From positions 611,578-675,577 of the forward strand of contig CAVWDP010000002.1 of NCBI GenBank assembly GCA_963753835.1: a stretch of DNA of 64,000 nucleotides. The letters are read 5' to 3'. Position 1 is the first letter of the stretch, and every line of letters begins with the position of its first letter. The notes beneath the pieces were generated by a model, which was not told where the DNA came from, ran no database searches, and was given only the letters and a program-made list of their open reading frames with translations. This document shows positions 1 through 64,000 of the stretch, in pieces. This DNA comes from an uncultured Bacteroidales bacterium. GTDB lineage: Bacteria > Bacteroidota > Bacteroidia > Bacteroidales > B18-G4. A program made the position numbers and the translations under genes.

Positions 1-63
1 GTGCCGCGCCCTTCTTATTCCCGGGAAATGAGTTGTCATCCCGAGCGAAGCCGAGGGATCTCC
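1..63. repeat. Right half of a nested-palindrome intergenic element, truncated by the window edge
   Basis: gtgccgcgcccttctt...gtcatcccgagcgaagccgagggatc matches, in order and spacing, the right half of the element at 53518-53579 (gtgtgtcgcgccctttctt...gtcactccgagcgaagtcgagggg). Confidence 0.6.
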
Positions 64-116
64 TTCAAAATGAAATGAAGCTAGAATTTGAGGGCTTAGA
101 ATACAGAACCTGAAGT

Positions 117-497
117 TTAGAATTTATATTTCTTTAGCCTTTCAATGATCCTCCGCTCTTTTTTGGTTGGCCTGCCATCACCCCTTTCCCGGTATTCAAT
201 ATTCAGTTCCCGCTTCATCTTTTGTTTGTCATATTCTTCCTGTGGGGTGAGGTCCTCCATATAATCCGGTACCAGCTTGGCAGACACCCTGTTTTTTAGC
301 AGGGCTTTAACCTGAACAGTTTTTGTGTAGGTGGTCAGGGAGATGTGGATCACTTCATTCTTCTTCAGTTCCCGGGAGGCTTTGACATTTTGCCCTTCAA
401 CCTTGACTTTACCACCTTTGCATGCGGTTGCCGCCTGGTTCCTTGTTTTGAAAATACGAACAGCCCACAACCATTTGTCGATCCTGATGTTGTCCAT
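117..497 (-). CDS. hslR: S4-domain RNA-binding protein, Hsp15/HslR-like
   Basis: 126 aa. The N-terminus is S4-like (IRIDKWLWAVRIFKTRNQA) and the C-terminal tail is basic. It lies directly downstream of der. Confidence 0.75.
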   Translation of the reverse strand: MDNIRIDKWLWAVRIFKTRNQAATACKGGKVKVEGQNVKASRELKKNEVIHISLTTYTKTVQVKALLKNRVSAKLVPDYMEDLTPQEEYDKQKMKRELNIEYRERGDGRPTKKERRIIERLKKYKF

Positions 498-499
498 AC

Positions 500-1804
500 T
501 TATTTCTTTCTGAAATAGAGTGTGATGGGAACTCCCTCAAAGTTGAAATTTTTTCGCATCTGGTTCTCCAGGTAGCGTTGATAGGGTTCTTTGATATGTT
601 CTGGTAAATTTGAGAAGAAAACAAATGCAGGATAGGCAAGCTTCAGTTGCGTAATATAATTTATCTTAATCCGCGTGCCCCTGACCATAGGAGGGGAGTA
701 TCTTTCAATCAGTGGAAGCATCACATTATTCAGCTTTGATGTTGCGATCCGTCGCGAGCGGTTTTTGTATACATCAGTAGCAACCTCCAGTACCTTAAGA
801 ATGCGTTGCTTTTGGGTCACAGAAGTGAACAATACCGGAATATCTGTGAAGGGGGCTGTCTTTTTTAAAATGGCCTCCTTGAATTCAATATGGGTATTGG
901 TTTCCTTTTCGACCAGGTCCCATTTGTTGATCACTAACACCACTCCCTTGTTGTTCTTTTCACACAGGCGAAGGATATTCAGATCCTGTGATTCGATACC
1001 ATCCTTTGCATCGATCATGAGCAGGCAAACATCTGCCTTTTCGATGGCCCTGATGGAACGCATCACTGAATAAAACTCTATGTCTTCGCTTACTTTTTTC
1101 TTTTTTCTGAGCCCGGCAGTATCCACAAAAAGAAAATCAAAGCCATAGCTGTTATAGGGGATATAGATTGAATCGCGGGTTGTTCCGGCTATGGGTGTGA
1201 CAATATTCCTGTCTTCACCGATGAGGGCATTGATCAGGCTCGATTTACCTACATTTGGCCTTCCTATGACCGTAAATTTTGGCAGATCGCTGTCTTCTTC
1301 TTCGTTATCTACGCTGAATTCTTTAACTACCTCGTCGAGTAATTCTCCTGTGCCGCTTCCATTGATAGATGAAACTGGATAGACCTCTCCAAGGCCAAGG
1401 GCATAAAACTCCCCGGCCAGCTGTATGCGTTGTGGATTGTCTGCTTTATTTACAACAAGGAATACCTTTTTCTTAATTCTCCGCAAAATATTGGCCACAT
1501 CTTCATCAAGGCCAGTAATACCTTCCTTCACATCTACCATGAAGACGATTGCATCGGCTTCTTCCATGGCCAGGCTCACCTGCTTTCGGATCTCTTCCTC
1601 GAAGATATCACCTGATCCAACCACATATCCCCCTGTATCTATCACTGAGAATTCGATCCCATTCCAGTCGGCAGTACCATAGTGCCTGTCACGGGTAACA
1701 CCAGCGGTTTCTTCCACGATAGCTTGCCGGGTTTGTGTTAGCCGGTTAAAGAAAGTGGATTTGCCCACATTAGGGCGCCCTACGATGGCCAGGATGTTTC
1801 CCAT
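500..1804 (-). CDS. der: Ribosome-biogenesis GTPase Der (EngA)
   Basis: 434 aa. Two tandem GTPase domains, each with a GRPNVGKS P-loop, are followed by a KH-like C-terminal domain. Confidence 0.95.
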
Positions 1805-1820
1805 GGATTGATTTTTTTTG

Positions 1821-1828
1821 CAAAGATA
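1821..1828 (-). promoter_or_regulatory. Bacteroidota -7 box (TATCTTTG on the minus strand) upstream of der
   Basis: caaagata on the plus strand equals TAnnTTTG on the minus strand. It lies 16 nt upstream of the der ATG. Confidence 0.45.
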
Positions 1829-1881
1829 GAGAAATCAGGGATTGACAATTCTGTATTGTCAATTATGAATATGAAATTTAC

Positions 1882-2757
1882 CTAATCGTAGCCAAGATGC
1901 TTCAGCTTTTTAGGATCATTGCGCCAGTCTTTACTGACCTTTACACGAATTTCGAGAAAGACCTTTTTGCCCACAAACTCTTGAATGTCGAGACGGGCTG
2001 CAGTGGCTGCCTTTTTAATAGCCTTGCCCTCATGGCCAAGGATGATGGCCTTTTGCGACTCACGCACAACAAAAATATATGCCATGATATGGATGATCTT
2101 TTTTTCTTCTTTGTATGCATCAACGATCACCTCCGTAGAGTATGGCAATTCCTGATGGTAGTTGAGAAAGATCTTTTCCCTGATGATCTCTGACACAAAA
2201 AAGCGCATGGTTTTGTTAGTAAGCTCATCCTTGGGATAATATGGCGGACTTTCGGGTATTAACTCCAGGATCAGCTTAAATAGCGTATCCACATTAAACT
2301 TATGCAAGGCAGATATAGGAAGCACCTTGGCATTCGGGATCTTTTTCTGCCAGAGGCTGTGGAGTTTTTCAATCTTCTTTTGATCCGACAAATCGATCTT
2401 ATTGATGACCACGATCACAGGGACTTCAGTCTCTTTCAGTTTGCTGACAACTTCATCATCCTCATCTTTCTCATCGGCGGCCGTGATATAAAGGAAGACA
2501 TCTGCATCCAACAGGGCATCTTCCACGAACTTCATCATGGATTCCTGGAGGGCATAGTTTGGCTTCAGATAGCCGGGTGTATCAGAAAACACGATCTGGT
2601 AGTCATCTTCGTTCACAATTCCCAGTATCCTGTGGCGTGTAGTTTGCTTTTTTGAGGTAATGATCGACAGTTTTTCCCCTACCAATTCATTCATCAAGGT
2701 TGATTTACCGACATTTGGCTTGCCGATGATATTCACAAAACCTGCTTTATGCGACAT
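1882..2757 (-). CDS. era: GTPase Era
   Basis: 291 aa with GKPNVGKSTL, DTPG and NKID motifs and a KH C-terminal domain. Confidence 0.95.
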   Translation of the reverse strand: MSHKAGFVNIIGKPNVGKSTLMNELVGEKLSIITSKKQTTRHRILGIVNEDDYQIVFSDTPGYLKPNYALQESMMKFVEDALLDADVFLYITAADEKDEDDEVVSKLKETEVPVIVVINKIDLSDQKKIEKLHSLWQKKIPNAKVLPISALHKFNVDTLFKLILELIPESPPYYPKDELTNKTMRFFVSEIIREKIFLNYHQELPYSTEVIVDAYKEEKKIIHIMAYIFVVRESQKAIILGHEGKAIKKAATAARLDIQEFVGKKVFLEIRVKVSKDWRNDPKKLKHLGYD

Positions 2758-2804
2758 TTTAGAAGAATAATGAAAAAAGATTTGGTGGGGAAGTTACAAA
2801 AATT

Positions 2805-2812
2805 TATCTTTG
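2805..2812 (+). promoter_or_regulatory. -7 box TATCTTTG upstream of tRNA-fMet
   Basis: TAnnTTTG lies 22 nt upstream of the mature tRNA 5' end. A TTG sits about 20 nt further upstream. Confidence 0.5.
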
Positions 2813-2833
2813 CAGTCCCTTTTGAGGGTATAT

Positions 2834-3510
<677 letters not shown>

Positions 3511-3742
3511 TAGATACTCAAACAACCGTTCCTTTATTTGGTCACCCGTTATCTAACTAATCCATTCAGCATCCATATTTGACTCCAACCATCGTATTTC
3601 GTATATTTACTTGTGAATAAAAGCATTAAATCCGTAGCTGGATAGACGGGAATCCTTCGGATGTTACATATGCAATAGCATTTGTTACATATCTGATAGC
3701 ATTAATCATAAAGGCTATTTAACTTTAGTAAAAAATACTGCT

Positions 3743-4704
3743 ATGAAAAAATTTCACACCCTGCTTATTGCATTAATGGTTGCTGGTTCTGCAATGACTC
3801 AAACAGATAACCCTTACGAATCTTGCCTGCCTGATGGCATCACATTTGGATCACAAAGCCAGATTGACAGTTTTCCAATTAACTACCCGAATTGTACAGA
3901 GATTGAAGGGGGAGTACTAATAGGTGGATCAGTTTGGGGAAACGACATTACTAACCTGAATGGTTTAAATAATATAACATCAATTGGTGGACTCACCTTA
4001 AGCTTCTTACAAATAACAGACTTAAATGGATTAGAGAACCTTTTATCAATAAATGGCAGTTTCATAATCTTCGCAACCCCAAACCTGATGAGTTTAGAAG
4101 GGCTGGAGAATTTAACGAATATTGGGGGAAGTTTGCAGATCGGGTTCGAAAACTTTGAATCCAGCCTTACAAATTTAGATGCATTAAGTAAATTTAACAT
4201 CTATAAATGGCTCTCTCACCATAATCGGAAATCCCAATATATCTACACTTAGTGGTTTAGGTAATATTGATGCAGCTTCAATCGCTGGCATATCTATCAA
4301 AGCAGAATGATTCATTGGCAACCTGTGAAGTCCAAGAGCATCTGTGATTATCTCGTCTTCTTCAACCGGTACTGTTGAAATAATCGATAATGCCACCGGC
4401 TGCGATAGTCAGCAGGAAGTAGAAGATGCCTGTGAATCATTTTCAATTGAAGAATCTAGCACCCTGCAAGATATTATCATCTACCCCAACCCAACCCAAT
4501 CATCAATAACAATTGAACTCCCAACCCAACCATCAAAAAACACATCCCTGACCATTTCCAACACCAATGGCCAGCAACTCATCACCCAACCCATAACGGA
4601 ACCTCAAACCAGAAATCGACATTAGTTCACTACCAGTCGGCATATACATCGTCAAGGTCTGGAACGACAAAGATGTGATGGTTCAGAAGGTGATCAAGCA
4701 ATGA
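3743..4704 (+). pseudogene. Leucine-rich-repeat surface protein with T9SS C-terminal domain, multiply frameshifted
   Basis: Signal peptide, then LRR units (NLNGLNNITSIGG, LNGLENLLSINGS, LEGLENLTNIGGS). The repeat continues in another frame (NLTSINGSLTIIGNPNISTLSGLGNID). SLATCEVQ, ICDYL and SSSTGTVEIIDNATGC lie in different frames. The CTD (IIIYPNPTQSSITIELP ... VGIYIVKVWNDKDVMVQKVIKQ) is split again. At least five frame changes. Confidence 0.85.
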
Positions 4705-4747
4705 TATAACCACCAAATTGATTCGAAAACCAAAAACCAAACTTTTA

Positions 4748-6355
4748 ATGAACCGCCTTTATATTTTTCTAATTTTCGTTTTGACTTCTGTAATGGCTAC
4801 ATCTCAACCTTTGCCAGAGTGGACAACAAAAGTTGAAACTAACTTTAATAGTGCTGAGATAGGTGACAAACCAAAATTAAAATTTGATAATGAAGGTTAT
4901 TTAATACTCGGCGGCAATATCTATAATTCGTCATCAAGTAAAGATTATCTTATCATCAAGTATGACCTCAATGGCAATGAGGTTTGGCAAAAGACATACA
5001 ATGGTGGAAATAATTTAGATGATGAACTTCGTGATTATTTCATCGACTCACAAAATAACATTTATGTTACAGGGTTAAGTCATATTGACTCATTAAACAC
5101 CAAAATTGTCACGATAAAATATAGTTCTTCCGGAAGTTTGCTTTGGGAAAATAGTTACGAAGGAATAGCAGACAGAGGCGACTGGGGTAATTCAGTAACT
5201 ATTGATATGGATTTCAATACTTATATAACAGGTGCAACTGTGATTGACACACTTTTAGGTAAGAGATTAATAGTTTTAAAAATAGACTCAAATGGTAATC
5301 AGTTATGGAGTGAAATCTACAGTTCACAGGATAATGGAAGATATGAAGGGATGATAATAAAGATAATCAACAACAAAGTACAGGTATTAGGCAAATATCA
5401 CATTCCAAATTCTGGATTTGGGTGTATTATATTAAAACAAAATTTGTCTGGTTCTATTATTGACTCATATGAAGTTCCTGCTAGTGGCTGGATTACTTAT
5501 TATCTGGATAATTTCGGCAATTCATATGTCGGTGGTTGGGGTAGTTACGAAATAACAAAAGTCAGCAGTAATGGCGTAGTTGTGTTTACAGATTCAATAC
5601 AAACCAACCTACCTTCAAATGTATCTGGAGATGAAGTTAGGGCAATCACCGTTGATACAAGTCAAAATGTATATATAAGCGGACGGCATTATGGTGATGA
5701 CTATGGTGGGGCAAACTATTCAAATGCTGATATCCTGACAGTAAAATATGATTCTTTAGGTAACAAACTTTGGGAAAGCAGATATGAGTATCTTGGAAAT
5801 AATGCGGCAGATATTGCAAATTCCATAACAATTGATGATTATTTAAATGTTTACGTTGGAGGGGAAAGTCAAGCAACAATTGCTGGTGAAGACTACGACT
5901 ATATTGTGGTGAAATATAATTCTGAAGGTCAGGAAATCGGCACAATAAGATATGATGATGAAAATGGAGAGGATGATGTTATAACATCAATTATAGTAAC
6001 TGATACAAATCAAATTTTTGTGACGGGGTTAACCTTAAACAACGATCAGAGTACAAATACAACAACACAGAAATATTCTGAATTTGTGATAACTGATATA
6101 ATAGAGCCCAGCCATAAAAATACTATACCTATATACCCCAACCCTTCATCCACCCATATAACCATAGAATTACCCACTACACCACAAAAGAACACCTCCC
6201 TGACCATTTATAACCTCAACGGTCAACAACTCATCACACAAGCTATAACGGAACCACAGACGGTGGTTGATGTGTCAGGGTTGCCAAAAGGGGTCTACTT
6301 TGTAAAGGTAATGAATGACAAAAATGTTATTGTTCAGAAGGTGATTAAAGAATAA
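4748..6355 (+). CDS. SBBP-type beta-propeller repeat protein with T9SS C-terminal sorting domain
   Basis: Signal peptide MNRLYIFLIFVLTSVMATSQ. Recurring NIYVTG/NVYISG/NVYVGG propeller-like units. C-terminus IYPNPSSTHITIELP...GVYFVKVMNDKNVIVQKVIKE. The track ORF starts 30 nt upstream at 4718. Confidence 0.8.
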   Translation: MNRLYIFLIFVLTSVMATSQPLPEWTTKVETNFNSAEIGDKPKLKFDNEGYLILGGNIYNSSSSKDYLIIKYDLNGNEVWQKTYNGGNNLDDELRDYFIDSQNNIYVTGLSHIDSLNTKIVTIKYSSSGSLLWENSYEGIADRGDWGNSVTIDMDFNTYITGATVIDTLLGKRLIVLKIDSNGNQLWSEIYSSQDNGRYEGMIIKIINNKVQVLGKYHIPNSGFGCIILKQNLSGSIIDSYEVPASGWITYYLDNFGNSYVGGWGSYEITKVSSNGVVVFTDSIQTNLPSNVSGDEVRAITVDTSQNVYISGRHYGDDYGGANYSNADILTVKYDSLGNKLWESRYEYLGNNAADIANSITIDDYLNVYVGGESQATIAGEDYDYIVVKYNSEGQEIGTIRYDDENGEDDVITSIIVTDTNQIFVTGLTLNNDQSTNTTTQKYSEFVITDIIEPSHKNTIPIYPNPSSTHITIELPTTPQKNTSLTIYNLNGQQLITQAITEPQTVVDVSGLPKGVYFVKVMNDKNVIVQKVIKE

Positions 6356-6358
6356 TTT

Positions 6359-6410
6359 GGCTGCAACTTCCGGCAAGAAGGGGAGCCTTCTTGGACTTTT
6401 TTATTTGAGC
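6359..6410 (+). terminator. Terminator-like hairpin that belongs to a dispersed 45-nt repeat
   Basis: gctgcaacttccggCAAGAAGGggagCCTTCTTGgactttttt. A second copy lies at 11145-11188. Confidence 0.6.
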
Positions 6411-6504
6411 ATAAATTGAGCAGAGAACAGTCGTTTTTTATTACATTTGGCCTGATTGGAAAAACTTAATGGCCGCTAAATCAGGAAACTATAATTTGTA
6501 ATAT

Positions 6505-6990
6505 AATCCTGCCCCCGCTACAACAAAGTCCTGATGCATGCATCAGGACTTTTCTTTTTATGCTGAGCATTAAGCTTGCTTGAGTGCGAAAGCATGAAAA
6601 GAAAAGGTCTTTACGAGCGTAGCGAGTTAATCCGGGACTCTGTGAGGGAGAGACTTTGAGATTGGGGGATGGGGAGATAGGGTGAAGTGGGGAGCGAAGC
6701 ATTCAGTCTTATGGTCTTTATTATCCCCCCCATTCAGGATCATCCCGAGTACTCGGGATAACCTGGACAAATCCTAAGCTCTAAATACCCAAACTCGAAA
6801 CAAATTCAAAGGTTTCAAATCCAAAATACAAAACTTAAGTACGGCTTAATTTATCTAAGTGATTCTGCTCGTCGGGAGATGAGCAACCTGTACACACGCA
6901 TCAGAAGATGCTTGCGAGCGGAGGTAAAAAACACCCCCCCAAACATTTTATGGTAGAAATTTTTAATAAAAACACCGTTGTCGTCCCCCT
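6505..6990 (+). repeat. Direct repeat copy 2, beginning with a 16-nt tRNA-fMet 3' fragment
   Basis: aatcctgcccccgcta plus the terminator palindrome and downstream sequence, duplicated from 2890 onward. No upstream tRNA body is present. Confidence 0.9.
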
Positions 6991-7345
6991 GTTTTTTGAT
7001 GGGTGAAAAGATGGTGGTTTATTTGGTCATGTTTTTTCCACATTATTACTATCGATTCATAGTGTCTGAATTAGGCCGAAGACCTACAAGATGTATATTT
7101 TAATAAGAAATTGATGTGGGCCCACAAGGACCACCCCAATTTTTTATATGATAGATATATAGGGGGTTAAAAAATCACATTCTTAAAATGACTGCTATTT
7201 TCACTGTGAAATGTTTGGCAGTTCTCATATTCCAGGACATATGCCTGTATCATATTGGGCGGTTCGCTGGTCTTGAATAATAACTGCGGATTTGCTAACT
7301 TGGAAGAGCCAAAGCTTGTTATGAATACCCCGCCGAAATAGTTAG

Positions 7346-7353
7346 TATATTTG
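7346..7353 (+). promoter_or_regulatory. -7 box TATATTTG
   Basis: TAnnTTTG 10 nt upstream of the 7364 start. Confidence 0.4.
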
Positions 7354-7363
7354 ATTTAATAAA

Positions 7364-8069
7364 TTGAACAGCTTTATGAAAAAGATCTTGTCAGTAGTTA
7401 TTGGAATATTTATTCTCGGATCGGTCTTTTCCCAGGATTCATTTTTATCAACGATCAGAAAATTCAGTATCGGAGTTGGTTTTCATACGGATATCTGGCT
7501 GGGGAATCCTCCGGGCATGTTTCCAAGGACAATAAACCAGGGTGTCCAGGTAAATGGCATGTATAACTACCGCATAAAGGAAAGTGCGGTAAACATTGCA
7601 GGTGGAGTTGGTCTAGGAACCCATAATCTCTACACGAATACATATATTCCGGATATCAAGGCCGACTCAATCTCTTTCATAAAGATACCTGACAATATAC
7701 CGTATAAAAAAAGCAAACTCTCTCTGGCCTATATTGATATCCCTTTGGAATTCAGGATCAAAACGCGTAAGCATTTTCAGATAGCTTTCGGATTTAAGGT
7801 CGGTTTCAACATTAATGCTCATGTTAAGTACAAAGGAAATTGCTTCGTTGGTTGGCTCCAGTGGATCTGCTTTCGTAAATGGAGCAATTGTCAAGGAAAA
7901 GGAAAAGGATGTTCGCCAGATAGAAACCATCCGCTATGGTGCTACATTCCGGATAGGATATAAATGGATCAACCTAACGGCATACTATCAGATTTCAAAA
8001 GTATTTAAGGTTGACAGGGGTCCGGCACTGTACCCGATCTCATTTGGCATAGCGGTTATCCCTTATTAA
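7364..8069 (+). pseudogene. Outer-membrane beta-barrel (porin-like) protein, one frameshift near 7830-7850
   Basis: Signal peptide followed by alternating beta-strand pattern (FGFKVGFNINAHVKYKG). It continues in frame 0 as ...LVGSSGSAFVNGAIVKEKEKDVRQIETIRYGATFRIGYKWINLTAYYQISKVF, ending in an aromatic residue. Confidence 0.7.
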
Positions 8070-8660
8070 CACAACTACCCGTACAGGATAAGTTCTGCTC
8101 TGTGTTCCAGTGACTTCATTCAATGTCGTGTGGCTTCTATTGTTACAGCAATGTTTGCATTGTCGACTGTCAATTTTCAATTGTCGATTACTACTAATGG
8201 TTTTTTTATTTTACATTTTTTATAAAATCCCAATAATGTTGTATATTTACATTAACCCAAATACTAATTAAAATATATTCTCCATTCACAATTAACCGGT
8301 TCTCCGGCATTATATGACCAGGAACACAGGAAACCATATCTTTGAATATCAGCCTCCTTGGACTTCCCACTAAGGTCAATATTTTAAAATTTCAGCATTT
8401 GGTGAAGTGAGCTTTACAAGGCAATTTAGCCTTGTATTATTGCTGTTGATGTGCTATGCAATCAATAATCTTTACAGGCAAATTATCAAACATGTTTAAT
8501 CTGTGGACACACAGCATTACATTGCTATCCCAATCGAATTGTTTATTGACAGTATTAAATATACATTCAAACTAAACTAAAAATAATTGCCTATGAGAAA
8601 ATGAAATCCCACCTGGGAAAGAAACTTCAAAACCCAAATTATTAATTAAAATTTATTACA

Positions 8661-9382
8661 ATGAAAAAATTATTTTATTTATTAGGATTGATTATATCCT
8701 TGGCAGTTGTGATTGCAGCTTGTGAGAAAACTACATTAGATGACAATACAGAATCATCTATGAAAGGTAACAATGGCTGTGCAAAGATTCAGAGCGGAGA
8801 CATTGTTTATAGTAGCTCACATTATTTAGCAGGAACAGCAATTACAACAGGATTTGATGATTATGGATACAATTATCAAGCACTTAAGTTCCAGGGCTCC
8901 TATTTTAATTCATATGCAGGAGGAAATGGATTGCCACCCTGGGATGGAAACGATGCCGCTTATCTAGCAGTTAATCCAAGTGCTGCAACTCATTGGGCTT
9001 GGCCATACAGAGATGTTAATCTCATGATGAAATGGAATACAGCATGGATTTCAAAAACTGATTGCGATGGGGATGGAGCCTTAGATCGTCACTGGGGTTT
9101 TGATAGTTATATAGGATCAGGAGCTTGGTTGACGAATCACCAGTCGGGTACTTATGAAGTTGATGGTGAGACTTGTAATTGGAATTACTTTGTGAAAATT
9201 ATCGCTGTTCCTGCTGATGCAACGTCATCAGAAGGATCTGGTATAATGCTGATGGTACCGAGATCGGCCCTGTGATTTGGGGCGAATTTGCTATAATTCA
9301 AGAAGTAGAGAATGATCCATGTGCTGGAATTCATGGATTACAATATGTAAGCCCAGATCACGCAGGTTTAGGCGGATGGTAA
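8661..9382 (+). pseudogene. Lipoprotein of unknown function, one frameshift near 9235
   Basis: Lipobox LAVVIAAC. After ...ATSSEG the reading continues in another frame as WYNADGTEIGPVIWGEFAIIQEVENDPCAGIHGLQYVSPDHAGLGGW, followed by a hairpin and T-run at 9406-9432. Confidence 0.6.
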
Positions 9383-9483
9383 GAAATATTAACTAAAACT
9401 GATTGAGCCTGCCCTTCTGGGTGGGCTTTTTTATTGGGGTGGGTCAATTAAATATCTTTTCAAAATAAATTGAATTAGCAAAC

Positions 9484-11049
9484 TTAATTCCCTAGTTTCC
9501 TTTTCAGATCTACAGCTGTACTTGTAATAGCCAAGCCACCCTTGCCGGTACATTTAACGCATGATGGCATTTGGTCACTGACCCGTGAGACTGTTTGAAT
9601 AACCTCATCCAGTGGGATTACTGCATCGAAGCCCGAACATATCATGCTTGCAGACGTATACGCATTAACAGCGGCATTAACATTTTTTCCTAAACAAGGG
9701 ACTTCAACACGATCTGCTACCGGATCGCAAATCAATCCAATCATATTCTGAATAGCCATTGAAGAAGCATCTATGGCCTGCTTAGCCGTCCCGCCAAACA
9801 ATTGTACAATTGCCGCTGCAGCCATACCTGAGGCCGCACCACACTCCACCTGGCATCCATGTTCTTCCGCAGAAAATCCAGGTCCGGCAGCAAAATATAC
9901 ACCTACAATGCCGGCAGCAAAATAGGATTTTATCAACTCATCTTCACTTGACTTCAATTCTTCGGCAATTGCCTTTAGAACACCACCAACAGTTCCGCAG
10001 GAACCTGCCGTAGGATTAGCAACAAATACTTCCATGGCACTTTTAACTTCCATTATAGCAGTGACATATGAAATAATTCTGTTTAAAATTGAATTGTGAA
10101 GGATCCTATTATTTTTTTCAGCTTTTTTAATGAGGTGTGACTGATGATGCAAGATCCGATCCTCATATATAGTCCCCTCAATCCCCGTACTTATACTATT
10201 TTCAATAATTCTGATTATCTCTTTCATTTTATTGAGCAAGCTGGCTTCTGAGAGTCCGCTGAGGCACTTTTCATATATTAATCCAACATCGCCCAAACTA
10301 TAATTTTCTCTTTCAGCATATTTAAGAAGGGATTCTATTGTCGTAAAAGGCACTTCTGAATTATTACCTGATAATATCGGAAGAATCGGATTAACAATAA
10401 TTACTTCTTCAGTATTGGGCAATTTCCTTATTTGCTGTTTAATTTCACGTGGAATTTCTTTTGAGGACTTTATGTTTATCAGCATGCTGTATTTTCCAGA
10501 TATATGATTCACCACAGCATCTTTAGGAATGATTGATTTAATTCTATCAGGAATTAGCTCGGAAGTTTTAGTCAATACCAGCAATTCATGATAATCTCCC
10601 CGAATATCAACTTTAAAATCATTAAGCTGGTAAATGTTAAATGAACCACCTCCAAGAGAAACCGCGTAAACCAGTATATTATTCCCATTTATTCCAGATA
10701 AAGAAATACGAACCGTATTTACATGATGGGTCGGGTAGGAGCCTATTTTATAAATTATCGATAGATCCCTTTCTTCAACCAATTGCTTGGTATTCTTCAT
10801 ACGGAAGTCTGTTATTTCCAATCCTAACAATCCTCCGTTAATACCCATTACAGTTCCCTGTTCCATGTAGTTAGTGGCCCATGCCCCATCTTTATCAAAT
10901 TCGATAAGGGCTTTTTTAAGCGGTTCATTTAAAATATCCAGACAAATCCTGGCTATCCGCCATGTAGCTGCGGTATGAGAACTTGATTGACCACGCATTA
11001 CAGGCCCAATAATATCATTAAATATTGTTGGAAGCATTATTGCACTCAC
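9484..11049 (-). CDS. sdaA: Iron-sulfur L-serine ammonia-lyase (fused beta/alpha type)
   Basis: 521 aa. N-terminus has GPVMRGQSSSHT. The C-terminal half has HGCQVECGAASGMAAAA and LICDPVADRVEVPCLGKN, typical of serine dehydratase alpha domains. Confidence 0.75.
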   Translation of the reverse strand: MSAIMLPTIFNDIIGPVMRGQSSSHTAATWRIARICLDILNEPLKKALIEFDKDGAWATNYMEQGTVMGINGGLLGLEITDFRMKNTKQLVEERDLSIIYKIGSYPTHHVNTVRISLSGINGNNILVYAVSLGGGSFNIYQLNDFKVDIRGDYHELLVLTKTSELIPDRIKSIIPKDAVVNHISGKYSMLINIKSSKEIPREIKQQIRKLPNTEEVIIVNPILPILSGNNSEVPFTTIESLLKYAERENYSLGDVGLIYEKCLSGLSEASLLNKMKEIIRIIENSISTGIEGTIYEDRILHHQSHLIKKAEKNNRILHNSILNRIISYVTAIMEVKSAMEVFVANPTAGSCGTVGGVLKAIAEELKSSEDELIKSYFAAGIVGVYFAAGPGFSAEEHGCQVECGAASGMAAAAIVQLFGGTAKQAIDASSMAIQNMIGLICDPVADRVEVPCLGKNVNAAVNAYTSASMICSGFDAVIPLDEVIQTVSRVSDQMPSCVKCTGKGGLAITSTAVDLKRKLGN

Positions 11050-11144
11050 ATCTCAATTCGTTTGTAAAATGTTGGCTAAATTGAAAATCCCTTATTCGTT
11101 AAGTGAGATTTATTCAAAGATACGAAAGTTTGATAGGTCATTGA

Positions 11145-11188
11145 GCTGCAACTTCCGGCACGAAAGGGAACCTTCTTAGTCTTTTTTC
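11145..11188 (+). repeat. Second copy of the 45-nt terminator-like repeat
   Basis: gctgcaacttccggcacgaaagggaaccttcttagtctttttt, compared with 6359-6410. Confidence 0.6.
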
Positions 11189-11293
11189 ATTCCTTTAAGC
11201 GTATAGAAGTCATAATTCTCATCCTAAAGATATAAAGGACAATATTCTATTCAATGGAGTACAGCTTGGATGCAGGTAAATGGATTGATTTGA

Positions 11294-11746
11294 TTATTTT
11301 AGGAAATACTTTTCTTTAAAAGTCACCCCATGCTTTAGAAGGAGTTCTTTATATTCTTCACGGAAGGTTTTGATCATATGATGCCTCTCCTGGTTGCGGA
11401 TATATCCCACTAAAGCTGCTTTCTCTTTAATTGTATAGGTGAATGCACCATAACCAATAGTCCAACCAATGAACTCCGGGAATACTTCATTTTCTTTTAT
11501 CCATAAAGAAGATGAGACCTTAATATCTTTTACGAGTGAGGATAAAGAGACCATAGGGTGGATATGAGTAGCAATGTGGAGGTGGTTTTCGACACCATTG
11601 ATTTCATACGCGATACATTGATTGTGTTTTAAGACACCCCAGATGTATTTGTAGAGCAGATGGCGTTTTTGTGCATTGATCATAACTTTGTCCCTGTATT
11701 TAGTGGCGAAGACGATCTGGTAGATGATTTGGGTATATGTAGACAT
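11294..11746 (-). CDS. IS200/IS605-family Y1 (HUH) transposase-like protein, RAYT-type
   Basis: 150 aa. N-terminus YQIVFATKYR, HUH-like HLHIATH, and a candidate catalytic Tyr region GYGAFTY. It is a single gene with no tnpB. Confidence 0.75.
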   Translation of the reverse strand: MSTYTQIIYQIVFATKYRDKVMINAQKRHLLYKYIWGVLKHNQCIAYEINGVENHLHIATHIHPMVSLSSLVKDIKVSSSLWIKENEVFPEFIGWTIGYGAFTYTIKEKAALVGYIRNQERHHMIKTFREEYKELLLKHGVTFKEKYFLK

Positions 11747-11762
11747 GGGTATTGCTTTTGTT

Positions 11763-11963
11763 GAACCCCTTTGGGGTTCTTATTTCTACTATCATAACCA
11801 TGGGTCACCCCATGGTTACTCCACGGGTTACACCCGTAGTTATTATGGTTCAATCCCTGCGGGATTGATAGTCAATGAACCGCGGAGCGGTTCAACAGCA
11901 ATAACCGCAGGTGAAACCTGCGGTTATTACCATCAAGAGTCCTATCAACCCCAACGGGGTTGA
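11763..11963. repeat. Array of seven consecutive short hairpins (REP-like) immediately upstream of the RAYT-like gene
   Basis: GAACCCC-ttt-GGGGTTC (11763-79). TAACCATGGG-tcac-CCCATGGTTA (11795-818). ACGGGT-tac-ACCCGT (11823-37). CAATCCC-tgc-GGGATTG (11851-67). TGAACCGC-gga-GCGGTTCA (11876-94). ATAACCGCAGG-tgaaa-CCTGCGGTTAT (11901-27). TCAACCCC-aac-GGGGTTGA (11945-63). Confidence 0.85.
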
Positions 11964-12167
11964 ACAATTACGTGTATAATAATTAATACTGAAAATAGGA
12001 AAATGTCACACTTTGATGTGGACTTTTTTAGCAAACCACAAGCTGTGGGAATGATGATATACTATTGATTATTTATTATTAAAGATTGTTATTGAAGATT
12101 TGTGACATTAGAATGAATCGAATTTCTCCAATACTAATCGCCAATAATCACTAGGATATAATCAATC

Positions 12168-13457
12168 TTATTCAGCAATTGGGCTAAATTCTTCCTCAAT
12201 CAGTTTCACTAGCTTCTCACTGGTCGCCATATGACTGCCCATAAACTGCTTGTGTAATGCCTCCATGGGGATGATCTCTGACTGCCTAACGTACTCATAC
12301 AGGGCTGTGAGGATGGCATTACGCCCACCAAAATGCTCACGGAAATGGTGAACGATCACCTTTGCCTTGGTGTCAGGGAGCTCAAGGGTGCTGTCGATGA
12401 TCAACAAGGTTTCTTCAGTGGCCTTGTTAATCAGCTTATGGGCAAACTTAAGACCATCCTCAGAGGTAACAATGATCACATCGGGCCTGGGTGCACCAGT
12501 GTATAATATAGGCTCAGCTGATAGGATAAGATTGGCGGCAGAAAATCCCACACCCACTGTGACCGGATAACTTCCTTTCTTGGTGACCTCAAGGCCACAG
12601 CGCATCCCTGCTTTTACAAAGAGTGAGGCACCGGATTGTACGCCTTCCCCGGCTGTTCCGCTCAAAAATAAACGTACCGGCCTGACCAGCCTTGGAGTGA
12701 ATTCCTTTTCTATCTCCAGCTTCGGATCAAAAAGTGTGGGTGCGTTTTCTTTTTCATTTGTCTGATACACCTTTGGTTCATTGTCGGTATAAACCTTTAT
12801 CTCAATACCTGCTTCTTCGATCAGGGCCTTGAGCTTCATACCCGGATTGCTTTTAACACCGTAGGAAGTACAGATCTCCATCACCTCTACAAGGGAAAAC
12901 CCATCCCTGGAAAAGGCTTCTGCAAGCTGGTCGGAAATATCACCGATGCCTGTGATCCTGCTTACATAGCTGGCGCCAGCGGCTGTTACCAATCCGCAAA
13001 TATCATAACCCTTGTGAGCTGCACCACCCGGGAGGGTAGGGGTTTTGAAACCTTCAGGTGTAAACTCGCTGGGCTGACCTCCGGTCATGCCGTAAAGCAT
13101 ATTGTTATGCACTACAACAGTCATATTATAGCCATTATGTGCAGCATCCAACAAGTGTTGCATCCCGATGGTGGCACCACCATCTCCAATAAAAACAATG
13201 ACCTTTTTATCTGGATTATTGATGCCGGCAGATACACCTGATGCCAGGGCCACCGACCGTCCATGTAATCCATGCACGGTGTGTGTGTCAAAAGCCTTGT
13301 CGATGATTCCCAGACAACCGATATCAGTTACCAGGATAACATCCAGGAGGTCTTTCCCAAGTTTTTGGAGAGCTTTCTCTGTATTCTGGCTGATGGTGGT
13401 ATGTGTACAGCCTTTGCAAAAAGGCAGGGTGCCTGTATTGATAAATTTAGTTTCCAT
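12168..13457 (-). CDS. 2-oxoacid:ferredoxin oxidoreductase, beta (TPP-binding) subunit fused to a gamma domain
   Basis: 429 aa. The N-terminal half has the TPP motif GDGGATIGMQHL...NNMLYGMTGGQ. The C-terminal half is gamma-like (LSGTAGEGVQSGASLF...GSYPVTVGVG). Confidence 0.8.
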   Translation of the reverse strand: METKFINTGTLPFCKGCTHTTISQNTEKALQKLGKDLLDVILVTDIGCLGIIDKAFDTHTVHGLHGRSVALASGVSAGINNPDKKVIVFIGDGGATIGMQHLLDAAHNGYNMTVVVHNNMLYGMTGGQPSEFTPEGFKTPTLPGGAAHKGYDICGLVTAAGASYVSRITGIGDISDQLAEAFSRDGFSLVEVMEICTSYGVKSNPGMKLKALIEEAGIEIKVYTDNEPKVYQTNEKENAPTLFDPKLEIEKEFTPRLVRPVRLFLSGTAGEGVQSGASLFVKAGMRCGLEVTKKGSYPVTVGVGFSAANLILSAEPILYTGAPRPDVIIVTSEDGLKFAHKLINKATEETLLIIDSTLELPDTKAKVIVHHFREHFGGRNAILTALYEYVRQSEIIPMEALHKQFMGSHMATSEKLVKLIEEEFSPIAE

Positions 13458-14556
13458 GACGCTTCACCTCCTCTATGATTTCATCTGGGCTAATCATGCG
13501 CCCGATGGTATTAACATTATGGATATTCGCCGGGGGCCTGGCACCAAAAAGCAATTTGCTGTAAAGCCCGTGATGATTTTCTTCGGCAATGATCACCTTG
13601 TTGTATCCTGAAATAATATTTAAATAAATATCAGGGATTGGCAGCAGGGTTTTTGGGATGAGCAAAGAAACAGCCTTACCTTCTCCTTTTAACCTCAGTG
13701 CAGCTTCCCTGGCAGCATTAGCCGTGATTCCATAAGATACGAGCAATGTGTCTGCTGCATCTTCCTTAATCAGATCGTAATGCAAGTAAGTGTCCAGGTT
13801 ATTTTCGATCTTCTCATGTATCGCAATGGTATTTCCCAGGGCAGCTGGCGTAATCCCTTCAAGGATGCCATTCTCATTGTGCGTGGAAGCAGTATACCTT
13901 ACCTGGTGCTTGCTATTACTCACGGATAGGAAATCAGGAACCCCTTTTTCATTTCGCTTATATGGAATAAAAGTTTCATCTGCTGAGTAATGCTTTCTTT
14001 CAAGCGGTTTTATCTCTTTCAGGCTATCCAGATCGAAGCTGAATTGTGTCATTACTTCTTCTTTCGATGTGAGCAGGATCACCGGCGTGCGAAGGTTAAC
14101 AGCAGTTTTAAGTGCCTGCTCTGCCATTTCCCAGCAATCGGTTGCTTCTGAAGTGCTGATCACAGGAATGGAATATCCACCCGAGAGCATGCCGTCAAGC
14201 AAGGTAATGTCGCCCTGTGCACCGCTGGTGGCTGTTCCTGTGGCAGGTCCTAATCGTTGCACCAATATGATCACCATGGGCAGTTCCATCATGTATGCCA
14301 TATTGATGGATTCAAGCATGAGGGCAAAGCCCGGGAAGGAAGTTGCCGTGACCGGTAATTTGCCGGCTGTTGCAAAGCCGCTCATCCATTGTAGGGTGGT
14401 GATCTCATCAGGTGCAGCGAAAAAAGTTTTAAATCGTTTTCCCGAAAAGAGGTAGAGGTTGTTGGCCGGCGTAATGGGGTAGCCGATAAACACCTCTGCA
14501 CCTGCCCTCACAAGGGCTTCGGTTATCAATCTTGATCCGTCAATTAAAGCCTGCAT
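13447..14556 (-). CDS. 2-oxoacid:ferredoxin oxidoreductase, alpha subunit
   Basis: 369 aa. GYPITPAN motif near the N-terminus. Overlaps the downstream beta gene by 11 nt. Confidence 0.85.
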   Translation of the reverse strand: MQALIDGSRLITEALVRAGAEVFIGYPITPANNLYLFSGKRFKTFFAAPDEITTLQWMSGFATAGKLPVTATSFPGFALMLESINMAYMMELPMVIILVQRLGPATGTATSGAQGDITLLDGMLSGGYSIPVISTSEATDCWEMAEQALKTAVNLRTPVILLTSKEEVMTQFSFDLDSLKEIKPLERKHYSADETFIPYKRNEKGVPDFLSVSNSKHQVRYTASTHNENGILEGITPAALGNTIAIHEKIENNLDTYLHYDLIKEDAADTLLVSYGITANAAREAALRLKGEGKAVSLLIPKTLLPIPDIYLNIISGYNKVIIAEENHHGLYSKLLFGARPPANIHNVNTIGRMISPDEIIEEVKRHGN

Positions 14557-14585
14557 AAGCCTTTTTTTTGTGTTAATTAGATTTA

Positions 14586-14642
14586 AACCGATTCAATTTA
14601 TTTAACTGATATAACCAATTCAACTGATTTAACCGATTCAAC
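14586..14642 (+). repeat. Cluster of AACC(G/A)ATTCAA(C) words in the divergent promoter region
   Basis: aaccgattcaa (14586-96), aaccaattcaac (14613-24), aaccgattcaac (14631-42). The same 12-mer aaccaattcaac recurs at 47551-62. Confidence 0.6.
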
Positions 14643-14769
14643 AGTTAAAATGTGAAACATTTTAACAAAAGGCAAAGGTAGAAAAGAAGCGTTATACTAA
14701 AGGTATAAATTCCTAATTTTGAGCGAAAATAAATATTTATTTTTATTGTGAATTCAATAACAATATGTA

Positions 14770-14777
14770 TAATTTTG
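14770..14777 (+). promoter_or_regulatory. -7 box TAATTTTG upstream of gcdH
   Basis: TAnnTTTG 34 nt upstream of the ATG at 14812. Confidence 0.45.
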
Positions 14778-14811
14778 CCGGTTATTCGAAGTCTACTTAA
14801 ACCATTATAAT

Positions 14812-15993
14812 ATGTCAGCAACAGTTCAATTTGAGGCTCCTGACCACTACATGGTGGATGAGCTTTACACCGACGAGCAAAAGATCGTCCGTGATGCAGC
14901 AAGGGATTGGGTCAACCGTTCGGTTAAACCCGTTATTGAAGATTATTTTGAAAGAGCAGAATTTCCACGTCCACTCATAAAGGAAATGGGTGAATATGGC
15001 ATGTTCGGCCCGTTCATTCCTGAAGAGTATGGTGGCCCTGGTCTGGATTATACGTCCTACGGCCTGATCATGCAAGAACTTGAAAGAGGAGACTCAGGGA
15101 TTCGTTCTATGGCTTCCGTACAAACTTCCCTGGTATGCTTTCCAATATGGAAATATGCTACTGAAGAACAAAAACAGAAGTGGCTTCCACGACTTGTAAG
15201 CGGTGAGATCATTGGCTGTTTTGGCCTGACCGAGCCTAATCATGGCTCTGACCCGGGCAGCATGGTTACACGATTTGAAGATAAAGGCGACCATGTGGTA
15301 CTGAATGGTGCCAAAATGTGGATCACAAACTCCACTATTGCCGACATTTCAGTTGTTTGGGCCAAAGACGAGCAGGGTGTGATCAGGGGTATGGTTGTTG
15401 AGGCTGGTGGCGAAGGCTACTCGGCACCGGAAACACACGGAAAATATTCACTTCGTGCTTCCGTAACAGGCGAACTTGTATTTGATAATGTAAAAGTCCC
15501 TAAAGAAAACCTCTTTCCGGAGATCACCGGACTTCGTGGTCCTTTGAGCTGCCTGAACTCAGCCCGCTATGGCATTGCCTGGGGCGCTATTGGCGCCGCC
15601 ATGGACTGCTATGACGCGGCCCTGAGGTATGCGCTCGAACGCAAACAATTTGGCAGGCCAATCGCAGGTTTTCAACTCCAGCAGAAGAAACTTGCTGAAG
15701 CGCTGACAGAGATCACCAAAGCGCAACTCTTGATCTGGCGCCTGGGAGCACTGCGTGATGAAGGTAAAGCTACGGCTGCCCAAATTTCCATGGCGAAGCG
15801 TAATAATGTGAACATGGCCCTGGAGATCGCACGCGAAACACGGCAGATCCTGGGTGCTATGGGTATTACCAACGACTTCCCCATGATGCGCCACATGATG
15901 AATCTCGAATCAGTGATCACTTATGAGGGTACACATGATATACATCTCCTGATCACCGGCCACGCTGCAACTGGAATTCCTGCGTATAAATAG
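14812..15993 (+). CDS. gcdH: Glutaryl-CoA dehydrogenase
   Basis: 393 aa acyl-CoA dehydrogenase. GLTEPNHGSDPGSM and the C-terminal RNNVNMALEIARETRQILGAMGI...NLESVITYEGTHDIHLLITG closely track glutaryl-CoA dehydrogenase signatures. Confidence 0.85.
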   Translation: MSATVQFEAPDHYMVDELYTDEQKIVRDAARDWVNRSVKPVIEDYFERAEFPRPLIKEMGEYGMFGPFIPEEYGGPGLDYTSYGLIMQELERGDSGIRSMASVQTSLVCFPIWKYATEEQKQKWLPRLVSGEIIGCFGLTEPNHGSDPGSMVTRFEDKGDHVVLNGAKMWITNSTIADISVVWAKDEQGVIRGMVVEAGGEGYSAPETHGKYSLRASVTGELVFDNVKVPKENLFPEITGLRGPLSCLNSARYGIAWGAIGAAMDCYDAALRYALERKQFGRPIAGFQLQQKKLAEALTEITKAQLLIWRLGALRDEGKATAAQISMAKRNNVNMALEIARETRQILGAMGITNDFPMMRHMMNLESVITYEGTHDIHLLITGHAATGIPAYK

Positions 15994-16065
15994 GGTGCGA
16001 GGTGCGAGGAAATTAACCTTCTATCCTTGTGCTTTGAAGCATGGCGAAGGAGTATTCTATCCCCT

Positions 16066-16140
16066 TCGAATATCGAGTATCGAATATCGAGTTTCATGTA
16101 TCATGTATCATGTATCGAGTTTCGAGTTTCATGTATCATA
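16066..16140. repeat. Degenerate short-word stutter repeat (cgaatatcgagt / tcatgtatca units)
   Basis: cgaatatcgagtatcgaatatcgagtttcatgtatcatgtatcatgtatcgagtttcgagtttcatgtatca, located in the 3' intergenic region. Confidence 0.8.
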
Positions 16141-16154
16141 TTGTAATTTGTAAA

Positions 16155-16180
16155 TAAAAAAACCCCGCAGTGCTGCGGGG
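16155..16180 (-). terminator. Rho-independent terminator for the giant minus-strand gene (weakly bidirectional)
   Basis: aaaaaaaCCCCGCAGtgCTGCGGGG. Read on the minus strand, the hairpin is followed by a T7 run. Confidence 0.8.
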
Positions 16181-16211
16181 TCTTGACGATCTGAGAAAAG
16201 TTTACCTAAAC

Positions 16212-19200
16212 TTAATTCTGTACTTTTACCTTGCGGATGACTTGTGTGTCACCTGCTTGAATGCGTAGCAAGTACATACCATTAACCAGATCGGATATAT
16301 AAAGCTGTTGTGAGTAGGACCCAGCACTCTGGTATCCATAACTCGACTCCTGCATTTTATTTCCAAGCATATTGTAAAGTTCAAAGCTTACGTTTTCGTC
16401 CTTTTCAAGAGTATAATTGACATTTACAATACTTCTTGCAGGGTTGGGATACACATTAATAGCGCTTTCGTTGATGGTGCTTCCTTCTTCAACAGAAACT
16501 GTGATGGAAAGCGGGATCAGTTCGCCACCACCAGCCAGTGATACCCAGAGGCCGAAAGCAGGGCCATTGCTGTTGTTGGCAGGATTCAGGAATCCGGAGG
16601 CAACAACTGAAATAGCCTGTCCTTCAAGTCCGAGCGTAGCCAGGGGAGCAAGGTAAGCAGCAACAACCACCGTACCTGTTTCATCCCTTACTTCCAGGGT
16701 ATAGTCATTTGTTTCCAGTTCAAGGTAATCGGCGTATTCACCGTACATCAGGTCTTCGATGATAGGACCGCCCACAAAGGCAGTTTCCCAGATATCGACA
16801 GTTGGTGCATCGGTTGAACCGTGGAATACCAGAACATCAGTCATCGCATTATTCATCGCTCCTTCCCTTGCCATAGGGTATACATAGATATCGAATGGCT
16901 GTGAGGGATCGTAACCAGTCGGACTGACGATACCATTTGCAACGAGCTGGTATTTTTCGCCTCCTTCAAGGGTATAGTTCTGCGACCAGAGCGGATCCTC
17001 AGGACTTGTGCTTGTAGGAGGCTGAATGGCGATGGTAAACTCTTCACCGGCCGGTGCATCGATGAACGGGCTGGCGGTCCTGAACGCAAAGTTGTCGATC
17101 AGGAGCACATCATTCAGCCATACATCTACTTCTGCAGCGGCAAGGTCAGCTGAGTTATGGATCACCTGTACACGCGCAGTGCTGATGTCTTCAGCAGGAA
17201 GCTCGAGCAGTTCACCACCCATCATGGTAGCTACCCAGAGACCAAAGGCCTCACCATTGCTGTTGCTTGCGGGATTCAGGAATCCGGAAGCTATTACTGT
17301 AATTGCGTTTCCATCCAGTCCGAGTGTACTCAGAGGGGCAGCATATTGTGCCACAACATCGGTACCGGCTTCATTCCTGACCTGCAGTGAATAGTCAGCC
17401 GTCGGAAGTTCCATGTAGCTGGTATATTCACCATATGCAAGGTCATCAATGATCGCCCCGGCGCCCTGTCCAACTTCAACTACGTCGACAATTGGAGCAT
17501 CGGTTGAGCCGTGGAATACGAGAACATCAGTGTTCATCATATCCATACCGATCTGCCTGGCCTGAGGATATACATAGATATCGAAAGGTTCATTTGGTTC
17601 ATACCCTTCAGGGCTAACAATACCATTGGCTACAAGGATATAGGTCTCACCTCCTTCAAGTGTGTATTCTTTTGACCAGATTGGATTCAGCGGGTTGCTG
17701 CTGTTCGGTCCCTTCACCGAGATCGTGAATGCTTCACCGGCCGGTGCATCAATAAATGGCGTAGCCGTTCTGAATTCGAAGTCATCAATGAGAAGGCTGT
17801 TGTTCAGCCAAATGTCAACAACCCTTGCATTGGTGTCAGCCGAGTTATGGATAACCTGAACACGTGCTTCACTTGGTTCCTCCGGTGCAAGCTCAAACAG
17901 GTCACCGCCTTCGGCAAATGCCAGCCAGAGGCCAAATTCTTCACCATTGCTGTTTGATTCAGGATTCAGGAACCCTGAGGCTACGATGGTGCCTGCTTCA
18001 CCCTGCATACCGAGTGCATAGAGGGGTGTAACATATTCAGAAATGATCTGAGTGCTGGTTTCATCCCTCAGCTGAAGGTCGTAGTTTAACGTAGGGAGCT
18101 CAAGATAACTGGCAAAATCTCCATACGATAAGTCATCTAAGATAGGTCCGTTAACGATTTTAGTTTCCCAAATATCAACGGTCGGGGCATCTGTTCCCCC
18201 ATGGAAAACGAGAATGTCAGTCTTGTCTATGTCAGTGCCGGTCTCCCTGGCCTGGTCGAATACATAGATGTCGAAAGGCTGCAAAGGTGTGTAGCCGGTC
18301 GCGCTGACAATACCGTTGGCAATAAGGATATACTTTCCATTGGGTGCCAGTGTATAGTCCTGTGACCAGAGCGGGTTGCTTGAGCTTGTGCTGGTAGGAG
18401 GTTGAATTGAAATGGTGAATTTTTCACCAGCCGGTGCGTCGATGAACGGTGTTGCAGTCCTGAACTCAAAGTCGTCGATCAGGAGCATATCATTCAACCA
18501 TACATCTACAAATTCAGCAGCTTCATCAGCCGAGTTGTGGATCACCTGTACACGGGCAGTGGAGATCGCTTCAGCAGGAAGTTCGATCAGGTCACCACCA
18601 GCGGCAAGTGCAACCCATAAGCCAAATGCAGGACCATTGCTGTTCATAGCGGGATCCAGGAAACCTGAAGCTACCACGCTGAGCGCTTCACCATCAAGTC
18701 CAAGCGCACTGAGCGGAGCAGCATACTGAGCTACGACATCGGTTCCGGCTTGATTCCTGATCTGCAGGGAATAGTCGGCTGTAGGAAGCTCGAGATACCC
18801 GTCAAAGCTGCCATAAGCAAGATCATCAATGACCGTACCTGCGCCTGCAGCAACTTCAACTACATCCACAACGGGTGCGTCGGTAGATCCGTGAAATACC
18901 AGTACATCAGTATTCATTATATCACTTGCAGTTTCCCTGGCAAGCGGATATACGTAAATGTCAAAAGGCTGTGCAGGTTCATAGCCTGTCGGGCTTACAA
19001 TCCCATTTGCAACAAGGATGTATTTTTCACCACCGGTAAGGGTGTAATTCTGTGACCACAGCGGATTATCGGGACTTGTGCTGTTGGGTGGTTGAATTGA
19101 AATGGTGAACTCTACAACGGCAGGAGCATCGATGAACGGAGTGGCTGTCCTGAATTCAAAGTTTGGGATCAGCTTGACATCGTCCAGCCAAACATCAACG

Positions 19201-21392
19201 GTCTCGGCTGCAAGATCAGCAGAATTATGGACCACCTGTACACGGGCAGTGGAGATCGCTTCAGCAGGAAGTTCGATCAGGTCACCACCAGCGGCAAGTG
19301 CAACCCATAAGCCAAATGCAGGGCCGTTGCTGTTCATAGCGGGATCCAGGAAACCTGAAGCTACCACGCTGAGCGCTTCACCATCAAGTCCAAGCGCACT
19401 GAGCGGAGCAGCATACTGAGCTACGACATCGGTTCCGGCTTGATTCCTGATCTGCAGGGAATAGTCGGCTGTAGGAAGCTCGAGATACCCGTCAAAGCTG
19501 CCATAAGCAAGATCATCAATGACCGTACCTGCGCCTGCAGCAACTTCAACTACATCCACAACGGGTGCGTCGGTAGATCCGTGAAATACCAGTACATCGG
19601 TATTCATCATATCACTTGCAGTTTCCCTGGCAAGCGGATATACGTAAATGTCAAAAGGCTGTGCAGGTTCATAACCTGTCGGGCTTACAATCCCATTTGC
19701 AACAAGGATGTATTTTTCACCACCGGTAAGGGTATAATTCTGTGACCACAGCGGATTGTCGGGACTTGTGCTGTTGGGTGGTTGAATTGAAATAGTAAAT
19801 TCTACGCCCTGTGGAGCATTGATGAACGGAGTGGCTGTCCTGAATTCAAAGTTTGGGATCAGCTTGACATTGTCCAGCCAAACATCAACGGTCTCGGCTG
19901 CAAGATCAGCAGAGTTGTGGATCACCTGCACACGGGCCGGACTGATCGCTTCAGCAGGAAGCTCAACCAGTGGTCCACCGGAAGCAAGAGCCACATAAAG
20001 TCCAAAGATGTTGCCTGTGCCCCAGTATGCCGGATCCAGGAAACCAGAAGCAACGACGCTGATGGCCTGGCCATCGAGGGTCAGTGTGCTCAGCGGAGCG
20101 CCATATTGTGCAACTACGGTACTTCCTGTTTCATCCCTGATCTGGAGCGAATAGTCAGCTGTAGGCAGGTTGAGGTAACCATCAAAGGCACCGAAAGCAA
20201 GATCATCAGATAAGGTAGTCGGGCCCTGGGACACTTCAACTACATCAACAACAGGCGCATCGGTGGAACCGTGAAATACCAGCACGTCGGTATTCATGGC
20301 ATCACCTGCAATTTCCTGGGCCATGGGATAAACAAAGATGTCGAATGGCTGCTCAGGCGGGAATGAAGCAGCAGCTACATTACCTCCTGCAACCAGGATA
20401 TATTTTTCTCCTCCGGCGAGAGTGTAATTCTGCGACCAGATAGGACTATTCGGGCTTGTGCTGCCTGGAGGCTGAATGGAAATAGTGAATTCAACATTCG
20501 CAGGAGCATCTATAAATGGAGTAGCAGTCCTGAAATCAAAATCAGGGATCAGCTTAACATTGTCCAGCCATACATCTACTGATGCAGCAGCCGGATCGGC
20601 TGAATTGTGGATCACCTGTACACGGGCAGTTGAGATGGCTTCTGAAGGAAGCTCGATCAGGTCACCACCACTGGCAAGTGCTACCCACAATCCGAATGAT
20701 GGGCCATTGCTGTTCATAGAAGGATCCAGGAAGCCTGAAGCTATAACACTGAGTGCTTCACCATCGAGAGCAAGCGTACTGAGCGGAGCAGCATATTGGG
20801 CTACAACGTCGGTACCGGCCGAATTCCTGATCTGCAGCGAATAGTCTGCAGTTGGAAGCTCGAGGTATCCGTCAAATTCACCATAGGCAATGTCATCGAC
20901 TATCGTACCTGCACCTGCAGCTACCTCAACGACATCAACAAGCGGAGCATCGGTTGAACCGTGGAATACAAGCACATCAGTGCTGGTTCCTGAAATAGCT
21001 ACTTCCCTGGCCATCGGATATACATATATATCAAATGGAGTAAGCGGGTCATAGCCACTGGGGCTAACTATACCGTTAGCAATGAGTACATAAGTTTCAC
21101 CGTCGGCAAGCGTGTAGTTCTGTGACCACAGCGGATTGCTCGGACTGGTGCTGTTGGGAGGCTGAATAGAAATGGTAAATTCAACATCAGCAGGGGCATT
21201 GATGAATGAAGTAGCTGTCCTGAATTTGAAATTTTCGATCAACAATTCATCATCAAGCCATACATCAACGGTTTGAGCAGCCATATCGGCTGAATTATGA
21301 ATAACCTGCACCCTGGCCTGGCCAAGAGCAGTTGCAGAAAAACTAAAAATAGCTACTGCTAACACGAGTAAGAGTTTGTTCATTGTTTTCAT
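16212..21392 (-). CDS. Giant T9SS-secreted surface protein, seven tandem units each with two DUF4397-like domains
   Basis: 1726 aa from ATG 21392 (MKTMNKLLLVLAVAIFSFSATALGQA signal). Seven units begin with ARVQV(I/V)HNSAD. The second half-domain motif is DVLVFHGSTDAP.VDV. The 82-aa CTD is INVYPNPARS...MYLLRIQAGDTQVIRKVKVQN. The upstream extension to 21494 in the track ORF is unlikely to be translated. Confidence 0.85.
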   Translation of the reverse strand: MKTMNKLLLVLAVAIFSFSATALGQARVQVIHNSADMAAQTVDVWLDDELLIENFKFRTATSFINAPADVEFTISIQPPNSTSPSNPLWSQNYTLADGETYVLIANGIVSPSGYDPLTPFDIYVYPMAREVAISGTSTDVLVFHGSTDAPLVDVVEVAAGAGTIVDDIAYGEFDGYLELPTADYSLQIRNSAGTDVVAQYAAPLSTLALDGEALSVIASGFLDPSMNSNGPSFGLWVALASGGDLIELPSEAISTARVQVIHNSADPAAASVDVWLDNVKLIPDFDFRTATPFIDAPANVEFTISIQPPGSTSPNSPIWSQNYTLAGGEKYILVAGGNVAAASFPPEQPFDIFVYPMAQEIAGDAMNTDVLVFHGSTDAPVVDVVEVSQGPTTLSDDLAFGAFDGYLNLPTADYSLQIRDETGSTVVAQYGAPLSTLTLDGQAISVVASGFLDPAYWGTGNIFGLYVALASGGPLVELPAEAISPARVQVIHNSADLAAETVDVWLDNVKLIPNFEFRTATPFINAPQGVEFTISIQPPNSTSPDNPLWSQNYTLTGGEKYILVANGIVSPTGYEPAQPFDIYVYPLARETASDMMNTDVLVFHGSTDAPVVDVVEVAAGAGTVIDDLAYGSFDGYLELPTADYSLQIRNQAGTDVVAQYAAPLSALGLDGEALSVVASGFLDPAMNSNGPAFGLWVALAAGGDLIELPAEAISTARVQVVHNSADLAAETVDVWLDDVKLIPNFEFRTATPFIDAPAVVEFTISIQPPNSTSPDNPLWSQNYTLTGGEKYILVANGIVSPTGYEPAQPFDIYVYPLARETASDIMNTDVLVFHGSTDAPVVDVVEVAAGAGTVIDDLAYGSFDGYLELPTADYSLQIRNQAGTDVVAQYAAPLSALGLDGEALSVVASGFLDPAMNSNGPAFGLWVALAAGGDLIELPAEAISTARVQVIHNSADEAAEFVDVWLNDMLLIDDFEFRTATPFIDAPAGEKFTISIQPPTSTSSSNPLWSQDYTLAPNGKYILIANGIVSATGYTPLQPFDIYVFDQARETGTDIDKTDILVFHGGTDAPTVDIWETKIVNGPILDDLSYGDFASYLELPTLNYDLQLRDETSTQIISEYVTPLYALGMQGEAGTIVASGFLNPESNSNGEEFGLWLAFAEGGDLFELAPEEPSEARVQVIHNSADTNARVVDIWLNNSLLIDDFEFRTATPFIDAPAGEAFTISVKGPNSSNPLNPIWSKEYTLEGGETYILVANGIVSPEGYEPNEPFDIYVYPQARQIGMDMMNTDVLVFHGSTDAPIVDVVEVGQGAGAIIDDLAYGEYTSYMELPTADYSLQVRNEAGTDVVAQYAAPLSTLGLDGNAITVIASGFLNPASNSNGEAFGLWVATMMGGELLELPAEDISTARVQVIHNSADLAAAEVDVWLNDVLLIDNFAFRTASPFIDAPAGEEFTIAIQPPTSTSPEDPLWSQNYTLEGGEKYQLVANGIVSPTGYDPSQPFDIYVYPMAREGAMNNAMTDVLVFHGSTDAPTVDIWETAFVGGPIIEDLMYGEYADYLELETNDYTLEVRDETGTVVVAAYLAPLATLGLEGQAISVVASGFLNPANNSNGPAFGLWVSLAGGGELIPLSITVSVEEGSTINESAINVYPNPARSIVNVNYTLEKDENVSFELYNMLGNKMQESSYGYQSAGSYSQQLYISDLVNGMYLLRIQAGDTQVIRKVKVQN
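16480..21317 (-). repeat. Intragenic tandem repeat, 7 units of about 690 bp
   Basis: Unit 1 is exactly 230 aa by count. Units 3 and 4 (19248-19937 and 18558-19247) differ at only 6 of 230 residues, and long DNA stretches are identical at a 690-nt offset. Confidence 0.9.
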
Positions 21393-21586
21393 GATTGAAA
21401 GTTTAAGTTTAAATTTTGTCTGACAAGCATTAAACACTTGTTGGTTTAAATTGTTTAACAAAAAGACAGAAAGATTAAACAAAAAATACATCAAACTTGT
21501 TAAGTAGCTGAAAATGAATAAAATAAATTTGAAAGAATTTCTAAGAATTTTCTTACATTTAACTCATTTATTAAAAAAACTTAGGC

Positions 21587-22051
21587 ATGAACTATAAAAC
21601 AACTCATTTTTTGCCCATATCCTTGGAAGATGCATGGGCTTTTTTTACAGATCCTGCGAACCTTGAAAAGCTCACTCCGGAAAATATGAAATTCAGTATC
21701 ACTTCTGAAATGTTTACGGACAAGATTTATCCCGGGATGATCATCACCTATTCCGTTAGCCCGATATGGAAGATCGCACTCGGGTGGATGACTGAGATCA
21801 CACATGTAATGGATAAGAAGTTCTTCGTCGATGATCAAAAGACAGGACCATTCAAAGTCTGGCACCATCAGCATCATTTCGAGGAGGTCGATGGAGGTGT
21901 ATTGATGACAGACATTATATATTATAAAGTAGGATTTAGTTTCCTGGGACGTATTGCGGAGGTAATTTTTGTAAACAAAAGTGTTAAGAGAATTTTTGAC
22001 TACAGAAAGACAGTGTTAGATGAAATGTTTACTCAGATTTACCATTCGTGA
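21587..22051 (+). CDS. SRPBCC-fold (cyclase/dehydrase-like) ligand-binding protein
   Basis: 154 aa. WAFFTDPANLEKLTP...GPFKVWHHQHHFE pattern typical of this superfamily. Confidence 0.6.
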   Translation: MNYKTTHFLPISLEDAWAFFTDPANLEKLTPENMKFSITSEMFTDKIYPGMIITYSVSPIWKIALGWMTEITHVMDKKFFVDDQKTGPFKVWHHQHHFEEVDGGVLMTDIIYYKVGFSFLGRIAEVIFVNKSVKRIFDYRKTVLDEMFTQIYHS

Positions 22052-22108
22052 AATGTAATCAGCGGGATAACTGTAACAATATTATATTTACACATCACAT
22101 TTCGACTG

Positions 22109-22714
22109 ATGTATAGGAATTCACTTCTACCACTCTTATTATCCATCATTACTATTGGCTTTGCAAGCATATTGGTGGGACAGGAAATCCTTATCGACTT
22201 TGATGGCAATGAGTATAAAACAATTTTAATAGGAGAACGCTTATGGATGGCAGAAAACCTCAGAAGCATCCATGATGCAAATGGGGAAAAGATTAAACGT
22301 GTATGTTACGGCCAAATAAGTGAAAACTGTGATACATCCGGGGGTATGTATGCCTGGGATGATTTAAAAATAGATGAGAAAAATAATGAATTGCAGGGCA
22401 TTTGTCCTGATGAGTGGCATATTCCAACTGACGAAGAGTGGGCCGACTTTATTGAAGGCATTGGAGGAGCCGACAGTGCTGCATATAAGCTAAATAAGGG
22501 CTTGATCAATAATTTCAAAATTCAATATGGGGGGAACTACCATAAACGTTTACGAAACTACAACTACCTGGGTGATATTGCCTATTACTGGACATCAACC
22601 AGCTTCAGCTCTACTGCAGCATTTATCTGGATGATAGGAAAGAAGAATATCAATGCAAACCGGACTTCAATTCCAAAATTATATTGTATTAGTGTGAGGT
22701 GTATTAAGGATTAG
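22109..22714 (+). CDS. FISUMP (Fibrobacter succinogenes major paralogous) domain protein
   Basis: DFDGNEYKTILIGERLWMAENL, WHIPTDEEW, YYWTSTS and a C-terminal CISVRCIKD. Confidence 0.75.
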   Translation: MYRNSLLPLLLSIITIGFASILVGQEILIDFDGNEYKTILIGERLWMAENLRSIHDANGEKIKRVCYGQISENCDTSGGMYAWDDLKIDEKNNELQGICPDEWHIPTDEEWADFIEGIGGADSAAYKLNKGLINNFKIQYGGNYHKRLRNYNYLGDIAYYWTSTSFSSTAAFIWMIGKKNINANRTSIPKLYCISVRCIKD

Positions 22715-22746
22715 ATTTCTTATCTTTATTGGTAAATCTTCTACAA

Positions 22747-23250
22747 ATGAAAAAAACTGCCTTCTTTCTCCTGGTCATTTTCATGATCACATCAGGTGTG
22801 CTTATCCAGTTATCATGCAAGAAAAAATCCGATACAGTTGTCAATCCTATTTATATGCAGGTTGAGCTCCCACGCCATGAATTAAAGCACGATCTGTATT
22901 ATAAGATCCACCTGTCTGAGCGGTCGATTGAACTTTCTTTCAGTGAAACACTGGATGCTGCAACAGTAAATGGGAACATCAGGCTTATGGATCAGTATGG
23001 TGAGCTTTCTGATTATGAGCTGCAGCAATCGGGAAACCAGGTATTGATCATGTTTAATCCTGAGTTTGAATTGAAGCACGGATGGAAATATGATATAGAG
23101 ATTGATCCCGGTTTGAAGTCTGAATCCGGTCTGGCTGTATCACCTGATAAGAGTATTGAGTGCCGTACCGGCATCGACTATGCCATGCAATATACATGCT
23201 GCACAGAATGGAGGCGAGGGAAACCGAAATGCCATCGCCATTATTTCTGA
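22747..23250 (+). CDS. Lipoprotein with an Ig-like (SbsA-type) domain. Possibly the N-terminal part of the next gene.
   Basis: Lipobox IQLSC. Overlaps the next ORF by about 70-95 nt in a different frame. Confidence 0.5.
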   Translation: MKKTAFFLLVIFMITSGVLIQLSCKKKSDTVVNPIYMQVELPRHELKHDLYYKIHLSERSIELSFSETLDAATVNGNIRLMDQYGELSDYELQQSGNQVLIMFNPEFELKHGWKYDIEIDPGLKSESGLAVSPDKSIECRTGIDYAMQYTCCTEWRRGKPKCHRHYF

Positions 23251-24403
23251 TATACATATGGGAGATCCTCGTGCTTATACACACGACTATTGCTGGTTTG
23301 GAAAGAACCAGACAGCCCTGGAAGCATTCCTGGATTATGTACGTGCCGACAGCAGTAAAGTAAAGCAGCTGGTGATACTGGGAGATCTCTTCGATGAATG
23401 GCTGGTACCTTATACTATCTCTCCCTTTGATCCCACCCTTAGCATTAGCAGTACCAGTGATTTCTTTCATGCTGTGGCAGATGCAACGGTCAATAAAAAT
23501 ATATTTGACAAGCTCAGGGAGATTGTTGATCACGACAGTGTAGAGTTGATCTATGTGCCCGGAAACCATGATATGCTGGGTACACAGGATATCCTGAATG
23601 AGATCATTCCAAACATAAGCTGGAAAGGAGGCCCGGCCGGCCTCGGTGAATATTCACCTTTCCCTGAAATGATCTTTGAACATGGCCATCGCTATGATTT
23701 TTTTAATTGTCCGCAACCGCTGGTTAATCCTGATCACAAGCTTCCACCGGGCTACTTTATATCCAGGTTATATGCCAAGGGGATGATGGATGCTAAAACT
23801 GCCGACAAATCCATTGAGCAGACCTCCGGCTCTTTTGAATTTAAAGCTGCCTGGGACATAGCATATCTGTATACCATTGCCCACTTCTGGATGGTTCTGC
23901 CGGATGCTTATGCTAAAAATATCCTGATGGGAGGAATAGATCATTATACCGAACCGATGTCTTTTCACGGAACTAAAGAAATGTATGCCGCGAGTATCGA
24001 AGACTACTGGGCAGCCACACAAGCACAAAACCAGGTTCCGGTGCCTATTGCCTGTTGTTTCCATGCCATATGGAATGGCCATAGTGATCTGTATACTGCC
24101 GCAGAAACACAATATCTGAAACAACCCCCTTCTCCTAAGGCATATAAGATCGTTGCCTTTGGTCATACCCATGAGGCCATGCTAGAGGTATATCCAAAAG
24201 GAAGCGGCTATACCAGTATTTATGCAAATTCCGGTACATGGATCGATGCCGACCAGACAAAAAATGATGTACGCACATATTTGATGATCACTCCCAAAGC
24301 ATGGACCGGCTCCGAAATCGATGTGGTAGGTTTGTATCAGTACAATAAGGATACCGACAATGTTTATCGTCATCACAAACTAGACGAGGAGTCGATTAAA
24401 TAA
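23180..24403 (+). CDS. Calcineurin-like metallophosphoesterase
   Basis: Motifs ISDIHMGD, GDLFDEW, VPGNHD and GHTHE. The start is uncertain (ATG 23180 or a fusion with 22747-23250 through a frameshift near 23196-23212). Confidence 0.7.
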   Translation: MPCNIHAAQNGGEGNRNAIAIISDIHMGDPRAYTHDYCWFGKNQTALEAFLDYVRADSSKVKQLVILGDLFDEWLVPYTISPFDPTLSISSTSDFFHAVADATVNKNIFDKLREIVDHDSVELIYVPGNHDMLGTQDILNEIIPNISWKGGPAGLGEYSPFPEMIFEHGHRYDFFNCPQPLVNPDHKLPPGYFISRLYAKGMMDAKTADKSIEQTSGSFEFKAAWDIAYLYTIAHFWMVLPDAYAKNILMGGIDHYTEPMSFHGTKEMYAASIEDYWAATQAQNQVPVPIACCFHAIWNGHSDLYTAAETQYLKQPPSPKAYKIVAFGHTHEAMLEVYPKGSGYTSIYANSGTWIDADQTKNDVRTYLMITPKAWTGSEIDVVGLYQYNKDTDNVYRHHKLDEESIK

Positions 24404-24444
24404 TATATGTGCTATTTTTACGACGGATTTAATAATTAGGCTGA

Positions 24445-25881
24445 ATGCTTTTTAACTCCCTCGAATTTGCCATTTTCCTGCCACTGGTATTTTTGCTTTA
24501 CTGGTTTGTCTTCAATCGCAGGCTGCAATTGCAAAATGCCTTTTTGGTTCTTGCGAGTTATTTCTTTTATGGCTGGTGGGATTGGCGCTTTCTGTTCTTG
24601 ATCTTCTTTAGCTCACTGGTAGACTATACAGTGGGACTGGGATTGAGAAAAGAACAGCGGAAAAGGACCAGAAAGCTGCTGCTGGCAGTCAGTGTATTTG
24701 TGAACATTGGCTTCCTCGGATTCTTTAAATATTACAATTTCTTCCTGGATAGTTTTGTGGACGCATTCACTTTCCTTGGACATCCGATAAACCCGGGAAT
24801 GCTGTATATCTTGTTGCCTGTCGGGATCAGCTTTTATACCTTCCAGACGCTGAGTTATACCATTGATGTGTATCGGAAGAAACTCGAGCCAACCGAGGAT
24901 GCTATTGCTTTTTTTGCTTTTGTCAGCTTCTTTCCCCAGCTGGTTGCAGGGCCGATTGAAAGGGCTACAAATCTATTGCCCCAATTTCTGCATAAGCGTG
25001 TTTTTGATCAGGCCAAAGCAATTGATGGCATGCGACAGATCTTGTGGGGATTGTTCAAGAAGATCGTTATTGCTGATAATTGTGCGGTTTTTGTAAATGA
25101 TATTTTTTCCAATTACCAGGATCAGTCTGCCAGTACCTTGTTTATGGGTGCATTCCTCTTTGCTCTGCAGATCTACGGTGATTTCTCAGGATATTCTGAT
25201 ATTGCGATAGGGACAGCAAGGCTTTTCGGATTTAATCTGATGCGAAACTTCGCGTTTCCATATTTCGCCCGCGATATAGCCGAATTCTGGAGAAGGTGGC
25301 ATATCTCCCTGACCTCCTGGTTCCGCGATTACCTGTATATCCCCCTTGGAGGAAGTCGTGTGGGTAAGTCTAAGGTGATAAGAAATATATTCATCATCTT
25401 TATTGTGAGTGGCTTCTGGCATGGTGCCAGCTGGACATTTATTATCTGGGGAATATTGCATGCTTTGTATTTTCTCCCATTGATATTATTGCATCGCAAC
25501 CGCAAGAATCTTGATGTCGTGGCCAGGGGCCATTTTCTCCCTGGACTCAGGGAACTGTTATCCATGCTGATCACATTTTTGCTTGTGGTCTTTGCATGGA
25601 TATTTTTTAGGGCTGAAACAGTAGCACAGGCCTTTGAATATGTGGCAGGGCTTTTTAATACTTCTCTCTTCACGCATCCTGAAGTTTTTCCGCTTGAAAC
25701 CCTGATCCTGATCCTGATCATGTTTATTGCAGAATGGCTTCAAAGGGACAAACAACATGCACTGGAATTTAACAGGGTGAATATCCCAGCCTGGGGACGA
25801 TGGCTGATATATTATGCAGTAGTGTTTTGCATTATATGGTTTAGCGGAGAGCAACAGGAGTTTATATATTTCCAATTCTAG
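24445..25881 (+). CDS. MBOAT-family membrane O-acyltransferase (AlgI/DltB-like)
   Basis: 478 aa polytopic protein. FWRRWHISL...RDYLYIPLGG...SGFWHG contains the conserved His region. Confidence 0.9.
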   Translation: MLFNSLEFAIFLPLVFLLYWFVFNRRLQLQNAFLVLASYFFYGWWDWRFLFLIFFSSLVDYTVGLGLRKEQRKRTRKLLLAVSVFVNIGFLGFFKYYNFFLDSFVDAFTFLGHPINPGMLYILLPVGISFYTFQTLSYTIDVYRKKLEPTEDAIAFFAFVSFFPQLVAGPIERATNLLPQFLHKRVFDQAKAIDGMRQILWGLFKKIVIADNCAVFVNDIFSNYQDQSASTLFMGAFLFALQIYGDFSGYSDIAIGTARLFGFNLMRNFAFPYFARDIAEFWRRWHISLTSWFRDYLYIPLGGSRVGKSKVIRNIFIIFIVSGFWHGASWTFIIWGILHALYFLPLILLHRNRKNLDVVARGHFLPGLRELLSMLITFLLVVFAWIFFRAETVAQAFEYVAGLFNTSLFTHPEVFPLETLILILIMFIAEWLQRDKQHALEFNRVNIPAWGRWLIYYAVVFCIIWFSGEQQEFIYFQF

Positions 25882-25883
25882 CA

Positions 25884-26808
25884 ATGAGAGGTTTTTTATA
25901 TAAAATATTAAAGTTTTTTCTGGTACTGATTGTCGTACTTTCAGGGATCTTGACTATTACATTCATGTTGAGCTACAAGAATGCTGGTAGTCTTATCCTG
26001 GATAAGGATATACATACGCTCATTTGTGGAGATTCACACACTAAGACTGCATTAAACGATAGTATCATTCCAAATTCATTAAACATTGCACACTCCTCAG
26101 AGCATTATTTGTATACATATAATGTTTTGAGGGTACTTCTTGAAAATAATCCACAAATTTCAACAGTGATCCTGGGATTATCCTATCATAATATGTCTGC
26201 ATTTTATGATGATAATATTTTCGATGAAGACCGGACCCAATATATGTATCCGCGCTATTTCACAATTCTCGACAAGGAGTCGATGAAGATGATCCTGACG
26301 AATAATTTCCAGGGTGTGCTTGGGGACTTTAAAAACATATATCATGGGCTGTATCGGCACATTGATGCAAAAGAGCTTGAGGATTACAGTTTCATAGGAT
26401 GGTTTTACCGAAGTGAAAGAATGAATAAGAATGACAGCACCGTTGGCAGGGCAATTCAAGATCATTACTATCAAGCTGATGGCTCATTGCAGTCATTCTC
26501 TGCTCTTCAGCTCGTTTACCTGAAAGAGATCATTGAACTGTGCCACTCAAAGAATCTGGATTTGATACTTATAAACTGTCCGCTAAGCGAAGAATACCTG
26601 GCAGGAGTACCACAGCAATTCATTGACAATTACAATGGACTGATGAAAGATTACGGGCAGATATATGCTTGATTGCCATAATTACGAAGTTCCCGAAAAT
26701 TGCTGGGGTGACGGTGATCACCTGAATATCAAGGGATCAAAAATATTCAGTACCCACCTGGCAAATCAATGGGTGACTAATCGAAGATATTTCTTGCTCC
26801 GCTATTAG
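25884..26808 (+). pseudogene. Membrane-anchored SGNH/GDSL-like partner of the MBOAT gene, frameshift near 26660
   Basis: N-terminal TM, then LICGDSHT (block I GDS). After the stop at 26672 the +1 frame continues as LDCHNYEVPENCWGDGDHLNIKGSKIFSTHLANQW, which carries a DxxH-type block V. Confidence 0.6.
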
Positions 26809-26953
26809 CGGAGCTTATTATCAGCCCATCTTTTTTGCAGATAGGGCACTCAGTGTTCTTCTGGGTGGAAATGTAACCGCAACGGTCACATTTAAAGTAC
26901 CGGAAGTACTGAGTCCTCTTGGAGGTGTTCGGTATTTTAAGCCCGAGTTTCAT
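26777..26953 (-). CDS. Small zinc-ribbon protein (58 aa)
   Basis: CDRC...CPIC four-Cys ribbon. Its own minus-strand -7 box TAATTTTG lies at 26978-26985. Confidence 0.45.
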   Translation of the reverse strand: MKLGLKIPNTSKRTQYFRYFKCDRCGYISTQKNTECPICKKDGLIISSANSGARNIFD

Positions 26954-27140
26954 TTTACTGTGTTCTTTTGGGTTTGACAAAATTACCTATTTGCAATCCC
27001 CGTGCCATGATGTATAACACTCACTTATACAGCAGATTACAACAAATGTTCATGCGGCTTAAATAGACTATGAGCCGTTTCCGTAATGGATTAAGTCAAA
27101 AAAGAATATCCGAAATCGGAGAAAGGTGGTTCCGGTTAGG

Positions 27141-27511
27141 TTAGATTATTTCGATGGGATATACAAGTACAGACTTGGAACGTGTATTGCTCTCCCCGGT
27201 ATAGGTATCCGTGGCTTTAGTATAACCAGGAAAGTCGGTCTTCGCCGGTATTATTGTGATAGGTAAATGTGGGGCTATGCTCACTGGAGGTAGACCCATT
27301 ATGGAAGGTCCACTCAAATTTATCGCTATACTGGGAAGTATTATGAAAGGTGACCATAACAGGGGCCGGGCCATCATTGCCGGTAAAATAAAAACTGGCA
27401 ACCGGAAGTGTCAATGTGCCAACATTCTTCTGATCTGCCTCATCAGCTTTGGTGCAGGCATCCTGGACCATAATGATGACATGCCTAAAAGAAGATAAAG
27501 TTGTTCTTCAT
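27141..27511 (-). pseudogene. Small PKD-domain lipoprotein, two frameshifts
   Basis: MKNNFIFF then a stop at a T-run. Continues as ...IIMVQDAC TKADE...FYFTGNDGPAPVMVTFHNTSQYSDKFEWTFHNGSTSSEHSPTFTYHN (PKD), then shifts again to ...PGYTKATDTYTGESNTRSKSVLVYPIEII. Confidence 0.6.
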
Positions 27512-27699
27512 GAGAATCAGGGGTTTCAAATGCAAAAATAAATAAAATCAAGCGGATTTAGGAATTGAATCAGTTTAAGGCATGTTTTTTTCAGTTATCG
27601 GATTCATATTTTGAAGGAAAATCGTTTCTTTGTTTTTGATTTCCTTATCCATACTATTTTAAATGAAATAGCGTTTATGGATAAACCTTTTCTGATTGC

Positions 27700-28764
27700 A
27701 TGAAACGAGTCACTGCTGATCATTATTATACTACTTACTTCCCTGGGATCTATGCCCAGGCTCCTAAGTACAGCAACGAGTTTCTTGCAGTGGGTGTGGG
27801 TGCCCGCTCGCTTGGGATGGCCAATGCCCAAACGGGTATTACCAATGATGTGACTTCCGCTTACTGGAACCCTGCAGGATTGGTAAACCAGAGTATCTGA
27901 TATGCAGATCGGCCTGATGCACAACGAATATTTTGCAGGGATTGCCAAATATGACTATGCCGGTTTTTCGATGAAGCTGGATACAGCTTCTGCCATCGGG
28001 ATCTCTGTAATCAGAATGGGAATCGATGACATCCCCAACACCATCAACCTTTACGATAACCAGGGGAATATTAACTACAACAGGATCACCAGGTTCTCTG
28101 CGGCCGATTATGCCATGATGTTCACCTATGCCAGGAAAAGCAAGGTTAAAGGCTTAAGCTACGGTGGGAATGTGAAGATAATTTACCGACAGATCGGAAG
28201 CTTTGCAAAAGCATATGGTTTTGGCCTGGATGCCGGAATCCAATACAGGACAGGTAAGTGGCGCTTCGGCGCTATGGCGATGGATATTACCAGCACTTTT
28301 AATGCCTGGACATTTGAAGTTTCGGAAGATATGCAGGATGTATTTGCGGCTACGGGCAATGATATACCTGAAAACTCATTGGAAGTTACTTTACCACGAT
28401 TGAACCTGGGTGCCGGGCGACATTTCAGGTTATCAGACAACTTTTCTGCATTGCTTGCCCTCGATCTCGATATGACCTTTGATGGGAAGAGAAATACACT
28501 CATTAAATCAAATGTTGTCAGTATCGATCCCAAGCTGGGAGTTGAATTTGGCTTTAAAGACATCGTATATATCCGGGGTGGGATCAGAAATATTCAGGAA
28601 GAAACCGATTTTGGGGAAAGAAAAACTATACAATTGAACCCAATTTCGGAGTAGGGGTAAGGATCAAGAAGATGATCTCCATCGACTACGCCCTCACCAA
28701 TATCGGTGACTCATATTTCTATTCCAATGTTTTCTCACTTCGCATCGACCTGAACCGTAAATAG
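27700..28764 (+). pseudogene. PorV/PorQ-family T9SS outer-membrane protein, at least two frameshifts
   Basis: GARSLGMANAQTGITNDVTSAYWNPAGL is a PorV/PorQ-like N-terminal motif. Frame changes lie near 27895 and in the gaaagaaaaac run (28613-28626). The C-terminal strand SNVFSLRIDLNRK is in the original frame. Confidence 0.7.
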
Positions 28765-28776
28765 GCCTTTCTTTAT

Positions 28777-28784
28777 TATCTTTG
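28777..28784 (+). promoter_or_regulatory. -7 box TATCTTTG upstream of deoC
   Basis: TAnnTTTG 22 nt upstream of the ATG at 28807. Confidence 0.45.
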
Positions 28785-28806
28785 AAGAGATTAATCCAGT
28801 TTTCAT

Positions 28807-29646
28807 ATGAATGAATTCAAGCCATACCCATATTCTTCCGGGGATATTAGCGAGCGCATAGATAATATCCTAAAGCAAGGTCTGTCAGAAGAAGAACGAA
28901 AAAAGGCACTGTTTTTAATTTTAAGTGCTATTGACCTGACTACACTTGAAGCTACTGATACTGATGCGAAGGTGACTGCTCTTTGTGAACAGGCAGCCGG
29001 CTTTTCCAGCAGAAAAAAAGGAGTGCCTGATGTGGCAGCGGTTTGTGTATATCCACCTTTTGCGTCCCTGGTAAGAAATTTATTGAAAGAGACAGCTATC
29101 AAAACCGCCTGTGTGGCTACCGCTTTTCCTTCAGGACAAACCACCCTGGCGGTTAAACTAATGGAGGTTTCATCAGTGGTTCTGGAGGGGGCTGAAGAAG
29201 TGGATATGGTAATCAGCCGGGGGAAGTTCCTGGAAGGCAAATTCGAAGAAGTGGCTCAGGAAATTGTACTCGTCAAAGCCTCCTGTGGAGAGGCTCACTT
29301 AAAGGTCATACTCGAAACCGGTGAACTCATATCAGTTGAAAATATCAGGAAAGCCAGCGAGCTGGCCTTGATGGCAGGGGCTGATTTTCTGAAGACTTCT
29401 ACTGGAAAAATTCAACCTGCTGCAACACCGGAAGCTTTTCTCATCATGCTGGATACCATCCATGAGTATTATCAACTTACTGGCGAAAAAATAGGCATAA
29501 AAGCTGCAGGAGGCATAGCCGATGCTGAAACTGCATTACAATACTATATGTTGATAAAAGAGGTGTTGGGGAACGACTGGCTTAACAAGAACCTGTTTCG
29601 TATAGGTGCAAGCCGCCTTGCAGAAAATGTTTTCAGTGAACTATAG
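28807..29646 (+). CDS. deoC: Deoxyribose-phosphate aldolase
   Basis: 279 aa. DLTTLEATDT, VCVYP, EVDMVI and the Schiff-base region DFLKTSTGK. Confidence 0.85.
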   Translation: MNEFKPYPYSSGDISERIDNILKQGLSEEERKKALFLILSAIDLTTLEATDTDAKVTALCEQAAGFSSRKKGVPDVAAVCVYPPFASLVRNLLKETAIKTACVATAFPSGQTTLAVKLMEVSSVVLEGAEEVDMVISRGKFLEGKFEEVAQEIVLVKASCGEAHLKVILETGELISVENIRKASELALMAGADFLKTSTGKIQPAATPEAFLIMLDTIHEYYQLTGEKIGIKAAGGIADAETALQYYMLIKEVLGNDWLNKNLFRIGASRLAENVFSEL

Positions 29647-29697
29647 AAGCCTTAAGCTTGTTGTATGTATTCATAGATAAAACCATAATCTTCTGGC

Positions 29698-30490
29698 ATG
29701 AGAAAATTTACATATATCATATTGCTTCTTTTTACTTTCCATGTTTCCTTTGGACAAACAAGCCTGGATACAGCCCTTAACTTTTCGGTCAAGGATATCC
29801 ATGGGGTCAACATTGAGCTATTTCCTATCCTTGATGAAGGTAAATTGGTGGTGATCGACTTTTTTTCTACAACCTGCGGCCCATGTGCATTATATGCCCC
29901 TGAGGTGCAGGCATCTTACGAAGATTTTGGGGAAAATAACGGGAATGTTTTCTTTCTAAACATTGATCAGGGTGATGACAATGAAGGGGTGGCATTTTTT
30001 GATTCTATTCATGGAATTACAAGCCCTTCTGTCAGCGGCAGCCAGGGCGGAGGCTACCCGGTTCATGAATTGTTTATGATCCAGTCTACACCTACAGTCA
30101 TCCTCATCGCTCCTGACCGGAGCATTCTGGAACAATATATCTGGAAACCTACACAATCAAACCTGAATGCTGCCATCCTCGCAGCCGGTGGCATTATGGT
30201 TGGCATTGATGATGAGCCTGTCTTACATAAAAACAGCTTGCTTATATACCCAAACCCGGCCACAGGCCGAATTAATGTTCAGCTGGAGGTGATAGGCGCC
30301 TTCGCAATACCACCTTGAGGTTTATAACCTTCTTGGTTCAAGGGTTTTTGAGTCTGCACAACAGCAGCTCACGGCTGGTATACAGGAGCTTCATGCTGAT
30401 CTTAATAGCCTGCCTGGAGGAACGTATTTCGTAAGGCTTTTCAGGAATGGGAAGCATGAAAACCTCAGCAGGCTGATTTTACTCGATTAA
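29698..30490 (+). pseudogene. Thioredoxin-fold (TlpA/redoxin-like, CGPC) protein with T9SS C-terminal domain, frameshift at 30296-30316
   Basis: Signal peptide, FFSTTCGPCALYAP, then the CTD start LLIYPNPATGRINVQLEV. The rest of the CTD (LEVYNLLGSRVFES...LPGGTYFVRLFRNGKHENLSRLILLD) is in another frame. Confidence 0.7.
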
Positions 30491-30527
30491 CCTTTTATCA
30501 AAGTCGATTTTCCCGTAACTTTATGGT

Positions 30528-31040
30528 ATGAAAACTAAATTTATTCTACAAATCCCTGGCAGCCTTTTGCTGGATATTATTGCAGTATTGTTTATTGTCT
30601 ATTTGGGTGATATTTCACGGATTATTGGTTATCCGGTATATGTACTCGACCCTATGCGCATGATGCTGATCCTGGCATTTGCATTCACTGCCCGTTGGAA
30701 TTCCTGGGTGCTGGCTTTGCTGTTGCCTTTCGTATCCTATTCCTTTGGCTATCATCCAAGCATTACAAAAACAAGCCTGATGGCAGCTGAACTGCTGCTG
30801 AACGTCTGGTTATTCTGGTTTCTTCTTGATAAGACAAAAATGTCATTGCTTTCTATACTCATTAGTATCGTTTTCAGCAAAGCGGTATACTATTTGTTGA
30901 AATACCTATGTATACAATTTGGATGGCTCAGTGGAGACCTGGTAGCTACACCACTTGATATACAGGTGATCACCACTGTTGCTTTCAGTGTATTTGTGTT
31001 CCTGAGCTTCATGATCATTGGTAAACCTAAACGACAATAA
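30528..31040 (+). CDS. Hypothetical polytopic membrane protein
   Basis: 170 aa with about five hydrophobic segments. No family recognised. Confidence 0.5.
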   Translation: MKTKFILQIPGSLLLDIIAVLFIVYLGDISRIIGYPVYVLDPMRMMLILAFAFTARWNSWVLALLLPFVSYSFGYHPSITKTSLMAAELLLNVWLFWFLLDKTKMSLLSILISIVFSKAVYYLLKYLCIQFGWLSGDLVATPLDIQVITTVAFSVFVFLSFMIIGKPKRQ

Positions 31041-31044
31041 AGTC

Positions 31045-31464
31045 ATGTTAAGAAATAATAAAATATCAGTTTTTGTTCTCCTGTTATCTTTCTTCATATT
31101 GGGGGGCTGTGATACGGCAGATGATAATAATCCTTCTCCGGTGCCGGATGCAAGAGATAAATTTGTTGGTAACTGGAAAGTGAATGAAAGCTGTAGTAAG
31201 ATCACGTACTTTACATCCATCAGCAAAGATCCATCAAATTCGGTACAGGTTCTGATAGATAATTTTGGGGATGCTTCAGCCAATGAACCCGATACTGCTA
31301 TTATCACGGCAAGTACGATCCATTTGTATAAGCAAATCAATAGTGAAGGATGGATGATAGAAGGAAGCGGAAAGTACAACAGTGATGAAACCATCGACTG
31401 GACCTATACATTAACTATCTCAGGCACCCAGGATAATTGCAGCAGTACATACACTAAAAACTAA
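31045..31464 (+). CDS. Hypothetical lipoprotein
   Basis: MLRNNKISVFVLLLSFFILGGC lipobox. No family recognised. Confidence 0.5.
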   Translation: MLRNNKISVFVLLLSFFILGGCDTADDNNPSPVPDARDKFVGNWKVNESCSKITYFTSISKDPSNSVQVLIDNFGDASANEPDTAIITASTIHLYKQINSEGWMIEGSGKYNSDETIDWTYTLTISGTQDNCSSTYTKN

Positions 31465-31512
31465 GAAATCATTAAATACCCAGCACCCAGCACCCTGAAC
31501 CTTGAACCTTTT

Positions 31513-31872
31513 TCATTCATGCTGAATCTCACTTTCTATCACGCTTAACCTGGTGATGACCTCTTCGTAAATCTCGTTGATAGCTTCCATATCCTGCCTG
31601 TAATAGGCCATGCTGCTATCAAATTGCTCCTTACTAACTTCATAGCTGGTAAAGATGGCATAATAATAGGCTTCCCTGGTTTCTGCGATCTCGTGTCCCC
31701 GGTTTTCTTTTTGTCGAAGGGCGGCTTCAGCAATTTCCACATCCGCCATAATAAGGACGATTTTATCTTTATCTATCAGATTATCAGGTGGAGTACTCTT
31801 TGTGTCATCGTATGTTGAATAGCAGGATGAGAGTAATAGCAAGCCTGAGAGTAAGAAAATAGTTTTTCTCAT
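31513..31872 (-). CDS. DUF4296-like lipoprotein
   Basis: MRKTIFLLSGLLLLSSC lipobox. DKIVLIMADVEIAEAAL motif. Confidence 0.5.
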   Translation of the reverse strand: MRKTIFLLSGLLLLSSCYSTYDDTKSTPPDNLIDKDKIVLIMADVEIAEAALRQKENRGHEIAETREAYYYAIFTSYEVSKEQFDSSMAYYRQDMEAINEIYEEVITRLSVIESEIQHE

Positions 31873-31885
31873 ATGGAGAGAGTGA

Positions 31886-34087
31886 TCAATTGCCAACATC
31901 CGACATGAATTTTATTCTCATTAACCTGATCTCTTCCTCAGAGAATTCTTCTTCACCCAGTTCTTCGAGTGCATCATCTATGGAATCTGATTCAGCTTCG
32001 CTAAAGTAATCATAGATCTCTTCCTGGTGGTATTCATCCATGTACTCGGCGATGTAATAGTTGATATCGATCTTTGTTCCCGAGGAAACAATGTGTTCAA
32101 GCTCAACCAGGAGTTCGCTGAGCGTGAGATTTTTAGCTTCAGCAAGATCGTTGAGGGAGATCTTCCGGTCGATATTGGTGATGATGAATACTTTAAGCCC
32201 TGATTTGTTCACAACGGATTTTACCACCATGTCGTTGGGCCGGATAATATCATTCTCTTCAACATATTGAGCGATCAGCTCAAGAAATGGTTTCCCGTAT
32301 TTGTGTGCTTTGCCTGCACCCACACCGGTGATTTGCTGGAGCTCATCTTCCTTAATGGGATATTGAATGGCCATATCTTCAAGAGATGGATCCTGGAAGA
32401 TGACAAATGGAGGCAGGTTTTCTTTCTTCGATATGTCTTTTCTCAGATCCTTGAGCATGGTGAACAAGGTCTTATCAGCTGTGCTGGTCTTATGACTGCT
32501 GGCAAATACTTCATCCTCGTCATTCTCATAATCATGGTCCTGGGCAAGCATGATGGAGAAAGGCTTCTTGATGAAATCCTCACCTTCAGTACTGATCTTT
32601 AACAAACCATAATTATCAATGTCTTTGATGAGCATTTTCCGGATGAGGGCCTGTTTGATGACAGCATTCCAGTATTTTTCGTCACGGTCGGCCCCTTTGC
32701 CATAGATCTCCAGCTTATTATGCTTGTAGGATTTAACAGCAGCAGTATTTTTCCCAATCAGTACGTTGGCAATATGTTTGGCTTTGAAAAGCTGATTCAT
32801 GGATACCACTGCCTCCAGCACAGTTTTAATATCAGGGCTGGCTTCAGACTTTTTCTTAGGATTCAGGCAGTTATCGCAGGCCCCGCAATTTTCCTTTGTA
32901 TAGGGCTCCCCGAAGTAATGTAGCAAGAGCTTATGCCTGCATTCAGCTGATTCTGCATAGGACACAGTTTCCTGCAGCAATTCTTTGGCGATCTCCTGTT
33001 CTGCCACTGGCTTTCCTTTCATGAACTTCTCCAGCTTGATGATGTCGTCATAACTGTAGAATGCAATGCAATTTCCTTCACCATCATCCCGTCCGGCCCT
33101 TCCGGTTTCCTGGTAGTAGCTTTCTATACTTTTCGGGATGTCGTGATGAATAACGAACCTGACATCTGGTTTATCGATGCCCATACCAAAAGCAATGGTG
33201 GCCACGATCACATCTACCTCTTCCATCAGGAATTTATCCTGGTTAGTTTTCCTTGTTATCGAATCAAGTCCGGCATGGTAGGGCAGGGCACGGATGCCAT
33301 TTACCTGGAAGGCATCAGCAAGCTCCTCCACCTTTTTCCTGCTCAGGCAGTAAACGATTCCAGATTTCCCCAGGTGGCCTTTGATGTACCTGATAATATC
33401 ATGAATAACACTTTTAACCTTGGGCCTGATCTCATAATACAGGTTAGGCCTGTCGAAGGATGACATATATACTGCGGCATCCAGGATCTCAAGATTTTTT
33501 TGGATGTCATGCTGTACCTTTGGTGTAGCTGTGGCTGTAAGCGCCATTACAGGGACCTTTTGTCCAATGGTATTGATGATGGGGCGCAACCTTCTGTATT
33601 CCGGCCTGAAATCGTGACCCCATTCTGAGATACAATGCGCTTCATCGATGGCATAAAATGAGATCTCAATGCTTTTGAGGAATTCGATATTATCTTCCTT
33701 GGTAAGTGATTCCGGCGCTACATATAAGAGTTTGGTTTTCTTTTCGATCAGGTCGGTCCTGACCTGGGTCAGCTCGGCTTTGGATAAGGAAGAATTCATT
33801 ACATGAGCAATGCCTTCGTCGGTGCCAAAGTTTCTGATGGTGTCAACCTGGTTCTTCATCAGGGCAATCAGGGGGGATATGATAATGGCGGTACCATCCT
33901 TGATCAGGGCAGGGAGCTGATAACACATAGACTTGCCTCCGCCTGTGGGCATGATGACAAATGTATCTTTTCCTTTAAGTACATTTTCAATAATTGCTTC
34001 CTGGTTTCCTTTAAAGCTATCGAACCCGAAAATCTTCTTCAATAATCCGTGCAGGGAGTGTTCCATAGTCTCAGCCATATTCATCAA
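31886..34087 (-). CDS. recQ: ATP-dependent DNA helicase RecQ
   Basis: 733 aa. FRGNQ-like start (FKGNQEAII), PTGGGKS, DEAH, the zinc-binding CRH...CGACDNC region and a C-terminal HRDC region. Confidence 0.95.
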   Translation of the reverse strand: MMNMAETMEHSLHGLLKKIFGFDSFKGNQEAIIENVLKGKDTFVIMPTGGGKSMCYQLPALIKDGTAIIISPLIALMKNQVDTIRNFGTDEGIAHVMNSSLSKAELTQVRTDLIEKKTKLLYVAPESLTKEDNIEFLKSIEISFYAIDEAHCISEWGHDFRPEYRRLRPIINTIGQKVPVMALTATATPKVQHDIQKNLEILDAAVYMSSFDRPNLYYEIRPKVKSVIHDIIRYIKGHLGKSGIVYCLSRKKVEELADAFQVNGIRALPYHAGLDSITRKTNQDKFLMEEVDVIVATIAFGMGIDKPDVRFVIHHDIPKSIESYYQETGRAGRDDGEGNCIAFYSYDDIIKLEKFMKGKPVAEQEIAKELLQETVSYAESAECRHKLLLHYFGEPYTKENCGACDNCLNPKKKSEASPDIKTVLEAVVSMNQLFKAKHIANVLIGKNTAAVKSYKHNKLEIYGKGADRDEKYWNAVIKQALIRKMLIKDIDNYGLLKISTEGEDFIKKPFSIMLAQDHDYENDEDEVFASSHKTSTADKTLFTMLKDLRKDISKKENLPPFVIFQDPSLEDMAIQYPIKEDELQQITGVGAGKAHKYGKPFLELIAQYVEENDIIRPNDMVVKSVVNKSGLKVFIITNIDRKISLNDLAEAKNLTLSELLVELEHIVSSGTKIDINYYIAEYMDEYHQEEIYDYFSEAESDSIDDALEELGEEEFSEEEIRLMRIKFMSDVGN

Positions 34088-34101
34088 AACTTAAAAAACA
34101 A

Positions 34102-34109
34102 TATCTTTG
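34102..34109 (+). promoter_or_regulatory. -7 box TATCTTTG
   Basis: TAnnTTTG about 150 nt upstream of the kdsD start. Assigning it to kdsD is tentative. Confidence 0.3.
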
Positions 34110-34257
34110 TAGGGCCAGAGTAAAAATTATCAGGAATATTTAACGTTATTATTACACTATTGATGTTATTCATATTTAATCAAGTCTAAGAACTTTATTC
34201 CCGTTAAAACAAATATAACGATAAAAACTTCTTTTTGGAAGAAAAAATTTTAAAAAA

Positions 34258-35229
34258 GTGTTAATAAAATCAGCAGAAGAAATTCAGGCCATCGCAATTG
34301 CAACCATTGATAATGAGGTAAATGCAATTTCTGACTTAAAATCCTCCATAAATAGTGATTTCGTTAGCTGTGTTGAGCGCATCATTCAATCGGATGGCAG
34401 GGTGATCCTGACAGGTATTGGAAAAAGTGCCATTATAGCCCAGAAGATCGTATCTTCTTTAAACTCCACAGGAACACCATCCATCTTCATGCATGCGGCA
34501 GATGCAGTTCATGGCGACCTAGGGATCATTCGGGAGGATGATATTATTATATGCCTGTCGAAAAGCGGTGAAACGCCTGAGATCAAAGTGCTGGTCCCCC
34601 TGCTGAAAAACAGGAAGAACCTATTGATAGCCATGGTAGGGAACAAAGCGTCTTATTTAGCCAAACAAGCCGACCTGATCCTCGACACAACGGTTGAAAA
34701 GGAAGCCTGTCCGAATAATCTTGCTCCTACAGCCAGTACAACATCACAGCTGGTTATGGGTGATGCGCTGGCTATGGCACTACTATCATGCCGGGGCTTT
34801 ACAGCGGAAGACTTTGCACGATTTCACCCCGGAGGCTCACTGGGTAAACGAATGTATCTGAAGGTTTCAGACCTCTATACCCAAAATGAAAAACCTGTTG
34901 TAAGTCCCGGGGATGATGTAAAAACAGTGATCATGGAGATCTCATCCAAACGCCTGGGAGCTGCAGCTGTAGTTAAGGGAAATGAACTTATCGGCATCAT
35001 CACCGATGGTGACCTGAGGAGAATGCTGGAACAGAAAGCAGACATGGAAACCCTGACTGCTGAAGACATCATGACAGCCAACCCTCAGAGAATAGATGAG
35101 GAGGAGCTGGTAGTGAATGCACTTGAACTGATGCGTGAGAACAAAATTACCCAGCTACCTGTTTTAAAGAATGGGGTTTATGTTGGTGTAGTGCACATGC
35201 ATGACATAGTGAAAGAGGGGATCATCTGA
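34258..35229 (+). CDS. kdsD: KpsF/GutQ-family arabinose-5-phosphate isomerase (SIS plus 2 CBS domains)
   Basis: 323 aa, GTG start. GIGKSAIIAQK and SKSGET SIS motifs, with tandem CBS domains at the C-terminus. Confidence 0.85.
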   Translation: MLIKSAEEIQAIAIATIDNEVNAISDLKSSINSDFVSCVERIIQSDGRVILTGIGKSAIIAQKIVSSLNSTGTPSIFMHAADAVHGDLGIIREDDIIICLSKSGETPEIKVLVPLLKNRKNLLIAMVGNKASYLAKQADLILDTTVEKEACPNNLAPTASTTSQLVMGDALAMALLSCRGFTAEDFARFHPGGSLGKRMYLKVSDLYTQNEKPVVSPGDDVKTVIMEISSKRLGAAAVVKGNELIGIITDGDLRRMLEQKADMETLTAEDIMTANPQRIDEEELVVNALELMRENKITQLPVLKNGVYVGVVHMHDIVKEGII

Positions 35230-35244
35230 TAAAATTGGAGTGAA

Positions 35245-35592
35245 ATGAGTGAAAAGATAAAGGAATACAATGCTTACATGCAGATGATGAATGAGCGTTT
35301 GTTATCTGCTGAAAATAACAAGATCATCAAGCGGATATTTAACCTTGACACCAATACTTATATGGATGGGGCACTTGATAGCCGTACCAAAGAAATGCTT
35401 GGATTGGTTGCTTCCATGGTGTTGCGCTGTGATGATTGTATCAAATACCACCTGATCCAATGCCATGAACAAGGTGTGAAAAGTGAAGAGATCATGGAGA
35501 TCTTTGGAGTTGCGAACCTTGTTGGTGGTACCATCGTCATACCCCATACACGAAGAGCTCTTGAGTTCTGGGAAGAGTTGCAATCAGCCTAA
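35245..35592 (+). CDS. Carboxymuconolactone decarboxylase / AhpD-like family protein
   Basis: 115 aa with the CDDCIKYH CxxC motif. Confidence 0.7.
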   Translation: MSEKIKEYNAYMQMMNERLLSAENNKIIKRIFNLDTNTYMDGALDSRTKEMLGLVASMVLRCDDCIKYHLIQCHEQGVKSEEIMEIFGVANLVGGTIVIPHTRRALEFWEELQSA

Positions 35593-35698
35593 TTAAGTAT
35601 TAAAAACATCAGGCTGCCTATGATGGCGCTAAGTACGAGGGAATGAAATTTCAAGTAAATCTGCGTATTATCTTTTTCCTGCTTGATGGCTGTGGGGC

Positions 35699-38122
35699 TT
35701 GCTCATGCCCATACAAGCCCAGGTTACAAAGATCATGGGCAGGATAACAAATGCTGAAACGGGAGAACCCATACCTTTTGTTAATGTTTTTTTTGAAGGA
35801 ACAAACATTGGGGCAACATCTGATTTTGAAGGTGATTTTGCCATTGAAACATTTTCACCCGGTGATTCCCTTACTGCATCTTTTGTAGGCTATGTGTCCC
35901 AGAGTATGCGCATTACTCCAAAGATCTTTCAGCAAGTTGACTTTGCATTGGATCCCGACAAGATCTTACTGGAAGAGGTGGTCATCCTTCCCGGCGAAAA
36001 TCCTGCGGAGGTGCTGCTTAGGAAAGTGATTGAAAACAAAGACAAAAATAATAAAAAGGAATTTGAGGCTTACGAATTCGAGGTGTATACCAAGGTGCAG
36101 TTCGATGCCAACAATATAACTGAGAAATTGCAGGAGCGGAAACTGATCAAGCCCTTTGAATTCATTTTTGACTACATGGATACTTCCACCCTGAATGGAA
36201 AGGCATACCTGCCTATATTTCTTTCAGAGACCATGTCGAGCATCTATTATAGGAAACAACCGAAAGAAAGATTGGAAATCATCGTGGCTTCTAAGCTTTC
36301 CGGAGTTGAAAATGAAAGCATTACACAGTTTTTGGGAGACCTCAACACCAGTGTAAATATCTATGATAATTATGTTACCATCTTTCAAAAGAATTTCATT
36401 TCACCTATAGCTAACTCCGGACTTGGCTATTACCGTTACTATCTTGTTGACAGTATGTATATTGATAATCAATGGTGTTATCACATGATGTTTAAACCAC
36501 GCCGGAAACAGGAGCTCACCTTTTCAGGTACTTTCTGGGTGCACGACACCACTTTTGCTATCAAAAGCGTTGAGATGGAAATGGCGGGGGATATGAATCT
36601 GAACTTTGTGAGTGCCGGAATGGTCAGACAGGAATATAATCTGATTGATGGGCAATACTGGATGTTGACCAAAGATTACCTGATGGGGGATTTCAATTTT
36701 ACCAAGAAATCACGAACCATAGGTGTATATGGGCACAGGACTACTTCCTCCAGGAATTTTGTTTTAAATCAACCCAGGGAGGATCAATTTTATAAGAGTC
36801 CTGTGGCTGTTGTGGTGGAGGAGGATGCCATGGATAGGGACGATGCATACTGGGAGATTGCACGGCACGATAGCCTTACCAGCAGGGAAAATGGTATTTA
36901 TGAGATGATCGACTCCATAAAAAGCATTCCGTTGTTTGAAACATACATGGACCTTGGGTATATGCTGATCAATGGTTATTATATCTGGGGTAATTTCGAG
37001 CTTGGCCCTTATTATAAGTTGATCAGTTTTAATGATATCGAGGGGACACGGTTCCGTTTTGGAGGAAGAACAAGCAATCAGTTCAGCACAAAGCTGATGC
37101 TCGAGGGGCACGCGGCCTATGGAACAAAAGATAAGAGGATGAAGTATGGGCTTGGGTTTCTGTATATGTTCGACAAAAACCCACGCAGGGCACTCAGTGG
37201 TTCCTATTTGTTCGATATGGTGCAACTGGGGCAAAGCCAGGATGCATTTAGCCAGGAGAACTTTTTTTCAGTGTTTTTCAGGCGAAATCCAGCCAATAAG
37301 CTATCCATGCTGGAGCGTTATCAGCTGGCCTATGAACATGAATGGGTACAGGGCTTTTCTACTACCTTTAGCTTTGCTCACCGCAAGCTATTCCCCGTTG
37401 GGGATAACACCTTCGTGGTTTACCCCGAACCTGATCAGCCAACGGTGGAGGATAATATTATCTCTGCTGAAGCTGGACTGAAGATTCGCTGGGCACATAA
37501 AGAGCGCTATATTCTTGGAGAATTTACAAGGATCACCATCGGGACCAAATATCCTATTTTTGAAGTGAATTACGCTTATGGTGTCCCGGGAATATTTGGG
37601 AGCGAATATGAATATCAAAGGTTGCAGTTGCAAATAAGGCAGTGGTTTAATGTGTTCTCTATCGGCTGGTCGAAATATATTTTTGAAACAGGCAAGATCT
37701 GGGGCACATTACCGTATCCACTGTTAAAGCTTCAGCCGGCCAATGAAACTTTCCTTTTCGATGAATTTGCCTATAATCTGACGAACTATTATGAATTTAT
37801 TCACGATGAGTATATCAGCTTGTATTATACCCACCATTTCGACGGATTATTTCTCAACCATATTCCCCTTTTGCGCAAATTGAAATGGAGAACTGTGATC
37901 CATGGCAGAGCATTGCTTGGATCACTCACTGATGCCAATAAAGCGTATTCAGACTTTCCCGGTGACCAGGTCGAATCGGCAAAACCATATTATGAAGCAG
38001 GAGCAGGAATTGAGAATATCTTTAAGTTTATCAGGGTTGATGCCATCTGGCGATTGAGCCACCGTGATACACAACCGAATAGAAATTTCGGGGTATTTAT
38101 TTCAGCAGCATTTTCTTTTTAG
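35699..38122 (+). CDS. CarboxypepD_reg-like plus DUF5686-type outer-membrane protein
   Basis: N-terminal [34 protein letters not shown]. The large C-terminal region ends in an aromatic residue (AAFSF). The likely signal peptide is encoded out of frame upstream (see findings). Confidence 0.7.
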
Positions 38123-38123
38123 T

Positions 38124-38131
38124 TAACTTTG
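38124..38131 (+). promoter_or_regulatory. -7 box TAACTTTG upstream of lptB
   Basis: TAnnTTTG ends only 8 nt before the ATG at 38140. Confidence 0.4.
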
Positions 38132-38139
38132 ATCAGCTT

Positions 38140-38865
38140 ATGAAATTAAGAACTGAAAATCTCATTAAAAAATATGGCAAGCGGACGGTAGTCAGGGATG
38201 TGTCTTTCCATGTGGACCAGGGAGAGATTGTTGGTTTACTCGGACCCAACGGGGCAGGGAAAACCACTTCTTTTTATATGATCGTGGGCCTGATCAAACC
38301 TTATTCAGGTAAGGTATTCCTGGATGATACCGAGATCACCGACTATCCAATGTATAGAAGGGCTCAGGCAGGTATTGGATACCTGGCCCAGGAAGCTTCT
38401 GTTTTCCGGAAATTGAGCGTAGAGGATAATATCCGTGCCGTCCTCCAGTTCACTAAATTTTCTAAGGCTGAACAAAAGGATCGTTTAGAGTCACTTCTTG
38501 AGGAGTTCGGATTACAGCAGGTACGTCAGAGCTATGGCATTCAGCTATCTGGTGGGGAGCGAAGAAGAACAGAAATTGCACGGGCCCTGGCTGTTGATCC
38601 TCGTTTTATATTGCTTGATGAGCCTTTTGCTGGGGTTGATCCCATTGCAGTTGAAGATATACAGTCTATTGTCACAAAACTCATTGAGAAAAACATAGGT
38701 GTACTTATTACAGACCATAATGTTCACGAAACACTAAATATCACTCACAGAGCCTACCTGCTTTTTGAAGGAAGCATTTTGAAAGCCGGAACATCTGAGG
38801 AACTTGCCGAAGATGAGCATGTGAGGAAGGTGTACCTCGGAGAGAATTTCAATCTTAGACGTTAG
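38140..38865 (+). CDS. lptB: LPS export ABC transporter ATP-binding protein LptB
   Basis: 241 aa. [29 protein letters not shown], and the typical C-terminus [10 protein letters not shown]. Confidence 0.9.
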
Positions 38866-38874
38866 TTTCTTGTC

Positions 38875-39253
38875 CTTTTTTGCTTGTCCAAATCTTCCTT
38901 TGTACTTTTCCCTTGATGGATATTTCCTTTGGTACTTTTTTGCTTGTCCAAAAAAGTACCAAAAAAAGACATCCCCGGTCAATGCCTTCGATTTAGGGAT
39001 GGCTCTTTCAGACACTTTCTCCCTCAGGCTGCGCCCGGGTCCTTAAATGCTTCGCATTTATATGAATAATAACCTCAGATTCAGGAGATGTTCGGGCGGG
39101 GGGCAAGACAGAACGGCGGGCCAGCGATAGCGGGAATGCCCTTATCCGGGCGGGACAGGAGGAATGGCCCGTCCGAAAAGATAAGGGCAGGGAGTGGAGA
39201 AGCTTCGTTCTGACTAGATTTTTTGGTGACTTTTTTATCATGAAAAAAGTCAC
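38875..39253. repeat. Structured non-coding element between convergent genes (hairpin-flanked, GC-rich core)
   Basis: Direct repeat ttttttgcttgtccaaa occurs twice (38875-92, 38935-52). Hairpins GGTACTTTTTT-gcttgtcc-AAAAAAGTACC (38931-60) and GTGACTTTTTT-atcatg-AAAAAAGTCAC (39226-53). Long hairpin CCCTTATCCGGGCGGG...CCCGTCCGaaaaGATAAGGG (39139-87). Confidence 0.6.
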
Positions 39254-39326
39254 AAATAATGCTTTTGAAGACTTTGATCTTAGTTCTTTCATTTAATAAA
39301 GAGCAAAAGAATTGATTACTGTTCAC

Positions 39327-41634
39327 TTAAAATTCATAAATTAATTCCCCCATAATAAAACGACCTGGAGGCAATTTGCCTTTTCGGTCAATGGTCATGT
39401 CATTAAAGATATTCTGTACGGTCAGGGACAATCCGATCCTTTGTGGAAGCTTTTTACTTAATTTTATGTTGAACAGATGATGTGGGTCGATATATTGGGT
39501 ATTTTCATCATCATACCATTCTTTCCCTATAAATTGCCAGTCGAACAGCACATTCACCACTTTGTTTTGCCAGTTGATGGCCGCACCGGCCATGTTGATC
39601 GGAACCTCTATCAAGGATTTCCCTGTTAGGTCTTTATCTTCATTTACCGGGTCTTCGAATTCAAGAATACACGAATGGTTAGTGCTATAGTTTGCACTGA
39701 AAACAAGGTTTGAAAGTATTTCCCAATTGAGTGTGATTTCAGCTCCAATGATCTCTATTTCGGTTATGTTCTGTCGCTGAAGAACAGGCTTCAGGTCTGC
39801 TCCACCAGTTTCAACAGAGTCGCCGGTAGATACAAAATATTGAAAGTCATGACCTCTTGAATAATATACAGATGGCTCGATGGAGATCTTGTCGATGATC
39901 ATCCAGGTCAGCCCCAGCTCATAGTTGACAAGGCGCTCCGGTTTCAGTTCAGGGTTGGCTAGTTTAAATCCTTTGGAAATCTTGCCTGACTTAACAAGGT
40001 CATCGACCTTAGGTGGCATAAAACCGGACGTTATTGAAGCATAGATCCCTAAATCCTGGCGAATCTGATATTGCAAGGCCAACTTTGGGCTAAACTGAAC
40101 CCAGGAATGCTTACCAAACATGGCTGAAACATCTTTGATGAACCCGGTGTTATTTGTAGGATTATAAACGTCCTGGAAGCCATCATAAAACAGGGCATAG
40201 TCAAACCTTAATCCTGCAATGACAGCTAATTTTTTGAAAATCAGGAATTCATCCTGTATAAATATACCAACAAAAAGCAGGTTTCCACCATACTGTACTT
40301 CATCCGTAGAAGTACGGTAAACCTGCCTGGCATCCAGATCCCCCAATTTAACTTCAAAACCGCTCGTAAACAGGTGATGGCGGAAGAAGACACGGGAAAG
40401 GTTGAGCCAGATCCCATAATCGTTTTTTGTTGAATTTGTCTCCGATAACTTGTATTTTCTTGAACTGCTGAAACTTTCATTCTGATTTTTGAAGTCTTCT
40501 ACCTGATAGTATAGCTTTGTATTCAGCTTGAATCTTCCAGGTTGTCCGGTAAAGCTTGAAAGAAGTATTTGACTGTTGTATTGGTCATATGATCCTTCTT
40601 CCTCATAAACCTGGGTACCTGTGCCAAATTTTCCATTATAAAGCCGATAGCTGATGTCAAGCGATGTTACAGTATCGAAGCGGTAACCGGCCAATAATCC
40701 CGCACTGTATTCAAACAGATCAGCTTTGGAGTCCATATGTATCACGGGTTTCTTCAGGTTCCAGGATATAGCCATCCCCTTTTCGGAGAAATCCGTTCAT
40801 TTTCCAGTAAAAACCTGATTCTTTATGCCGGCCAGCTCCGCCAAGATCAAGTGCCCCCCCATAAGTACCTAAAGACCCTCCAAAGGCGCTGACATTACCC
40901 TCAATGGGTTTGATGGGTTTTTTAGTCGTGATATTTATAACGCCTGCCATGGCATTGTTACCGTATATGGCAGAGCTGGGGCCTTTAACTATTTCAATGT
41001 TGTCGATCTGATTTGGTTCAATGAAATTCCAATTCACGGAGCCACCAGCGGCCTTATTCATGGGTACACCATCGAGCAGGATAAGTGTCCTGGAACTGCC
41101 CGGCAACCCACGCATGGTGACACTGGCACTTTTAGAAAAAATTCCCCAGGGCCTGTGTACATAAACATTGGCAATACCCCTGAGGAGATCATCGGTATTC
41201 AGGGCCGGGATCTGCTCAACCAGCTGCTTCGAGATCAGGCCAACCCTGGCCGGCATCAAAGAAAGTTTTCTCCTGGTAAGTGTTGCTGTGATGGTAACAG
41301 GATCGATCTCGACGACCACCGGCCGTACCATGAAGCTTAGTTCAGCGGTTTCAGTATGCAGGTCAATTTGTGTGTTGTAATCAAGATAGCCAATATGCGA
41401 GATAGATAATGTATATGTTCCTGAAGGAAGTTCAGGAAAAGTGAAAAGTCCTTTGCTATCAGTTACGGTACCAAGCTGCAGCTCCCCGATGATCACATGA
41501 GCATCGGTTAACGGACTTTTACTATAGGCATCCATCACCCTTCCTTTCAGCAAAAGGTCTCCGTCTGCCTTTGTGCTTTGCTGAAAAATGAGGAGGGATA
41601 TCCCAAATAATAAAATAGTCAGGAACCGACTCAT
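39327..41634 (-). pseudogene. TonB-dependent receptor (CarboxypepD_reg + plug + barrel), one frameshift near 40733-40745
   Basis: The N-terminal ORF (40720-41634) has the signal, LKGRVMD..., and a plug (TMRGLPGSSRTLILLDGVPMN). The barrel ORF (39327-40775) ends ...GRFIMGELIYEF. The two overlap in different frames. Confidence 0.8.
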
Positions 41635-42528
41635 CTATGGTTGGGTTTTTAGGCTGATGTTCACGCTGCCCTCCTGGGCTCCATTTACTGCATTGACTTT
41701 GAAGATTCCCAGCCTGCCTTCCTGGGTACGGAAAGTGTAGATATCATCAAGCTTCAGTTTCTTGGCCTTCCTCTTAGCTTCCCCTTCATCATAATTGGCA
41801 ATGATGATACTGTCGTTTATAGCGTTATTGAAGTCATCTGCCGCGAGAGATGTTTTCATATAACGTGTTGTATTTATTGATTCCCAGTTGGCAGGATTAG
41901 TAGGAAAGATACCATCTTCAATATTGGCACCCGGTGAGGCAATGGTGTTCTTGTCGATATCATCATAAAAACATAGCATATCGATCCCGGCCTGTAGTGA
42001 AGTATCAGCATCAACGACCTGGTAGAAGTACATCATATTGTTGGCGATATCAAAGCATCCACCAGATTGCTGATTGTCCTGTGCCCCGAATTCAACAGGG
42101 CCATATTCCACGAGAGGAGTATATTGTGCATTGGTGTCCAGGCTTATTTTAATGCTTGTTGATGCAGCATTGCCTTCGCTGTCGCGAACGATAAAATTCC
42201 AATCTTCAACAGGGGCAAGGGTTTTTATAAATATCCCTTCCCACACAAAGTAGGAAGTATTCATACCCGTGTCGAAATACCTGCTGACGCTATCTGAATA
42301 CACTTCGATAAGGAAATTGGTAATGTTCAGGTCGCTGCCCTGCATCAATACCTTCAGGCGGATATCACTTCCTGAAGAAAGTATGGTATCACCAAAAATA
42401 TATCCGTTTTCTTCTACCAGCACGAGGTCAGGAGGGAGATGTTCTACCGTTTTTTTGCAGGAAAAGCTTATGATGATGAGCATAGCCAGAAGGCCCGGCA
42501 TGATCAGGTAGTTGGGTGATCTTGTCAT
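41635..42528 (-). CDS. Hypothetical lipoprotein
   Basis: MTRSPNYLIMPGLLAMLIIISFSC lipobox. Its stop codon abuts the TBDR start codon. Confidence 0.5.
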   Translation of the reverse strand: MTRSPNYLIMPGLLAMLIIISFSCKKTVEHLPPDLVLVEENGYIFGDTILSSGSDIRLKVLMQGSDLNITNFLIEVYSDSVSRYFDTGMNTSYFVWEGIFIKTLAPVEDWNFIVRDSEGNAASTSIKISLDTNAQYTPLVEYGPVEFGAQDNQQSGGCFDIANNMMYFYQVVDADTSLQAGIDMLCFYDDIDKNTIASPGANIEDGIFPTNPANWESINTTRYMKTSLAADDFNNAINDSIIIANYDEGEAKRKAKKLKLDDIYTFRTQEGRLGIFKVNAVNGAQEGSVNISLKTQP

Positions 42529-42532
42529 GTTG

Positions 42533-43117
42533 TTATTGTTCGCTTGATTTAATAAAAGAGTTCTTAATGCTATATAAACCATAACCTAGCATGCCACCCA
42601 GCATTCCGAAAAGGAAGAAACTCAGGATGGTGTACGCAACACCAAATTTTACAAATGCCATATAAGGATGCCCTGATACCAGGTTCACCAGGAGGCGACT
42701 CAGGGGAATACACATATAAGCCATCCCTGATGCTATAGAGATTACAAATAATAGGCGAGATCTTTCCTTCCCAGCTAAATAAAACAGGTCAAGCACGATA
42801 CCAGGGAGCAAATAACTGAATGAATGTAAAACGGTTCCCTGTCCGATACCTGGGATCAGGAGCATGATACCAACACCAAGCATAGCCATCAAGCCTGCAT
42901 ACCTGATATCAGATGACAGGCGAACGAGAGAGATGATAGCCATGAACTCAAGTCCGTGGTGTCCGGGAATATTCAAAGGGATCCTTAAACTAAAATGCAA
43001 GTATGTTGCCAGTGCGCCTCCCATGACTAAAAGGAACAATTCCAGAACCAGTGGAATACTCCGGCTAAGAGATTGACCGGATGATGTCTTTATGGGTAAG
43101 TTTCCATTCATATTCAT
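42533..43117 (-). CDS. Hypothetical polytopic membrane protein (His-containing loop PGHHGLEF)
   Basis: 194 aa with five or six hydrophobic segments. No confident family. Confidence 0.5.
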   Translation of the reverse strand: MNMNGNLPIKTSSGQSLSRSIPLVLELFLLVMGGALATYLHFSLRIPLNIPGHHGLEFMAIISLVRLSSDIRYAGLMAMLGVGIMLLIPGIGQGTVLHSFSYLLPGIVLDLFYLAGKERSRLLFVISIASGMAYMCIPLSRLLVNLVSGHPYMAFVKFGVAYTILSFFLFGMLGGMLGYGLYSIKNSFIKSSEQ

Positions 43118-43182
43118 CGTGTATTTCAGTTTTTTGAGTGATTAAGATAGCTTTATGATCTTTTAATATTGGTCGTACCCAT

Positions 43183-43827
43183 TCATGTATTGATATCCTT
43201 AGCATCTTCCAGGGGATGTTCTCCATCCAATGAGCTAATATTATCCAGGGCCAGTACTTCTTTTATTTCGCGTATGCTGAATACGCCGGCTTTCATATCG
43301 CGTAGTTCTTTGATCCCTCTTCGCCAGATAAACCTTCCATCGTTTCCACTTGCCCGCAGGCCAACAGCCGCCAGGGCGCCAATGATCCCTTCATGATTGC
43401 CGGTAAATCCCTTCAAATAAATATTTGTTTGCTTTGCCAACGCCGTGGCATTATACATATTCAGGACTTTGATCTTGGCTGCCAGTCCCCAATCGATAAT
43501 TTGTTCGTTTACCCCGTCAAATGAGGCAACACAGAGTCCTGCATCAGAACCTGGGGCGCTATATGCAGTTAGATGATCAGCACACAAATCCGTCACAGCA
43601 TTTACATTACTGCACATGAGGTTGATGCAGGCTGAACTGTTCTGAGAAGTGTACCTTATGGCCGGGTCAACAAATAGCTGGTGTCTCGTGATTCCGCTCA
43701 CCTTGCCCATATTTGTTGCTTCCAGTTTGTGGGCGAGTTGCCGGGCCAGGAACCCGGTACCCCGGCTGTTGGCATTATCAGTGTCATCGATGCCTATCAA
43801 CAGATTTATGTAGTTGTCATGATCCAT
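43183..43827 (-). CDS. Stand-alone TiaS N-terminal (DUF1743 / TCKD-like) domain protein
   Basis: 214 aa from ATG 43827. LIGIDDTDNANSRGTGFLA and GIIGALAAVG resemble, as I recall them, the GIDDTDS...GMCTTYLA and GLIGALAAVG motifs of archaeal tRNA-Ile2 agmatidine synthetase TiaS. Confidence 0.55.
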   Translation of the reverse strand: MDHDNYINLLIGIDDTDNANSRGTGFLARQLAHKLEATNMGKVSGITRHQLFVDPAIRYTSQNSSACINLMCSNVNAVTDLCADHLTAYSAPGSDAGLCVASFDGVNEQIIDWGLAAKIKVLNMYNATALAKQTNIYLKGFTGNHEGIIGALAAVGLRASGNDGRFIWRRGIKELRDMKAGVFSIREIKEVLALDNISSLDGEHPLEDAKDINT

Positions 43828-43840
43828 CCGGCAAGCCTGA

Positions 43841-44221
43841 TTACTGGTTTTCCATTTTCTTTTTAAGTTCCAGATAAGCTTCTTCAACTGCATCATCCAG
43901 CTTTTGCTGAAGGGCTGCATAAGCTTCAAGCAGTTTCAAAGCAGCCGGAGTCAACAATGATTGTCCACCTTCCTTTCCACCCCTTGTTTTTTCGGTTAGA
44001 TCATATCCCAGCAATGTTTCTGCCTTTTTCAGGTCACCCCAGGCCTTACGGTAACTGATGCCTGTATCTTCTGCAGCAGATTTCAGGGAACCCTTATCCC
44101 TGACCCCAAGAAGCAATGCATACACCTCTTCTGAGATGATACCCTCACCACTCATGGATGACAACCATAGCTTGTAGTTCAGCAGTACGTTAAAACGATT
44201 TGATTTACCTCTTTTACCCAT
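43841..44221 (-). CDS. ModE N-terminal-domain (wHTH) regulator lacking Mop/TOBE domains
   Basis: GSLKSAAEDTGISYRKAWGDLKKAE...EKTRGGKEGGQSLLTPAALKLL parallels E. coli ModE GSISQGAKDAGISYKSAWDAI...ERATGGKGGGGAVLT. The C-terminus is a short coiled-coil-like tail. Confidence 0.75.
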   Translation of the reverse strand: MGKRGKSNRFNVLLNYKLWLSSMSGEGIISEEVYALLLGVRDKGSLKSAAEDTGISYRKAWGDLKKAETLLGYDLTEKTRGGKEGGQSLLTPAALKLLEAYAALQQKLDDAVEEAYLELKKKMENQ

Positions 44222-44241
44222 TTTGAATACAATCTTGATGT

Positions 44242-44266
44242 CGTTATGCAAAGATATACATATCGG
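44242..44266. promoter_or_regulatory. ModE-box-like dyad, site 1
   Basis: cGTTATGCA-aagata-TACATATCgg. 9-6-9 architecture. 19 of 22 positions are identical to site 2. Confidence 0.55.
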
Positions 44267-44270
44267 CAGG

Positions 44271-44278
44271 CAAATTTA
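44271..44278 (-). promoter_or_regulatory. -7 box TAAATTTG (minus strand) for the modE-like operon
   Basis: caaattta on the plus strand. The dyad lies between this box and the ATG at 44221. Confidence 0.4.
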
Positions 44279-44402
44279 TAAAAAGACGAATACACACAAA
44301 AGCAAAGAAGGTTTTTTTATTCAGAAAATTATAGTGCTTACCATTGAACATTGTACACATTTATATGTTGTTAGGGTAATACCATCACGAAAACCTCGTA
44401 AA

Positions 44403-44897
44403 ATGAAAAAGATATTCAAGATCATAGCAGTGTTTGTCCTGGCAGGATTTATAAATATAGCTGCCTTTGCACATTGTGAAGTACCCTGTGGGATTTATAC
44501 GGACCATCTGCGCATTGAATTGATCAAAGAGCACATCATGACTATTGAGAAAGCCATGATCCAGATTGAGACATTGTCTTCAGAAGAAGAGATTAACTAT
44601 AACCAGCTTGTCAGGTGGATCGATACCAAGGAGCATCATGCCAACCTCATACAGGAAATAGCAGAGCAATATTTCATGACTCAGCGAATCAAACCAGTTG
44701 ACCCCGAAAATGAAGAAGCGTATAATAAATATATTGCCCAGCTGACACTGGCGCATGAGATGCTGATCTACTCGATGAAGACCAAGCAGTCGACGGATCT
44801 CAAATACACAGAGAAATTAAGTGCCACTGTAGATAAGTTCGCGGAAGCTTACTTTGGTCCTGAAGACCAGAAACACCTTCAGGAACACAAGCACTAA
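44403..44897 (+). CDS. sodN: Nickel superoxide dismutase with Sec-type signal peptide
   Basis: Ni-hook HCEVPCGIY (His1, Cys2, Cys6, Tyr9) follows directly after MKKIFKIIAVFVLAGFINIAAFA. The upstream extension to 44223 in the track ORF is rejected. Confidence 0.85.
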   Translation: MKKIFKIIAVFVLAGFINIAAFAHCEVPCGIYTDHLRIELIKEHIMTIEKAMIQIETLSSEEEINYNQLVRWIDTKEHHANLIQEIAEQYFMTQRIKPVDPENEEAYNKYIAQLTLAHEMLIYSMKTKQSTDLKYTEKLSATVDKFAEAYFGPEDQKHLQEHKH

Positions 44898-44977
44898 AGC
44901 ATAGTCTGATCACTCAGATTATTTTTGGTTTTGTTTGATTCTAAAAGGGCCGACGGGAGTTGGTCCTTTTTTTTATA

Positions 44978-45130
44978 AACCCTAAATCCTAATACCTAAA
45001 CTCTAAACAAAATTCAAGGTCAAAATTCCAATTGACCTCATCTCCTAAATCCCCTCATCTAAAAGAGAGGGGGACTTTTTTAGAATTTAAATAATTTGAG
45101 CTTGTTTCGAATTTAGAGATTAGGACTTAG
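44978..45130. repeat. Inverted pair of CCTAA..TCTAAA..(T)CGAAACAA..TTCAA(A) family repeats flanking a hairpin
   Basis: Left arm 44978-45035. Right arm 45096-45130 in inverse orientation. Central CCCCTC-atctaaaaga-GAGGGG followed by a T-run. The same family occurs at 3288-3350 and 6771-6835. Confidence 0.6.
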
Positions 45131-45137
45131 TATTTTC

Positions 45138-47294
45138 CTATTCCTGGTGTGGTTTAACTACTTCAATCACTTCCGGCAGGTCCATCCCAAGTTTTTCAAG
45201 GTGTGAAATTTTAGGAACACCATTCTTTGTCCATCCCCTGCGCGTGTATACAGCATCAAGCAGTTTTTCATACTGAGATTCCCTGTATTCCCTCATGATG
45301 GCTTTCTTTTCAGCAGTAGTTTTGCCTTCCGGATCAACACCAAGGATCTCTTTCAATTGTTTGTCGTAGCGTTCTGCCCTTGATTCGTATTCTTCATCTG
45401 TTACAGGTCCTGCAGCACGATATGGCTGAGCATCAAACTCCCTGGTTCCATACCCTCTCCTGAGGTTGAAAATCCTTTGGAAGTTATATACACGTTCCGA
45501 CATGGTGATCATTTCTTCCTTACTGAAAGGTTTATCCGTGACAGCAGTGTATATGGTCACATAGTTGTCGACATGCTCAGGCACCTTTGCAGGCTCATCT
45601 GTTTCAGCATTATTTTCCGGTTCAACATCGTTCCATGGAAGTTTACATAAACCAACCAGACCGAACCAGGTACGGAACATCGGGAAGTAATGTAATGCTT
45701 CTGCTTTATCTTCAAAAGTAGGGATCTGGTTATTCACCATGTCCATGAAAATGAGCCAGGCTTCATCATGCTGAGGCCCTTTGTTGGTCATTGCAAAACC
45801 TCCCTGTTGGGCGAGAGATTCCTTGGAAACATATTCTGAGTATTCCAGGCCCTTATTTTCCATTCCAATGTCCTGGAGGAAATCGGCCTCACCCCATCCT
45901 TTTTCAATGAACATTTCTTTCATCTTGCGAACTCCAAGCCCGGCAACCAGGCCAAAGCCTTCGCCGCGGGCAAGCATGTGCAACAATTCCATTGCTGAGT
46001 CAGCATTACCAAAGTTGAGTTTCAGTCCACCGGTCCGCTCTTCATTCAGGATGCCGCTCTCGTAACATTCCATAATAAAGGCAAGCAATGTACCCCAGGT
46101 AATGGTGCAAATACCATAAGTATCGCAATAGAAGTTTGCTTCAATAACATAGTCGGGATTGAAGATCCCGCAATTGGAGCCCAGGCCACCGGCATTTTCA
46201 TATTCTGGTCCGTCAACGATCACTTGTTGCCCGGCATAAGGACCTGTTCTTACCAGATATTCATCCACTCCCTTTGCACAGGCCATATTACAGCCAATCC
46301 AGCATCCATCGGGTATGCCCTGGGTAAAGCGTGCCTTCCAAACGTCTCCATGGATGGCGTCGGCTTCAGGATGGCTTCCGAACTTATAATTGTGTACAGG
46401 AAGCAGGTCGTAATCATTCATAATATTAACGAGGTGGGCTGTACCTTTAGTCCTCATTTCGGCCTGATCGTCATCAAGTTCACGCATCTCCTTATTGAAG
46501 GTCTTTCCCCTTTCCATGATGGCCTGCAGGTCTTTCACATCATTCAGGTTACCCTTTACACCCGGAATCCGGCAAACGATGGCCTTGATCTTCTTGTCGC
46601 GGAAAACAGTTCCAATGCCACCACGGCCGGCTTGTTTCAGCCTTACTTTCTTCCGTTTAGGATCGTAGAAGCTAAAATTGAGCATCCCGATCAATGAGTT
46701 TCCGGCAGCAGCACCCGTTGAAACCACAGCAATATTTTTCTTGTCTCTGTCATCAACAGCATACATCTCTGTCAACACCTCAACAAGCTCATGGCTATCC
46801 ATGGGCTCCAGCGGTGCTTCAAAGATCTCCACACTGTGATCGACACCGTCGATATAGATCATGATGTCTTTTTCAGCTTTTCCCTGCAATTCAATGGCAT
46901 CAAAGCCTGAGAATTTGAGGAAAGGCCCAAAGAATCCGCCAACATTGCTATCAATTGGAATGTTGGTTTGGGGAGAAATGGAAACACAAATAGATTTTCC
47001 TGATCCTGAGTACTGGGTGATCCCGCCAATTGGGCCGGACGAGATATTGATTTCGTTTTCCGGGTCATTCCACTTAGTATCCGGTTTTGTGCCGTCCCAC
47101 AAAAGCCGTAATCCATAACCCTTTCCACCTATGAACTTCTCTTTCATCTCGGCAGGAACTGCCTTTTCCTTGATCTCATTATCAGAAACATTAATGTAGA
47201 GGGTCTTGTCATTATAGCCCCTGAAAATTGGTTTCCATTCATATGACCATTTCGCCAGTGTTTTGTGGGCGTTTTTCATTTCCTCGATATTCAT
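45138..47294 (-). CDS. aor: Aldehyde:ferredoxin oxidoreductase family (tungsto/molybdopterin) enzyme, long YdhV-like form
   Basis: 718 aa. AOR N-domain (GGKGYGLRLLW), Cys cluster DGCWIGCNMAC, and a large pterin-binding C-terminal region. Confidence 0.8.
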   Translation of the reverse strand: MNIEEMKNAHKTLAKWSYEWKPIFRGYNDKTLYINVSDNEIKEKAVPAEMKEKFIGGKGYGLRLLWDGTKPDTKWNDPENEINISSGPIGGITQYSGSGKSICVSISPQTNIPIDSNVGGFFGPFLKFSGFDAIELQGKAEKDIMIYIDGVDHSVEIFEAPLEPMDSHELVEVLTEMYAVDDRDKKNIAVVSTGAAAGNSLIGMLNFSFYDPKRKKVRLKQAGRGGIGTVFRDKKIKAIVCRIPGVKGNLNDVKDLQAIMERGKTFNKEMRELDDDQAEMRTKGTAHLVNIMNDYDLLPVHNYKFGSHPEADAIHGDVWKARFTQGIPDGCWIGCNMACAKGVDEYLVRTGPYAGQQVIVDGPEYENAGGLGSNCGIFNPDYVIEANFYCDTYGICTITWGTLLAFIMECYESGILNEERTGGLKLNFGNADSAMELLHMLARGEGFGLVAGLGVRKMKEMFIEKGWGEADFLQDIGMENKGLEYSEYVSKESLAQQGGFAMTNKGPQHDEAWLIFMDMVNNQIPTFEDKAEALHYFPMFRTWFGLVGLCKLPWNDVEPENNAETDEPAKVPEHVDNYVTIYTAVTDKPFSKEEMITMSERVYNFQRIFNLRRGYGTREFDAQPYRAAGPVTDEEYESRAERYDKQLKEILGVDPEGKTTAEKKAIMREYRESQYEKLLDAVYTRRGWTKNGVPKISHLEKLGMDLPEVIEVVKPHQE

Positions 47295-47330
47295 ATTTTA
47301 TGCTGTTTTAGTGATTTGTACAAGAGAAAA

Positions 47331-47338
47331 CAAAAATA
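47331..47338 (-). promoter_or_regulatory. -7 box TATTTTTG (minus strand) for aor
   Basis: caaaaata on the plus strand, 36 nt upstream of the ATG at 47294. Confidence 0.4.
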
Positions 47339-47381
47339 TTAATTTAAAGCTATCATCTTCCTTAAATTACTTTCTAAAAAA

Positions 47382-47407
47382 CTGATATGCAAACAAATGC
47401 ATATCGG
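47382..47407. promoter_or_regulatory. ModE-box-like dyad, site 2
   Basis: ctGATATGCA-aacaaa-TGCATATCgg. Perfect 8-bp inverted repeat with a 6-nt spacer. Confidence 0.55.
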
Positions 47408-47469
47408 TTGATGAGTGATAAAACCCTATCTTATACTTGGTTATGTGTAGTTTAGACGGTATATAAATT

Positions 47470-47497
47470 AGTCACCCTTCGACTTCGCTCAGGATGA
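47470..47497 (+). repeat. Solo copy of the CTTCGACTTCGCTC(A/G)GGATGAC REP-like motif
   Basis: gtcacccttcgacttcgctcaggatgac, compared with 49701-27, 53437-60, the inverse of 53556-79, and the inverse of 35-60. Confidence 0.75.
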
Positions 47498-47501
47498 CAA
47501 T

Positions 47502-47562
47502 CGGTTGATTTAGTTGAACTGCTTAAATTAGTACCCTAGTTCAACAAGTTTAACCAATTCAA
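47502..47562. repeat. Imperfect inverted repeat GGTTGATTTAGTTGAAC / GTTCAACAAGTTTAACC plus an aaccaattcaac word
   Basis: Arms at 47502-18 and 47538-54 match at 13 of 17 positions as an inverted repeat. The 12-mer at 47551-62 is identical to 14613-24. Confidence 0.55.
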
Positions 47563-47582
47563 CAATTTCACCAACAAAGCTT

Positions 47583-47590
47583 TATATTTG
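47583..47590 (+). promoter_or_regulatory. -7 box TATATTTG upstream of the thiF-like gene
   Basis: TAnnTTTG 9 nt upstream of the ATG at 47600. Confidence 0.45.
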
Positions 47591-47599
47591 TAAAGGATT

Positions 47600-48184
47600 A
47601 TGATATTGCAGGAAATAAAAAATAAACTGAAGGACAAGGTTGTAGGCATTGCAGGTTGTGGTGGACTTGGTTCTAATGCTGCCATAGCACTGGCTCGATC
47701 TGGCATTGGAAAGCTTGTTTTGGCTGATTTCGACAGGGTTGAACAGGCCAACCTAAATCGCCAGTACTTTTTCAGGGAGCAGCTTGGTGAATTTAAGGCT
47801 GAAGCCTTACGGGATAATATCCTTAGGATTGATCAGCATGTAAGTGTAGAAACACATGTGCTTAACCTTGAACCTGACAGTATAGTCACATTCTTTGCTG
47901 ATTGTGATGTGATTGTGGAGGCCTTTGATGTGGATATTGCAAAACAGATGATCATTGAAACAGTCCTGGCAGATATGCCTGATAAATATATAATCTCAGG
48001 GCAGGGAGTAGCCGGATATGGGAATAATGAAGAGATCAAAACGCAAAGGTTGGGGAAGTTGATCATTGTAGGAGATGGGGAAACGGAAGTTTCGGAAAAT
48101 AAACCACCTTTGGGTCCCAAAGTGGCAGCCATTGCAAATATGCAGGCCAACATTGTGCTGGAGATCCTGCTTAATGGAGAGTAG
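47600..48184 (+). CDS. thiF: Short ThiF-family (E1-like) sulfur-carrier adenylyltransferase
   Basis: 194 aa. GCGGLGSN nucleotide loop, NLNRQ, EAFD...K, and a C-terminal PKVAAIANMQAN, as in the roughly 200-aa ThiF family. Confidence 0.75.
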   Translation: MILQEIKNKLKDKVVGIAGCGGLGSNAAIALARSGIGKLVLADFDRVEQANLNRQYFFREQLGEFKAEALRDNILRIDQHVSVETHVLNLEPDSIVTFFADCDVIVEAFDVDIAKQMIIETVLADMPDKYIISGQGVAGYGNNEEIKTQRLGKLIIVGDGETEVSENKPPLGPKVAAIANMQANIVLEILLNGE

Positions 48185-48185
48185 T

Positions 48186-48389
48186 ATGGAAATTTTACTG
48201 AACAACCGCAACGAAAATATTGATAGGGGAGAGATCACACTGGAAGAACTCATCCAGCACAAGAATTTTACTTTCAAATTACTTGTCACCAAAGTTAACG
48301 GTCGACTGGTAAAGAAGGATGACAGGGGGACTTTCATCATCCGGGAAGGGGATGAGGTGAATGTGCTGCATATGATATCAGGGGGATGA
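48186..48389 (+). CDS. thiS: ThiS/MoaD-type sulfur-carrier protein
   Basis: 67 aa ending in ...VLHMISGG (C-terminal Gly-Gly). Its ATG lies 1 nt after the thiF-like stop. Confidence 0.75.
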   Translation: MEILLNNRNENIDRGEITLEELIQHKNFTFKLLVTKVNGRLVKKDDRGTFIIREGDEVNVLHMISGG

Positions 48390-48425
48390 TAGCTGATATC
48401 TGATAGCTGATATCTGATATTTGAA
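48387..48425. repeat. Stutter repeat (gatagctgatatct units)
   Basis: gatagctgatatctgatagctgatatctgatatttg. The 13-mer ctgatatctgata recurs inverted at 53617-53629. Confidence 0.75.
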
Positions 48426-48458
48426 GTAATATTAAATTTACTATTCTGATAACTGAGA

Positions 48459-49676
48459 TCAGAGAACCTCGGCTACGACAAACGTACTACCGGCAACAAA
48501 AACCAGATCATCTTTCTTTGCATGCTTCAGTGCAGAATTATATGCCTCTTTTACACTTTGAAACGTTTCTCCACGCAGCTTAAACTTACCTGCTTTTTCT
48601 CTTAGTTCCTGTACATCCATCCCCCGGGGGATGTCGGCTTTGCAGAAATAGTATGTTGCCGAAGGGGGGAGAAGTTCGAGCACAGGCTCCACATTTTTAT
48701 CGGCAACCATACCTAAAACAAAATGAAGATGCTGATGCGGGGTTTGATCGATCAACTTGAGCAATTCGCTGATCCCATCCCGGTTGTGGCCGATATCGCA
48801 AATGGCAAGGGGTTTGCTTTGGAGGACCTGCCAGCGTCCCTGGAGACCTGTATTGCTCACAGTATTACTGATACCGGCCTGAATTTGGGCTTCATTGATA
48901 TTGAACCCCAGATCTTTCAGTGAATGAATGGCACATACAGCAGTTTTGGTATTTCTATTTTGCCATTCACCGGATAAAGCAGGTTTGATTTCTATAAGAT
49001 TTTCCTGGTCGGCAAAAATGAGGCTTGTTTCTGCTTTTTTAGCCCGATCAATAAATACTTGCTTAACCTCCTGTTGTGTTTCCCCAATAATGGCCGGAAT
49101 GCCGGCTTTGATGATGGCTGCCTTCTCAGTGGCTATCTTTTCAAGCGTATTGCCCAGGAATTGTGTATGGTCATAGCCAATATTTGTGATCACTGATAAC
49201 AATGGGTTTATTACATTGCTAGAATCAAGTCGGCCACCCATACCGGTCTCAATCACGGCAATATCAACTTCCTCCTGCCTGAAATAGTCAAAGGCCATGC
49301 CAATGGTCATTTCAAAAAATGATAACCCAATCCCACTAAATGCATCTTTATATGCTTCTATAAAATCGACCACTTGTTGCTCAGGGATCATCCGGCCATT
49401 CACACGGATCCTTTCCCTGAAGTCTTTCAAGTGAGGGGAGGTATACAGGCCGGTTTTATATCCGGCCTCCTGCAGTACTGAGGCGATCATGTGCGAGACA
49501 GATCCTTTTCCATTTGTTCCGGCAATATGCACTGATTTGAACGATTTTTCAGGATTCCCAAGTAGTTCACATAGCTCGATGGTATTTGACAAATCAGCTT
49601 TGTATGCAGCCGGCCCGATGCGTTGAAACATGGGCAATTGGGTGAACATATATTCCAGGGTTTGCTGGTAATCCAT
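48459..49676 (-). CDS. folC: Folylpolyglutamate synthase / dihydrofolate synthase
   Basis: 405 aa. HIAGTNGKGS P-loop, Mur-ligase central and C-terminal domains. Confidence 0.9.
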   Translation of the reverse strand: MDYQQTLEYMFTQLPMFQRIGPAAYKADLSNTIELCELLGNPEKSFKSVHIAGTNGKGSVSHMIASVLQEAGYKTGLYTSPHLKDFRERIRVNGRMIPEQQVVDFIEAYKDAFSGIGLSFFEMTIGMAFDYFRQEEVDIAVIETGMGGRLDSSNVINPLLSVITNIGYDHTQFLGNTLEKIATEKAAIIKAGIPAIIGETQQEVKQVFIDRAKKAETSLIFADQENLIEIKPALSGEWQNRNTKTAVCAIHSLKDLGFNINEAQIQAGISNTVSNTGLQGRWQVLQSKPLAICDIGHNRDGISELLKLIDQTPHQHLHFVLGMVADKNVEPVLELLPPSATYYFCKADIPRGMDVQELREKAGKFKLRGETFQSVKEAYNSALKHAKKDDLVFVAGSTFVVAEVL

Positions 49677-49680
49677 ACCG

Positions 49681-49688
49681 CAAAGATA
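49681..49688 (-). promoter_or_regulatory. -7 box TATCTTTG (minus strand) abutting the folC ATG
   Basis: caaagata on the plus strand. Only 4 nt separate the box from the ATG at 49676. Confidence 0.4.
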
Positions 49689-49700
49689 ATTATGAATTAT

Positions 49701-49727
49701 GGATCCTTCGACTTCGCTCAGGATAAG
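49701..49727 (+). repeat. Solo copy of the CTTCGACTTCGCTCAGGAT REP-like motif
   Basis: ggatccttcgacttcgctcaggataag. Confidence 0.7.
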
Positions 49728-49755
49728 TTTTGGGTGTTGAGTGTTGGGTGTTGGA

Positions 49756-50601
49756 TTAGTTAAGTCGTATGAATGTGTAGGTGATAAATCCTATTTGAGT
49801 CTCCTTGGCATTTAGGTCGGGTTCAAATTTGGATTTTAAAGCTGCTTTTATTGCTTCATCAACAAGCGATTTGCTTGAATTATTTGATCCTTTCATTTCA
49901 AATACAGCATTTGTGACTTGCCCGGATCTGTCAACATAAACTTTTATCTTGACCGTCCCTACTTCATCAGAAGTATATACCGGTTTTACAAGTTCCAATG
50001 CTCCCCTTCCCCCCAACTCATATCCAATACCTTCATCCCCTTTACCTGCCCCTTCATAATTTTTGGCATCAATAGTACCATCAGGTTTTCCCTGGTCGCC
50101 GGGCTGCCCGGTCTCTCCCTGGTTGCTTCCTTCACCATCGGTATTGCTGTTGCCTTTGTACAAAGCCCTGTCATTTACTTTTGGAGGTTCAGGCTCGGGT
50201 TCTGCTTCTTTTTCTACTTCTTGCACCACTTCTTCAACAGGGTCAACCACAGGCTGGATGACTTCTTCCTCCTGTTTCTCTTCATCTTTTTCTTCAATTT
50301 CCTCATCCTCAATGGCAGGGGCTTCCTCAATGTCCTGGGTGATTAGATCTTCTTCAGGCTCCGGCTCGGGTTCAGCTTGTGGAGGAGGCTGTTGTGGAGG
50401 AGGTTGTTGTATGGGGGGCGGGGTTTGCTCCTGCACATAACCCATGCCCTGATCACTGCTGCCCAGGTTCACCTCCACGCCTTCTTCGCCCGGAAGGGGA
50501 AGGGGTGTGGACAGGGCAAAATAAAGTATGGCCAGCAAAGCCAGCAAATGGAACCCTACTGTCCCAACAATACCTTTAAAGTGGTTATTCTTTTCGCTCA
50601 T
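49756..50601 (-). CDS. tonB: TonB-family energy transducer
   Basis: 281 aa. N-terminal TM, Pro/Glu-rich linker (PPPIQQPPPQQPPPQAEPEPEPEE) and a TonB C-terminal domain. Confidence 0.85.
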   Translation of the reverse strand: MSEKNNHFKGIVGTVGFHLLALLAILYFALSTPLPLPGEEGVEVNLGSSDQGMGYVQEQTPPPIQQPPPQQPPPQAEPEPEPEEDLITQDIEEAPAIEDEEIEEKDEEKQEEEVIQPVVDPVEEVVQEVEKEAEPEPEPPKVNDRALYKGNSNTDGEGSNQGETGQPGDQGKPDGTIDAKNYEGAGKGDEGIGYELGGRGALELVKPVYTSDEVGTVKIKVYVDRSGQVTNAVFEMKGSNNSSKSLVDEAIKAALKSKFEPDLNAKETQIGFITYTFIRLN

Positions 50602-50602
50602 T

Positions 50603-51016
50603 TTATCGTTTTGGCTTCGTAGCCAGGATTACCTTGTGTTTGGTATTATACTTTTTGTTGATGTTGTTCACGGCATCGATCACATTAACCACATATTGTA
50701 CAGGTACGCTTTTGTCGGACCGAAGTACGACGGAAGCATCGATCTGACCTGCGATCTTTGAATCGATCCTGTCTTGCAATTGTAGCTCACTCACCCTGTT
50801 TTCATCAACGAAGTACTGATACTTCTCATTAATATAAATGGTCACTGATTGCTTGGCCATGGTCTTGCTGTTACTGTTGGGCAACAAAAGCTTGATGGCA
50901 TTAGGTGCGACCAGGGTTGAGGTCAGCATAAAGAAGATCAATAGCAGGAATACCAGGTCAGACATGGATGCCATGCTGAATTCCGCTTTTCTTTTATTTC
51001 TTGTCTGAATAGCCAT
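50603..51016 (-). CDS. exbD: ExbD/TolR biopolymer transport protein
   Basis: 137 aa. SMSDLVFLLLIFFMLTS TM followed by a periplasmic domain. Confidence 0.9.
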   Translation of the reverse strand: MAIQTRNKRKAEFSMASMSDLVFLLLIFFMLTSTLVAPNAIKLLLPNSNSKTMAKQSVTIYINEKYQYFVDENRVSELQLQDRIDSKIAGQIDASVVLRSDKSVPVQYVVNVIDAVNNINKKYNTKHKVILATKPKR

Positions 51017-51026
51017 AATGCCTCTT

Positions 51027-51716
51027 TTAGCTTGCCGGTTCGTTCAGCAGGTCCATAAATTCAGTTGACCTGGCTTCAAGCAGATAAACCAGTTTTTCAA
51101 CCTTTGCTACCAGGATGTTATAACAAACATAGGCCAGGATACCCACGATCAGGCCTCCCACGGTAGTGATCATGGCCTGGTAAATTCCTGTCGACAAAAG
51201 GGCAATATCAATGTTATTTCCGGCCATCGACATATCATAAAATGCAATGATCATACCAATGACGGTTCCGAGGAAACCCAACATAGGTGCTGCACCGGCA
51301 ATGGTCGCCAGCCCTGCAACATTCTTTTCGAGCCTGGAAACCTCCAGCTTCCCAACATTTTCGATGGCAGCGTTGATATCGTTCAATGGCCTGCCAATCC
51401 TCATCAGTCCTTTCTCGATCATCCGGGCTATCGGGCTTTTGTTGCTTTTACACAATGCGAGGGCCGAATCAACCTTTCCGCCTTTAATAAAGTCGCGGAT
51501 GTTGTTCATGAAATGGCGGTCTTCCCGAGAAGCTTTGTTGATCGTGAAAAATCTTTCGATAAAGATGTAAACAGCAATGATGGAAAGCAGTCCCAGAATG
51601 GCCATGATCCAGCCACCTTTGAGAATGAGTTCATAAATCGTGAGTGTGATCTCCGTGGGTTCCATATCGGCAGCTCCTGCCGCAGTTTGAACCTGTAATA
51701 AATAGCTTATGATCAT
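51027..51716 (-). CDS. exbB: MotA/TolQ/ExbB proton channel protein
   Basis: 229 aa. The conserved C-terminal TM pair contains APMLGFLGTVIGMI. Confidence 0.9.
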   Translation of the reverse strand: MIISYLLQVQTAAGAADMEPTEITLTIYELILKGGWIMAILGLLSIIAVYIFIERFFTINKASREDRHFMNNIRDFIKGGKVDSALALCKSNKSPIARMIEKGLMRIGRPLNDINAAIENVGKLEVSRLEKNVAGLATIAGAAPMLGFLGTVIGMIIAFYDMSMAGNNIDIALLSTGIYQAMITTVGGLIVGILAYVCYNILVAKVEKLVYLLEARSTEFMDLLNEPAS

Positions 51717-51947
51717 CTTTAAAATTATTTGCTTTAAATGTAGATAGAACTTGATCCGGGCAACAGGGATTTAGGCCCCATTTTTTAACACTATACTGTT
51801 AATATTAACTGATTCCGGGCTGTTTTATTATACGTATGAACAGACTTTCCTGCCTTGGATTTTGTTTGTTGTAAATCAGTTCTTAATAAAGTTATTTATA
51901 TATGTTTCTAAATAATAGATATATGCTTTGCAGTCTTAAAATATTTA

Positions 51948-51955
51948 TACTTTTG
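51948..51955 (+). promoter_or_regulatory. -7 box TACTTTTG upstream of nhaD
   Basis: TAnnTTTG 27 nt upstream of the ATG at 51983. Confidence 0.45.
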
Positions 51956-51982
51956 CAGCCATAAATCTTAAAACTTTCTTCT

Positions 51983-53432
51983 ATGTTTTTATTAATGGTT
52001 ATCATCTTTATCCTGGGATACACAGCAATTGCGCTGGAGCACCCTATTAAAGTGGATAAAGCAGCATCAGCCTTGCTTACAGGAACCATCCTTTGGGGAT
52101 TGTATGCATTGAATTCGACGGGAATTTTAGGCCTGGATCTAAGCCCATCGTGGCAGGCAGTAAAAGATGTCAGTCATGATGTGATGGCATTTATTTACCC
52201 GGCGATCGATCATGTCAGGTTCGACAGACTCTGGGAAGGCCCTGCAGAACTCTCACATCATATTTCTGAATTTGTGGTTCTTGACCTTGAGCATCACCTT
52301 GTTGAAATCTCTCAAATTCTTTTCTTTTTGTTGGGAGCCATGACCATTGTTGAAACAGTTGACCAGCACCAGGGATTCAAGATCATTACCGACCGGATCA
52401 GAGCGACCAATAAGGTCAGGCTGCTCTGGATCCTCAGCTTCCTGACTTTCTTCATGTCAGCTACACTGGATAATCTGACCACAACTATTGTGATGGTTGC
52501 CTTGCTGAGAAAGCTTATTGATGATAAGAAAACGAGGTGGTTTTTTGCCAGTATGGTGGTTCTGGCAGCTAATGCCGGAGGTGCATGGTCGCCCATCGGG
52601 GATGTGACAACGATCATGCTATGGATCGGTGGTCAGGTAACCACAGCCAATATTATCATGTATGTCTTCATTCCAAGTATGGTAACCATGATTGTACCCT
52701 TGCTTATAGTAACCTTTACTGTGAAAGGTGATGTACAACGGCCTGTGCTGGAAAATGGGGAACATCATGAATTTACGAGCGCCTTTGAGCGGAGGTTATT
52801 ACTGATCATGGGAGTTTCAGCATTACTTTTTGTTCCTATTTTTAAAACCGTTACCCATCTTCCACCCTATATGGGGATGCTCTTTGGCCTCGGTGTGATC
52901 TGGTTGGTGACTGAGATTATGCACAGGAACAAACCATTGGAAGACAGAAGAAAGCTTACTGTTATTGGCATCCTGAAGAAAAGTGGATGTCCCTACAATA
53001 TTCTTCTTCCTCGGTATTCTTACGGCAGTTGCTGCATTGCAGTCGATGGGCCACCTTGATGTACTGGCGAAATACCTCGATGAAAACCTTCACAATATAT
53101 ATGCGATCAACCTGATCATTGGTGTCCTTTCAGCAATTGTCGACAATGTGCCACTGGTTGCCGGAGCTATGGGAATGTATCCATTGGCTGAGGCTGGTTC
53201 AGTAGGATATTTAGCTGACTTTGTAGTAGATGGGAAGTTCTGGCAGTTCCTGGCTTATTGTGCCGGAACAGGTGGTAGTATCCTGATCATTGGTTCTGCT
53301 GCAGGTGTTGCAGCCATGGGACTGGAAAAGATCGATTTTATTTGGTATATGAAAAGGATTTCACTCCTTGCATTGGCAGGATATATTGCAGGTGCTGCAG
53401 TATACTATTTCCAGATGCAGATCATTGGATAG
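51983..53432 (+). pseudogene. nhaD: NhaD-type Na+/H+ antiporter, one frameshift in the gaaaag run near 52975-52985
   Basis: ORF 1 ends ...RRKLTVIGILKK then garbled sequence. ORF 2 resumes as DVPTIFFFLGILTAVAALQSMGHL in another frame. Together they give about 480 aa with a typical NhaD/ArsB-fold layout. Confidence 0.75.
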
Positions 53433-53436
53433 ACGG

Positions 53437-53579
53437 TCCCTCGACTTCGCTCGGGATGACAACGGCTAAAGTGTTTTGAGAAAGAAGGGCGCGACACACA
53501 TATTGAGACTTTCAATGGTGTGTCGCGCCCTTTCTTGTTTTATTTAAGAGAACTTGTCACTCCGAGCGAAGTCGAGGGG
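53437..53579. repeat. 143-bp nested palindrome (MITE/REP-composite-like) between convergent genes
   Basis: Outer arms tccctcgacttcgctcgggatgac (53437-60) and gtcactccgagcgaagtcgagggg (53556-79). Inner arms agaagggcgcgacacac (53483-99) and gtgtgtcgcgccctttct (53518-35). Central ATTGA-gactt-TCAAT. Confidence 0.85.
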
Positions 53580-53600
53580 CTCCCAAACGGAGGCTTTTTT

Positions 53601-53632
53601 TATATCAAATATCAAGTATCAGATATCAGATT
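53601..53632. repeat. Stutter repeat (atatcaaatatcaagtatcagatatcagat)
   Basis: Overlaps the last codons of anmK. Shares an inverted 13-mer with 48387-48425. Confidence 0.6.
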
Positions 53633-54701
53633 TCCGGAGGCATGAGGGTTTTATTATAGATCCTGCACTATGATCCATTCCCGCCCCGGTAACTGATCCA
53701 AGAACATTATTGATACCTTCCAGTCTGAGCAGGCCAAGCAAAGCGAAGATCATGGCTTCCTTGTATTCGATAAGGCTTGGTTCCGGAATATGGATGTCAA
53801 TCTCAGCATGATGCTGAATTCGATCTATAAGAAACTCATTATAGGCCCCTCCTCCACTAACTAGCATGGTTTTTCCACCGTCAGAAACAGCGGATGATAT
53901 CCTCAGGGCAGCATGCTCGGTAAAGCTTGCCAGAAGATCAGGGATGTTGTAGTTTTTGTATTTCTCGATGATAGGAAAGACTTGATCTGTTACCCATTCT
54001 CTGCCCAGTGATCGGGGGCCATGAAGCTTATAGTATGACAAGGATTCCAGTTCAATGAGCAGGGTAGGGATGATGGTTCCGCTTTTGGCCATGCTCCCCT
54101 TATCATCATATGAATTTCCTGCCTTTTCAGCGAGCATATTAAGGACCATATTCGCCGGACAGATATCGAATGCTACCCTTTGCCCCAGATGTTCATAAGA
54201 GATGTTGGCAATGCCTCCGATGTTAAGACAATAGTCGTATTCAGAAAAAAGAAGATGATCACCCAGGGGAACCAGTGGAGCTCCCTGCCCACCCATCTCA
54301 ACATCCGTGCTCCTGAAGTCATTCACAACTGTTAATCCACATATTTCCGCAATATTTTTGCCATCACCGATCTGTATGGTTATTTTTTGAGCCGGATCAT
54401 GATGGATCGTGTGCCCATGTGAAGCAATAAAATCAGTCTTCAAGGCATATTTTTTTATGAAATTCAGAACAGCTCGTCCGATATATTCACCAAGCTCAAG
54501 GTCTGCAGTACGGATGTCAGCCTCATCGGCTTCAGGCAGGTTCATCAGGCGTGTTACCCAGGCTTTGCTATAAGGAATGGTTTCAGCTTTTTCTATTGTG
54601 TACGACCATTTGTTACCTAGATGATTGAATATACAATAGGCCAGGTCAAGGCCATCATGTGAGGTCCCCGACATTATTCCTATACCACGGAAGGTTTTCA
54701 A
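53619..54701 (-). CDS. anmK: Anhydro-N-acetylmuramic acid kinase
   Basis: 360 aa. GIMSGTSHDGLD N-terminus, NIGGIAN, and a GGGAYN-type motif. Confidence 0.9.
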   Translation of the reverse strand: MKTFRGIGIMSGTSHDGLDLAYCIFNHLGNKWSYTIEKAETIPYSKAWVTRLMNLPEADEADIRTADLELGEYIGRAVLNFIKKYALKTDFIASHGHTIHHDPAQKITIQIGDGKNIAEICGLTVVNDFRSTDVEMGGQGAPLVPLGDHLLFSEYDYCLNIGGIANISYEHLGQRVAFDICPANMVLNMLAEKAGNSYDDKGSMAKSGTIIPTLLIELESLSYYKLHGPRSLGREWVTDQVFPIIEKYKNYNIPDLLASFTEHAALRISSAVSDGGKTMLVSGGGAYNEFLIDRIQHHAEIDIHIPEPSLIEYKEAMIFALLGLLRLEGINNVLGSVTGAGMDHSAGSIIKPSCLRKSDI

Positions 54702-54711
54702 AGTAATTGTT

Positions 54712-55989
54712 CTATAATGCTTTCAATAAGCTTTCTAATGCGATTCCCCTCGATCCTTTTATCAGAACATGGGTCTCCTTCAAGGGGTTATTCTTCATCC
54801 AGGCTGCTGCTTCCGTTGTATTAGAGAATACCATGATATTGTCAATTGAACAGGCCTTTACGAATTCAGGTCCCACAAGGATCACCCTACTGAACTTGTC
54901 AGCAATTTCTGAAATGATCTTCTTATGTTCAGCCTGGGATTCATCCCCCAACTCCAGCATATCACCCAGGATCAAAACTTTATTCCTGGCATCCAGTTTT
55001 TGAAAATGACTGATCGATACCGACATGCTTGAGGGGTTGGCGTTGTATGCATCCAGGTAGATTTTGTTAGATCCGCTTTGTAGTAGCTGACTCCTATTAT
55101 TTTCAGGTATATATGACGCAATAGCTTCAACAATATCGGACGGATCAATATCAAAATACTTCCCGATACAAATGGCTGCCATTACATTCTCAAAGTTATA
55201 ATCACCGTAAAGGTTTGTTTCTATGGGTTGATTTTGCCACATAAGCTCCAGGAAAGGTAGCGATTTTGTGAGCAGTGCATTCACATCAGAATGAGGATCA
55301 GCGCCATAAGTAACTTTTGATAGCGGTGATGCGAGCTTCATGAGCAGCGGGTCGTCTAAATTTACAAATGCTATACCACCGGTATCGAGCAGATGGTCAT
55401 ATAATTCAGATTTTGCCCTGATCACCCCTTCAAGACCCCCAAAGCCTTCCAGGTGGGCTTTCCCTATGTTTGTAATCATTCCATGTGTGGGTGCAGCAAT
55501 ATTACACAAATCAGCAATTTCTCCTACATGGTTAGCCCCCATCTCTATCACCCCAATTTCATCATCAACACTCATATTGAGTATCGTCACCGGAACACCT
55601 ATATGGTTATTCAGATTACCAATGGTGGCAAGCGTTTTATACTTTGTTGCCAATACCCGCCTGATCAGTTCTTTTGAGGTTGTTTTGCCATTGGTGCCGG
55701 TAAGAGCAATGATTGGAATATTTATTTGTTTTCGATAGTAAGTGGCCAGGTCCTGCAAGGCTTTCAGCACATCTTCCACAAGAAAGAAGCCTTCACCAGC
55801 ATTATATCTCTCATCATCGATCACAGAGAGCATGGCGCCTTTCTCCAGGGCCTCAGCTGCATACATATTACCATCGAAGTTCTCTCCCTTCAGTGCAAAA
55901 AACACAGATCCTTCGGTAATAAGTCTTGAATCGGTGCTTACGCCTGTTGATTGCCTGAAATATTTATATAGATCTTCGATCATGCTCAT
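54712..55989 (-). CDS. murF: UDP-N-acetylmuramoyl-tripeptide--D-alanyl-D-alanine ligase
   Basis: 425 aa. GTNGKTTSKE P-loop, the Mur ligase domains, and DAYNANPSSM. Confidence 0.9.
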   Translation of the reverse strand: MSMIEDLYKYFRQSTGVSTDSRLITEGSVFFALKGENFDGNMYAAEALEKGAMLSVIDDERYNAGEGFFLVEDVLKALQDLATYYRKQINIPIIALTGTNGKTTSKELIRRVLATKYKTLATIGNLNNHIGVPVTILNMSVDDEIGVIEMGANHVGEIADLCNIAAPTHGMITNIGKAHLEGFGGLEGVIRAKSELYDHLLDTGGIAFVNLDDPLLMKLASPLSKVTYGADPHSDVNALLTKSLPFLELMWQNQPIETNLYGDYNFENVMAAICIGKYFDIDPSDIVEAIASYIPENNRSQLLQSGSNKIYLDAYNANPSSMSVSISHFQKLDARNKVLILGDMLELGDESQAEHKKIISEIADKFSRVILVGPEFVKACSIDNIMVFSNTTEAAAWMKNNPLKETHVLIKGSRGIALESLLKAL

Positions 55990-56057
55990 TGTTACAAATA
56001 TAAAAAAACCCCATCCTTAAGCGAAGGATGGGGTCGTATATTTTTCAGGATACATTA

Positions 56058-57548
56058 TTATTTTCCGGGCATTGGGCTTCCCACCCTTGACATTGCACAA
56101 CGGAATCCAATAAAGTTTGTTGCTACATTTTCGTTCATAAACCTGCGCTGACCCGGGCTGAGGTAATAGGCCCTGTCTTTCCAGGAACCTCCTTTATATA
56201 CACGGGCTTCATCACTGATCAGTGATGTTGCTCCATATTCGTACATGCCGTTGGTTTGGTTAGATTGTGTTGGTTCTGAGAGCCAGTCGCCGCTTTCTGA
56301 TAGATGCGACATCTGATCGCCATCACCATAGTTCCTGTTATCAGCTTTGCGATAGTTTTGCCTTCCAACAAGTTCTTCATCGGTTACTTCTTCGTACCTG
56401 ATCCTACCAAGGCTGTCTTTATCAACCAGGAAACCATCCTGATCGCGTACAGCATTTTTAAAGACATTCCCCCTGTATGGGTTATAGTCTGAAAAGTCTT
56501 CAAGGGAGAGAGGTCTGTAGATATCAAGAACCCATTCGCTGACGTTTCCACCCATATTATACAAACCATAATCATTAGGCCAGTATGAGCCAATTGGGGC
56601 AGGGATGTCGGCACCGTCATTCAGGTTGCCTGCAACACCCATATAATCACCGCGGCCTCTTTTGAAGTTAGCCACAAAGCTTCCGTAATATTTCTTCTCG
56701 TCGGTACGGGTATAATTTCCGTTCCAGGGGTATCTTCTTCTTTCAACAACTCTTTCATAAAGTGTATTACCAATCAGTCCAAGAGCAGCATATTCCCATT
56801 CAGCTTCTGTAGGGAGCCTGTAACGGGGACTGATGAGCCCATCCTGGATACTGGCATTCCTTTCCCCGGTAGAGTTGGGGTTCAGGTTGCGGAGTGGCTT
56901 GTTTACGAGTCCTTCGTACTGGCCTGCAAGGTAAGCTTCCGTGTTAAAGTTGTTTTCATTCTTCTGGTCAGGATCGAGATCAAGGATGCCTTCCTGGATC
57001 AATACCCACTCATTTACCCTGTCGGTCCTCCATGAACAGTAGTCGTTGGCCTGGAGCCATGTAACACCTACTACCGGATAATTATGGTATGCAGGATGAC
57101 GCAGGTAAGTTTCAACGAGTGGCTCATTGTATGAAAGCCTGTCGCGCCATACCAGGGTGTCAGGCAGTGCATTCACAAATACCTGTGGGTAATCGGCTCC
57201 GAAGATCCGCTTTAACCAGTAAAGATATTCGAGATAATCAAGGTTGCTGACCTCAGTTTCGTCCATATAAAAAGAAGCAATGGTCACTCTGCGTGGGAAG
57301 TTGTTCCAATCGAACATGAGATCTTCCTGCGTGGAGCCCATAACAAATGTACCGCCTTCAATAAGGATCAGTCCGGGACCTGTAAATTGTTCCCTGACCT
57401 CGGAAACTTCAAATCCGCCATTTTCAGGATTGTTGTATTCCCAATTGGTGGTCCTGGAGTATTGTTTCTTCTTGAAAAAACTGCAGGACGATAATGATGC
57501 GATGAAAATCATCATCAGGAAAACAAGGGCTAATCTGCTGTACTTCAT
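56058..57548 (-). CDS. gldJ: Gliding-motility/T9SS lipoprotein GldJ (SUMF1/FGE-fold)
   Basis: 496 aa. Lipobox ASLSSC. The sulfatase-modifying-factor-like fold motifs run through the protein. Lying next to murF and porU matches the arrangement I recall for Flavobacterium johnsoniae. Confidence 0.75.
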   Translation of the reverse strand: MKYSRLALVFLMMIFIASLSSCSFFKKKQYSRTTNWEYNNPENGGFEVSEVREQFTGPGLILIEGGTFVMGSTQEDLMFDWNNFPRRVTIASFYMDETEVSNLDYLEYLYWLKRIFGADYPQVFVNALPDTLVWRDRLSYNEPLVETYLRHPAYHNYPVVGVTWLQANDYCSWRTDRVNEWVLIQEGILDLDPDQKNENNFNTEAYLAGQYEGLVNKPLRNLNPNSTGERNASIQDGLISPRYRLPTEAEWEYAALGLIGNTLYERVVERRRYPWNGNYTRTDEKKYYGSFVANFKRGRGDYMGVAGNLNDGADIPAPIGSYWPNDYGLYNMGGNVSEWVLDIYRPLSLEDFSDYNPYRGNVFKNAVRDQDGFLVDKDSLGRIRYEEVTDEELVGRQNYRKADNRNYGDGDQMSHLSESGDWLSEPTQSNQTNGMYEYGATSLISDEARVYKGGSWKDRAYYLSPGQRRFMNENVATNFIGFRCAMSRVGSPMPGK

Positions 57549-57587
57549 GATTTTGTTCTTTCTTTGGTATAATTTGTGACTTATTAA

Positions 57588-58592
57588 CTAAAACCGTGGG
57601 CAATTTATTGCCTTGATGCGCCTTCTTTTTTGATCTAAACAATTAAATCGCCATCCAAGTGACACTTCATGAGCGCCACCGGTGGTGCTTTTTAAGTTGG
57701 AAAGGGTGTAATCATAACTGTATCCCACCTTCAATCCTTTCCACTCTAACCCTATCATCGGAATGATGGCATCGGCATTTTCAAAATTATGCCTGAACCA
57801 TGCACCGGCAATAAAAGGTTTATAATTTATGTACAAACCTACATTTAATTGGTGAAAGTTATCCTGTTGCATGTAAAGAAAATTTGGTGAGATAGAGAAT
57901 TTACCATAATCTTCATCCTGTATCGTCCTGCCTGTGAGGTCGATAAAGACTCCGCCATGCACAGTAAACTTCATATATAGTTTGCTCGAATTTGTATTAT
58001 AAAATGCATTACTAGGTTCTGTAAGATGATGAACAGCTACCCCACCATATATATTTCCTTTGTAAGAAAAAGCAATACCCGCATCAAAATCAGGATATGA
58101 AATGCTGTTATTGTCGGGAGGTAGTTCGGATGTTGGATTCACAACCCCCTGGTTGGGATCGATCATGTCACCAAAAATAAGGTTATCCCACTGAAGCCTT
58201 GATTGAATGAAGCTGGCCTCCAGGGCGAAATTGATATAGGTCCAGTTTCCTACCTGCAGCCTGTAAGAATACATGGCACTGATGATATTGGTATTCAGAA
58301 GGTCGCCCGCATTGTCGCCAATAAAATATACGCCAACCCCACCATGGATCTTAGATACGTACATATCGAAAGAAGCACTGTAGGAAACAAAGTTATTAGC
58401 CAATGATGGCCACTGGTTCCTATAGCTCATCGACAGTTGCGGGCATACATTTGATCCGGCTAAAGCAGGATTCAGGTATAGCTGATTTGCATAAAACTGG
58501 GAAAAGTGAGGATCAGGCAGAGATTGCCCATGGGTGTTTATAAATACCCCCAGTAATAAGAGCGATATGAGAATATGAGTTTTACGGGTCAT
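57588..58592 (-). CDS. PorP/SprF-family T9SS membrane protein
   Basis: 334 aa. DPHFSQFYANQLYLNPALAG N-terminal signature followed by a beta-barrel pattern. Confidence 0.85.
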   Translation of the reverse strand: MTRKTHILISLLLLGVFINTHGQSLPDPHFSQFYANQLYLNPALAGSNVCPQLSMSYRNQWPSLANNFVSYSASFDMYVSKIHGGVGVYFIGDNAGDLLNTNIISAMYSYRLQVGNWTYINFALEASFIQSRLQWDNLIFGDMIDPNQGVVNPTSELPPDNNSISYPDFDAGIAFSYKGNIYGGVAVHHLTEPSNAFYNTNSSKLYMKFTVHGGVFIDLTGRTIQDEDYGKFSISPNFLYMQQDNFHQLNVGLYINYKPFIAGAWFRHNFENADAIIPMIGLEWKGLKVGYSYDYTLSNLKSTTGGAHEVSLGWRFNCLDQKRRRIKAINCPRF

Positions 58593-58811
58593 TGTATATT
58601 CAAAAATGATCCTGAAAAATTAGTTTACAATATTACAAACATTTTTTATTTTCCTCATGTAAATAATTGTCTCAACAGCCTTAATTTCGCAATATTAACT
58701 GAACTAAAACGTTTAAAAATGTAATTTGGATATACTCTATTGTATATTTTTACAAATTTGCCGGTTGGTTCCATAGCCTCCGATCTAATAAATGGCCTTA
58801 ATTTCTAGCAT

Positions 58812-61800
58812 ATGCTTACGCGAAGTAATGTTTTTTTACTGTTAGCTTTTATCCTGATTCCAATACTCTCATTGGGAGATGTTGGTCCACTGGAAAAAAA
58901 ACTTGATTGGAACCCTGTTAAAAAGATTCGAATAGCTGAAAACAAGTTTGTGTCTGAATTATACTTTACAGGGGCAACTTATGACAGCGAAACAGGAAAC
59001 CTTCCGGTATACAGTGAGCGCTATTCTATAGGCAACCCTAACACCCTGGTGGAGGCTACAATAACCGACCAGGTTTGGGAGAATATTGATGATGCAGCCA
59101 TGAGAAGCATCACAGGCTATGAAAAGATTTCATCATCATTGGACATTAACACATTTGTTGCCACAGAGCGCAAGCAGTCATTTGCTGTTGTTTCTTTTGT
59201 GCCATTGCGTAAAGATCCCTTAAGCGGTAATTTTCAGAAACTTATTTCCTTCACCCTGCGACTCAGATATGTGGATCAGGGACTTGGGCAACGCTCTTCA
59301 GGACAGACATATAAGCAAAACTCAGTTTTGGCATCTGGAAACTGGTATAAAGTAGCTGTTCAGTTTACTGGTGTTCATATGATCACTTATGATGAGCTTT
59401 CTTCAATGGGATTAAATCCTTCTGGTATTGACCCACGGAATCTTCGGGTTTATGGTAACGGTGGTGGTATGCTTCCCGAACCATGCGATGCTCCCAGGAT
59501 TGATGACCTGATGGAAAATGCCATTTTTGTTGCTGGTGAAAATGACGGGACCTTCAATCAGGGAGATTATATCCTCTTTTACGGGGAGTCGCCAAACACC
59601 TGGACGTGGGACGATGAATCGAGTCAATTTATACATGAGGTAAATCTTTATTCTAACTTCAATTACTATTTTATCACTACTGACCTTGGTGCAGGAAAGC
59701 GAATTCAGAGTATTTCTTCCACCACCCAGGCCTTCACCCATCAAGTGAATAAATTTACCGACAGGAAATTCATTGAAAAGGACGATCTTAATATTGTGAG
59801 GACGGGGCGTGACTGGTTCGAATATCCGCCTTATGAGGTTCAAACTACAGCTGAATATCCTTTTAGCTTTCCCGACATTGACCTTAGTGTGCCTGTGAAA
59901 TTAAGGAGCAGGGTAGCTGCCAGGTCGAGCACACAGAGCAACTTCAAGTATTATAGCAATGGTAATCAGCTGATCGAAACTCTGCCAATACAATCTGTAT
60001 CATTTTCCTCGGATCAATTTGCGCGTACAGCCTCATTGGAAACCGAATTTAATGCAAACACCTCCAACATAGTGCTTACGGTCAAGTATAGTAAGCCCTT
60101 ATCAGGATCAGTAGGGTGGATGGACTACCTGGCTTTGAATGCAAGGCGAAGCCTGAATTTCACTGGAGGAGAACTGGCATTCAGAGACCCCTTGTCGGTA
60201 GGCATAGGCAATATTGCCGAGTACAGCATAAGTGGCGTTTCTCAATCAGTTACAATATGGGATATCAGCGATCGCTTCAATGTGAAGAAAGTGAATGCCA
60301 GCCTTGCCGGATCAACGATGACTTTCCGTTTACCTGCCGACAGCCTGAGTGAATATATTTCTTTTGATGGCAGCAGCTATTTCAGTGTTTCTTTTATTGA
60401 GAAAGTAGCAAATCAAAACCTGCACTCCATTAGCATCCCTGACATGGTGATCATTGCCCATCCAGCTTTTATGAGCGATGCTACTCGCCTGGCAAATCAT
60501 CATATCGAACATGATGGTTTGAGTGTTTTTCTTACCGAAACAGGCAAGGTTTACAATGAATTTTCGTCTGGTGCCCAGGACATTACTGCCATCAGAAACT
60601 TTATGAAAATGATGTATGATCAGGCACTTGCTGGTAGTGAATGCCGCTATCTTCTGTTGTTTGGCGATGCCTCATATGATTATAAGGACAGGATAGAGGA
60701 TAATTCGAATTTTGTACCAACCTGGGAAGATTCCAGGTCGATGAATATCATCAGTTCTATTGCTACTGACGACTATTATGGATTCCTAGATGATGATGAG
60801 GGTGCAGGGGGGAACAGCGACTTGCTGGATTTGGGGATTGGCCGCCTTGTGATATCTACCCAGGAGTCATCAAAACAGATCGTAGATAAGATCATTCATT
60901 TTGTAAAGGGAGAACCTGAGGTGTTTGGAAGCTGGCGCAATGTAGTATGCTTCGTGGCCGATGACGAAGATGGCAACCTTCATATGAGCCAGGCTGAAAA
61001 AATGGCTGTCAGATTAGATACCACTTATGGATACCTGAATGTAGATAAGATCTATGTGGATGCATATGCACAGGTCAGCACATCCGGCGGACAAAGAGCA
61101 CCTGAAGTTAATGAAGCAATCAATCGCAGGATTGAAAAGGGTACCATGGTCATGAACTATACCGGCCATGGCGGAGAAGCCGGATGGGGCCATGAACGAT
61201 TCCTTGAAATTTCAGATATTAATATCTGGACAAACTATGACAAGTTGCCGATCTTTATCACAGCCACATGTGAATTCAGCCGGTATGATGACCCAACCAG
61301 GGCTTCGGCCGGGGAATATGTGCTATTGAATCCTGATGGTGGGGCAGTATCACTTTTTACAACTGCCAGGGCCACCTACGGCTCTCCCAATTTTGAATTG
61401 AATGATGCCATGTACGATCTGATGTTTGAACAGGTAGATGGTAAATATCCACGTTTTGGGGACCTGATCCGATATGCAAAGAACAAAAATGGTGGGATAA
61501 GTGATAATGACAGGAAATTTATTCTCCTTGGAGATCCTGCATTACAATTGCCATATCCCGAACATACCATACATACGATAAAAATTAACGATGTTGTAAT
61601 TGCTAATCAGCAAGATACGCTCAAGGCACTTCAAAAAGTCACCATCCAGGGATCGATACATGGAGCCAATGGCCAAATTCTGCAATCATATAATGGCACC
61701 TTGCGTCCCACCGTTTATGATAAACCTTCAAAGGTAGAAACCCTGGTAACAGATCCAGAAAGCAATCCATTCTCATTCGAATTACTGGTAGCCATACTTT

Positions 61801-62642
61801 ATAATGGAAAGGCAAGCATTACAAATGGTGAGTTTACATTTTCTTTTATAGTCCCCAAGGATATAGCCTACAATTATGGCTATGGAAAGATCAGCTATTA
61901 TGCCAATAATGATCAGGAAGATGGCACCGGCTATTACAAGAAAGTAGTTATTGGTGGATATGATGAGAACGTTCCACCGGATAACCATGGCCCGGAAATT
62001 GAGTTGTACATGAATGATGAAAATTTCGCTTTTGGTGGAATCACAGATGAAAATCCAGTATTGCTTGCCTATGTCAACGACTCAAGCGGGATCAATACCG
62101 TGGGTACGGGCATAGGACATGATATTGTGACCACCCTGGATAATAATAGTAATAAAACTGTGATTATCAATGATTACTACGAATCCGACATCGATAGCTA
62201 TACCAGTGGTGTGATCAGATACCCGGTGTCAACCTTAAGTGAAGGAAACCATTCACTCAAACTGAAAGTGTGGGATGTACATAATAATTCATCCGAATCA
62301 TATACCGAGTTTGTTGTGGCAAGCTCAGCCGAACTTGCTATCGATCATGTATTAAATTATCCGAATCCGTTTACGACAAGTACAGCTTTCTATTTTGATC
62401 ATAATCAGCCTAATGCGATGCTGGAAGTGCAGGTTCAGATATATACAGTTTCGGGGCGATTGATCAAAACCATCGATCAGTTTGTTATAACCAGTGGATA
62501 TCGTTCTGAGCCTATTTACTGGGATGGGCTTGACGATTTTGGAGATCGAATAGGCCGTGGGGTCTATATATATAAACTTAGGGTCCGTAGCCAGGATGGA
62601 ACTTTTGCGGAAAAGCTTGAGAAACTGGTGATCCTTCGTTAA
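58812..62642 (+). CDS. porU: T9SS C-terminal signal peptidase/sortase PorU (peptidase C25 family)
   Basis: 1276 aa. NSVLASGNWYKV...YGNGG N-terminal region. Gingipain-like core (YLLLFGDASYDYK, NYTGHGGE, FITATCEF). CTD-like end (LNYPNPFT...GVYIYKLRV). Confidence 0.85.
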   Translation: MLTRSNVFLLLAFILIPILSLGDVGPLEKKLDWNPVKKIRIAENKFVSELYFTGATYDSETGNLPVYSERYSIGNPNTLVEATITDQVWENIDDAAMRSITGYEKISSSLDINTFVATERKQSFAVVSFVPLRKDPLSGNFQKLISFTLRLRYVDQGLGQRSSGQTYKQNSVLASGNWYKVAVQFTGVHMITYDELSSMGLNPSGIDPRNLRVYGNGGGMLPEPCDAPRIDDLMENAIFVAGENDGTFNQGDYILFYGESPNTWTWDDESSQFIHEVNLYSNFNYYFITTDLGAGKRIQSISSTTQAFTHQVNKFTDRKFIEKDDLNIVRTGRDWFEYPPYEVQTTAEYPFSFPDIDLSVPVKLRSRVAARSSTQSNFKYYSNGNQLIETLPIQSVSFSSDQFARTASLETEFNANTSNIVLTVKYSKPLSGSVGWMDYLALNARRSLNFTGGELAFRDPLSVGIGNIAEYSISGVSQSVTIWDISDRFNVKKVNASLAGSTMTFRLPADSLSEYISFDGSSYFSVSFIEKVANQNLHSISIPDMVIIAHPAFMSDATRLANHHIEHDGLSVFLTETGKVYNEFSSGAQDITAIRNFMKMMYDQALAGSECRYLLLFGDASYDYKDRIEDNSNFVPTWEDSRSMNIISSIATDDYYGFLDDDEGAGGNSDLLDLGIGRLVISTQESSKQIVDKIIHFVKGEPEVFGSWRNVVCFVADDEDGNLHMSQAEKMAVRLDTTYGYLNVDKIYVDAYAQVSTSGGQRAPEVNEAINRRIEKGTMVMNYTGHGGEAGWGHERFLEISDINIWTNYDKLPIFITATCEFSRYDDPTRASAGEYVLLNPDGGAVSLFTTARATYGSPNFELNDAMYDLMFEQVDGKYPRFGDLIRYAKNKNGGISDNDRKFILLGDPALQLPYPEHTIHTIKINDVVIANQQDTLKALQKVTIQGSIHGANGQILQSYNGTLRPTVYDKPSKVETLVTDPESNPFSFELLVAILYNGKASITNGEFTFSFIVPKDIAYNYGYGKISYYANNDQEDGTGYYKKVVIGGYDENVPPDNHGPEIELYMNDENFAFGGITDENPVLLAYVNDSSGINTVGTGIGHDIVTTLDNNSNKTVIINDYYESDIDSYTSGVIRYPVSTLSEGNHSLKLKVWDVHNNSSESYTEFVVASSAELAIDHVLNYPNPFTTSTAFYFDHNQPNAMLEVQVQIYTVSGRLIKTIDQFVITSGYRSEPIYWDGLDDFGDRIGRGVYIYKLRVRSQDGTFAEKLEKLVILR

Positions 62643-62729
62643 GAATTTTTAAGAAATATTAAAAGACCAAGGCAGGCAACCTATTGATTTCAGATCTTGT
62701 CTTGAATATGTTGAAATTACGGTGCTAAT

Positions 62730-64000
62730 ATGAAACCTTATATATTACTCCTGATCCTTATTTTCACGATTACAGCTGCCCGGTCGCAGGATAAAGACCC
62801 AGGCCTGTCTTTCACTGATTATAAGGTTGAGAGCAGGTATTTGAACGATGACATCAGCATGCAGGTGCTCGACTTTAAGGAGGCACTGTTGGATGATGCT
62901 TTTGGTTTGTTGCCTGTCCGCATATATCGTTTCCGTCTTCAGTCGAAGGATGTAGCCTTATCAGCTGTTATCGTCGAGGAGCATGTTAGTTTGCTGGAAC
63001 ATCCTGAAATGCAGCAAACTGCAGATGTTCATTTGATTGGAAAAGAATTTACTCTGCGAACCAGCATTATCTACCAGGAAGGAAATCCCTATGCAGAAGT
63101 GCTGGTACTTCCATTCAGAAATGCCACTCATCAGCAGGTAACAGTCCTTGATTCATGCAAAATTCATATTAATGTATTAGCTACAGAGCCTGCTAAGGCA
63201 ACTGAAAAAGGATTTGTTGATAACTCTGTGCTGGCCAATGGTTCCTGGTATCGCCTGGCAACAAATGAAACCGCTATTTATAGAATCACTTATAATGACT
63301 TGATGGATATGGGCATAGAGCCTTCAGGGCTCGACCCGACAAAGATCAGGGTTTTTGGAAATGGAAATGGCATCGTGCCAGAGAAGAATGATGATGTCAG
63401 GTATGACGACCTGATTGAAAATTCCATATATGTGCGTGGAGAGGGTGATGGGATATTTAATGAAGATGACTATATCCTTTTTTACGGACAGTCATCAATT
63501 TTCTGGCAATTTGTACCCTTTAGCGGATATAGGATCTTCGAACATAAAATCAATCCATATACTGACTACTCTTATTATTTCCTGAATGTGAACGATGTAG
63601 CGGGTAAAAGGATTCCGGTTTCTAATAATCAGGGACTTACTCCAAGCATATATGTAAGTGAATTCACTGATTTTGCCGTTCATGAGAATGATACCGTTAA
63701 TATATTGAAAACTGGCCGTGAATGGTATGGAGAACGCTATGGAGAGCAGACCACTTATGAGTATTCATTTAGTTTCCCCAATATTGTAGAGGATTACGAG
63801 GTCAGTCTCCAAACAAATATCATTGCTCATTCCACCCAGGAAAGTCATTTTAATTTTTATTATGGCGAACAGCACCTGCTGGAAGCCCGACTGAATAAGA
63901 TCCAGGTTGGTTCTGTTATCTATGCAGTGGCTCTTACTCCGGATACAGTGGGGTTTTATCCTGTTCAGGGAGACGATATAACTATTCGTGTCGATTATGA
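62730..64000 (+). CDS. Second PorU-like (C25-family N-terminal region) protein, 3' end outside the window
   Basis: Open from ATG 62730 to the window end. It is not in the ORF track because no stop is reached. MKPYILLLILIFTITAARSQ signal. NSVLANGSWYRL...VFGNGNGIVPE...DYILFYGQS...YYFLNVNDVAGKRI is collinear with PorU residues of about 170-300. Confidence 0.75.
   Translation, partial: MKPYILLLILIFTITAARSQDKDPGLSFTDYKVESRYLNDDISMQVLDFKEALLDDAFGLLPVRIYRFRLQSKDVALSAVIVEEHVSLLEHPEMQQTADVHLIGKEFTLRTSIIYQEGNPYAEVLVLPFRNATHQQVTVLDSCKIHINVLATEPAKATEKGFVDNSVLANGSWYRLATNETAIYRITYNDLMDMGIEPSGLDPTKIRVFGNGNGIVPEKNDDVRYDDLIENSIYVRGEGDGIFNEDDYILFYGQSSIFWQFVPFSGYRIFEHKINPYTDYSYYFLNVNDVAGKRIPVSNNQGLTPSIYVSEFTDFAVHENDTVNILKTGREWYGERYGEQTTYEYSFSFPNIVEDYEVSLQTNIIAHSTQESHFNFYYGEQHLLEARLNKIQVGSVIYAVALTPDTVGFYPVQGDDITIRVDY

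Follow-up and report, generated by a model that had tools for sequence, protein, structure and literature searches.

Two predicted ModE-type operators link a Mop-less ModE-like regulator to its own TonB-dependent receptor operon and to an aldehyde:ferredoxin oxidoreductase gene in Bacteroidales

Two inverted repeats in a 64-kb window (the whole stretch of 64,000 nucleotides analysed here) of an uncultured Bacteroidales genome are not chance occurrences; they are strongly conserved predicted operators of ModE type, and the system to which they belong is a lineage-specific form, in Bacteroidales, of the known ModE regulatory system. Judging from sequence, the most likely binder of both dyads is a 126-aa ModE-like protein. 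We consider it probable that the dyads serve as ModE-family operators through which this predicted binder represses its own operon and activates aor, mirroring E. coli ModE.

Table 1. Features of the regulator operon, the aor gene and their predicted control sites
Feature	Position	Strand	Remarks
TonB-dependent receptor (TBDR)	39327..41634	-	Plug, CarboxypepD_reg and TonB_dep_Rec_b-barrel domains
Lipoprotein, family unassigned	41635..42582	-	Lipobox ...SFSC; TBDR partner
Integral membrane protein, 194 aa	42533..43117	-	Invariant PGHHGLEFM motif; ECF-transporter S-component-like fold
TiaS-kinase-domain-like cytoplasmic protein	43068..43827	-	253 aa in relatives; read as 214 aa here
ModE-like regulator, 126 aa	43841..44221	-	N-terminal winged-helix DNA-binding/dimerisation domain, without Mop/TOBE; presumed dyad binder
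Predicted ModE-type operator 1	44242..44265	.	CGTTATGCA-AAGATA-TACATATCG; ModE-like operon promoter
-7 box of ModE-like operon	44271..44278	-	TAAATTTG; Bacteroidetes type
Aldehyde:ferredoxin oxidoreductase family enzyme (aor), 718 aa	45138..47294	-	Tungsto-/molybdo-pterin; AFOR_N + AFOR_C
-7 box of aor promoter	47331..47338	-	TATTTTTG
Predicted ModE-type operator 2	47383..47406	.	CGATATGCA-TTTGTT-TGCATATCA in aor direction; upstream of aor core promoter

A preliminary description of this DNA had placed the sites at 44242-44266 and 47382-47407, and they read cGTTATGCAaagataTACATATCgg and ctGATATGCAaacaaaTGCATATCgg exactly as given there, including the perfect 8-bp inverted repeat of site 2. Its figure of 19 identities in 22 positions was too high: a recount gives 4 mismatches, that is 20/24, or 18/22 over the positions quoted. 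The dyads conform to the ModE-box consensus, an inverted repeat CGnTAT(A/G)(T/C)A - N6 - T(A/G)(T/C)ATAnCG, and the 9-6-9 architecture attributed to them agrees with the published one (PMC545781; PMC12327845). Likewise, the E. coli box quoted there matches the published form, atCGnTATATA-N6-TATATAnCGat (PMC545781). Searched with a degenerate 24-nt pattern that allowed at most 3 mismatches, the window yielded sites 1 and 2 only (0.02 expected). Using a scoring matrix built solely from sites in other genomes, site 1 reached 31.6 bits and site 2 30.9 bits, the next-best position in the window, within a coding region, had 4.0 bits, and 30 shuffles gave a top score of 20.3. Together the pattern scan and the gap between these scores and 4.0 bits uphold the claim that the 64 kb hold no other copy. 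A weaker third site, for instance one before the lipoprotein gene, was rejected on the same 4.0 bits.

The preliminary description had proposed a scan of related genomes. We sampled 80 Bacteroidales loci, 1.24 Mb in total, gathered via the regulator gene. The core CGnTATG-N10-CATAnCG, with at most 1 mismatch in its 12 positions, occurs 96 times in these loci, as against 1.7 matches expected from shuffles and 1 in the reversed sequence of the same 1.24 Mb. Among 79 species (43-89% protein identity), 53 have a site within the 120 nt before the ModE-like gene, an exact match in 41 and a near one in 12, and only ~1% of random windows match as well. The distance from this orthologous site to the ATG is 2-45 nt, and the 26 of 79 genes at which a good upstream site is missing are mostly the more distant ones. 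All 34 aor upstream regions carry the site amid otherwise diverged intergenic DNA, at 81-91 nt from the ATG in 28 of 32; as every locus was found by way of the regulator gene, the joint presence of regulator and motif at aor does not count as independent evidence. Five relatives have a ModE box of its own at the lipoprotein gene, 4-7 nt before the ATG (126 nt in L077).

Metagenomes were scanned with the perfect box, without reference to the regulator. Half of the matches were an unrelated perfect-palindrome repeat and were set aside; of the 64 matches left after its exclusion, 27 flank genes for ModE-family regulators, WtpA/ModA-like binding proteins, P5C dehydrogenase or TBDRs. Several perfect boxes adjoin full-length ModE genes (~270 aa) in other taxa, indicating that the box is not specific to short proteins. 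The repeat family, perfect 24-30-nt palindromes with the same half-sites, could suggest that the dyads are RNA hairpins or a dispersed palindromic repeat instead of protein operators, as could site 1, since transcription of the operon would place it at the 5' end of the mRNA. We give this explanation next to no credence. What is conserved is the sequence and not pairing: the half-sites (CG, TATG, CATA, CG) are constant across species, whereas the spacers vary freely and compensatory changes are missing. The spacers here are non-palindromic, unlike the repeat, and none of its 57 copies stands beside ModE or WtpA genes. Furthermore, the aor transcript does not include site 2, which precedes the aor promoter, and neither a Moco/Tuco riboswitch nor any other Rfam family reaches its gathering score in the 64 kb; a search at E up to 1 over 43.7-47.7 kb returned noise only.

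The minus-strand box reported at 44271-44278 is present, 5 nt before site 1, and 20 nt separate that site from the start codon of the ModE-like gene (44221). In 30 of 47 ModE-like promoters there are 4-5 nt between the end of the -7 box and the dyad, and in 8 of 47 the box starts 10-11 nt after the dyad, a spacing kept across relatives that supports the repressor geometry suggested for the regulator's own promoter. Operator 1 starts 5 nt past the -7 box and so spans the region of transcription start, where bound protein would block initiation. The aor -7 box, said to lie about 45 nt from site 2, was found at 44 nt and starts 40-45 nt after the dyad in 31 of 32 species, so that the activator-like position at aor is likewise conserved. 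The centre of operator 2 would fall ~65-70 nt upstream of the aor transcription start, clear of the core promoter, where the protein would most likely activate the tungsten-type aldehyde:ferredoxin oxidoreductase; we infer activation of aor from the operator position alone. The -33 element TTTG, considered as a sign of activator dependence at aor, was uninformative (5/32 aor promoters vs 8/32 ModE-like promoters).

The regulator matches TIGR00637 (E 2.8e-19, 69 bits, below the curated cutoff of 98.5), HTH_1 and PRK10676 (E 1.9e-10), the E. coli ModE structures 1B9M/1O7L (E 1.6e-8) and the structure 2IJL (E 3.5e-7). It is 35% identical to the N-domain of E. coli ModE over 83 aa, with the recognition helix SYRKAW vs SYKSAW in E. 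coli. The protein stops at residue 126 and its Pfam/NCBIfam matches are confined to the N-domain, confirming a ModE homologue without Mop domains. Queried by tblastn with a clostridial Mop and with the C-terminal part of E. coli ModE, the window yielded no Mop domain. A separate Mop/molbindin gene near the regulator was rejected as well, as tblastn across the 80 loci gave one weak Mop-like match within 10 kb (L051, E 0.005), which is probably the terminal part of an ABC ATPase. Nor did tblastn detect a further ModE homologue in the window or in the 80 loci, which gave one match each plus one extra segment.

The dyads might be ModE boxes bound by another regulator encoded elsewhere, such as a full-length ModE, with the Mop-less protein acting otherwise. 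The perfect boxes beside full-length ModE genes in other taxa are consistent with this, and sites in Desulfovibrio once given to a DNA-binding-domain-only ModE were reportedly reassigned to TunR. Their first assignment was indeed to such a protein (PMC545781). Binding by another regulator is nevertheless very unlikely, as in more than half of the species the short gene carries the box in its own promoter, with constant spacing to the -7 box, the protein keeps a ModE-like recognition helix, and the tblastn searches of window and loci found no further homologue.

The regulator gene is the first gene of the TBDR operon, which ties the two together as had been claimed; placed under autorepression would be the ModE-like protein, the TiaS-kinase-like protein, the ECF-S-like membrane protein, the lipoprotein and the TonB-dependent receptor. 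The predicted fold of the TiaS-kinase-like protein is that of the TiaS kinase domain (TCKD), and the N-terminal nucleotide motif DDTD is present within an invariant IGIDDTDN. It matches PF22641 and TIGR03280 weakly, and its AlphaFold model (pLDDT 89) retrieves the TiaS structures 3AMU and 5XOB (both at E ~1e-10) as well as 4RVZ in Foldseek at E 1e-10 to 1e-9, with an rmsd of ~2.5 A over ~155 residues. The TiaS tRNA-binding domains are absent, and thus the 253-aa protein is not TiaS itself. The membrane protein has no Pfam or other sequence-family match; the best PDB folds for its model (pLDDT 86) are RibU 5KBW and other S components, with probability 0.98-1.0 and TM 0.5-0.6 but E ~0.1, and EcfA/EcfT genes are not found near its gene. 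The lipoprotein gene is syntenic in ~23 loci. The TBDR, a single 768-aa ORF in relatives, is here broken by a frameshift near 40737 into parts of 304 and 482 aa, seen as frames -2/-3 against the orthologue of L004, and the short reading of the TiaS-kinase-like protein results from a 1-nt frameshift near 43213. We considered pseudogenisation of the operon and judged assembly error likely, since both frameshifts fall in short homopolymers and another assembly holds an intact 253-aa protein, identical to the window reading save for the frameshift.

Earlier calls of sodN, aor (AFOR_N + AFOR_C), thiF, thiS and the ModE-like gene were right, but the regulon drawn from them was too wide: the ModE-like/TBDR operon and aor stand as predicted members, whereas sodN and thiF/thiS were rejected as targets because it is at the ModE-like and aor promoters that the dyads keep their place, and spacing and promoter positions at the other genes are not conserved. 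sodN is adjacent in just 15 of 80 loci, at a variable distance of 56-182 nt, and lacks a canonical -7 box in this window. Site 2 lies 193 nt from the thiF ATG (about 190 nt had been given) and 176 nt from the thiF -7 box, and the distance from dyad to thiF ranges from 96 to 395 nt among species. The closest solved relatives of the aor product are the tungsten enzymes 1AOR and 8C0Z.

A link to tungstate/molybdate, as first suggested, is supported by gene context in relatives. In 35 of 80 loci the gene after the regulator is wtpA (TIGR03730, above cutoff), which encodes the tungstate-binding protein WtpA; immediately after the regulator come moeA-moaA in four loci (L040, L042, L043, L062), and the TBDR cassette follows it in ~28; in L018, L070, L072 and L074, wtpA and the cassette share one operon. 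The window contains no wtpABC, mod or moa genes and offers no Mo/W links beyond aor and the TBDR cassette, itself uncharacterised. We interpret the TBDR operon as a tungsten/molybdenum-related acquisition system, and tungstate/molybdate as the presumed signal of the regulator; nickel as a signal finds no support.

Metal responsiveness of a Mop-less regulator cannot be assumed, since E. coli ModE without its C-terminal Mop binds DNA independently of molybdate, according to work cited in PMC12327845. The ModE-like protein might thus bind the dyads in a circuit that is not metal-responsive, in which a ligand-free DNA-binding domain would combine negative autoregulation at a fixed set-point with constitutive help to the aor promoter. 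The missing Mop/TOBE, the single weak Mop-like match near the regulator in 80 loci, the behaviour of the truncated E. coli protein as cited there, the molybdate insensitivity of M. acetivorans ModE in vitro (PMC12327845) and the lack of a Moco riboswitch to supply a cofactor signal are in line with such a circuit. We find it unlikely all the same: the relatives' regulon, with a tungstate-binding protein, cofactor synthesis, a tungsten enzyme and tungsten-independent aldehyde dehydrogenases, fits metal control, promoter geometries are opposite at the regulator and at aor, and a sensor partner could be encoded anywhere in the genome. A metal-responsive circuit would follow the logic of E. coli ModE, in which sufficient metal represses uptake and switches on the cofactor users. 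Without Mop, sensing could involve a separately encoded partner, another ligand site, or no ligand.

The likeness to E. coli ModE comprises the homologous winged-helix N-domain, the 9-6-9 dyad CG-n-TAT...ATA-n-CG, and an operator over the start of the uptake operon (repression) along with upstream sites at cofactor-enzyme genes (activation). In contrast, E. coli ModE has operators at modABC, moaABCDE and others, where we find an AOR-family tungsten enzyme and, instead of modABC, a TBDR cassette; its di-Mop molybdate-sensing domain is missing here, its half-site core is TATATA vs TATGCA, and its targets lack the Bacteroidetes -7/-33 promoters. M. acetivorans ModE gel-shifts RTTATGT-N8-RCATAAY, a box with the same 22-bp register and TTATG...CATAA core as the dyads, and its regulon likewise includes Mo/W transporters (PMC12327845); unlike our protein, it retains one Mop domain and has alternative nitrogenases as main targets. 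ModE proteins without Mop are not new in themselves: stand-alone ModE DNA-binding-domain genes occur in Desulfovibrio and D. psychrophila (PMC545781), and these proteins and the 135-aa PDB entry 2IJL have the same single-domain architecture. The literature we found establishes no operator or regulon for them, whereas in the present case conservation extends to a canonical box and to a coherent set of targets. PMC12327845 cites Kazakov (2013) and Rajeev (2019) for TunR and TaoR, regulators of tup/aor in Desulfovibrio that respond to tungstate. The resemblance is one of function only, transcriptional control of aor and of tungstate/molybdate transport; DNA-binding domains and motifs are unrelated. 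In TunR, a recombinase-type DNA-binding domain is joined to Mop-like sensor domains.

We found nothing in the literature on a Bacteroidales ModE regulon or on TonB-dependent molybdate/tungstate uptake in Bacteroidetes, and to our knowledge TonB-dependent uptake tied to tungsten/molybdenum is not an established pathway. Tentatively, and with some doubt, the Mop-less ModE could be seen as the master switch of a hitherto undescribed tungsten economy of anaerobic Bacteroidales, with Mop-free sensing, repressed TonB-dependent acquisition and a dehydrogenase-to-AOR swap. The receptor, surface lipoprotein, ECF-S-like inner-membrane protein and TiaS-type kinase may form a new kind of TonB-dependent acquisition pathway, whose cargo may be tungstate/molybdate or a tungsten-related small molecule. 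The swap may be between NAD-dependent semialdehyde dehydrogenases, namely P5C and piperideine-6-carboxylate dehydrogenases (repressor geometry), and the ferredoxin-linked tungsten AOR (activator geometry).

The analysis offers a concrete predicted regulon for the long-noted, functionally orphan DNA-binding-domain-only ModE proteins and extends the ModE box to Bacteroidota. With a 126-aa protein and two defined operators, Mop-free reading of molybdate/tungstate status becomes testable. Furthermore, four uncharacterised co-conserved proteins (TBDR, lipoprotein, ECF-S-like protein and TiaS-like kinase) are placed as candidates in the tungsten/molybdenum field, and the regulon suggests a cofactor-dependent switch of aldehyde-oxidising isoenzymes in amino-acid-fermenting anaerobes of digesters and sediments.

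Both dyads presumed to bind the ModE-like regulator, site 1 at its own promoter and site 2 upstream of aor (aldehyde:ferredoxin oxidoreductase), are present in the window at the positions and with the sequences first described, and site 2 contains a perfect 8-bp inverted repeat. Their identity had been put at 19 of 22 positions, which is slightly generous, since 4 of the 24 aligned positions are mismatched. A 24-nt degenerate pattern (up to 3 mismatches) found these two copies only (0.02 expected), so the 64 kb indeed hold no further copy. Likewise, a weight matrix built exclusively with sites from other genomes gave the two dyads 31.6 and 30.9 bits, against 4.0 bits for the position ranked third in the window and 20.3 for the best of 30 shuffled windows. 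A short intergenic repeat with the core GATCCYTCGRCTTCGCTCRGGATGACAA is present in four copies (0 expected by chance), one of them between site 2 and thiF, and similar sequences occur in metagenome loci L144 and L195.

Family and structure matches show that the earlier gene calls (ModE-like, sodN, aor, thiF and thiS) were correct. The ModE-like protein scores 69 bits against TIGR00637, under the model's curated cutoff of 98.5. Other window content is ordinary for Bacteroidales: T9SS components, a gingipain-like protease, a 2-oxoacid:ferredoxin oxidoreductase and cell-wall genes.

Features of the window and of related loci (window positions unless a locus is named; L001-L080, loci of regulator homologues in relatives; higher L numbers, metagenome loci)
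Feature	Position	Strand	Remarks
Site 1	44242-44266		cGTTATGCA-aagata-TACATATCgg, read from sequence
Site 2	47382-47407		ctGATATGCA-aacaaa-TGCATATCgg, read from sequence
-7 box, ModE-like promoter	44271-44278		TAAATTTG; 5-nt gap, then dyad
-7 box, aor promoter	47338-47331		TATTTTTG; 44 nt from dyad
ModE-like gene	43841-44221	-	126 aa; TIGR00637, E 2.8e-19; E. coli ModE structures 1B9M and 1O7L, E 1.6e-8
sodN	44403-44897	+	Ni superoxide dismutase
aor	45138-47294	-	AOR-family enzyme, 718 aa; closest solved relatives are tungsten enzymes
thiF-like gene	47600-48184	+	ThiS-like ORF next
Four-gene cassette	39327-43827	-	gene 3, lipoprotein of unknown family; gene 4, TonB-dependent receptor (TBDR)
Cassette in relatives	L002-L012, L018, L034, L053, L055, L059, L068, L070-L080
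Frameshift, TiaS-like gene	43205-43220		1 nt; shortens the reading from 253 aa to 214 aa
Frameshift, TBDR gene	40730-40745		1 nt; split 304 + 482 aa instead of 768 aa
Box before lipoprotein gene	L034 3532-3555; L053 11764-11787; L068 11460-11483; L072 15931-15954; L077 11641-11664
P5C dehydrogenase boxes, genomes	L040 16090-16113; L042 16312-16335; L043 16114-16137; L070 8096-8119
P5C dehydrogenase boxes, metagenomes	L087, L095, L103, L144, L153, L161, L177, L195
GATCCYTCGRCTTCGCTCRGGATGACAA-core repeat	34-55	-
GATCCYTCGRCTTCGCTCRGGATGACAA-core repeat	47478-47499; 49707-49728; 53440-53461	+
Palindrome family, examples	L081 9136-9159; L098 338-361 and 3845-3868; L085; L088		e.g. ggcCGTTATGCAAAGCTTTGCATAACGgcc
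Secreted proteins	L017 11833-12849; L187; L127; L099/L158		about 340-410 aa

The ModE-box consensus given in the preliminary description matches exactly the one published for E. coli, atCGnTATATA-N6-TATATAnCGat (Rodionov et al. 2004, PMC545781). Gel shifts with ModE of Methanosarcina acetivorans show binding to RTTATGT-N8-RCATAAY, which is lost when the half-sites are mutated (PMC12327845). Written in that register the Bacteroidales site reads G-(A/T)TATG-N10-CATA(A/T)-C, and the two are one and the same box. The recognition helix is SYRKAW in the Bacteroidales proteins, as against SYKSAW in E. coli ModE.

We examined conservation of the box in 80 loci from 80 Bacteroidales/Bacteroidota species, all metagenome-assembled, gathered through regulator homologues (41-89% protein identity). 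The core CGnTATG-N10-CATAnCG (up to 1 mismatch in 12 specified positions) is far above background, with 96 copies in 1.24 Mb against 1.7 in shuffles (maximum 4) and 1 in reversed sequences, and almost every copy falls before the ModE-like ATG or before aor. The box is retained before orthologous genes: it lies 2-45 nt 5' of the ATG in 53 of the 79 ModE-like genes with enough upstream DNA (41 exact, 12 with 1-2 mismatches; random windows equal this in about 1% of cases), and before aor in all 34 loci whose contigs include the start and upstream DNA of this gene. The dyad is 81-91 nt from the aor ATG in 28 of 32 sites (up to 1 mismatch), and in alignments the dyad and the -7 box stand out as islands of identity in diverged DNA. 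Across loci the half-site letters are conserved and the spacers vary freely, the signature of a protein operator rather than of an RNA helix.

Metagenome contigs were also scanned with the perfect box only, CGWTATGCA-N6-TGCATAWCG, independently of the regulator. Among 121 matches, 57 belong to an unrelated family of perfect 24-30-nt palindromes with flanking sub-repeats, on contigs of about 40-70% GC. None of these 57 copies adjoins a ModE or WtpA gene, and the family resembles a dispersed hairpin repeat, or the end of a mobile element, that shares the half-site by chance. Of the other 64 matches, 27 lie next to a ModE-family regulator, whether short or full-length, a WtpA/ModA-like binding protein, an L-glutamate gamma-semialdehyde (P5C) dehydrogenase or a TBDR; further neighbours are an ABC ATPase or proteins weakly matching a molybdopterin-oxidoreductase domain. 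Secreted proteins of about 340-410 aa are recurrent neighbours, either behind modE-like-wtpA-ALDH operons or beside perfect metagenomic ModE boxes; their Pfam matches are weak or absent, and some of the proteins match the molybdopterin-oxidoreductase domain (E 1e-3 to 4e-7).

The spacing between dyad and -7 box agrees, in the window and in relatives, with the earlier proposal of a repressor-type site 1 and an activator-like site 2. In 30 of 47 ModE-like promoters the dyad follows the end of the Bacteroidetes -7 box TAnnTTTG by 4-5 nt, so that the operator overlies the start site; in 8 of the 47 the -7 box begins 10-11 nt past the dyad, placing the operator over the -33 region. Either arrangement is a repressor geometry. 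At 31 of 32 aor promoters the -7 box begins 40-45 nt past the dyad; the 44-nt gap in the window centres the dyad at about -65 to -70, which is an activator-like position ahead of the core promoter. Looking for weak -33 elements was uninformative. The aor operator shows a conserved asymmetry in 32 loci: the promoter-proximal half (47383-47391) is without the terminal CG in every case, having CA, TG or CT in its place (TGCATATCA, TGCATATTG or TGCATATCT), in contrast to the perfect distal half.

The regulator consists of the ModE DNA-binding/dimerisation domain alone. Family matches are confined to the N-terminal domain, and a Mop/TOBE domain is absent from the 126-aa protein, as had been noted. 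A search for Mop domains within 10 kb of the regulator in the 80 loci gave one weak match only, probably an ABC ATPase C-terminus, and no Moco riboswitch was found in the window. Single-domain ModE genes are not new as such; a 2004 paper pointed them out in Desulfovibrio and called their sensing mechanism unclear (PMC545781), and one 135-aa example has a solved structure (2IJL). As relayed in PMC12327845, E. coli ModE needs no molybdate for DNA binding when truncated; ModE of M. acetivorans is unresponsive to molybdate in vitro (PMC12327845). In relatives wtpA, the gene for a tungstate-binding protein, lies directly downstream of the regulator gene in 35 of 80 loci (TIGR03730 score 287 bits, cutoff 243), MoeA-MoaA directly behind it in four (L040, L042, L043, L062), and wtpA and the TBDR cassette share one operon behind it in another four (L018, L070, L072, L074). 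By these neighbours, the link of the regulator family to tungsten/molybdenum is well supported, whereas a response of the regulator to these metals is putative. Nothing points to nickel, which had also been considered as a signal.

The four cassette genes behind the regulator gene are co-conserved in about 28 loci, always downstream of the ModE-like gene and sometimes with wtpA in the operon. The first product, a 253-aa cytoplasmic protein with an invariant IGIDDTDN motif, has a TiaS kinase-domain fold (AlphaFold pLDDT 89; Foldseek against 3AMU and 5XOB, about 1e-10). The second, a 194-aa membrane protein with an invariant PGHHGLEFM motif, has ECF-transporter S components as best structural matches (probability about 1, weak E values). 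These two proteins and the lipoprotein gave no Pfam family above threshold. We read the cassette as a W/Mo-related uptake system whose substrate could be an oxyanion, a chelate or a cofactor-related molecule. A second ModE box precedes the lipoprotein gene in five relatives, at 4-7 nt from the ATG except in L077, where the distance is 126 nt; this internal box is absent from the window. The TiaS-like and TBDR genes each carry a frameshift at a short homopolymer, and a protein from another assembly (P0334) is intact at 253 aa and the same as the window reading apart from the frameshift, so the frameshifts are probably assembly errors rather than marks of pseudogenes.

The site-linked regulon first proposed is supported for the regulator's own TBDR operon and for aor, given the conserved sites and their geometry, and is not supported for sodN and thiF/thiS. 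Only 15 of 80 loci have sodN as a neighbour of the regulator gene, with sodN 56-182 nt from the dyad, and in the window sodN lacks a canonical -7 box; as for thiF, 176 nt separate its -7 box (47583) from site 2, and the dyad-thiF distance ranges over 96-395 nt among species. The thiF-like and thiS-like genes (47600-48389) are kept divergent beside aor in 26 related loci; NCBIfam names them ThiF and ThiS, but their position would suit a MoeB/MoaD-like sulfur-carrier pair that serves the synthesis of pterin cofactors instead of thiamine. A perfect box is present at the P5C dehydrogenase genes of four genomes and at least eight metagenome contigs, where the dyad follows the -7 box by 4-5 nt, a repressor geometry. 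Furthermore, in many loci the L-piperidine-6-carboxylate dehydrogenase gene shares a transcription unit with the regulator gene and wtpA. Together with the activator-like placement at aor, the boxes and operons at both dehydrogenases suggest a possible W-dependent isoenzyme switch, with NAD-dependent aldehyde dehydrogenases on one side and AOR, the tungsten enzyme linked to ferredoxin, on the other.

The core interpretation appears right: as putative ModE-type operators, the dyads would give a Mop-less ModE homologue two targets, its own TBDR operon, which it would repress through site 1, and aor, which it would probably activate through site 2. This is a known kind of system in a new lineage, unusual in having a regulator without a sensor domain and an uncharacterised TonB-dependent cassette as that regulator's main target.
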